A stretch of 34,546 nt of DNA from Candidatus Methanoxibalbensis ujae (GTDB lineage Archaea > Halobacteriota > Syntropharchaeia > Alkanophagales > Methanospirareceae), in NCBI GenBank assembly GCA_026134085.1, contig JAOQIN010000017.1, forward strand, positions 1 through 34,546, in the 5' to 3' direction. This document shows positions 1-34,546 of this stretch, one piece after another. Under the pieces are notes generated by a model. It had not been told where the DNA came from. It did no database searches and was given only the letters and a program-made list of their open reading frames with translations. The position numbers and the translations under genes are program-made. Every line of letters begins with the position of its first letter. Position 1 is the stretch's first letter.

Positions 1-587
1 TGCTTGATTTCAACCTCTTTTTTGATAGGAATAACGAAGTAAAACCGACCATCTCTTCTGACCAACTGAAAAGCACCGATTTTATACTTTCCGTTCAAAG
101 CATCTTCAAGCAATTGTTTTTGTATTTCTCCGCACTCAATAGGAATAGCAACCCTCTTATCTCCATTAACCTTTATCTTAAAGAAAAAATTGAATTCCAT
201 ACCATGCTCGAAAACGCTTACTACACGAGGATGATTGAGTCTTACAGTAAATTCCTCAATTTTTGGCAAAGATGCTTTTCTACCCCTTCTGATCAGTTGA
301 GAATAAGAGTTAATAGTTTCCACAACTACATCTCTTATTTCCTGAACTGTTTGAGAAGAGATATCAAAGCTCTCTCTGATTTTCTTGTAAAGTTTTTTAT
401 GCAGAAGATTTTTCAAATCCTCAGCGGTTATTTCTCCGGAGCAAAGTTTCTCTTAAGAATTTTCAAGAATGTAAGAGTAGTAAATCCTTGCTACGGTTTG
501 ATATGTGGTGAAGAAATTCCTCAAAGAAAGAAATTTATCTTTATTAATCTTATTGGAAACCTTCACCGTAATTTTTGCAACCTGCAT
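1..587 (-). pseudogene. tnpB: TnpB-like (IS200/IS605 family RNA-guided endonuclease), N-terminal part, interrupted by an in-frame TAA; runs off the window edge
   Basis: Hand translation from ATG 587: MQVAKITVKVSNKINKDKFLSLRNFFTTYQTVARIYYSYILENS*EKLCSGEITAEDLKNLLHKKLYKKIRESFDISSQTVQEIRDVVVETINSY...KRVAIPIECGEIQKQLLEDALNGKYKIGAFQLVRRDGRFYFVIPIKKEVEIK. TAA at 455-453. The YxxIRxxFxISSQxVQ and K-GxFYFxIPI segments resemble the REC/WED region of TnpB/Cas12f just before RuvC-I, which lies outside the window. AT-rich. Confidence 0.75.
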
Positions 588-665
588 AGTTATATATTAT
601 TCAAACAAATATTAAATATTTGCCTCAATTCTTCTCCACCCTTTCGGATGGAGTCTCCTTGAGGT
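1..665 (-). mobile_element. IS200/IS605-family (tnpB-only, IS1341-like) element, left part
   Basis: tnpB-like ORF with a subterminal hairpin at 634-653 (minus strand CTCCATCC-GAAA-GGGTGGAG) and no tnpA between hairpin and ORF. The exact left boundary is not determined. Confidence 0.6.
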
Positions 666-672
666 GGTTAAG

Positions 673-1833
673 ATGAAGGCTCTTATACTCGCAGCAGGCA
701 GAGGAGAGAGGCTGCTTCCCATGACTGAAAGCAGACCGAAAGCTCTTCTTCCGATCGCGAACAAGCCACTCATTGATTATCAAATTGCCGCGTTGAAAAG
801 AGAGGGTGTTTATGAGATTGCGGTTGTGGCGGGGCATTATGAGGAGAAATTGAGAGCACATCTGGATGATGTGAAGTTTTACAGAGATACACGAATAAGC
901 GGGACGGCAAGCGCTGTTTACGCGGCTCGTGAGTTCATAGATGAGGACTTCATCCTCATATACGGTGATGTGTTCTTCGACGGCCCGCTTGATGCTCTCA
1001 TCAGAGAGAAAAATGCAATGCTCATATACCGGGTCTCAGATGTTTCGGCATACGGCGAGGTCATAACTCACGGGGGATTTCTGCATGATATAAGAGAGAA
1101 GAAAGGACGCGGTGAGGGCTTCATAAACGCGGGACTTTATCATCTGGAGCCTGAGATAGTTGATTTCATCGCACAGACATCACAGAGCGAACGCGGTGAA
1201 TATGAGATAACCGATGCACTCACAGCAATGAGCCGTGAACTTGCTGACCGCAGCGATGGCAGCGATAGCAATGGCAGCGATCGCGATGGAAGCGGTATAA
1301 AAACGATAATATTTGAGGGATACTGGAGGGACATCGGGTATCCGTGGGATTATCTTGATGCGAACATGTATATGCTGCGCAAGATCGGATTTCACATAGG
1401 CGAGAACACAGATGTGTGGGATACCGCCATAATAAGGAAGCCCGTGATAATCGGAAGGGACTGTGAGATCAAAAACTGTGTCATAGAGCATTCAGTCATA
1501 GGAGATGGATGCACAGTTGGAGAGTTCAGCGTTGTTAAGCGGAGTGTCGTCATGAGGAGGAGCAGGGTTCCCCATCTCAACTATGTTGCGGACAGCATAA
1601 TAGGGGAGAGATGCAATCTGGGCGCCGGAACAAAAATAGCCAACCTGCGTTTTGACGGGAAAAATGTGAAAATGCTCGTGAAGGGCGAGGTTGTTGATTC
1701 AGGGAGGAGAAAGCTCGGTGCTGTCATAGGTGATGATGTCAAGACAGGAATAAATGTGTCAATATATCCCGGTGTGAAAATAAGCGGCGGAAGATGGATA
1801 GACGCGGAAACACTTGTCCGCAGGGATCTGTGA
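673..1833 (+). CDS. glmU: Bifunctional sugar-1-phosphate nucleotidyltransferase/acetyltransferase (archaeal GlmU-like)
   Basis: MKALILAAGRGERLLP..RPKALLPIANKP nucleotidyltransferase motif, EK, ERGEYEITD, and a C-terminal hexapeptide beta-helix (PHLNYVADSIIGERCNLGAGTKIANLRFD...GRRKLGAVIGD). Start moved to ATG 673 behind SD GAGGTG. Confidence 0.9.
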   Translation: MKALILAAGRGERLLPMTESRPKALLPIANKPLIDYQIAALKREGVYEIAVVAGHYEEKLRAHLDDVKFYRDTRISGTASAVYAAREFIDEDFILIYGDVFFDGPLDALIREKNAMLIYRVSDVSAYGEVITHGGFLHDIREKKGRGEGFINAGLYHLEPEIVDFIAQTSQSERGEYEITDALTAMSRELADRSDGSDSNGSDRDGSGIKTIIFEGYWRDIGYPWDYLDANMYMLRKIGFHIGENTDVWDTAIIRKPVIIGRDCEIKNCVIEHSVIGDGCTVGEFSVVKRSVVMRRSRVPHLNYVADSIIGERCNLGAGTKIANLRFDGKNVKMLVKGEVVDSGRRKLGAVIGDDVKTGINVSIYPGVKISGGRWIDAETLVRRDL

Positions 1834-1845
1834 GAGCTGTTTTCT

Positions 1846-2451
1846 TCACTGCATGCTGGCTGAGTGAAGCTCGTTCACCCATCTGTGACTTCTGCTTTCA
1901 AGCTGTATGAACAGTGTTGCAGCGATTGATCCTATTGTTTTCGCCTTTATCGCCTCGCTGACTACGAAAGGCATCTCCTCCTCCACAATCCGCTTCGCCT
2001 CACCCACGCACATTCTCATCAATCTCGCAGCACGAGCAACCTCTTCCTCAGCAGCCTTTTTGGCTTTCTTCTCCTCAACTTCAACTTCAACTCCTGCTTC
2101 AACTTCAACTCCTTCTCCAGCTCCAACTCCTTCTCCTTCTGCCGCTGTCGCCGCAGTTGTGCGTTGCGATGTGGCTGTTTCCGTAATCTCAGCATGCTCC
2201 GCTGTCTGCCGCGCATCAGCCTTCAGCTTCTCTTCTATCTGCACCATTTCCCTCCTTTCAAGCTCATCAATCATCTCGGAAGCCTGCCTTCTCGTCAATT
2301 TCGCATAGTTCGTGAAACCTCTCTCCTCCTTGAAATCCCTGGGGTCAATACCGAGTCTGTGCAGCAGCGCGTATATCTTCCTTATCTGCGCCTCCGTCGC
2401 GAGGTTCTCGCTGTCCGCTATTTCACTGAAGTATCCCTCCTCCTCTGTCAT
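1846..2451 (-). CDS. Hypothetical protein with N-terminal 'ATEAQ...LTRRQASEMIDEL' helical domain and acidic low-complexity linker
   Basis: Start chosen at ATG 2451, about 25 nt downstream of a TATA-like TATATTTAAA (2471-2480). The motif resembles small DUF3072-like/phage annealing-protein tail domains. Confidence 0.65.
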   Translation of the reverse strand: MTEEEGYFSEIADSENLATEAQIRKIYALLHRLGIDPRDFKEERGFTNYAKLTRRQASEMIDELERREMVQIEEKLKADARQTAEHAEITETATSQRTTAATAAEGEGVGAGEGVEVEAGVEVEVEEKKAKKAAEEEVARAARLMRMCVGEAKRIVEEEMPFVVSEAIKAKTIGSIAATLFIQLESRSHRWVNELHSASMQ

Positions 2452-2480
2452 TTCATATATGTTTGTTCTCTTTAAATATA

Positions 2481-2525
2481 TCAGTATCAGCATCCAGCAT
2501 CAGCATCAGTATCAACATCAGCACC
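2481..2525. repeat. Degenerate hexanucleotide microsatellite (CAGCAT/CAGTAT)n
   Basis: tcagtatcagcatccagcatcagcatcagtatcaacatcagcacc. Confidence 0.8.
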
Positions 2526-2672
2526 GCACTTCCACATTCTGACTTCTGACTGCAGAAGCTGAACAGATTGTCCGAACACGAAAGTGGAAGTAGCACAGGC
2601 ATCGGAGGCATCGGAAAAAGAGAAAAAGCAAAAAAAAGGAGGAAAGATGAAATAAGACAGCAAATCAAAAAA

Positions 2673-2960
2673 TCATCTGGCTGCTTTCCATCTGCCTCTT
2701 GTCTCCTTCTCGACGAGTCCGTGTTTCTCAAGAAGACGGAGTATCTCGCCGACCCTTGTCGCGTCGCTTATGCCTGCGTATTCCGCTATTTTCCGCTTTG
2801 CTCTCCCTCTCGGGTCCTCAGCCTTCGCTCTCTCAACCGCTGCGAGCACTTTCTCGAAATCCTGAATCAGAGAGCCAAGACCTTCAGGAGCACCCGGCCT
2901 CTCCCTCAACATCTCCCTTACCTCTTCCAAAGAATCTGCTTCTATTATTATCTTCGCCAT
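2673..2960 (-). CDS. Small winged-helix-turn-helix protein (putative DNA-binding)
   Basis: C-terminal KRKIAEYAGISDATRVGEILRLLEKHGLVEKETRGRWK fits a wHTH pattern. SD GGAGGT before ATG 2960 and TTATATATAA at 2991-3000. Confidence 0.7.
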   Translation of the reverse strand: MAKIIIEADSLEEVREMLRERPGAPEGLGSLIQDFEKVLAAVERAKAEDPRGRAKRKIAEYAGISDATRVGEILRLLEKHGLVEKETRGRWKAAR

Positions 2961-3290
2961 ACTACCACCTCCTTTACACAATATTGCACATTATATATAA
3001 ATACTGTTGCTAAAATATGGAAAGAATGAATGCTGAACTGTGAGGAGTTGGCAGTTGAACGCTGAAAGCTGTATAGAATGAAATGATATTTGGCTCTCAC
3101 AAACATCTCCCCGCACCACAGTGAGTGCCCACCAGACATCAGCCTCAATGTTGGCCTCAATGTTGTGCTCCCCGTATCTGATCACATGGATCACATCACT
3201 GCTGCTTCAGGCAGAGCATCAGTCGTTCAGGCAGAGCATCAGACAGAGAACCAGACAACAATGCAAATCACATGTGGTGGGGGGATTGGC

Positions 3291-5267
3291 TCAGAAATAC
3301 CATTGAGGCAGCCATTTAAGGCTGTCCCTGTATTCAGGAGAAACCGGCATTCCTGAGATAACGGGATAAAACATCACAAATACAGCGGCAACGAATATGA
3401 GATATGCGATGACAATGCTCCTTGAGAGAGCTTTGCTGTCTTTATCCTCCCACAGCAATTCAAGCCAGTATGTCACTGCGAGTATGAGAAATGTGGTGGC
3501 AGGTGCGAAATGATAGATGAAGAGTATGCGCGGGATGAGCGCGTATGGCAGCCAGAGGGAGAAGAAGGGTATGATTATGAAAAGCTGCTTCAGTATTTTT
3601 GAATGTGCGGCTGGCGCTGCGGCTGTCGCCTCATTGTGCGGGTCTGCTGCTCCTGATGGGACTCCTGATGATGTGATTTTTTCATGTCTCACGAATGCAG
3701 CGACTGAAGTTGCAGCGATCGCCGGTATCGCACTCCACCATATCACGGGATTTCCCATCAAAACGACCGTTGAGACAGTGTTTCCCTCCGTGTTCACGAA
3801 CATCCAGAGCGGCTTCAGGATGAGAGGCCACGACCACCATGGCGATGAGAAGGGATGCGTCGCATTGAGGCTCGCATGATAGAGGAACATACCTATCTGA
3901 AGGTCAAAAACTGTCAGCGGTGATGGAGTTGTTATATTCACAGTGCCTCCCCTCAGGTATTCGGACACGTATTGCATGTACAAAGGCAGTCTGCTCATGT
4001 CAAAAAGCGGATGACCTGAAAGCATATAGGGTATGTAAGTTGCAATGTATATTGCGGCGGATGCGAATACACCAGCCAGAATTACATTAAAATCACTGCG
4101 AACATGCTCTTTCCTCGCGAGCAGAAGGAACAGGATAATTATGGTGAGGAACCCATAAAAGGCAGTCCATTTGACAGCGAACCACAATCCACAGCACACT
4201 ATGCTGATGAAAAGCGACATTCTCGCCGCCTTGTTCTGCTGCCTTTTCCGCAGATATTCGTGGAAGAAGAAGAATGTGAGAAGTGAGAAGAAGAACAGAT
4301 ATATCTCGCCTGTTGCGAGCCTTGCGAGTGAAAAATGCATGAAGTCAAATGCCAGAAGGTAGGCTGCGAAGTATCCGGCTGTGTTGCTGCCAAAAAGGCG
4401 CCTCGCAAACAGGAACATGACAGGTATCATCGCTGCCGCTGCTATGACGCCGATAACACGCCACCCAAAAGGATTCATGCCAAAAAGAATGATGCCAAGC
4501 GCAATTATCAGCTTTCCGAGAGGAGGATGGGTGGTCTCATAGGGTTCTTCAAGGTGAAGATACTCCCATGCGGTTCTGACAAAATACATCTCGTCAAAAT
4601 ATGCACCGTTCTTCTGCGTTATCGGCAGCTCAATCTCATCCTGCTCGTCGAAAATATTTCCTGGATCGCTGATGCTTTTATCGCCGATGCTTTTCATGCT
4701 GTTTGCTGTGTTGTCAGCCGATTTGTCAGCTGTGTCTGTTGATTTGATACTGCCAATGCGCACTGGTATCCTGTGGCCTTCCGCAGATATGATGAGTATC
4801 TCACCTATCTTCCCGTATGTGGGTTCAAAAACGAATTTAAGCATGTCAGTTTTTCTGTTCAGTGCAAGGCGCACCCAATTGCAGAAACGCACATCGTTGG
4901 AGTTGTCGTATGTAAGCACCTTGCGCCATCTGTGACTGATGTTGCTCGTGTCGCCTGTATTTGTATCGCCCATATGGGAGCTTCTGCTTCCACAGAAAAC
5001 CTCAAATTTCGTGGCGTTTGCGTCGCACAGAAAAACATATATGGCGCTCACATCACATCCGTCGGATGTGCAGTTCTGAAGCTGCACGATCATCTCAGTT
5101 CGCCCATCACCGCCTGCGGCCGGTTGCCAACATGAGATCGGAATGTGAAATGTGCCCATGTTGAACAGTGCAAGCGCAGTAAATACCAGTGTGATAGCAG
5201 CAACTATCACGATACTGAGATGATTGCCACTGTTCCGCTTTCTATCCGTCAGCGCGCTCATAATCAA
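3291..5267 (-). CDS. Dolichyl/polyprenyl-phosphate-mannose-protein mannosyltransferase (PMT, GT39-like), polytopic membrane protein
   Basis: YFDEMYF (DE motif), THPPLGKLIIALG, FGWR, AVKWT, HPFSSPWWSWP, MGNPVIWW, LFIYHFAP; many TM helices. Confidence 0.85.
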   Translation of the reverse strand: MIMSALTDRKRNSGNHLSIVIVAAITLVFTALALFNMGTFHIPISCWQPAAGGDGRTEMIVQLQNCTSDGCDVSAIYVFLCDANATKFEVFCGSRSSHMGDTNTGDTSNISHRWRKVLTYDNSNDVRFCNWVRLALNRKTDMLKFVFEPTYGKIGEILIISAEGHRIPVRIGSIKSTDTADKSADNTANSMKSIGDKSISDPGNIFDEQDEIELPITQKNGAYFDEMYFVRTAWEYLHLEEPYETTHPPLGKLIIALGIILFGMNPFGWRVIGVIAAAAMIPVMFLFARRLFGSNTAGYFAAYLLAFDFMHFSLARLATGEIYLFFFSLLTFFFFHEYLRKRQQNKAARMSLFISIVCCGLWFAVKWTAFYGFLTIIILFLLLARKEHVRSDFNVILAGVFASAAIYIATYIPYMLSGHPLFDMSRLPLYMQYVSEYLRGGTVNITTPSPLTVFDLQIGMFLYHASLNATHPFSSPWWSWPLILKPLWMFVNTEGNTVSTVVLMGNPVIWWSAIPAIAATSVAAFVRHEKITSSGVPSGAADPHNEATAAAPAAHSKILKQLFIIIPFFSLWLPYALIPRILFIYHFAPATTFLILAVTYWLELLWEDKDSKALSRSIVIAYLIFVAAVFVMFYPVISGMPVSPEYRDSLKWLPQWYF

Positions 5268-5443
5268 TCATCGCTTCATCCATCCTGCTATATATCTTCA
5301 CACTCCTCTTCGCAGTGGCGGCGCGTTGCGGCTCAGGCGGAGATTGGTCTGTTCTCCCGCTGAAAGCAGGCACGAACTTACACCTCTCTCAAATTTAATG
5401 CCTCTCCTTAGCGATGCATGGAGCATGATGCATGGAGGTGGAG

Positions 5444-6007
5444 ATGGGTGAGATGTCGCTCATAGACACAGTTGTGATGGCGATATGGCTCATGCTTCCT
5501 GCATACATAGCGAATGGAGCTGCCGCATTTTTCGGTGGAATTTTCGGCAGGACGCCTATTGACTTGCGCAGAAATCTGCGAAAGAACAGAATTCTCGGAG
5601 ACGGAAAAACATACGAAGGCTTCTTCTTCGGAGTCTCGGCGGGATTGCTCGTCGGAACACTGCAACAATTTTCTGCAAAATCGCTTCGGATGCCTGAATT
5701 CTCTGCGAATGCAGATTTCGCATCTGTCGTCCTGCTATGTCTCTGTGTGGGTGCGCTGCTCGGCGACATCGCAGCGAGCTTCGTGAAGCGTCGCTTGGGA
5801 CTGAGAAGGGGCGCTCTTTTTCCACTGCTTGACCAGTTGGATTTTGTTGCAGGCGCTTGGCTGTTCCTTTTCGCATTTGCACGGGAATGGTTTCTCGCAA
5901 ATTTCACACTGTCTGTTGCGATTGCTGTGATTCTTCTGACGCCACCGCTGCATTTGCTCACAAACTTTCTGGGCTTCAAAATGCGCTTGAAGCGAGAGGC
6001 ATGGTGA
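5444..6007 (+). CDS. carS: CDP-archaeol synthase (DUF46)
   Basis: LPAYIANG, PID, RILGDGKTYEG, GALLGDIAASFVKRRLG..RG..PLLDQLDF. Start may be 5432, 5444 or 5453. Confidence 0.9.
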   Translation: MGEMSLIDTVVMAIWLMLPAYIANGAAAFFGGIFGRTPIDLRRNLRKNRILGDGKTYEGFFFGVSAGLLVGTLQQFSAKSLRMPEFSANADFASVVLLCLCVGALLGDIAASFVKRRLGLRRGALFPLLDQLDFVAGAWLFLFAFAREWFLANFTLSVAIAVILLTPPLHLLTNFLGFKMRLKREAW

Positions 6008-6049
6008 GTTTTTTGTTTTGTTTTCGTTTTGTTTTATTTTGTTCTGTTC

Positions 6050-7507
6050 TTATGACCCCAGTTTTATTGCCGGGATCCAATTTTCATATTTATTTCCGTT
6101 TGCATCCACGAATTCAGTGCAGTTTATCCATCCATTTTCTGTTTTCAGTGAAGATGTGTGATGAATCTGCGGATATGAACCAGTTACTATCGTTATATTG
6201 TATGTCTCATAAGGCATTAATACGACAGTTCTGTTGAAGGGGATGTTCATCCAGTCCTCTTTGTAACCCTCCCATTCCGCATAAGCACACCAAGTTGAGT
6301 TGCATATAAGAGCATATTCGGTGTGACCTCCTGTTCCTTTGCATGCATATGTGTATAATTTTGTTGCTATTATTTTAGTATTTGTTTTTATTGTGCCCAT
6401 GAATTTACCTGATATGGAGGGATATGGATTTTCTGGTCTACCAGTGTCAAATATTTTCGCTGGAGTCGGCGTTGGTGATGGTGAAGGCGAGGGAGTAGGA
6501 GAGGGCGTTGGAGAAGGCGTAGGCGTCTCCACAAAATAATTCTCAAATCTCTCAATAAGTGGATAATTGTCTTTATCTGTGTTTATACTGTAAGAAGTAT
6601 CTCCAATCCCATCTCTATTCGCATCATAGCCTCTGTAATCGCTCCAGTAGTTTCCTAAGTAATTCGTATACTGTTTTCCGTTATATGTGTAAGTTATTTG
6701 TTCAGTGGAGTTCCAGATGTTGTTACCACGATGATAAGTAACATTATTAATGTTATTAAAATTATTAAGGTAAATTAAATTATCTGGAGAATATACCCAA
6801 ATTCCATCTTTGTTTCCGTATATATTGTTGGCTTTTATAATGTTTTGAATGGAAGGTTGAGGAGGAATTGTTCCTACATCCCATAATTGGATGCCATATA
6901 ATTCATTCCAACTTATTTCGTTTTCTGTGATACTGTTATAAGATGAATTATGTAAGTAGATTCCAAATGTGTTGTTTGATATTTTATTATTACTAATAAT
7001 GTTATATTGAGAGTAAAGAATTTTGATACCCCCATCGCTATGCGATACTGTATTATTTATTAAGTTATTACAGTTTGAATGATAAATATAAATTCCATTT
7101 GAATTATCATATATATTGTTATTTGAAATGTTACAGTAATTTGCATTGTTTAGGGATATCCCAGCTAATATCTCCTCCCCATTCGCCCCAGTCACGGTTA
7201 ATCCGCTTATATTAACATAATCTGCAGTTATCTCAAGTGCATGATCCATCGAATTTGCAGCTAAGATAATACAATTAGCAGAGCTGTTCTCAGATTTTAG
7301 CGTCAACTGTTTGTAGACATTCACATTCTCATAGTAAATTCCATCCCTCACAATAATTGTATCTCCATCAGTAGCATTATCAACAGCCCACTGAATCTTC
7401 GCATAATCGTCAGGCACATATATCGTCCTTGCAGACGCCACAGATGCGAAAGCACAAAGCACGAATGCCACGCAAACACCGAATACCAGATGTTTATTCC
7501 CTCTCAT
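6050..7507 (-). CDS. Secreted NosD/CASH parallel beta-helix protein with Pro/Thr/Ser linker and C-terminal domain
   Basis: Signal peptide ending ASA, IYVPDDYAKIQWAVDNA..GDTIIVRDG, Asn-rich GIxL repeats, GNYWSDY..DANRDGIGD, (TPSP)n linker; AT-rich. Confidence 0.85.
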   Translation of the reverse strand: MRGNKHLVFGVCVAFVLCAFASVASARTIYVPDDYAKIQWAVDNATDGDTIIVRDGIYYENVNVYKQLTLKSENSSANCIILAANSMDHALEITADYVNISGLTVTGANGEEILAGISLNNANYCNISNNNIYDNSNGIYIYHSNCNNLINNTVSHSDGGIKILYSQYNIISNNKISNNTFGIYLHNSSYNSITENEISWNELYGIQLWDVGTIPPQPSIQNIIKANNIYGNKDGIWVYSPDNLIYLNNFNNINNVTYHRGNNIWNSTEQITYTYNGKQYTNYLGNYWSDYRGYDANRDGIGDTSYSINTDKDNYPLIERFENYFVETPTPSPTPSPTPSPSPSPTPTPAKIFDTGRPENPYPSISGKFMGTIKTNTKIIATKLYTYACKGTGGHTEYALICNSTWCAYAEWEGYKEDWMNIPFNRTVVLMPYETYNITIVTGSYPQIHHTSSLKTENGWINCTEFVDANGNKYENWIPAIKLGS

Positions 7508-7666
7508 CCCGATCCCCTCTTTTCTTTATTTTTTATTATTTTTTATTTTCATATTCATCACATCCGCAGTCCTGCCTCTCCTCGCCCCCTGCTACCGTCA
7601 GGAGGCTCTCTGTATCGCGACTTTAATTTTTTCGGTTGTTAATCACGATGTGGGCCATCTTGCAGG

Positions 7667-9136
7667 GTGAGAACGGTGGAAGGGAAAAGTGCGGGCAAGC
7701 TCTTCTCAAATCACAAAGAGATTCTCGCAAACAGCGAAAAAAGCGAAAGGAGATTGAGGGAAGATGCCCTCGCAATTCTCGCAAGTGCGGTTAAATCTGT
7801 TGACCCTTACGGTCTTGTGTGCAACCGTGTGAGAGTTGAGGGCAGAAAGCTGAAGGTTTCAGGCGAGAACGCCACCGCAGATGTTGAACTGCGTGGTAAG
7901 GTGAGGGTTGTTGCCTTCGGCAAGGCGAGTCTTGCGATGGCGAGAGCGATTGAGGAAATTTTGAGCGTTGACGAAGGAATTGTGGTCATTCCGAGAGGTC
8001 AGCGTGGCTCGCATCCGAAGAATTTTGAAATTTTGGAGGCATCGCACCCTGTTCCAGACGAGAGCTCCGTGCATGCAGCGGAGAAGGCGCTTGAAATCGC
8101 CCGGAATTGCGAGAAAAATGACATATTCATCGCTCTGATTTCAGGAGGAGGCTCTTCACTGCTCGCAAAGCCCGCTGAAGGTCTAACGCTTGAAGACAAA
8201 AAGGAGGTGACGGAGCTTCTTTTGAGGTCTGGATGCACAGTGAGCGAATTGAATGTGGTTCGCAAGAAAATTTCTGCGGTGAAGGGCGGGAAGCTCGCCG
8301 ATGCTGCGATGCCTGCGAAAACGCTTGCTCTCATTCTCTCGGATGTGATTGGAGACCCTGTTGATGCGATTGCCTCAGGTCCGACGGCTGAAGACACTTC
8401 AACATTCAGCGATGCGAAGGAAGTGCTTGAAAAATACGGACTTTGGGAGAGAGTTCCAGAGAGCGTCAGGAATTTCATTGCAAGAGGCTTGGCGGAGGAA
8501 GAGCTTCGCAGGCATGAAAAACGCAACGCGCAAAACATAATCATAGGTAATAATCTCGTTGCCGCGAGAGCTGCGGAAGAAGAGGCGAGGGCGAGAGGCT
8601 ACAACACGCTTCTCCTGACGACGCATCTTGAGGGCGAAAGCAGAGAGGTTGCGAGGGTTTTTGTCGCGATTGCGAGGGACATTCGCCGCTACGGAATTCC
8701 TATTGAGACGCCAGCAGCGGTCATTGCGGGCGGTGAGACAACAGTCACTGTTACTGGAGATGGAAAAGGAGGGAGAAATCAGGAGTTTGTGTTGAGCGCG
8801 GCTGTTCGCATGGATGGCATGTCCAAAACTGTCATAGCATCAATCGGCACAGATGGCATTGACGGCATGAGCGAAGCTGCAGGAGCGATTGCAGACGGAT
8901 TCACAGTGAAAAGAGCAAAAGAATTGGGAATTGATCCGGAAAAATTTCTCCAGAAAAACGACTCAAACTCCTTCTTCACTGCGCTTAACGATGCATTGCT
9001 CACAGGCAGAACAGGCACGAATGTGAACGATATAATGATAATGCTTGTTGATACCGAATCTGATAATGACCAATCCGATGGATCCGATAATGCCGGATCT
9101 GATAAAGATAATGCCAAATCCGATAAAACTGAATGA
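7667..9136 (+). CDS. Glycerate 2-kinase (MOFRL/GckA family)
   Basis: FGKASLAMA, ASHPVPD, LISGGGSSL, KGGKLA, SDVIGD..IASGPT, GGETTV, GKGGRNQE, GTDGIDG, TGTNVND; acidic repeat tail. Confidence 0.92.
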   Translation: MRTVEGKSAGKLFSNHKEILANSEKSERRLREDALAILASAVKSVDPYGLVCNRVRVEGRKLKVSGENATADVELRGKVRVVAFGKASLAMARAIEEILSVDEGIVVIPRGQRGSHPKNFEILEASHPVPDESSVHAAEKALEIARNCEKNDIFIALISGGGSSLLAKPAEGLTLEDKKEVTELLLRSGCTVSELNVVRKKISAVKGGKLADAAMPAKTLALILSDVIGDPVDAIASGPTAEDTSTFSDAKEVLEKYGLWERVPESVRNFIARGLAEEELRRHEKRNAQNIIIGNNLVAARAAEEEARARGYNTLLLTTHLEGESREVARVFVAIARDIRRYGIPIETPAAVIAGGETTVTVTGDGKGGRNQEFVLSAAVRMDGMSKTVIASIGTDGIDGMSEAAGAIADGFTVKRAKELGIDPEKFLQKNDSNSFFTALNDALLTGRTGTNVNDIMIMLVDTESDNDQSDGSDNAGSDKDNAKSDKTE

Positions 9137-9173
9137 TAAAATGCTTTTTCATCTATAAAATGCTTTTTCATCT
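9136..9173. repeat. Perfect 19-bp tandem duplication at the convergent glycerate kinase/cofE junction
   Basis: ATAAAATGCTTTTTCATCT x2 (9136-9154, 9155-9173). Confidence 0.9.
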
Positions 9174-9941
9174 GAAAAGGTCTCTCTCCCTGCTGAACAG
9201 TATTTCGGATATACTTCCTGAATTGTGAGGCAGATTCAATCCTCTGACGATTGCGATTGGTATGCCCTCACTCAGTTCGCCCATGACGAGATTTGCGGCT
9301 GCGCATATCTCATCAGCAACTGCCACCTTGGTCACTCTTGCGATCCTGCCAAACCGATCGGCATCTCCCCTCCTGTCGAGGAGTGGTGAGATTCCAGAAA
9401 CGCCTATGCATGTGCCGACAACTCCGTCTCTGAACGCCCTTCCGTGCGAATCAGCTATGAGAACAGCGATTTTCCTGTTGATCCTTCTCTCTATCTCAGC
9501 TCTGAGCACATCAGCACTCCTTTGAGGATCTTCAGGAAGAAGAATAACATAACCCTCCGGCACATTTGACTCGTCAATGCCAGCATTCGCACATATAAAA
9601 CCGTGTTTTGTCTCCACAATAATGTGTCCGTTTCCCGTTCTCACGATTTCGCGAGATTCATCAATTATTATCTGCACTATCCTCGGGTCTTTCCTGTTTT
9701 CTCCGCCTGTACGCTCTGCCAATCTAAATGCTTCCTCGCTCGGATTGACAGCTGATAGAGATACAATGCGCCCCTCGCTCTTTGATATTATTTTTGATGC
9801 GAAAACAATTGCATCTCCGTCTCTGATCGAAATATTGTTTGCATGAAGCGCCTCAATGAATATTCCAGCAATGTCATCACCCTCTTTTATCTCAGGAATC
9901 CCTCTCAAACCGAATATTTCTATGTGTGTTGTTCCCTTCAT
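9168..9941 (-). CDS. cofE: Coenzyme F420-0:L-glutamate ligase
   Basis: IPEIKEGDD, ASKIISKSEGR, ETKHGFICANAGIDESN, LLPEDP, DSHGRAFRDG, ADEICAAANLVMGE..EGIP, DLFR. ATG 9941 overlaps the upstream stop (ATGA). Confidence 0.95.
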   Translation of the reverse strand: MKGTTHIEIFGLRGIPEIKEGDDIAGIFIEALHANNISIRDGDAIVFASKIISKSEGRIVSLSAVNPSEEAFRLAERTGGENRKDPRIVQIIIDESREIVRTGNGHIIVETKHGFICANAGIDESNVPEGYVILLPEDPQRSADVLRAEIERRINRKIAVLIADSHGRAFRDGVVGTCIGVSGISPLLDRRGDADRFGRIARVTKVAVADEICAAANLVMGELSEGIPIAIVRGLNLPHNSGSISEILFSRERDLFR

Positions 9942-11260
9942 TTCTCCACCTGAACACAAAGCTCGTTCAGTGCTATGAGAATGCGGGTGGCGTGCGCTAT
10001 CTCATCCAATGATATGCGCTCTGAGGGTGTGTGGCATCGCCAGAGCTCTCCAGGACCCCAGACAGCAACATCCCATCCGAATTCATGAAGGTTCAGCGCA
10101 TCAGTCCATGAGGGCATCTCACAGTATTCCACAGTCATTCCCGTTGAATGTATGGCGAATTCAAGTGCTTCCCTCGCAACTCCCTCTATCCTGAAGCCGT
10201 CGGTCTCATCCAGTATGTCAATATGACAGACAACTTCTCCTCCCGCATCTGCTCCTTTCACATACTCTCCATCAGTGACAACGATGCAGCGTGATGAAAT
10301 CACTTCTATAAGCGCTTTTTTGAGCGAGGATGCACTTTCAGACGGCTTCAACCTGAATTCCAAACGCGCCTCACAGCGCTCTGGAACCGCATATAAATCG
10401 CTTCCACCACGGATGCACTGCAAAAAACACGGATGAAGCTCCCTGAGATCCCTCAGGATGCGGAACATCTCCTCTATTGCATTCACTCCCATTTCAGGTG
10501 TTGAGCCATGCGCTGACATTCCATATACGCGAAGCAAAACCTCAAGCGACCCCAGATGAGCATCTGCAACCCTCAACGATGTCGGCTCCATCACAACCGC
10601 CCTCATATTACCATTTTTTTTCTTTCTCTTTCTCCCTCTCCTTCTCTCTGTCTCTCTCCCTTTCTCTTTTTCTTTTTCTCCCTTTTTTCTTTCTCCCTCA
10701 TTTCTTTCTCTCCTCCTATTCTCCTCTCTCCCTCTCACCTCACATTCATCATCACCTCCGCAGCTCAGAATGAGATCATCATCTCTCCCATCTCCACTGT
10801 TGCCACGGTCACTCCCACGACTGCGGCGTGCAAATTCTTCAGAGCCCGTGCCCTCTCCCTCCTCATCACGCAGTAACGCAATGCTCATGTTTAGATCGCT
10901 CTTCTCATCACATTCTTCCGCATGCTTCTCCCCGCGAGGGGCGCTTTGCTCATTAAGCGCATCAAGTGCCATCAATATCGCTGCAACACTCCCCTTCGCA
11001 TCACAAACCCCCGTTCCATATGCATAATATCCATCAAAACAAAATTTATAATTAGTATTTACAGTGTCCACATGCGTAACAACCCAGAAATTCTCATTCG
11101 CACCGCGAACAATCACACCATATTTCTCCTCAACAATCTTGAATCCCGATCTCTCAATATAATCAGAGATAAATCCCAGTATCTCATCCTCCTCACCTGA
11201 TGGAGACTTTATCTCAACAAGCCTTCTCAGAAGTTCCAGCGTCCTTGCTCGCATCTTCAT
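9938..11260 (-). CDS. M20 family metallohydrolase (acetylornithine deacetylase/DapE/LysK-like)
   Basis: SPSGEE, THVDTV, GTGVCDAKG, DEEGEGTG, MEPT, AHGSTP, WTDA, GPG..CHTPSERI; all usual metal ligands are visible. Contains a long charged insertion. Confidence 0.85.
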   Translation of the reverse strand: MKMRARTLELLRRLVEIKSPSGEEDEILGFISDYIERSGFKIVEEKYGVIVRGANENFWVVTHVDTVNTNYKFCFDGYYAYGTGVCDAKGSVAAILMALDALNEQSAPRGEKHAEECDEKSDLNMSIALLRDEEGEGTGSEEFARRSRGSDRGNSGDGRDDDLILSCGGDDECEVRGREENRRRERNEGERKKGEKEKEKGRETERRRGRKRKKKNGNMRAVVMEPTSLRVADAHLGSLEVLLRVYGMSAHGSTPEMGVNAIEEMFRILRDLRELHPCFLQCIRGGSDLYAVPERCEARLEFRLKPSESASSLKKALIEVISSRCIVVTDGEYVKGADAGGEVVCHIDILDETDGFRIEGVAREALEFAIHSTGMTVEYCEMPSWTDALNLHEFGWDVAVWGPGELWRCHTPSERISLDEIAHATRILIALNELCVQVEK

Positions 11261-11303
11261 CCTTCATCATCCTTCATATAATATGATAATCGAAATAAAA
11301 TAG

Positions 11304-11813
11304 ATGCGGATAAGGAATGTGAAGCGTGAAGATATGCGAGAGTTCATAGATGTATACATGAAATCCTATGAAAATCTTGAAGAATATGCATATAACAAAA
11401 GAAATGAGGTTAAAAGATATTTCAAATGGCTGCTATATAGAGATTCTAATGGTTTTTTCGTTTATGAAGTCGGAAATTCAGCTGTTGGATTCATTGCTTG
11501 CGATGCAAATTGGTTCAGCTATTTTGAAAACTGCGTTGTTGGAGAGATTCATGAGATATTTGTGCTGCCTGAGATGCGTGGAAGGGGTATAGGGAAGGCG
11601 ATGCTGCTTCGCGGTCTTGCATATTTTGAGGAGAGGGATCTCAGCATTGCGGAGCTATGGGTTGGCATCACAAACTATGATGCCCAGTCATTTTATCTCA
11701 AAATGCAGTTTGAGCGCGCAGAAATTGTGGGGAAGTGGATGAGAATGCGAAAAATATTGAACGCAGCACGCGGACAACATCGCCTGAAGCTGAACGACGC
11801 AGTCAGACAATAA
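11304..11813 (+). CDS. GNAT family N-acetyltransferase
   Basis: Motif A IFVLPEMRGRGIGKAML; motif B LWVGITNYDAQSFY. Confidence 0.9.
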   Translation: MRIRNVKREDMREFIDVYMKSYENLEEYAYNKRNEVKRYFKWLLYRDSNGFFVYEVGNSAVGFIACDANWFSYFENCVVGEIHEIFVLPEMRGRGIGKAMLLRGLAYFEERDLSIAELWVGITNYDAQSFYLKMQFERAEIVGKWMRMRKILNAARGQHRLKLNDAVRQ

Positions 11814-12216
11814 AGTATGAGTGCTTATACTGCCATAAGAAGCAAATTTAGGTCCAGAGGTGCCCGAGCGTGTGATTATTGATATTGATTATTGATATTA
11901 TAAAGAAAGCGGGTTTGAGACTGAAAAACCGAATGAAATCGTGTATATTTGTCCATTCTGTTCCTCAATTTCTATCTATTCGGCGAAGTTGCTGCCTGGG
12001 TGGAGCAGGGGATTGTGGATAAGGGATGCATGGGGATCGTCCTTCGTCATGGAAGGAGGTGCGAAAAAGGGGTGTTTCAACAGGCAGGGGCATGGATGAT
12101 GATGAATGCATGGATTCATTCCCATGCGGAACTCAGCAAATTCAAAAAATTATATATATAGCTTGGACTTTAGCGGTGCTTCTGGAAGGTGTGAAGATAG
12201 GATATAGAGGTATGAA

Positions 12217-14151
12217 ATGGGATGGAGAGGACTGTTACTCCCTGTTGTGCTGATTATGGGATCACTCGCAGGCAGTGCGGCAACAATTAAGGAGGAGATT
12301 GAGGTTAGCCGAGAGAATCCCTTTATCGCTGAGTTCGTTGTGGAGGAGCCGGGTGAAATATATGCTGAACTGGAATTGAATAAAAACTCTGAGGATATTG
12401 AACTGATCCTGCAATCCCCATTGGGTGAACAAATAAAGGGATATTATGTTGAGGGACGCTATTTTCTGAAATGTGATGTTTCCGGAGATACCACAGGTAA
12501 ATGGCAAATATCTGTCAGAGTTCTTTCTTCTTCTGCTGAAAATTATGGCACTCTAACGCTGACCTATCCAGCGACCCCACCAGCCTCACCGACCCCACCA
12601 GCCTCACCGACCCCACCAGCCTCACCAGCCACAACAGAAACCACACCAACAGGCGAATCAGAAACAGAACCACCAACCATAATAGAAACCACACCAACAG
12701 GCGAGAATGTCCCTGTTGAAACAGAAATAACAATAACATTCAGTGAGCCCATGAACAGCAAATCTGCGGAAGATGCCTTCTATATTTATCCTGAAGTCGC
12801 GGGCAAATTTTATTGGAAAGGAAACACAATGATATTTGTTCCGGGCAATCTCAGCTATGACACGAGATACTCTGTTCGTATTGAACAGGGAGCGAGGGAT
12901 CTGGCAGGCAATACCATGGAGGAATCATATGAATGGGACTTTAAAACCACTGCTCCTCCCACACCCACTCCTCCACTTATACCTCCAACCGCTGTGATAT
13001 CCGCGGGGAAGATAAACGAAGGGGAAAGTGTATCGTTCAGTGCGGAAGCATCAAGCGACAGAGATGGGGAAATAGTATCTTACAATTGGGACTTCGGTGA
13101 CGGAGATACTGGCGTGGGAATGAACATAGAACACACATATTATCATAGCGGGCAATATAATGTCACGCTCACAGTGACTGACAACGATGGTTTATCAGAC
13201 AGTTGCAGCATAACCGTTAACATCGTCACACCGAACGCACCACCAACTGCACACATCCACATCTATCCAAACCCGGTGAGAGAGGGAGAAAGAGTGACAT
13301 TTGAGGGCTATGGCGAAGATGAGGATGGAGAGGTTGTGGAATGCCGCTGGACATTACCTGATGGAAGAACTTTTTTGAATTCCGGCTCGCGGTTCACGCT
13401 TGAGCGCGAGGATATCCAGGCGGGATGGTATAGCTTTGCTGTCAGAGACGATGATGGAGCATGGTCAGAAGAAGTGCGGTTGGAGTTGAAGTTGGAAACA
13501 TCACCAGTTCCATGGATATGGATTTCGGCAGCGACTGCTATTGCTGCTGTCCTTCTGATTATCAGAAAAGCCCTTAAAAAAATTAAAAAAAGAAATTCAA
13601 ACGCCAAAGGCGGAGAAAGCAGAAAAGGCAGGGAAGGAGACGAAAAGGGCTCAATATATGCGGATTCAGATCCACAAAACGCTCTGGTTTATCTTGATAC
13701 CACATATATAGGATTGTCACCAGTAACCGTGCATGAAGTGCCAGTGGGTGCGCATATCGTGAAATTCAGAAAATTCGGCTACTTTGATTGTGAAAGGGAA
13801 GCAATTGTTGATGCAAATCAAAGAACGCATGTTCATTGCGATTTGATGAAAATACCGGAAATAAAACTGAAACTCTCAGCAGAACCTGCGGAAATCCCGG
13901 CTGATGGGGCTTCAAAATCAACGATAACGATAAAGATAGAGGATAATAACGGAATACCAATTCCTGTACCCGAGGATGTGATGGTTGAACTGGCAACAGA
14001 TAATGGGACGATAGAGAGCCCGGTAAAAATACCTGCTGGACATGCGGCTGTTAAGGCAACTTTGACATCTTCCACGGTCAGAGGGACTGCCACAGTAGAG
14101 GCAAAAGCAATATTTTTGAAGGGCAGCACGGAGGTTGAGTTTTATTCATGA
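12217..14151 (+). CDS. Membrane-anchored multidomain surface protein (Ig-like Big_5, PKD, TM helix, PEGA, invasin-type Ig domain)
   Basis: Signal peptide; ITITFSEPMN..ARDLAGN (Big_5/SbsA); SSDRDGEIVSYNWDFGDG..YNVTLTVTDNDG (PKD); TM WIWISAATAIAAVLLII followed by RKALKKIKKR; GSIYADSDPQNALVYLD..G.SP (PEGA); IPADGASKSTITI (Big_1-like). Confidence 0.8.
   Translation: MGWRGLLLPVVLIMGSLAGSAATIKEEIEVSRENPFIAEFVVEEPGEIYAELELNKNSEDIELILQSPLGEQIKGYYVEGRYFLKCDVSGDTTGKWQISVRVLSSSAENYGTLTLTYPATPPASPTPPASPTPPASPATTETTPTGESETEPPTIIETTPTGENVPVETEITITFSEPMNSKSAEDAFYIYPEVAGKFYWKGNTMIFVPGNLSYDTRYSVRIEQGARDLAGNTMEESYEWDFKTTAPPTPTPPLIPPTAVISAGKINEGESVSFSAEASSDRDGEIVSYNWDFGDGDTGVGMNIEHTYYHSGQYNVTLTVTDNDGLSDSCSITVNIVTPNAPPTAHIHIYPNPVREGERVTFEGYGEDEDGEVVECRWTLPDGRTFLNSGSRFTLEREDIQAGWYSFAVRDDDGAWSEEVRLELKLETSPVPWIWISAATAIAAVLLIIRKALKKIKKRNSNAKGGESRKGREGDEKGSIYADSDPQNALVYLDTTYIGLSPVTVHEVPVGAHIVKFRKFGYFDCEREAIVDANQRTHVHCDLMKIPEIKLKLSAEPAEIPADGASKSTITIKIEDNNGIPIPVPEDVMVELATDNGTIESPVKIPAGHAAVKATLTSSTVRGTATVEAKAIFLKGSTEVEFYS
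12572..12625. repeat. 18-bp perfect tandem repeat x3 (TPPASP linker)
   Basis: CGACCCCACCAGCCTCAC x3. Confidence 0.9.
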
Positions 14152-14261
14152 CTGACAGTTCTCCCGTAATCGCTTGATCCTCTCCCGTCATCCTCCTGTG
14201 CCTTCAGCCGGATGGTGGGGAGCCACAAACTTCTACCTCTCAAATCAATCATTTTAATCAA

Positions 14262-14996
14262 TCATTTTTCTTCGTGGCTGAAGCGCAGTTTGAGCACATT
14301 TATCAGCATTGATATGCTGTCCCTCATTATCCTGACCTTTGTCTCAGCGCCTTTTTCCTGCCATTTCACCGGAATTTCTTTCACGCGGAATCCACGCCAC
14401 TGCGCTTTCACGAGCAGTTCAGTGTCCCAGAACCAGTGCTCATCACGAACATCATCAATAATACTGAGAAGTGCATTTCTGCGGAATGCCTTGAATCCGC
14501 ACTGATGGTCCCGCAGCTCTGAACGAAGCAGAAGCCTAACGAGGAAATTATAGACACGGCTCAGCAAGTCCCTTTTAAACGATCTTGAGGTGTGTGATTC
14601 GCTGAGCAACCTTGAGCCTGTGGCGAAATCGTATCCCTCAATTATTGCATCTATCAATGCGCGAAGATATTTCAGGTCTGTTGAAAGATCAACATCAACA
14701 TATGCGAGAACATCACCCTCAGCCACTTTGAATGCTTTGTTCAGCGCCTTTCCGCGACCTAAGCGCTCGTTGCTGTGCAGATATCTGACATTTGCGATCT
14801 TGCTCGCAAGTCTTCTTGCTATTTTATCCGTTCCGTCCGTGCTGCCGTCCTCCGCGATGATGATCTCATATCTCCTGCAGAAAGATGAAAGCGCCCTATC
14901 CACCTCATAAACCGCACGCTCTATTCTCTTCGCTTCGTTATACGCGGGTAAAATCACTGAAACATCAACCCTCATATCACTTGGCGACATTGTCAT
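14262..14996 (-). CDS. Family 2 glycosyltransferase (dolichyl-phosphate hexose synthase/AglD-like)
   Basis: VSVILPAYNE, EDGSTDGT, GRGKAL, DVD, ATGSR, DHQCGFKAF, HWFWDTELL. Start may be 14975. Confidence 0.9.
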   Translation of the reverse strand: MTMSPSDMRVDVSVILPAYNEAKRIERAVYEVDRALSSFCRRYEIIIAEDGSTDGTDKIARRLASKIANVRYLHSNERLGRGKALNKAFKVAEGDVLAYVDVDLSTDLKYLRALIDAIIEGYDFATGSRLLSESHTSRSFKRDLLSRVYNFLVRLLLRSELRDHQCGFKAFRRNALLSIIDDVRDEHWFWDTELLVKAQWRGFRVKEIPVKWQEKGAETKVRIMRDSISMLINVLKLRFSHEEK

Positions 14997-15287
14997 CTTC
15001 TTATTGATTATGATGAGGGATAGTAGATGGAGAAATCGGAGGAGGACAGCCGGCGCTTTCAGTCTTGCGGTGGTGGAGGCTCAATCTCCACAGCAGCCCC
15101 AGCCATACCTCCGCCTCTCCCTCTGCCATGAAGAGATAGGAATCAGCTATTGGAATGAGGAGCGGCGAAATGTGATGTGTTTGATGCGTTTTTTGATGGG
15201 AGGTGGCTTTTTTGATGGGAGGTGGCCTTCAAAGGTCAGACTTCTCAGAATCCTATATCAGGATGCCATATCTTAGCATTCGGATAG

Positions 15288-16571
15288 ATGGATAATGGGG
15301 AAACACTCCTGCTGCTCATAGCATCATCGCTCGCCGGCGTGATTTCAGGCACGCTAACTGGATTGATACCCGGAATACACCCCAACAACATCGCTTCCCT
15401 CCTGATCACGCTGGCTGCGCTTTCATCTGCGGCGTCTGCTGAGCATGAGCTTCTTATATCCGCATTCCTGCTGTCTGCGTCTGTGACGCACACATTTCTC
15501 TCATTCATTCCGTCCGCTTTCATAGGTGCGCCCGAAGGGGAGACAGCGCTGAGCGTTCTTCCGGCACATACCATGCTGCTTCAGGGAAGGGCATATGAGG
15601 CTGTCGTGTTATCTGCGGCAGGAAGCTTTTTCGCCGTCATATTTGCATTCGCATTCTTGCTGCCCTTCAAGTTAATGCTTTTTTTGTATTCATATGTCAG
15701 TGATTTCACGCTGTATGTGCTGATAGGCATATCTCTGCTCCTCATACTGAGCGAAAGCATAAAGAGCATGGAGCCTGTTGAGGCTGTCATCGCATCTTCT
15801 TTCGTCTTCATATTGTCAGGCGTTTTCGGATACTTCATCTCAAATATGAACCTGAGCAGTCCTGTTTTCGCATCATCGTCAAATGCGCTTTTTCCCGCGC
15901 TTACAGGATTGTTCGGTCTTTCAACAGTCATATTTTCGCTTCTACACACTCCTGAAATACCCGCACAGAAAACAGAAAAAACCCGGATAAAAATCTCATC
16001 CGCAATGAAAAGCGCTTTCGTGGGCTCCTCATCCGGGATGTTTGTCAGCTTTATTCCGGGTGTCACCGCCGCACATGCGACCGTCATAGCAATGCTCGCA
16101 CGGAAAAATCGCTCGCCTGAGCATGTCATATTGACTCTGAGTGCCGTGAACACCGCAAACACAATATTTTGTATGGCAACACTTTTCATATTGATTGAAG
16201 CAAGGAGCGGAGTAGCAATCGCACTGCGGAAAATCCTGCCAATAACTCAATGGAACGGTTTCATTCCTCCATATAATCTTTCACTCCTCCTTATCTCCGT
16301 AATTATCGCGAGTTCCGCCGCATATTTCCTGACAATCAAGCTCGGCAAACACTTTTCCATAATGCTTGAGCACATATCTTACCGACATTTCCTTATGATC
16401 ACCGCTCTGATCATCACGGCACTTGTATTTGTCCTGTCAGGAACACTCGGCATTCTCATACTCGCTGTCGCAACATCAATCGGTATCGTGCCCATCACGC
16501 TCGGCGTCAGAAGAAGTAACTGCATGGGCGTGCTTTTGCTCAACATAATTTTTTATCTCCTCCAGCAGTGA
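15288..16571 (+). CDS. Tripartite tricarboxylate transporter TctA-like membrane protein (DUF112)
   Basis: GTLTGLIPGIHPN, THTFLSFIPSAFIGAP, LSVLPAH, FPALTGLFG, FIPGVT, GVRRSNCMG; polytopic. Confidence 0.85.
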   Translation: MDNGETLLLLIASSLAGVISGTLTGLIPGIHPNNIASLLITLAALSSAASAEHELLISAFLLSASVTHTFLSFIPSAFIGAPEGETALSVLPAHTMLLQGRAYEAVVLSAAGSFFAVIFAFAFLLPFKLMLFLYSYVSDFTLYVLIGISLLLILSESIKSMEPVEAVIASSFVFILSGVFGYFISNMNLSSPVFASSSNALFPALTGLFGLSTVIFSLLHTPEIPAQKTEKTRIKISSAMKSAFVGSSSGMFVSFIPGVTAAHATVIAMLARKNRSPEHVILTLSAVNTANTIFCMATLFILIEARSGVAIALRKILPITQWNGFIPPYNLSLLLISVIIASSAAYFLTIKLGKHFSIMLEHISYRHFLMITALIITALVFVLSGTLGILILAVATSIGIVPITLGVRRSNCMGVLLLNIIFYLLQQ

Positions 16572-16666
16572 ATCTTCCAGCAGCGGCCAGATGGTGCAGT
16601 GAGGTCCATTGCTCAATCTCACACAGGCCGCCATAACAATCAATAAAGGAGGACGGGGGCTGATGC

Positions 16667-17185
16667 GTGATGGTCAGGATGGTTGATATAGGCGGAAAGA
16701 GCGAAGTTGAGCGGATTTCAGTTGCATCTGGCAGGATAAAACTGAAAAAAAGCACGATAGATGCGATAAGAGAGGGAAACATAAGAAAAGGTGATGTGCT
16801 TTCCTGTGCCGAAATAGCCGCAATTCTTGCTGTCAAGCGCACGCCTGACATCATACCGCTCTGTCATCCCATAAACATAGAGAATGTTTCTGTATCGTTT
16901 CACATGGATGATGATGCAATAACTGCAGAGGTCACTGTTAAATCCACCGGGAAGACAGGTGTTGAAATGGAAGCGCTGCACGGAGTCTCCACCGCATTGC
17001 TGACGATATGGGATATGGTAAAAGGTGAGGAGAAAGATGAGAGCGGAAATTATCCACACACCTTCATAGAAAACATAAGAGTTGAGAGAAAGGAAAAAAG
17101 AGAGCTCTCTGAGACCCTGCAATCCCCTTCCGCCATCCCATCACAGTCTGCCTCATCCCATCACAGCCAACACTGCATTCCCTAA
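16667..17185 (+). CDS. moaC: Cyclic pyranopterin monophosphate synthase
   Basis: MVDIGGK, KGDVL, AVKRTPDIIPLCHP, KTGVEMEAL, IWDMVK. Confidence 0.95.
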   Translation: MMVRMVDIGGKSEVERISVASGRIKLKKSTIDAIREGNIRKGDVLSCAEIAAILAVKRTPDIIPLCHPINIENVSVSFHMDDDAITAEVTVKSTGKTGVEMEALHGVSTALLTIWDMVKGEEKDESGNYPHTFIENIRVERKEKRELSETLQSPSAIPSQSASSHHSQHCIP

Positions 17186-17604
17186 TCACCGCCGGCTGAA
17201 GAGCGGTCTTGGCAGGGGGAAACATTGAGAACGAGCACTGTCTTATCCTCAACACAGTATATGATGTTGTAATTTCCAAGCTTTGTGCGATAGAGATTGC
17301 ATCTTTTCAGCCTCTCATATGGAGAGGCGAATGGTCTTTTCAGCGAATTTATTATTTTCTTTGCATCTCTGGATCCAAGAGATCTCAACACATCATCACT
17401 TATTTCAACATTGAAACCATATATACTGCCGCTTTTCTTCCTCTCTTTCTCTTTATATCTCTCCATTTTTCTCCTTATTGCATTATATTCCTCATCACTA
17501 AGCTCAAAGAAGCCGGTAAAATTTGCGAATCTCTCTTTTAACTCCCACACTTCCATCCTCAACCTCTCAAGCTCCCTGAGCATTGAATCCACAAGATCCA
17601 TCAT
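17182..17604 (-). CDS. RelE/ParE-fold protein with N-terminal RelB-like antitoxin segment (fused toxin-antitoxin-like)
   Basis: C-terminal FNVEIS...ERLK..NLYRTKLGNYNIIYCVEDKTVLVLNV follows the RelE pattern (YRxRxGdYRiiY); N-terminal LRELERLRMEV..ELSDEE resembles archaeal RelB. Confidence 0.65.
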   Translation of the reverse strand: MMDLVDSMLRELERLRMEVWELKERFANFTGFFELSDEEYNAIRRKMERYKEKERKKSGSIYGFNVEISDDVLRSLGSRDAKKIINSLKRPFASPYERLKRCNLYRTKLGNYNIIYCVEDKTVLVLNVSPCQDRSSAGGD

Positions 17605-17928
17605 TCTGTTTTAAATATGCTGAGAAAAATAAAAAAAGGTACTGGCGGCCATGGTGTGATGAATGCTGGGAAGGAGCATGTGAGAAGGAGAAGGATGCCA
17701 AGAAAGCAAGCCCGTCATGAGGCATCCGCCGGCTGTATGGGAATCTCACGGGATAACAGCAATAAACAAGGTGCAAACAAGTTGAGCGTTCAATGTTTTA
17801 TCATACATAATAATCGAACAGGAAGAGAAAACCTGGTCTCAGCTTATGCCAGCAAAATGCCAGCAGGCGGTCAGGCTGTCAGGTGAAAGTCGGGCGGTGG
17901 AAGCGGATGGGGCTCATCTGCCACTAAA

Positions 17929-18010
17929 ATTTGAAGCGTTTTTCGCAATCGTAGGCAGCAGTTGTGTTGTATATCTCTTGAGATATATCTTTTGAGAGAG
18001 AAGGAGAAAA
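17929..18010 (+). pseudogene. Orphan 3' end of a PGF-CTERM surface protein gene
   Basis: 17929-17951 is identical over 23 nt to 20064-20086; TATATCTTTTGAGA..GAAGGAGAAAA matches the end of 18388-20130. Confidence 0.75.
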
Positions 18011-18105
18011 CAACAGGGATGCCCCGCTTTTCAAAGAGGGGGGGAGCAGCTGGGGCTTTAAAATTTATAATACCTGAAGAAAAGGTTGGGGAGAGGTGAG
18101 AGGAA

Positions 18106-18282
18106 ATGATTAGCAAAGGAAAAATTGAAATTGCGATTCCAAAGACAGGCTTTAATCCCGTGGATGTTATTTCAGAGATCGCAACCTCAACGCTGAAAAA
18201 GCCCGCCAGGGCAAGAAAGTTCACCGTGGTAGGTGGACAAAAAATCACGGAGGATTTGAATAACGAGGAGAACATCTTCTGA
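18106..18282 (+). pseudogene. Short ORF or truncated gene, possibly arrestin-N/SpoOM-like fragment
   Basis: 58 aa MISKGKIEIAIPKTGFNPVDVISEIATSTLKKPARARKFTVVGGQKITEDLNNEENIF*, below the ORF-track cutoff; SD GAGGTGA and TTTATAA at 18064-18070. Confidence 0.4.
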
Positions 18283-18387
18283 TATTTCAATGTTCCTTTT
18301 CGGGCAGAAAGGAGACAATACAGATCGAAGAGGCTTCAGGCGACAGATGCGAAGGGGTTAAATGAGGAAATAAAATAAAAATGGGAA

Positions 18388-20130
18388 ATGATAAAAAGTG
18401 AGACCGCAGGCTTAATAGCCTTAGCAGTGATTATGGCTCTTGGAACCGTAGCGATACTTGCCGCAGAGTCAACGCTACCACCCGGATATACATGGTACGA
18501 AGACGAAGAGTTCAAATTTAAGATAGGCTATCCAGAAGGTTGGACTGTGACGCCAAAAGAAAAAATAATATTAGGCAAGAGTGCGATGAACGGCATAAAT
18601 ATCAGTACAGTAGGTGCGGTAATATTCACTGATACCCCAAATATGATCTTTGTGTCAGTAAATTCGGTTAGCGATGTTGAGAAATTAAGAGCTCTTATAT
18701 CAGAGATGGGCGCAAAAAAGGTAATGATAAACGGGAGAGAGGGATACGACATAACTTTACAACCGATACCAATGGTGAAGCAGAGGGCGGTTTATTTCTT
18801 CGTTGATGAGATGTGTTACATAATATCCTGCTCGACCACGGTGGAATTGTTTGATAAATACGCTGACATCTTTGATGCCTCCATAAACTCGTTTGTCATT
18901 GAGCATCCAGCGCCAGTTACTCCAACACCAGCACCTACTCCAACACCTGAAGGCGTTGGAATTGCATCTGCAACAATAATTTACGTGCCTGATAATTATG
19001 CCAAAATACAATGGGCAGTGGATAATGCTACTGATGGAGATACAATAATTGTGAGGGATGGAATTTATGTTGAGAATATAGACATTACGAAGTCATTGAC
19101 GATAAAATCCGAGAATGGCTCTGAAAATTGCATCGTTGAGGCTGAGAATTCAGGTGATCATGTTTTTGAAGTGGCAGCAGATCATGTGCATATTAGAGGG
19201 TTCACGGTGAAAGGTGCAACTGGTTATGGGCATTTCGCTGGTTTCGCTGAAATAACTGGCCCCACCAACATTGCCGGAATATTTCTTTACTATGCAAATT
19301 ACTGCAATATATCGAATAATAACTGCTCAAACAACGGTGATGGGATCTCTCTCTGGCATTCAAATGAGAGCAGCATATTAAACAACAATTGCTCAAATAA
19401 CGAAGCGGGCATCTCCCTTTATTATTCAAACAATAACGACATTTTGAAAAACTACTGCTCAAACAGGTGGGCTGGCATCCACCTCTGGTTTTCACACAAA
19501 AACAACATATTAGACAATAAATGCCACTTCAACACATATGGTATCCTTCTCGGTTATTCAAATAACAACAACATATCAACAAACAAATGCTACTCAAACG
19601 ACTGGTATGGGATTAAGCTTGATTCTTATTCAAACAACAACAGTGTACTGAAAAATATATTCTTAAATAATGATGAGGGTATAGGAATTGTCATTTCAAA
19701 TAACAATACCATATCAAACAACAATTGCTCAAACAATAAGGAAGGTATTTACATCTCAGGTTCATTCAACAATACCATATATTTGAATGATTTTATAAAC
19801 AACACAAAGAACGCTTATTCTGTGGTTTTCTTCAAATCGAGAAATATCTGGAACTCAACAGAGAAGATAACATACACATACGATGGGATCACCTACACTA
19901 ACTACATGGGCAACTACTGGTGTGATTACAATGGCTCTGATGCAAATGGAGATGGATTAGGCGACACTGCTTACCCTGTATGTTACGATAAAGATTATCA
20001 TCCATTGATAGAGAAATTTGAGAATTACATCGTAGCAGAAAAGGAGGAGAGAGAAGTCCCTGGATTTGAAGCGTTTTTCGCAATCGCAGGATTATCAGCA
20101 GCGGTATATCTTTTGAGAAGGAGAAAATGA
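18388..20130 (+). CDS. PGF-CTERM surface protein: PsbP-like domain, PT linker and NosD/CASH beta-helix
   Basis: Signal peptide; YEDEEFKFKIGYPEGW..FDASINSF (PsbP-like); IYVPDNYAKIQWAVDNA; GNYWCDYNGSDANGDGLGD; C-terminal PGFEAFFAIAGLSAAVYLLRRRK (archaeosortase signal). Confidence 0.88.
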   Translation: MIKSETAGLIALAVIMALGTVAILAAESTLPPGYTWYEDEEFKFKIGYPEGWTVTPKEKIILGKSAMNGINISTVGAVIFTDTPNMIFVSVNSVSDVEKLRALISEMGAKKVMINGREGYDITLQPIPMVKQRAVYFFVDEMCYIISCSTTVELFDKYADIFDASINSFVIEHPAPVTPTPAPTPTPEGVGIASATIIYVPDNYAKIQWAVDNATDGDTIIVRDGIYVENIDITKSLTIKSENGSENCIVEAENSGDHVFEVAADHVHIRGFTVKGATGYGHFAGFAEITGPTNIAGIFLYYANYCNISNNNCSNNGDGISLWHSNESSILNNNCSNNEAGISLYYSNNNDILKNYCSNRWAGIHLWFSHKNNILDNKCHFNTYGILLGYSNNNNISTNKCYSNDWYGIKLDSYSNNNSVLKNIFLNNDEGIGIVISNNNTISNNNCSNNKEGIYISGSFNNTIYLNDFINNTKNAYSVVFFKSRNIWNSTEKITYTYDGITYTNYMGNYWCDYNGSDANGDGLGDTAYPVCYDKDYHPLIEKFENYIVAEKEEREVPGFEAFFAIAGLSAAVYLLRRRK

Positions 20131-20305
20131 GGGGTGGCGTGGTTATAAAAGGGTGAAATAAGAAAAAAAATAGGAGGGTACTGGCGTTCGCTGTTCTATT
20201 TGCGACGCTGGCGTAAGTGTTGGAATCAGAAAAAATCAATTTATAAATAAAGCGATTGTGGTCCAACTGAAGACTTCTGAAAATGACATCCGATCTGTTT
20301 CTGCG

Positions 20306-20968
20306 CTACTGGTTTCCTTCCATTTCTTCATGGCTTAACAGAGCGTCACAGATTTTCAAACTGAATTCCTCAGTGCTCTCAGTATCTCTTCCTGTTATCA
20401 CGTTATCAGAAACAACTACGTTTTCATCAACATAGTAAGCACCGTTCTTCTTCAGTTCGTCTATTGCTTCCTTATGGGGGAATACTGTAGCTTTCTTTCC
20501 ATCTAAGATGCCAGCCTTTGCAAGAACCACCGGTGAGAGACAAATAGCAGCTAAAACTTTGTTTTTGTTATATGCCTCTTTAACCATAGCTCTCAGCTCT
20601 TTGTCATCCCAAAGGTATTCCTTTGAGCCTGCACCTCCAACAATAACAATTGCATCATAGTCCTCCACATTCACATCTGAAATCCTCAAATCGGGCTTTA
20701 TCGTTCTGCCAAACATTCCTTTCGCCATTTCCGTAGTTGTGCTTGCTATTGTCACTTCTGCACCTTTCTTCTCAAATATTTCCTTTGGTTCAAAGAGTTC
20801 TTCATCCCTGAAATCCTCTGGTGCTATGACCATGAGTATGTTCCTGCCACGCATCGGTTCGGAAGGTGTTGGCGCGGGAGATATAACATTCTCCTTCTCA
20901 ACAAATACCACAAATATTGCAACCACTGCAATTGCTACTACAGCCACCACTAAGGCCTTCTTTCTCAT
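20306..20968 (-). CDS. DJ-1/PfpI family protein with N-terminal signal/TM anchor
   Basis: FRDEEL, YDAIVIVGGAG, AAICLSP (nucleophile Cys), GILDGKKATVF, VITG. Start ATG 20968 behind SD GAGGTGG. Confidence 0.9.
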   Translation of the reverse strand: MRKKALVVAVVAIAVVAIFVVFVEKENVISPAPTPSEPMRGRNILMVIAPEDFRDEELFEPKEIFEKKGAEVTIASTTTEMAKGMFGRTIKPDLRISDVNVEDYDAIVIVGGAGSKEYLWDDKELRAMVKEAYNKNKVLAAICLSPVVLAKAGILDGKKATVFPHKEAIDELKKNGAYYVDENVVVSDNVITGRDTESTEEFSLKICDALLSHEEMEGNQ

Positions 20969-21819
20969 TTTTCCACCTCTCTTCCACTCCATACCACCCG
21001 ATTGAAGGGGACATCCCCGCAAGCTTTTCACTACAATCCAATCGCAGCACTCATTATATTTCTTCCCATTTTCATCTATGAGCTCTGAGCGGGTTAGGAG
21101 CGGTAGTTGTGAAGTGTATGAGGGCAGGTTGGTGTTTTGTTATAGCCAGTCTCCACTATGACCATAAGTCCAACTTACATCTGTTCCATCCATATCATCA
21201 CATATTCTGAATGGCCACATCCCGTGCAGGTATTGGTGAAATCTATATCAGCTGTTGCAAAGTAACACAGGGCTCCATAAACCATCAATGTTTCACATCC
21301 ATATTCCCGGATGCACGATAATCGTGCTTCCGGCAGTAGCACACCATACACATCACTCCACCATTCAGTGAATGAATATTCCAAGAGGCAAAAAGGATCT
21401 GAAGGTCAGTCGCCCTTTATCTATGATAAATGTTTTAGCTCAATGAAAAATTACAGAAAGTATACACCATGATTCTGTTCCAATCCTCAAAGAAGGAGCA
21501 GGATTTTGCCATCTCATTCCTCCTTGGCTGTATTGACTGGAAAGGTTTGCTTGATATTTGTTGCTTGATATTTGTTAATGGAAATTTCCTCGGGCTGATC
21601 GGGGAGAGGTGGCGTTCAGATAGAAGCGGAGCAGGATTGGGGTATTATTCATCGTGATTGAGCCCTGATTGAGTTTTGAGCCGCCGTGATCTATGCGAAG
21701 TCACTTGCATCTTGATTGAATGATATTTGAATGATATAATAATGAATAATGATGTCAGGGCTCATAACACGATCACGCATTTATCATCACATGCTTCAAA
21801 TCTGCTCAGGTGAGGTGCG

Positions 21820-23799
21820 ATGCAGCTGCTGTTTATTCATGCGGATTTTCTGGAATATGAGGTGAAGCGAAGAACACGCTTTGCTGAGGACATAGCTGAA
21901 GAACGTGAAGATGAGCATGAGGCGAGGGAGAGGAGGGTGCGAGGTAATGCGCGTGTTGATGATGTGCTCGTTGTATTCACAGCGGTTGAGCGTGGGGATG
22001 ACGGAGAAGTTGTGAGAAAAGCGGTAAATGAGACAGTTTCAATAGTGAATGAGGTTGGAGCAGCGAATGTCATCATTTATCCGTATGCGCATTTGAGCGA
22101 TGAGCTCGCATCAGCTGAGGAAAGCATCAACATATTGCGAGCGTTTGAGGATGAGCTCAGGTCGGCATTGCCATCGGTTATGCGTGCGCCATTCGGCTGG
22201 TATAAAGCATTCACACTGAAATGCAAGGGTCACCCGCTCTCCGAGCTTTCACGCAGAATAAGAAGTGGCGCCGCAGGGCGAGCAGACACCGGGACAGTCG
22301 TTGAATCTGGCACAGGCTCAGATGAAGCACATGTGCAACCTGTTTCAGCTGCTCTGGAGGCTGAAGAAAAGGCTGAATCGCATTTTTTCATACTGACGCC
22401 CGATGGAGTCATGATCACAGCGGATGATTTTGCATTTGAAGGTCATGAGAACCTCTGGAAGTTTTACTTGTACGAGAGGGCGAGGAGGCGTGAGGTTGAG
22501 AGAATGCCGCCGCATGTTGAGCTTATGCGCAGGCTTGAGATAGCTGATTATGAGCCATCATCCGATCCGGGCAATCTCCGGTTCTATCCAAAGGGAAAGC
22601 TTATTAAGAGTCTTCTGGAGGATTTTGTGCGCTCAGCAGTTACTGATTTTGGCGCTTCTGAGGTTGAAACTCCTCTCATATACAACATTTCGCATCCAAC
22701 ATTGAGCGAATATCTCAACAGATTTCCAGCTAGACAATATGAAATAATAGGAAAGCACGGGAAGCCTGAGCTTTTCATGCGATTTGCTGCTTGTTTTGGG
22801 CAGTTCATGATGGCATCCGACATGAACATATCTCACAGAAATCTTCCGCTTCGCATGTTTGAGCTTGCTGCATCTTTCAGGAAGGAGAAGCGTGGCGAGC
22901 TTGTTGGGCTGAGGAGGCTCAGAAAGTTCACGATGCCAGACATGCACACATTGTGTATGAGCATGGAGGATGCGATGGAGGAGTTCAAAAGGCAGTTCTC
23001 GCTATGCATGCGAGTGCTTGAGGATATCGGGTTCGGCAGGGATGAATATGAGGTTGCCATAAGGTTCACAAGAGATTTCTACGATGCTCACAGAGATTTC
23101 ATATATGATCTTGTGAGAATTGCTGCCAAACCAGTTCTTGCAGAGGTCTGGGAGGAGCGCTTCTTCTACTTTGTGCTGAAATTTGAGTTCAACTTCATTG
23201 ATGCAACTGGAAAGGCATCCGCACTGTCAACAGTTCAGATAGATGTGGAGAACGCGGCGAGATACAACATCTCATACACAACAGTATCAGGCGAAAAAAA
23301 GAACCCGATCATACTGCACTGCTCTCCGAGCGGAGCAATTGAAAGATGCATATATGCACTTCTTGAGCGCGCATTCCTGAAAATGGAGCGTGAAGGGGTG
23401 CTGCCAATGCTACCTGTTTGGCTGTCTCCAACGCAGGTCCGCATAATTCCCGTTGCAGACAGACATCTTTCGTATGCTGAGAAAATCATTGAGGAGCTAT
23501 CTGATTGTGGGATCCGTGCGGATATTGACGACAGAGAGGAAAGCGTCTCACGAAAAATAAGAGATGCCGGTAGAGAATGGATCCCCTATGTCGCTGTCAT
23601 CGGGGACAAAGAGATTGAAAATGACATGCTGAGCGTCACCATACGAGAGGAATCAGACAAAACACACGCTAAAATCGCTGAAATGAGCGTATCAGAGCTT
23701 AAGGAAAGAGTTCTGAGAGAAATAAATGAAAAACCTCTCAGAAAACTTCCTCTCCCTCAGAGACTTTCAGCACGAGCAAAGTTCGTGGGCAGCACATGA
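21820..23799 (+). CDS. thrS: Threonyl-tRNA synthetase, archaeal type with N-terminal editing domain
   Basis: MQLLFIHAD, YPYAHLS, RAPFGWYKAF..CKGHPLSELSR, MRFAACFGQF, GLRRLRKFTMPDMH, LHCSPSGAIER, WLSPTQVR. Confidence 0.97.
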   Translation: MQLLFIHADFLEYEVKRRTRFAEDIAEEREDEHEARERRVRGNARVDDVLVVFTAVERGDDGEVVRKAVNETVSIVNEVGAANVIIYPYAHLSDELASAEESINILRAFEDELRSALPSVMRAPFGWYKAFTLKCKGHPLSELSRRIRSGAAGRADTGTVVESGTGSDEAHVQPVSAALEAEEKAESHFFILTPDGVMITADDFAFEGHENLWKFYLYERARRREVERMPPHVELMRRLEIADYEPSSDPGNLRFYPKGKLIKSLLEDFVRSAVTDFGASEVETPLIYNISHPTLSEYLNRFPARQYEIIGKHGKPELFMRFAACFGQFMMASDMNISHRNLPLRMFELAASFRKEKRGELVGLRRLRKFTMPDMHTLCMSMEDAMEEFKRQFSLCMRVLEDIGFGRDEYEVAIRFTRDFYDAHRDFIYDLVRIAAKPVLAEVWEERFFYFVLKFEFNFIDATGKASALSTVQIDVENAARYNISYTTVSGEKKNPIILHCSPSGAIERCIYALLERAFLKMEREGVLPMLPVWLSPTQVRIIPVADRHLSYAEKIIEELSDCGIRADIDDREESVSRKIRDAGREWIPYVAVIGDKEIENDMLSVTIREESDKTHAKIAEMSVSELKERVLREINEKPLRKLPLPQRLSARAKFVGST

Positions 23800-23801
23800 G
23801 A

Positions 23802-23885
23802 GCAGTGGCAGCGATGGCAGCAATGACAATGACCGCAATGACAGCAATGACAGCAATGACAGCAATAGCAGCAATGACAATGACA
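23802..23885. repeat. 9-bp degenerate tandem repeat (GCAATGACA)n filling the thrS-SAMP intergenic space
   Basis: gcagtggca gcgatggca gcaatgaca ... gcaatgaca gcaatgaca gcaatgaca gcaatagca gcaatgaca. Confidence 0.9.
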
Positions 23886-23890
23886 CAAAA

Positions 23891-24115
23891 TTAGCCGCCT
23901 GATACCACACGAATTATCTCTATCCTGCTTTCTTTTCGCACAATTTCATCCTCAGGTACTGGCTCCCCATCCTGCAGAACAATGACCTCAACTGGATTCA
24001 ATCCGAGATTTTCAAGAAGATGCTCGTAATCATCGCCTTCTTGGATCTCCACGCTGCATTCTTTCTGCTCCCCTCTGATATACACCCTCACCTTCATCTT
24101 CTCCATCTTCTCCAT
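23891..24115 (-). CDS. Ubiquitin-like sulfur carrier (ThiS/MoaD/SAMP2-like)
   Basis: 74 aa beta-grasp-like protein ending IEIIRVVSGG; the N-terminus MEKMEKMK is a 9-bp repeat. Confidence 0.9.
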   Translation of the reverse strand: MEKMEKMKVRVYIRGEQKECSVEIQEGDDYEHLLENLGLNPVEVIVLQDGEPVPEDEIVRKESRIEIIRVVSGG

Positions 24116-24263
24116 ATTCTCCTCTGTTCTTTCTCGTTCTTTTCTTTTGTCTCTCCTCCCTCAATCTCACGACCTTACCTCAACCTCAACACTTAACCTC
24201 ACCTGCGATGTGCGATGCTATGTGCGGTCTTATGAGACTTATGAGATAAGGAGGAATTTTATA

Positions 24264-27200
24264 ATGATGGGGTCAGTGACATCCGTGTCAGCATCTGAGG
24301 ATAAGGAAATCTCATCGGCGATAGATGCGGCGACACCTTTGATGAAGCAGTATTTTGAGATAAAGAAGAGATGCGGCGACGCTATACTTTTGTTTCAGGT
24401 TGGTGATTTTTTTGAGACATTTGGGGATGATGCGAGGCGCATTTCAAAGGATCTCGGCATTGTGCTGACAAAGAGGGAGAGGGGCGGGGATGAGCCCATA
24501 CCGATGGCGGGATTTCCATGTCATTCGGCGATGAATTATGTGAAGAGGCTCATAAATCGCGGATACAAGGTTGCGATATGCGAGCAGGTTGAGAAGCCAT
24601 CTCCCAATAAGAAGCTTGTGAGGAGGGAGATAACGAGGATTATAACACCCGGCACTGTTGTTGAGGACGAGCTCCTTGATGTTGGGAACAACTTCTTCAT
24701 GGGCGTTCTGAGCACGCGTGATGTGCCTTCATGCGCTCATGAATGCGCTCATGATAATATCAGATTTGCAGCTGCGTTTGTTGACATATCAACGGGAGAT
24801 ATGTTCATCACAGAGACTGACGGCGACCAGCTGCTATCAGAGATCACGAAATTTTCACCCGTTGAATGCATAATTCCCAGGGGATTTGACGAAGAACTCA
24901 AAAGGGAGATAGGCGTTCACTGCTTCATAAACGAGGTTGATGTGGAGTTTTTTGAGGACGCGATATCCGCATTGAACAGGCTTGGCATTGATCTGCATTC
25001 TCCTTTGAGCAGGCGAGTGGTTAGCGCGACACTCCGATATATAAGCCGCGTATGCATGCGTGACATCTCTCACATTCGTGTCAGAAGGTATGAAATGCAT
25101 GATTTCATGATGATTGATGCCACGACACTGAAAAATCTTGAGATATTTGAGCCTCTGAGAGGGAAAGGAGGAACACTTCTGAGCGTAATAGACAGGACAA
25201 CAACTCCTATGGGCAGGAGAATGCTGAGAGAATGGTTGAGAAAGCCTCTGAAGGATGCTTCAATCATAAAAGAGAGGCTTGACGCTGTTGAAGAGCTTTT
25301 CAGAAAGCCGTTCGTGAGGAATGAACTCGCTGAAACACTGCAAAATCTGTATGACATGGAACGCCTTGTAAGCAGGGTGAAGCTCGGACTGGCAAATGCG
25401 AGAGACCTAGTGGCACTGCGAAGAAGCCTTGAAGCAGCATCAGAAATGAAAAAAAATGTGGAATTCAGCAGCAAAATGCTGAAATCAATTTTAAAACGCA
25501 TTGATGATGTCAGTGAGGTGCAGGAAATCATAAAAAAGGCAATCGCAGATGATCCTCCAGCAACTCTGAAGGAGGGATACATCATAAAAGATGGATTTAA
25601 CGCTGAATTAGATGCGATAAGAAATGCAAAGCGTGATGATGAGCGATGGATAAGAGAATTTGAGATCAGAGAGAGAGAAAGAACCGGGATAAACTCGCTC
25701 AAAGTCGGATACAACGACATAATCGGATATTACATAGAGGTTACGAAGCCAAACTTGAAGCTCGTGCCACCGGAATATGTGAGGAGGCAGACACTGAAAA
25801 ATGTTGAGAGATACTCAACGCCGGATCTTGACAGGCGATCAGAGCGTGTTCAGAGCGCGGATGAGCGCATAAAAGCGATGGAATACGAGATATTCTGCAG
25901 TGTGAGGGATGATGTCTCAAAATACACGAGAAGAATACAGGATACAGCAAAGGCTATTGCCGAGCTTGATGTCCTGATATCTTTTGCAGATGTATCAGCA
26001 ACGAACAACTATGTGAAGCCTGAGGTTCACAGCGGAAAGGATCTCACGATAAAATGCGGAAGGCATCCTGTCGTTGAACTATCAACGGATTTCGTGCCAA
26101 ATGATGTCACTCTTGATGAAAGAAGCAGATTCATGATAATAACAGGTCCCAATGCGTCCGGAAAATCAACTTATGTTCGTATGGTGGCGCTGATTGCGAT
26201 ATTATCGCAGATAGGATGTTTCGTGCCCGCTGAAGAGGCTAAAATCTGCATTTTTGATAAAATATTGACGAGAATAGGTTCGGTTGATGAGATTTCATCG
26301 GGTATAAGCTCATTTATGGTTGAAATAATGGAAATGCTGAAAATAATAAGGCATGCAAGCGAGAGGGACCTTGTCCTTCTGGATGAAGTCGGCAAGGGAA
26401 CAAGCACATATGATGGGATAAGCATTGCGTGGGCGTTCTCAAAATATCTCTGCGAAGTTGGCTGCAAAGTGCTTTTCGCAACTCACTTCAGGGAGCTCAC
26501 AGAACTTGAGAATGAGGAGGGATGTGTTGTCAATTATCATTTTGACGCTGTTGAATCCTCGCAGACACTGCACTTCGTCAGGAAGCTCAAGCGAGGAGTT
26601 TCCGAGAGGAGCTACGGGATAAAGGTTGCTGAAATGCTGAAGATGCCGAGGCGCATCATAGAAGAAGCTGAGAGAAAGCTTGAAATGTTGGAGAGGACTC
26701 ATTCCACTCATTCTGAAAGAATTAAATCGCAATATGAGCGGAAGAAGTGCGATGTGCGTGAGAGAGGCGGTGTGAGAGGTGTCGCAGCAGGCAGTTGTGT
26801 TGCAGCAGGCAGTGATGTTGCAGCAGGTGGTGTCGGGGAAGCTGACAATGTCGGGGAAGCTGACAAGATAAATGCGAAAATAGATGAGGTCATTGCGATC
26901 CTTCGTGATATACATGAGAAGGAGAGGAGAACCACAATATTGAGAGCGATAAAAGAGCTTCAGCTTTTCAAAAGCGAGCGCTTTTCCGCGTTCAAGCTTC
27001 GCAGAAAGTGTGGTGAGGGCATAGATCATTTCATCGCGAAAAATTTGCTTTTCAATTCGCTTGAGAATGTCCGCGCTTATTCTGTGGAGGCAAAGCGGAG
27101 TGCTATAAGCAAGTTTGGATACAGACCGGATGTGATGGCGATCACGGATGAGGGACTCATCATAATAGAAGTGGAGAGGAACATAAAAGCATTCATCAGA

Positions 27201-27431
27201 AAGCTGCGCTCACTTGAGAGCGCGCTCGCTGCGTTGAGGCGCGATGCTCATGAGACAGGAGACCCCATACTGAAGCTCATGCGTGCGGGAGATTTCAAGA
27301 TAATCGTGGGAACCCTGAAAATAAACGAGGGGGACCTGCGGAAACTTCGTGAATCGTGCTCACGATTGAATTTGAATGTTGAGGTATATCACGTGCATAC
27401 CGAAAACGGGGAAATAGCGCGTTTTATTTGA
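24264..27431 (+). CDS. mutS: DNA mismatch repair protein MutS (MutS1-type) with C-terminal PD-(D/E)XK-like nuclease domain
   Basis: TPLMKQYFEIK, FQVGDFFETFGDDA (F-x-E), MAGFP, VAICEQ, RIITPGT, TPMGRR, YDMERL, GRHPVVE, TGPNASGKSTY, SSFMVE, LLDEVGKGTS, FATHF, SYGIKVA, followed by about 245 further residues. Start placed at ATG 24264 behind SD AGGAGG. Confidence 0.95.
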   Translation: MMGSVTSVSASEDKEISSAIDAATPLMKQYFEIKKRCGDAILLFQVGDFFETFGDDARRISKDLGIVLTKRERGGDEPIPMAGFPCHSAMNYVKRLINRGYKVAICEQVEKPSPNKKLVRREITRIITPGTVVEDELLDVGNNFFMGVLSTRDVPSCAHECAHDNIRFAAAFVDISTGDMFITETDGDQLLSEITKFSPVECIIPRGFDEELKREIGVHCFINEVDVEFFEDAISALNRLGIDLHSPLSRRVVSATLRYISRVCMRDISHIRVRRYEMHDFMMIDATTLKNLEIFEPLRGKGGTLLSVIDRTTTPMGRRMLREWLRKPLKDASIIKERLDAVEELFRKPFVRNELAETLQNLYDMERLVSRVKLGLANARDLVALRRSLEAASEMKKNVEFSSKMLKSILKRIDDVSEVQEIIKKAIADDPPATLKEGYIIKDGFNAELDAIRNAKRDDERWIREFEIRERERTGINSLKVGYNDIIGYYIEVTKPNLKLVPPEYVRRQTLKNVERYSTPDLDRRSERVQSADERIKAMEYEIFCSVRDDVSKYTRRIQDTAKAIAELDVLISFADVSATNNYVKPEVHSGKDLTIKCGRHPVVELSTDFVPNDVTLDERSRFMIITGPNASGKSTYVRMVALIAILSQIGCFVPAEEAKICIFDKILTRIGSVDEISSGISSFMVEIMEMLKIIRHASERDLVLLDEVGKGTSTYDGISIAWAFSKYLCEVGCKVLFATHFRELTELENEEGCVVNYHFDAVESSQTLHFVRKLKRGVSERSYGIKVAEMLKMPRRIIEEAERKLEMLERTHSTHSERIKSQYERKKCDVRERGGVRGVAAGSCVAAGSDVAAGGVGEADNVGEADKINAKIDEVIAILRDIHEKERRTTILRAIKELQLFKSERFSAFKLRRKCGEGIDHFIAKNLLFNSLENVRAYSVEAKRSAISKFGYRPDVMAITDEGLIIIEVERNIKAFIRKLRSLESALAALRRDAHETGDPILKLMRAGDFKIIVGTLKINEGDLRKLRESCSRLNLNVEVYHVHTENGEIARFI
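26780..26866. repeat. Two sets of 18-bp in-frame tandem repeats in the MutS-nuclease linker
   Basis: (GTTGCAGCAGGCAGTNNT)-like x3 (VAAGSx) and perfect TGTCGGGGAAGCTGACAA x2 (26831-26866). Confidence 0.9.
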
Positions 27432-27500
27432 CATACTCCACTCGTGGAGATGGAGGTCCATCGGCATAAGTCTCATCCTGCTCTGGCTCAATGCAGCCCT
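27428..27500 (-). mobile_element. Solo IS200/IS605 right-end (omegaRNA-like) remnant
   Basis: Minus strand GGGCTGCATTGAGCCAG...CTCCATCTCCACGAGTGGAG-TATGTCAA. The 20-nt hairpin shares its ends with the 634-653 hairpin, and the element ends in TCAA. Confidence 0.5.
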
Positions 27501-27695
27501 TATACTGGATACTGACAGGATACTGACCTGAGCATCAACTATTGAACCATAACTTCACCAACTCATCTCATGGCCAACCATTGCGCTCTCCTTTGCGTTT
27601 GCTGCCTCAGCGTTTTCATTGTGATGTGGAGCTGCCTGTGGACACTGCCTGTGGACATAGGCTCCCCGGCTGAGATGGCTTTCGGTGCAGGTGAA

Positions 27696-28199
27696 TCAGG
27701 AACCTCTCACCGTCATCTCCTTCATTTGTTTTCTTTTCTTCACATAGGGCACGAGACCCCCCATCTCAATGAGATTCTCCATGAATTCTGGCAGCGGTCT
27801 GAACACATATTCTTCTTTTTTCGTGATGTTTTTTATGATTCCCTTTCTGTAATCAATCTCTATCTCATCACCATCGCTCACTTTATCGCTTATATCCGCC
27901 TCAATCAATCGCAATCCTGTGTTTATCGCGTTTCTGAAGAATATCCTTGCAAATGAAGATGCGATAACGCAGCTTATCCCTGCTCCCTTCAGTGCGCGCG
28001 GTGCGTGCTCCCTTGAAGATCCGCAGCCGAAGTTGCGACCGGCGACAATGACATCTCCCCTCCTCACCGCTGACGGGAATTCAGGACGCACCTTCGCAAA
28101 TGCATGCTTCGCAAGCTCCTCGGGATCTGCTGTTGTCAGGAACTCGGCTGGAATTATCTGATCAGTGTCCACATCATCTCCAAATTTCCACACACGCAT
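27696..28199 (-). CDS. leuD: 3-isopropylmalate dehydratase/homoaconitase small subunit
   Basis: [52 protein letters not shown]. Substrate specificity is not determined. Confidence 0.88.
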
Positions 28200-28266
28200 A
28201 TTCTTTCTTTATTTTTATCGTTTGATAAGTTTGATAAGATAATATGAAGCCATTGACTGTGCTCAT

Positions 28267-28650
28267 TCATGTGAGGCTCAATGCGCTCGTTGGGCATGCT
28301 TTCACGCAGACATCGCAGCGAACGCATTTCTCTTCATCCACCTGAATTCTCCATTCTCTGTCAAATCTGAAAACGCCCTTGGGACACACAGATATACATG
28401 CACCACAATGAACACAGCGCTCATCTTTCAATGTCAGCGTCCTTTTTATCCTGCGGACAACCACGCCCCGCTTCCTGAACTGCTCTATCACATGCTCGGC
28501 CTTCTCATCAGGCACATCTATGATGAGCTCCCCGCGAACCGCATCCACATTCGCCCTGTCTATGTTTATTTTTGCACCTGTCTCAAGAATGACCTCTGCG
28601 GTGTATGGCATGCCATGCACATGCGATGGGAAACACACGAGAAGCTTCAT
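28267..28650 (-). CDS. NIL-domain 2x[4Fe-4S] ferredoxin (similar to the iron-sulfur subunit of L-aspartate semialdehyde sulfurtransferase)
   Basis: N-terminal NIL-like domain (ILETGAKINIDRA..GELIIDV); CVHCGACISVCP and CVRCDVCVKACP. Confidence 0.85.
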   Translation of the reverse strand: MKLLVCFPSHVHGMPYTAEVILETGAKINIDRANVDAVRGELIIDVPDEKAEHVIEQFRKRGVVVRRIKRTLTLKDERCVHCGACISVCPKGVFRFDREWRIQVDEEKCVRCDVCVKACPTSALSLT

Positions 28651-28651
28651 A

Positions 28652-29209
28652 TCACATCTCCCTCCGCCGTTCATTCTTTTTCTCCTTTTTCACTGGAAAA
28701 CCATGCTTGCGAAGGAATTCCACGAGACCCTCTTTCAGTATATCTCGCAGGAAATCGGGCAGTTCTGTTTTGAATTCATATTCCTCATTCTTACTGATGT
28801 TCATGATTTTCGGAGTGACGAAATCAATGTTCAGACGATCTCCCTCGTCTATCCTGTCAACCACACTTTTGGACACTTCTACAAGAGGCAGCCCTATGTT
28901 TATAGAGTTTCTGAAGAATATCCTCGCGAAAGAAGGTGCAATTATGCATGCAATTCCACATTCCTTCAACACGGCAGGCGCCTGCTCCCTTGAAGATCCG
29001 CAGCCGAAGTTCTCATATGCCACGATTATAGGGTTCTCACAGCGACGGGCAGCCTCATAAAAACCCTCACACACTGATTCAAATGTGTGGACTGCGAGCT
29101 TCTTCATATCCAGTTCGTCGTATTTATATTTGCCCGAGATGATCTCATCTGTGTTTGTGTTCGCCGGAAATTTCTTCAGCACTGTTCCTTCCACCCTCTC
29201 AACACCCAT
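28652..29209 (-). CDS. Second LeuD/HacB-family aconitase small subunit
   Basis: [43 protein letters not shown]. Start placed at 29209 (SD AGGTGA); the ORF track extends to 29311. Confidence 0.85.
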   Translation of the reverse strand: MGVERVEGTVLKKFPANTNTDEIISGKYKYDELDMKKLAVHTFESVCEGFYEAARRCENPIIVAYENFGCGSSREQAPAVLKECGIACIIAPSFARIFFRNSINIGLPLVEVSKSVVDRIDEGDRLNIDFVTPKIMNISKNEEYEFKTELPDFLRDILKEGLVEFLRKHGFPVKKEKKNERRREM

Positions 29210-29321
29210 TTTATCATTATCACCTTCGCAGCTCCCTTCGCAGCTCAACACCTTTCTTTTTATCTCCTCTGCCGCTGCCGCAAACGCTCGCATGCCGTTA
29301 TGAGAGGTCATAGGAGGCGGA

Positions 29322-30161
29322 TTATAACCTCACGGGGATATTGTGCTCCTTCAGGTGAAGTTTGACATCTCTGACAGTGTATTCTCTGTAATGGAATATT
29401 GAAGCGGCGAGTGCTGCTGAGGCATCTGTGCGCTCAAAAACCTCTATCATGTGAGCTGGCGAGCCGCAGCCGCCTGATGCGATTACAGGTATTCTGACGC
29501 TCTCACAAACAGCTCTTGTCAGCTCAATATCATAACCGTCTTTTGTGCCGTCTCTGTCCATGCTTGTGAGCAGTATTTCACCGGCGCCACGCGCCTCCAC
29601 CTCCATCGCCCACTTTACTGCATCTGTTCCGGTGAATTCTCTCCCTCCATATATTGAGCATTCAAACCAGCATTTTCCCTCAGCAGTGTCAACGATAAAT
29701 TTTCCCTCCTCCTCAGCTTTTTTCAACGCGCTCTCCTCCCGCAGGTATCTCCTCTTCGCGTCTATTGCAACAACACATGCCTGAGACCCGAATTCATCCG
29801 CAATCTCGTTCACAACATCAGGTCTCTTTATCGCGGCGGTGTTCACAGACACCTTGTCCGCGCCGACACTGAACACCTTCCTCGCGTCTTCAACGCCACG
29901 AATCCCTCCGCCAACTGTGAGCGGAATGAACACATTCTCAGCGGTCTTTTTTATGACATGCGCCATTGTCTCCCTCCTCTCAGCGGAAGCAGTGATGTCA
30001 AGAAACACTATCTCATCAGCTCCTTGCTCCTCATACTCCGCCGCCAACTCCCACGGCACACCCGCATATCTGATCTGCTTGAACTCCTTCCCCTTGACCA
30101 CACGACCTCCGGGAACCCTCAGGTCACAGTCCAGACACGGTATAATCCGCTTCGTCAACAT
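29322..30161 (-). CDS. hisF: Imidazole glycerol phosphate synthase subunit HisF
   Basis: [77 protein letters not shown]. Confidence 0.97.
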
Positions 30162-30264
30162 GACCTCCATCACCCTCCTCCTTATTTATACGCCTGCGAG
30201 ATAAAACAAAGCAACAAATGATGAGTTGAAGGACGGAAAAGGAGAAACAGAGAACGAGAAATTC

Positions 30265-31590
30265 TCACAGAAGTTGCACACTGCATGTCCTGCGTGTTCC
30301 GAGCTCTCCGACCATGTTTTCTCTCATCATACGACGGATTTCATCATAGTCTGAGGTCTGAGCGAGCACCCACATCAGTTTCACGAGTGCGGTCTCGGGA
30401 GTCATATCTCCTCCCTCTATCACACCCGCATGAAGCAGGTCCCTGCCCGTGTCATATACACGAAGGCAAACACTGCCGAATATGCACTGCGATGTCATCA
30501 CAACCGGGATTCCGTCCTTTGTCGCACGGCGTATATGAGGTATCCAGTCCGCGGAAACATGACCGAGTCCTGTGCCCTCAATGACTATGCCCCTGTAGCC
30601 CCGCTCAACAAAAAAGTCAAATACTGCGGGATCCTCTCCCGGATAGAACTTTATGAGGGCACAGCGTTCCTCAATATTTTCGTCAAGCGTGAGCGAATCC
30701 TCTTCACGCCTCCTGGCATCCTCCGCGAGCATCACACGCACATCTCGCACATTTTGTGAGTATAACACCTTTCCTATGGGCATTGCGTTCACAGACACGA
30801 ACGCATATCTCGCTGAAGTATGCATTTTTCGCACTTTCGTGCCACGATGAATATAGCAGAAATCATCTGAAGTGCTGCCATGCATCACCACCGCAACTTC
30901 TCCGAGGTCGCTTGTTGCCGCTTTTGTCGCGCAAATCGCGTTCATTGCAGCGTCACTTGACGGTCTGTCAGCGCTTCTTTGAGAGCCCACAAACACAACA
31001 GGAACAGGTGTGCGCAGCATGAAAGACAGTGCTGCTGCTGAATAGCTCATTGTGTCAGTTCCATGCGTGATCACAATTCCATCAGCGCCTCTTCTTATCT
31101 CATCAAACACCTCACAGGCGAGTTTCCGCCAGAGAGCAGGCTTCATGTTCTCGCTCAGAATGCTGAATACGACCCTTCCACGAATCTCCGCAATCTCAGC
31201 AAGCTCTGGAATGGCATCAAGTATATCTGCTGTGGAGAACTGCGGTGAAACTGCACCGGTTCTGTAGTCAACCTTTGACGCGATCGTGCCCCCTGTCGAC
31301 AGGATTGACACAACCGCTTTTCCCTCTTTTATAACCTCACCCGGTTCGCTCTTCTTATAGGATGTCTCCTTTTCCCCTGTTCTCTCATCTCCAGTCTCCG
31401 AAGCCCGCTGCCTGACATCAATATGCACAGTTTCATCAACGCGTATGCCTATGTTGTATCCGCTGTCGAGCTTGAGAACGAGACTGTCAGTTGAGGAAGG
31501 CATCACGATGCCCTCATATGTCACCTCCCCGAGAGGCGTCCTCTTGCGAACTTTCACACGATCTCCTTCCAGCACCTCCATTTCCGACAT
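30265..31590 (-). CDS. gatD: Glu-tRNA(Gln) amidotransferase subunit D
   Basis: [65 protein letters not shown]. Confidence 0.96.
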
Positions 31591-31622
31591 CCATCATGCC
31601 CTCCCACAATCACACTCAGGCA

Positions 31623-32894
31623 TCAGGAAGTTCCGAGTTCCCATGATGAGAGATATTTCTGCTGCTCTTCTGTAAGTGTTTCAATTTCAATGTTCATAGT
31701 GCGCAGTTTCAAAAGTGCGACCTCCTCATCTATCTCACGAGGCACGGGATAGACACGATTCTCAAGTTTATCGTGATTTTCAACGATATATTTCACGCAT
31801 AATGCCTGATTTGAGAAGCTCATATCCATCACCTCAGGCGGATGTCCGTATGCAGCTGCGAGATTTACAACACGACCTTCAGTCAGAAGATAAAGTTTGC
31901 GACCATTTTCAAGTGTGAAAGCCTCAACATATTCGCTTATCCTCTCACGATTTACAGAAATTTCCTCAAGACCTCTCACATCAATTTCAACATTGAAATG
32001 TCCTGCGTTTGCGAGTATGGCACCGTCTTTCATGCGGGTGAAGTGCTCCTTTCTGATCACTGAGATGTCGCCTGTTGCTGTGATGAATATGTCGCCTGTT
32101 TCAGCAGCATTTTCCATGGGCATGACACGATATCCGTCCATAACCGCCTCAAGCGCCTTCCTCGGATTCACCTCAACGACTGTCACATTTGCACCGAGTC
32201 CACGTGCTCGCATCGCAATTCCGCGACCGCACCAGCCGTATCCGGCAACCACGACATTTTTACCCGCGAAAAGGATGTTTGTTGCGTTCATGATGCCGTG
32301 TATTGTGGATTGACCTGTGCCGTAGCGATTATCAAACATCATTTTTGTGTCTGCATCGTTCACAGCTATCACAGGGAATCCAAGCGCATTCTCACGAGCA
32401 CGAGCATTGTGCCTTATCACACCTGTGGTTGTCTCCTCGCAGGCACCCTTGACATCCTCTATCATATCAGCGTACTTCGTGTGTATCCTCGTGATCGTGT
32501 CTCCGCCATCGTCAAGAATGATGTCGGGTGGCGAATGCACTTCTATCGCCATGTCAAGACACCTATAATATTCGTCTGTGGTCTCCCCTTTGAATGCGAA
32601 TGTGTGTATGCCACTGTCCGCGAGCGCAGCTGCCACATCATCCTGCGTTGAAAGCGGATTTGCAGCAGCCACTGAGACATCCGCACCACATTCAGAGAGC
32701 GTGAGAAGCAGGTTAGCGGTTTCCGTGGTCACATGAAGACATGCCGTTATCTTCACGCCGTCAAGAGGGGTCTCCCTGGCAAACTGCTCTCTTATCATGC
32801 CCAATACAGGCATTCTCCTACCAGCGAACTCAATCCTCCGCTTTCCAGCATGCGCAAGGCTCATGTCCCTGACGACATTTTCCATCTCAACCAT
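31623..32894 (-). CDS. ahcY: S-adenosylhomocysteine hydrolase
   Basis: CLHVTTETA, NPLSTQD, EETTTG, KMMFDNRYGTGQS, GYGWCGRG, NAGHF, GRVVNL..GHP.EVMDMSF. Confidence 0.97.
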   Translation of the reverse strand: MVEMENVVRDMSLAHAGKRRIEFAGRRMPVLGMIREQFARETPLDGVKITACLHVTTETANLLLTLSECGADVSVAAANPLSTQDDVAAALADSGIHTFAFKGETTDEYYRCLDMAIEVHSPPDIILDDGGDTITRIHTKYADMIEDVKGACEETTTGVIRHNARARENALGFPVIAVNDADTKMMFDNRYGTGQSTIHGIMNATNILFAGKNVVVAGYGWCGRGIAMRARGLGANVTVVEVNPRKALEAVMDGYRVMPMENAAETGDIFITATGDISVIRKEHFTRMKDGAILANAGHFNVEIDVRGLEEISVNRERISEYVEAFTLENGRKLYLLTEGRVVNLAAAYGHPPEVMDMSFSNQALCVKYIVENHDKLENRVYPVPREIDEEVALLKLRTMNIEIETLTEEQQKYLSSWELGTS

Positions 32895-32956
32895 CTCCTC
32901 CCTTCCTCAACTTTCCTTAACTTTTTATTTTGAAATCATCAAATGAAGGTTGTGGA

Positions 32957-33307
32957 ATGATAGTGAAAAAAATTTTGGAGGAGGAAATACTCACATTCGC
33001 AGAGGTGAAGGAGATTCTGGAGGAACTGAAGCAGAAAGCAATCGCCTCAGGAAAGGAGATGAGATATGAAAAGAGAAAGGTGCTGTCACATGTTTCAAAA
33101 TTTGCCAAGACAGATGCGGCTAAATCGAGGGAGCTTGTGAATGAGTTGATGAAATTGGGGAAAATGAACAGGGAGATAGCGGTGAGAATTGCTGATTTGA
33201 TGCCCAAAACTGAGGTTGAGGTTCGCGCAATATATGCAAAAGAGCGTTTCACACTCACAAAAGAGGATATTGAGCGCATATTGGACTGTGTTGCGAGATA
33301 TGGGTGA
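32957..33307 (+). CDS. rpo4: DNA-directed RNA polymerase subunit F (Rpo4)
   Basis: MIVKKILEEEILTFAEVKEIL, YEKRK.L.H..KF, IAVRIADLMP...EVRAIYAKER; adjacent to DUF655 as usual. Confidence 0.93.
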   Translation: MIVKKILEEEILTFAEVKEILEELKQKAIASGKEMRYEKRKVLSHVSKFAKTDAAKSRELVNELMKLGKMNREIAVRIADLMPKTEVEVRAIYAKERFTLTKEDIERILDCVARYG

Positions 33308-33389
33308 TTTGACGGGCTTCGGGCTGAGTGATTTGACGGGCTGAGTTACTTAATGTCAGTGTTAGTGGAGAGGGGAGGGGTAAATTTAA

Positions 33390-34013
33390 ATGGAAATGAG
33401 GAGACACGAGCAGGAGAAGCTGGAGAGGCTTCTGAGGGTTGTTGAGCGGAAGAGTGCGGAGAGGAAGGAGAAATATGCGAGAGTCCTTGATATATTGCCG
33501 TATGGACATCCTGATGACCCAAGACCTGTTTTTCAGAGGAAACCCATCATTCAGGCTATCGGTGAGGAGAATTTCGTGCTCATGGAGCTCACACCGAAGA
33601 AGAACAAGATGCCGAGCGTGGGAGAGCGTGTTTACATAGGAGAGGGACGACGTGATGTCATAGATCATGTGAACAAGCGTCTGAAGTATGAGGAGCTCAC
33701 AGCTACTGCGAAGATATCGCTTCCTCAGGTGCTTGAGGAAATCGTGAGAGCTCGTGAAAAGGAGTTCATTCGCATATTCAACGAGGCAAAGCCCATAACT
33801 CCGAGACTGCACACGCTTGACCTGCTGCCGGGCATAGGCAAGAAACTTATGTGGGCCATCCTTGAGGAGCGGAAGAATGGGGAGTTCAAGAGCTTTGAAG
33901 ATCTCTCAAAACGCGTGAGAGGACTGCACCACCCTGAAAAAATAATAGCAAAGCGTATTGAGGAGGAAATAAAAGAGGAACATCCAAAATACAGACTTTT
34001 CCTTCGCCGTTAA
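33390..34013 (+). CDS. DUF655 family putative RNA-binding protein
   Basis: VLDILPYGHP, QAIGEENFVLMEL, RVYIGEGRRD, FN.A.PITPRLHTLDLLPGIGKK, FKSFEDL. Confidence 0.92.
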   Translation: MEMRRHEQEKLERLLRVVERKSAERKEKYARVLDILPYGHPDDPRPVFQRKPIIQAIGEENFVLMELTPKKNKMPSVGERVYIGEGRRDVIDHVNKRLKYEELTATAKISLPQVLEEIVRAREKEFIRIFNEAKPITPRLHTLDLLPGIGKKLMWAILEERKNGEFKSFEDLSKRVRGLHHPEKIIAKRIEEEIKEEHPKYRLFLRR

Positions 34014-34039
34014 TTCGCATCTCCAGCTGTTTAGTCATT

Positions 34040-34240
34040 CTCATTGAATCCTGTCACGCAGAGAAAAAAGAGAGGAAAGGGCAACGCAGAGAAAAAAGGG
34101 AGGAAAATGGAAGAGAAGGAAAAAAAATGGAAGAAAAGGAAAAAAAATGAGAGAAATGGAAAAAAATGGGAGAAAAAGAGGGGAAAAAGGAAGTATGAAG
34201 GAGGTTAGAGGAATAAAAGGCGGGAAATGAAAGAGGGGAG
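34040..34240. repeat. About 200-bp polypurine (A/G) low-complexity intergenic tract
   Basis: Almost entirely A/G on the plus strand, with recurring GGAAAAAAATG-like units. Confidence 0.85.
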
Positions 34241-34244
34241 ATAT

Positions 34245-34546
34245 ATGAAGAAGAGAAGAGCCATTCGTATAGGAGTATATGTGTGTCATTGTGGACTCAA
34301 TATAGCGGCAGTTGTTGATGTAGAGGAGGTTGTCAGATATGCATCTTCGCTTGAAAATGTAGTTGTTGCTCGTGAATACAGATACATGTGCTCGGATCCC
34401 GGTCAGGAGCTTATAATGAATGACATTCGTGAGTTTGATCTCAATGGTGTTGTCGTGGCTTCATGCTCACCGAGGATTCATGAGCAAACTTTCAGGGCGT
34501 GCTGCATGCGTGCAGGACTGAACCCTTTTCTGTTTGAGCATGCTAA
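34245..34546 (+). CDS. hdrA: Heterodisulfide reductase subunit A, N-terminus (partial; not in ORF track)
   Basis: Hand translation: [29 protein letters not shown]...[54 protein letters not shown]. Confidence 0.93.

Follow-up and report, generated by a model that had tools for sequence, protein, structure and literature searches.

Can a single archaeal protein both find a DNA mismatch and cut it? The question is raised by an open reading frame of Candidatus Methanoxibalbensis ujae, an ANME-1 archaeon, in a stretch of 34,546 nucleotides (the window), where a MutS1 runs on in frame into a tail that an earlier note took for a PD-(D/E)XK-like endonuclease. We found that one archaeal MutS1 clade has a dedicated partner of PD-(D/E)XK fold, encoded by a separate gene in Archaeoglobi and fused to MutS in two ANME-1 genera; the computational analysis showed its architecture and fold, a conserved set of putative catalytic residues, coupling of the two genes, common ancestry and purifying selection. 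Our reading, to which we would give a probability of about 60% on this sequence-level evidence, is that the system is a MutL-independent endonuclease directed by MutS; the nuclease-like module would probably do the cutting that is otherwise the job of MutL.

Architecture of the fused protein

The start was set at an ATG downstream of AAGGAGG (24248-24254); an alternative in-frame TTG start at 24147 would give 1094 aa (Table 1). The identical 1055-aa sequence is recorded in both NCBI and Logan, and databases annotate it merely as 'MutS'. Pfam MutS domains I-V span aa 24-810. The MutS1 equivalog TIGR01070, at 885 bits, clears its cut-off of 642, while the MutS2 equivalog stays at 211 bits (cut-off 400), and Pfam gave no Smr match. 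The motifs named in the earlier note are all there: GDFFETF, Walker A (26145-26171), Walker B (26376-26399), SYGIKVA (26610-26630) and, in the tail and at the note's own coordinates, PD (27126-27131) and E-V-E (27168-27176); GIDHFIAK is at 27018-27041.

Table 1. Features of the MutS1-nuclease open reading frame in the window
Feature	Coordinates	Strand	Evidence
Whole ORF, 1055 aa: MutS1, linker, hairpin and nuclease-fold domain	24264..27431	+	Translation without internal stop
Mismatch-binding domain I of MutS, with Phe49-x-Glu51 (GDFFETF, 24402-24422)	24333..24671	+	PF01624, E 7.5e-43, aa 24-136
MutS connector (II), core (III) and clamp (IV)	24753..25988	+	PF05188, PF05192, PF05190
ABC ATPase of MutS, with Walker A GPNASGKST and a Walker B of the clade's type (LLDEVGK), and HTH with SYGIK	26133..26693	+	PF00488, E 7.5e-73
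Low-complexity Gly/Ala/Val linker	26694..26849	+	At the site of the C-terminal helix-loop-helix of other MutS1
Hairpin of two helices, with which the free partner protein also begins	26850..26981	+	AF2 helices 2-26 and 29-45 of P0002; alignments
PD-(D/E)XK-fold core	26994..27428	+	pLDDT 91.5; Foldseek, VIA, residue invariance

The description of this protein as a complete MutS holds for domains I-V and for Phe-X-Glu (F49-F-E51, with the motif kept in 5/5 fused and 21/21 split rows) but not for the C-terminal helix-loop-helix oligomerisation motif, which a pattern search found in 0/5 fused rows versus 19/19 split-type and 30/31 MutL-type rows. The connector of the fusion lacks the segment aligning to E. 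coli 224-230; this argues weakly for a loss of MutL binding, since the MutL-linked MutS proteins of Cytobacillus and haloarchaea lack it as well. A clamp-binding (PIP/beta) pattern, present in 6/39 MutL-type and 0/13 split-type rows and absent from the fusion, was uninformative. The linker varies in length among strains and differs in sequence in the sister genus. The appended module, which the earlier note had put at 140 aa, is longer, about 190 aa from near 26850, since it includes the hairpin as its free homologues do; this hairpin may serve docking or dimerisation. Other candidate docking sites are the C-terminal motif of MutS and a conserved Phe (F350 here, F320 in F. placidus).

Fold and putative active site of the module

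A VIA search that included the hairpin was dominated by hairpin matches, and the core was therefore folded and searched alone. The predicted structure has the helix, three strands, helix and strand of the PD-(D/E)XK superfamily core, as the earlier note had proposed from the letters. Its best Foldseek match is the catalytic domain of NucS/EndoMS (2vld, E 6.6e-4; 5gke, E 9.8e-4; rmsd 7 in the Foldseek rows), which VIA also matched (2vld_B, Z 7.5, rmsd 2.9, 101 aligned residues); the VIA Z range of 7.5-8.2 is moderate and speaks for the fold, not for activity. The 16 listed Foldseek rows (E <= 0.07) and most top VIA rows are what we take to be restriction-fold proteins.

Sequence searches gave fainter leads. 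The tail profile found nothing in the PDB better than a designed protein (E 0.033), and neither Pfam nor PDB searches matched the module to MutH. NucS_N and NucS_C had no match in P0001 or P0002 (E 0.05) or in eight alignment members (E 5). Weak Pfam matches were to REase_AHJR-like (PF18743; 6/8 members, best E 5.4e-5, the window's own domain falling short of the 26.1-bit cut-off at 12.9 bits), CoiA_nuc (PF06054; 1/8) and Hjc (PF01870; 1/8), from all of which the module differs by its ExE motif, its N-terminal hairpin and its strict link to mutS. The top ESM Atlas leads (score 0.90) were unnamed phage clusters, the nearest named cluster being AHJR-like at 36% of members (0.87). Weak profile matches in two genomes (G028, G002) and four loci (L059-L062; 28-30% identity across 50-68 residues) were judged to be distant look-alikes of PD-(D/E)XK type and left out.

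Is this domain likely to be a nuclease at all? The key core residues are E918 (27015), H922 (27027), E942 (27087), R954-P955-D956 (27123-27131), E969-x-E971 (27168-27176), K980 (27201) and P1001 (27264). When we followed up the suggestion that conservation of the H, PD, ExE and K be examined, E918, H922, R954-P-D956, E969-x-E971 and K980 all proved invariant in an alignment of 26 homologues. The motif is ExE rather than (D/E)xK, with PD and E invariant and an invariant Lys 11 residues downstream, and replacement of the Lys by an acid, or its relocation, is a known active-site variant of the superfamily (PMC1189080). That the domain is instead a non-catalytic adaptor or DNA-binding module, recruiting some other nuclease or helicase to MutS, would accord with the ExE, with the existence of inactive PD-(D/E)XK domains (PMC1189080) and with the tail of a Cyanophora MutS1 that was deemed likely inactive (PMC12292046), but we consider it quite improbable, as 8 of the 11 columns invariant among the 26 sequences (20-53% identity to the query) are charged or His, and these lie in the putative active site or close to it.

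Split and fused forms in Archaeoglobi and ANME-1

In 20/96 Archaeoglobi genomes the module is a free gene encoding a protein of about 165-178 aa. The arrangement of the two genes ties it to MutS: 20/21 nuclease copies overlap the mutS stop by 19, 22 or 25 nt, and the 21st has merely 76 bases upstream of it on its contig. MutS_I was found in 23/96 genomes, 19 of them with the nuclease, three in which the contig ends before the 3' end, and one (G136) that is the sole MutL-bearing genome of the 96 and whose MutS is of the unrelated MutL type; 72/96 have neither gene. In two genomes the contigs that carry the pair are 1.56 and 2.20 Mb long. (The genomic-context counts are exclusive of the divergent homologues P0006, P0007, P0009, P0010, P0012 and P0021-P0025.) None of the 20 genomes with a free nuclease has MutL, and 17 of them, matched by coordinates, are 90-99% complete; as MutL is missing from 95/96 Archaeoglobi, its absence there is background, and related genomes are not independent counts. 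NucS_C had no match in 17/20 nuclease-bearing genomes, and in G079 a strong NucS match, apparently split by a stop, occurs alongside the pair. The case is stronger than that of the earlier note, because the domain is a dedicated partner of MutS and an overlapping gene in Archaeoglobi that lack MutL.

In the trees the MutS of the fused and of the split form group together (SH-aLRT 97; 26 rows, bacterial outgroups), apart from the MutL-type MutS of ANME-1; a topology joining the fusion to the latter was rejected (p-AU 0.0026). Both forms have the motifs TRIGxVD(D/E)I, DEVGK and SYGIK. The trees were quick IQ-TREE or FastTree runs of 37, 54 and 26 rows, from which truncated, intein-bearing and near-duplicate rows were dropped. 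Judged by dN/dS, the nuclease is under purifying selection, with values of 0.05-0.10 in 4/5 Archaeoglobi pairs (the fifth was saturated) and 0.17 between two fusions, where dS is close to saturation. MutS and nuclease distances are correlated (r 0.87-0.90), which we do not count as co-evolution because it is expected for adjacent genes.

The fusion itself was found in many assemblies from two ANME-1 genera, the window's and a second, which answers the question of whether related genomes share it. Among 23 cluster members examined, 19 hold the MutS HTH, and all 19 carry the tail motifs within one chain (spacers 121-134 aa); for a second cluster, 15 of 20 members were listed. That two unrelated neighbours were joined by chance, through read-through or in the assembly, as the low-complexity linker and one NCBI record of the tail called alone (P0005, 163 aa) might suggest, is largely refuted and hardly credible, given single chains in two genera, the constant position of the partner across 20 Archaeoglobi genomes and purifying selection on the nuclease. 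The fusion is also independent evidence that MutS and the free partner work together.

Has the fusion displaced the canonical system? In the window's genome (89% complete) no mutL was found with either of two Pfam families or either of two tblastn queries, NucS_N had no match, and the canonical mutS is a pseudogene, its pieces, with stops, lying on contig C67; 9/67 other genomes of the order likewise have no MutL match. In a sister-genus genome (G044) the fusion occurs alongside an undamaged canonical mutS and a mutL whose endonuclease motif is preserved. An apparent frameshift in that mutS is an assembly error, the extra base being missing from contigs of 4/4 runs, and the idea that both fused lineages have a broken canonical mutS was rejected for this genome. 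No MutL was found in 21/22 GTDB genomes with the module (20 Archaeoglobi and the window's genome), G044 being the exception. Since the sister genus keeps the intact pair, the fusion does not replace it in every case, and its persistence beside MutL-based repair fits a separate job equally well. ANME-1 probably acquired the system alongside its own MutS-MutL, one genus retaining both while the window's genus probably let the canonical pair decay. A long MutS frame in another genome (G202) was rejected as a fusion, being an upstream extension adjoining mutL.

Could the protein instead serve defence, with MutS guiding the nuclease to foreign or modified DNA for destruction? The restriction-type fold, the methyltransferase and R.PabI-like genes that vary immediately downstream of the sister-genus fusion, and a patchy spread with likely transfer among thermophile lineages are in keeping with this, but the Pfam neighbours in the window are housekeeping genes (thrS, leuD-like, hisF, gatD, ahcY), the best PADLOC 2.0 match among seven proteins had E 0.013, and the module had no match in plasmids or viral contigs, so that we regard a defence role as very improbable. 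A sigma-70 promoter and terminator scan of the window was at chance level, the sigma-70 model being ill-suited to archaea.

Possible function and known systems

How might a MutS-directed endonuclease of this kind work? From known MutS biology, a MutS dimer would bind a mismatch or small loop via Phe49/Glu51 and then become an ATP-bound clamp, through which the nuclease, whether tethered or docked, could reach the DNA. There D956 and E969, with H922/E918, E971 and K980 (a putative catalytic lysine shifted onto the next helix), would cleave a single strand or both close to the mismatch, and flap removal with resynthesis, or recombination, would finish the repair. With a nuclease domain on each subunit, the dimer could make a double cut as EndoMS does.

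It is unlikely, though far from negligible, that the role is anti-recombination or the processing of branched DNA rather than repair of replication errors, with MutS sensing heteroduplex mismatches or recombination intermediates and the nuclease cutting them, much as has been suggested for MutS2-Smr. Coexistence with intact MutS-MutL in the sister genus, the patchy occurrence in 20/96 Archaeoglobi, the fact that no strand-choice signal was found and the weak AHJR-like and Hjc matches would suit such a role, but the protein is a five-domain MutS1 with Phe-X-Glu, not a MutS2, and the canonical mutS has decayed in the fusion-bearing genome of the window. The two roles are mutually compatible. More tentatively, and as a possibility that falls short of probable on sequence comparisons, MutS1-nuclease, in one chain or as two components, may constitute a third prokaryotic mismatch-repair pathway beside MutS-MutL and NucS/EndoMS, locating and cutting replication errors independently of MutL, serving as the main mutation avoidance in cultured hyperthermophiles such as Ferroglobus placidus and Archaeoglobus profundus and having displaced MutS-MutL in this ANME-1 lineage.

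How does the system compare with those already known? Like canonical MutS1-MutL(-MutH), in which MutH is a PD-(D/E)XK enzyme, the fusion has the full MutS1 Phe-X-Glu, ATPase and HTH; it differs in that the nuclease is tied directly to MutS, mostly in genomes where no MutL was found, and in that the fused form lacks the helix-loop-helix. NucS/EndoMS, whose catalytic domain the core resembles, cuts at mismatches without MutL (PMC7690668), but the module has neither the NucS N-terminal recognition domain nor a NucS Pfam match, and recognition is presumably supplied by MutS in its place. MutS and a nuclease domain also share one chain in MutS2 (Smr), MutS7 (HNH), plant MSH1 (GIY-YIG) and plant DPD1-MutS1, all of which differ in nuclease fold, whereas here the scaffold is an archaeal MutS1 and a split form with overlapping genes exists as well. 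In plants, loss of MutL has been suggested to accompany such gains (PMC12292046).

The earlier note knew of no description of this architecture. In the literature searched (subscription work on MutS classification lay outside its scope) we too found none of a MutS1-nuclease system, but a restriction-fold tail on a MutS1 has appeared in print once: the Cyanophora paradoxa MutS1 has a C-terminal Mrr_cat-like extension in a lineage without cyanobacterial-like MutL (PMC12292046). The likeness is by description, and it concerns a single eukaryotic sequence, whereas the family here has invariant putative catalytic residues and spans two archaeal classes.

Replication accuracy in very thermophilic archaea without MutS/MutL pairs has been called an 'enduring mystery' (PMC8358315), and a survey of NucS, which left room for additional pathways, listed F. 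placidus with a MutS, an undefined MutL and no NucS (PMC5290159, text and dataset 1). The module is a candidate for the missing cutter in such archaea, and possibly for an additional route of DNA error repair in heat-loving archaea. As a single chain adapted to heat, a nuclease directed by mismatches might also be of use in detecting mutations or correcting errors. Directly testable proteins are at hand in the natural single-chain version and in the pair of F. placidus, a cultured species, which is on record as ADC65888.1 (MutS) and ADC65889.1 ('hypothetical').

The MutS-nuclease fusion and the fold of its module

AAGGAGG precedes the fusion ORF, whose 1055-aa product was assigned by NCBIfam to MutS1 and not MutS2; Pfam places MutS domains I-V at residues 24-810, and after the HTH come a Gly/Ala/Val linker and a module of ~190 aa for which no Pfam match at E 0.05 was found. 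The motifs that the earlier note had read here are all in place. The window is archaeal, because it encodes CDP-archaeol synthase, GatD and an archaeal ThrRS editing domain (Pfam); mcrA is present in its genome, G000.

The fusion claimed from this contig is real and recurs in a second genus. Full-length matches among 68 genomes of the order were found only in G000 and in G044, a genome of a sister genus whose protein shares 67% identity with that of the window, and the same two of 79 genomes of the class gave strong matches to a profile of the tail. The tail is also carried by six metagenome loci: in five it can be seen to continue the reading frame of preceding MutS or linker sequence, and the sixth is truncated at its start. 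Among 23 cluster members examined, all 19 that bear the MutS HTH also show the motifs of the tail within one chain (of the other four, two are tail only and two are other fragments). The sources name the sister-genus protein as Ca. Methanospirare jalkutatii or Methanophagales, names that we take to mean ANME-1, and we infer from them that the family carrying the fusion is ANME-1.

What kind of domain is the module? AlphaFold2 models it as a two-helix hairpin plus an alpha/beta core (pLDDT 88.5, 13 sequences), and the core folded alone gave pLDDT 91.5 (33 sequences). The restriction-type fold proposed earlier for the tail agrees with this predicted core, which matches NucS/EndoMS first: NucS/EndoMS chains fill all three Foldseek rows at E <= 0.001, and SfsA, AF2093, Nt.BspD6I and XisH come next. 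VIA-align gave Z 8.2 against AF2093 (rmsd 4.0, 112 aligned) and Z 7.5 against NucS (rmsd 2.9, 101 aligned), scores that are moderate yet consistent in kind. The putative active site reads PD...ExE, its lysine lying on the helix that follows, and the H, PD, ExE and K singled out in the earlier note are all invariant in 26 homologues (20-53% identity), the full set being L880, E918, H922, E942, R954, P955, D956, E969, E971, K980 and P1001. In the PD-(D/E)XK superfamily, active sites in which an acid takes the place of the lysine, or in which the lysine has moved, are on record (PMC1189080). For the nuclease, dN/dS lies at 0.05-0.10 in four of five Archaeoglobi pairs (the other is saturated); the two fused tails compared with each other give 0.17.

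Further observations concern the surroundings of the fusion. In the window, short 9-nt repeats of the GCAATGACA type occupy 23800-23885, directly 3' of the thrS stop, and two aconitase C-terminal (LeuD-like) genes lie near each other 3' of the fusion. The sister-genus fusion is directly followed by a variable set of methyltransferase and restriction-type genes (N6/N4 methylase; R.PabI-like plus N6 methylase), which in two of three loci overlap the fusion stop.

Coordinates of the fusion and of features discussed in the text
Feature	Location	Strand	Remark
MutS-nuclease fusion ORF	window 24264-27431	+	single open frame, 1055 aa
Aconitase C-terminal (LeuD-like) small subunit 1	window 27696-28199	-	Pfam
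Aconitase C-terminal (LeuD-like) small subunit 2	window 28652-29311	-	Pfam
Methyltransferase/restriction-type genes 3' of sister-genus fusion	L064:821-3477; L068:497-3153; L045:14220-16351		
Example of mutS-partner overlap	L051:8001-8025		
nucS match, apparently split	L196, C34:7379-8005 of G364 = G079		
Decayed canonical MutL-type mutS	G000:C67:~27507-28980	-	
Canonical mutS with one-base assembly error	L043:6981-9621 (G044:C7)		
MutS with intein-like insert	L046:6169-10326 (G007:C1)		

A free partner gene in Archaeoglobi and the ancestry of its MutS

A search of 1.84 billion representatives with the module returned eight proteins, five of them free and 175-176 aa long, and a genome scan placed close relatives of the module directly 3' of mutS in Archaeoglobaceae contigs. 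Among 96 Archaeoglobi genomes, a sample that includes kin and is not one of independent cases, the nuclease is found in 20, MutS domain I in 23, MutL in one, NucS_C at E <= 0.001 in 23, and neither gene of the pair in 72. In all 20 the nuclease start overlaps the mutS stop, by 25 bases at 12 loci, 22 at seven and 19 at one, which suggests translational coupling. The three overlaps share one frame offset and place the partner start in the stretch that encodes the final helix of MutS; a second nuclease copy, in G084, is preceded by just 76 bases of its contig. Of four MutS genomes lacking the nuclease, three end at a contig edge before the mutS 3' end and the fourth is the sole MutL genome.

MutL was found in none of the 20 nuclease-bearing genomes and a NucS_C match was absent from 17 of them, but absence of MutL is the background state of the class, which limits the weight of the former count. 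Seventeen of the 20, which are 90-99% complete and belong to five genera, recur at the same coordinates in a 401-genome sample of the phylum, where the nuclease profile matched those 17 and G000 only. Judged from sequence, the predicted PD-(D/E)XK-fold domain is a dedicated MutS partner. The pair of G120 is already in the databases, its MutS as that of F. placidus and its partner as 'hypothetical protein Ferp_1745'; the G104 protein is recorded as an A. profundus hypothetical protein.

The free nuclease also has two divergent subfamilies (P0012 with P0023-P0025; P0010 with P0021 and P0022). The strongest nucS match in a pair-bearing genome looks split by a TAG stop. The sole mutS-mutL pair in the 96 genomes (L124, G136:C6) we attribute to transfer or a misbinned contig, because its MutS shares 79% identity with a MutS from a different family in the phylum.

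Fused and split MutS have in common TRIGxVD(D/E)I, LLDEVGK and SYGIK, the counterparts in MutL-type MutS being TRVGAxDDL, DEIGRG and SYGIQ. Phylogeny, a check suggested in the earlier note, groups the fused with the split MutS (SH-aLRT 98 with 37 rows, local support 96 with 54 rows, SH-aLRT 97 with 26 rows) and apart from ANME-1 MutL-type MutS, with which a constrained grouping of the fusion was rejected (p-AU 0.0026). Since the fused genes are sister to, and not inside, the Archaeoglobi set, the tree gives no direction for any transfer. The C-terminal helix-loop-helix is missing in 5/5 fused and kept in 19/19 split-type MutS. One Phe, F350 (F320 in F. placidus), is present in 15/15 nuclease-linked MutS rows and rare elsewhere. 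In the alignment it falls on a Phe pair of Cytobacillus resembling the MutL-contact loop F319/F320 of Bacillus MutS (PMC4521584); docking of the partner at this position is speculative.

A proposed mechanism

From known MutS behaviour, mismatch binding and an ATP-driven clamp (PMC4521584), the MutS part would bind a mismatch and then form such a clamp, which may license the putative nuclease to nick DNA. Alternatively, the two nuclease domains of a dimer might cut both strands in the manner of EndoMS, which does so in vitro (PMC7690668). What the analysis establishes is the protein's parts and fold, its conserved residues, the coupling of the genes, the clade and its distribution; computational evidence supports the idea that one protein both recognizes and incises mismatches, the nuclease activity itself being predicted. 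Couplings of MutS to nucleases are already known; what is new is that one MutS1 clade has a PD-(D/E)XK-fold partner of its own, encoded either separately or in the same chain, and that MutL is absent in most cases. Neither the pair nor the fusion was found described in the literature searched, although subscription papers on MutS classification could mention the pair. There is a fair chance that the MutS1-nuclease clade represents a further mismatch-repair pathway.

Canonical repair genes beside the fusion

Did the fusion replace the MutS-MutL pair? Genome-wide, as the earlier note had advised, neither mutL nor nucS was found in the 89%-complete G000: PF01119, PF08676 and tblastn with two MutL queries gave no match to MutL, NucS_N was not found, and NucS_C gave one sub-threshold hit. 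Of the canonical-type mutS of G000 only remnants survive, scattered over several frames and interrupted by stops and deletions. MutL is matched in 58/68 genomes of the order, and in G044 mutL lies directly upstream of gtrA-gyrB; at the same site in G000, inside a 137-kb contig, there is another gene, although rearrangement has affected the region. Loss of mutL from G000 is likely, because no match was found and a different gene occupies that site.

The mutL of G044 retains its endonuclease motif, and a canonical mutS is also present, the frameshift in which we ascribe to assembly error because the extra base is missing from the contigs of 4/4 runs from four studies. With both genes intact, the fusion coexists with a MutS-MutL pair in the sister genus, which counts against simple replacement of that pair. 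Coexistence fits a history in which the fusion was taken up and one branch later lost the older pair, and it fits equally a distinct role for the fusion, such as anti-recombination. Another canonical ANME-1 MutS, that of G007, is 1385 aa long and has a long intein-like insert within Walker A.
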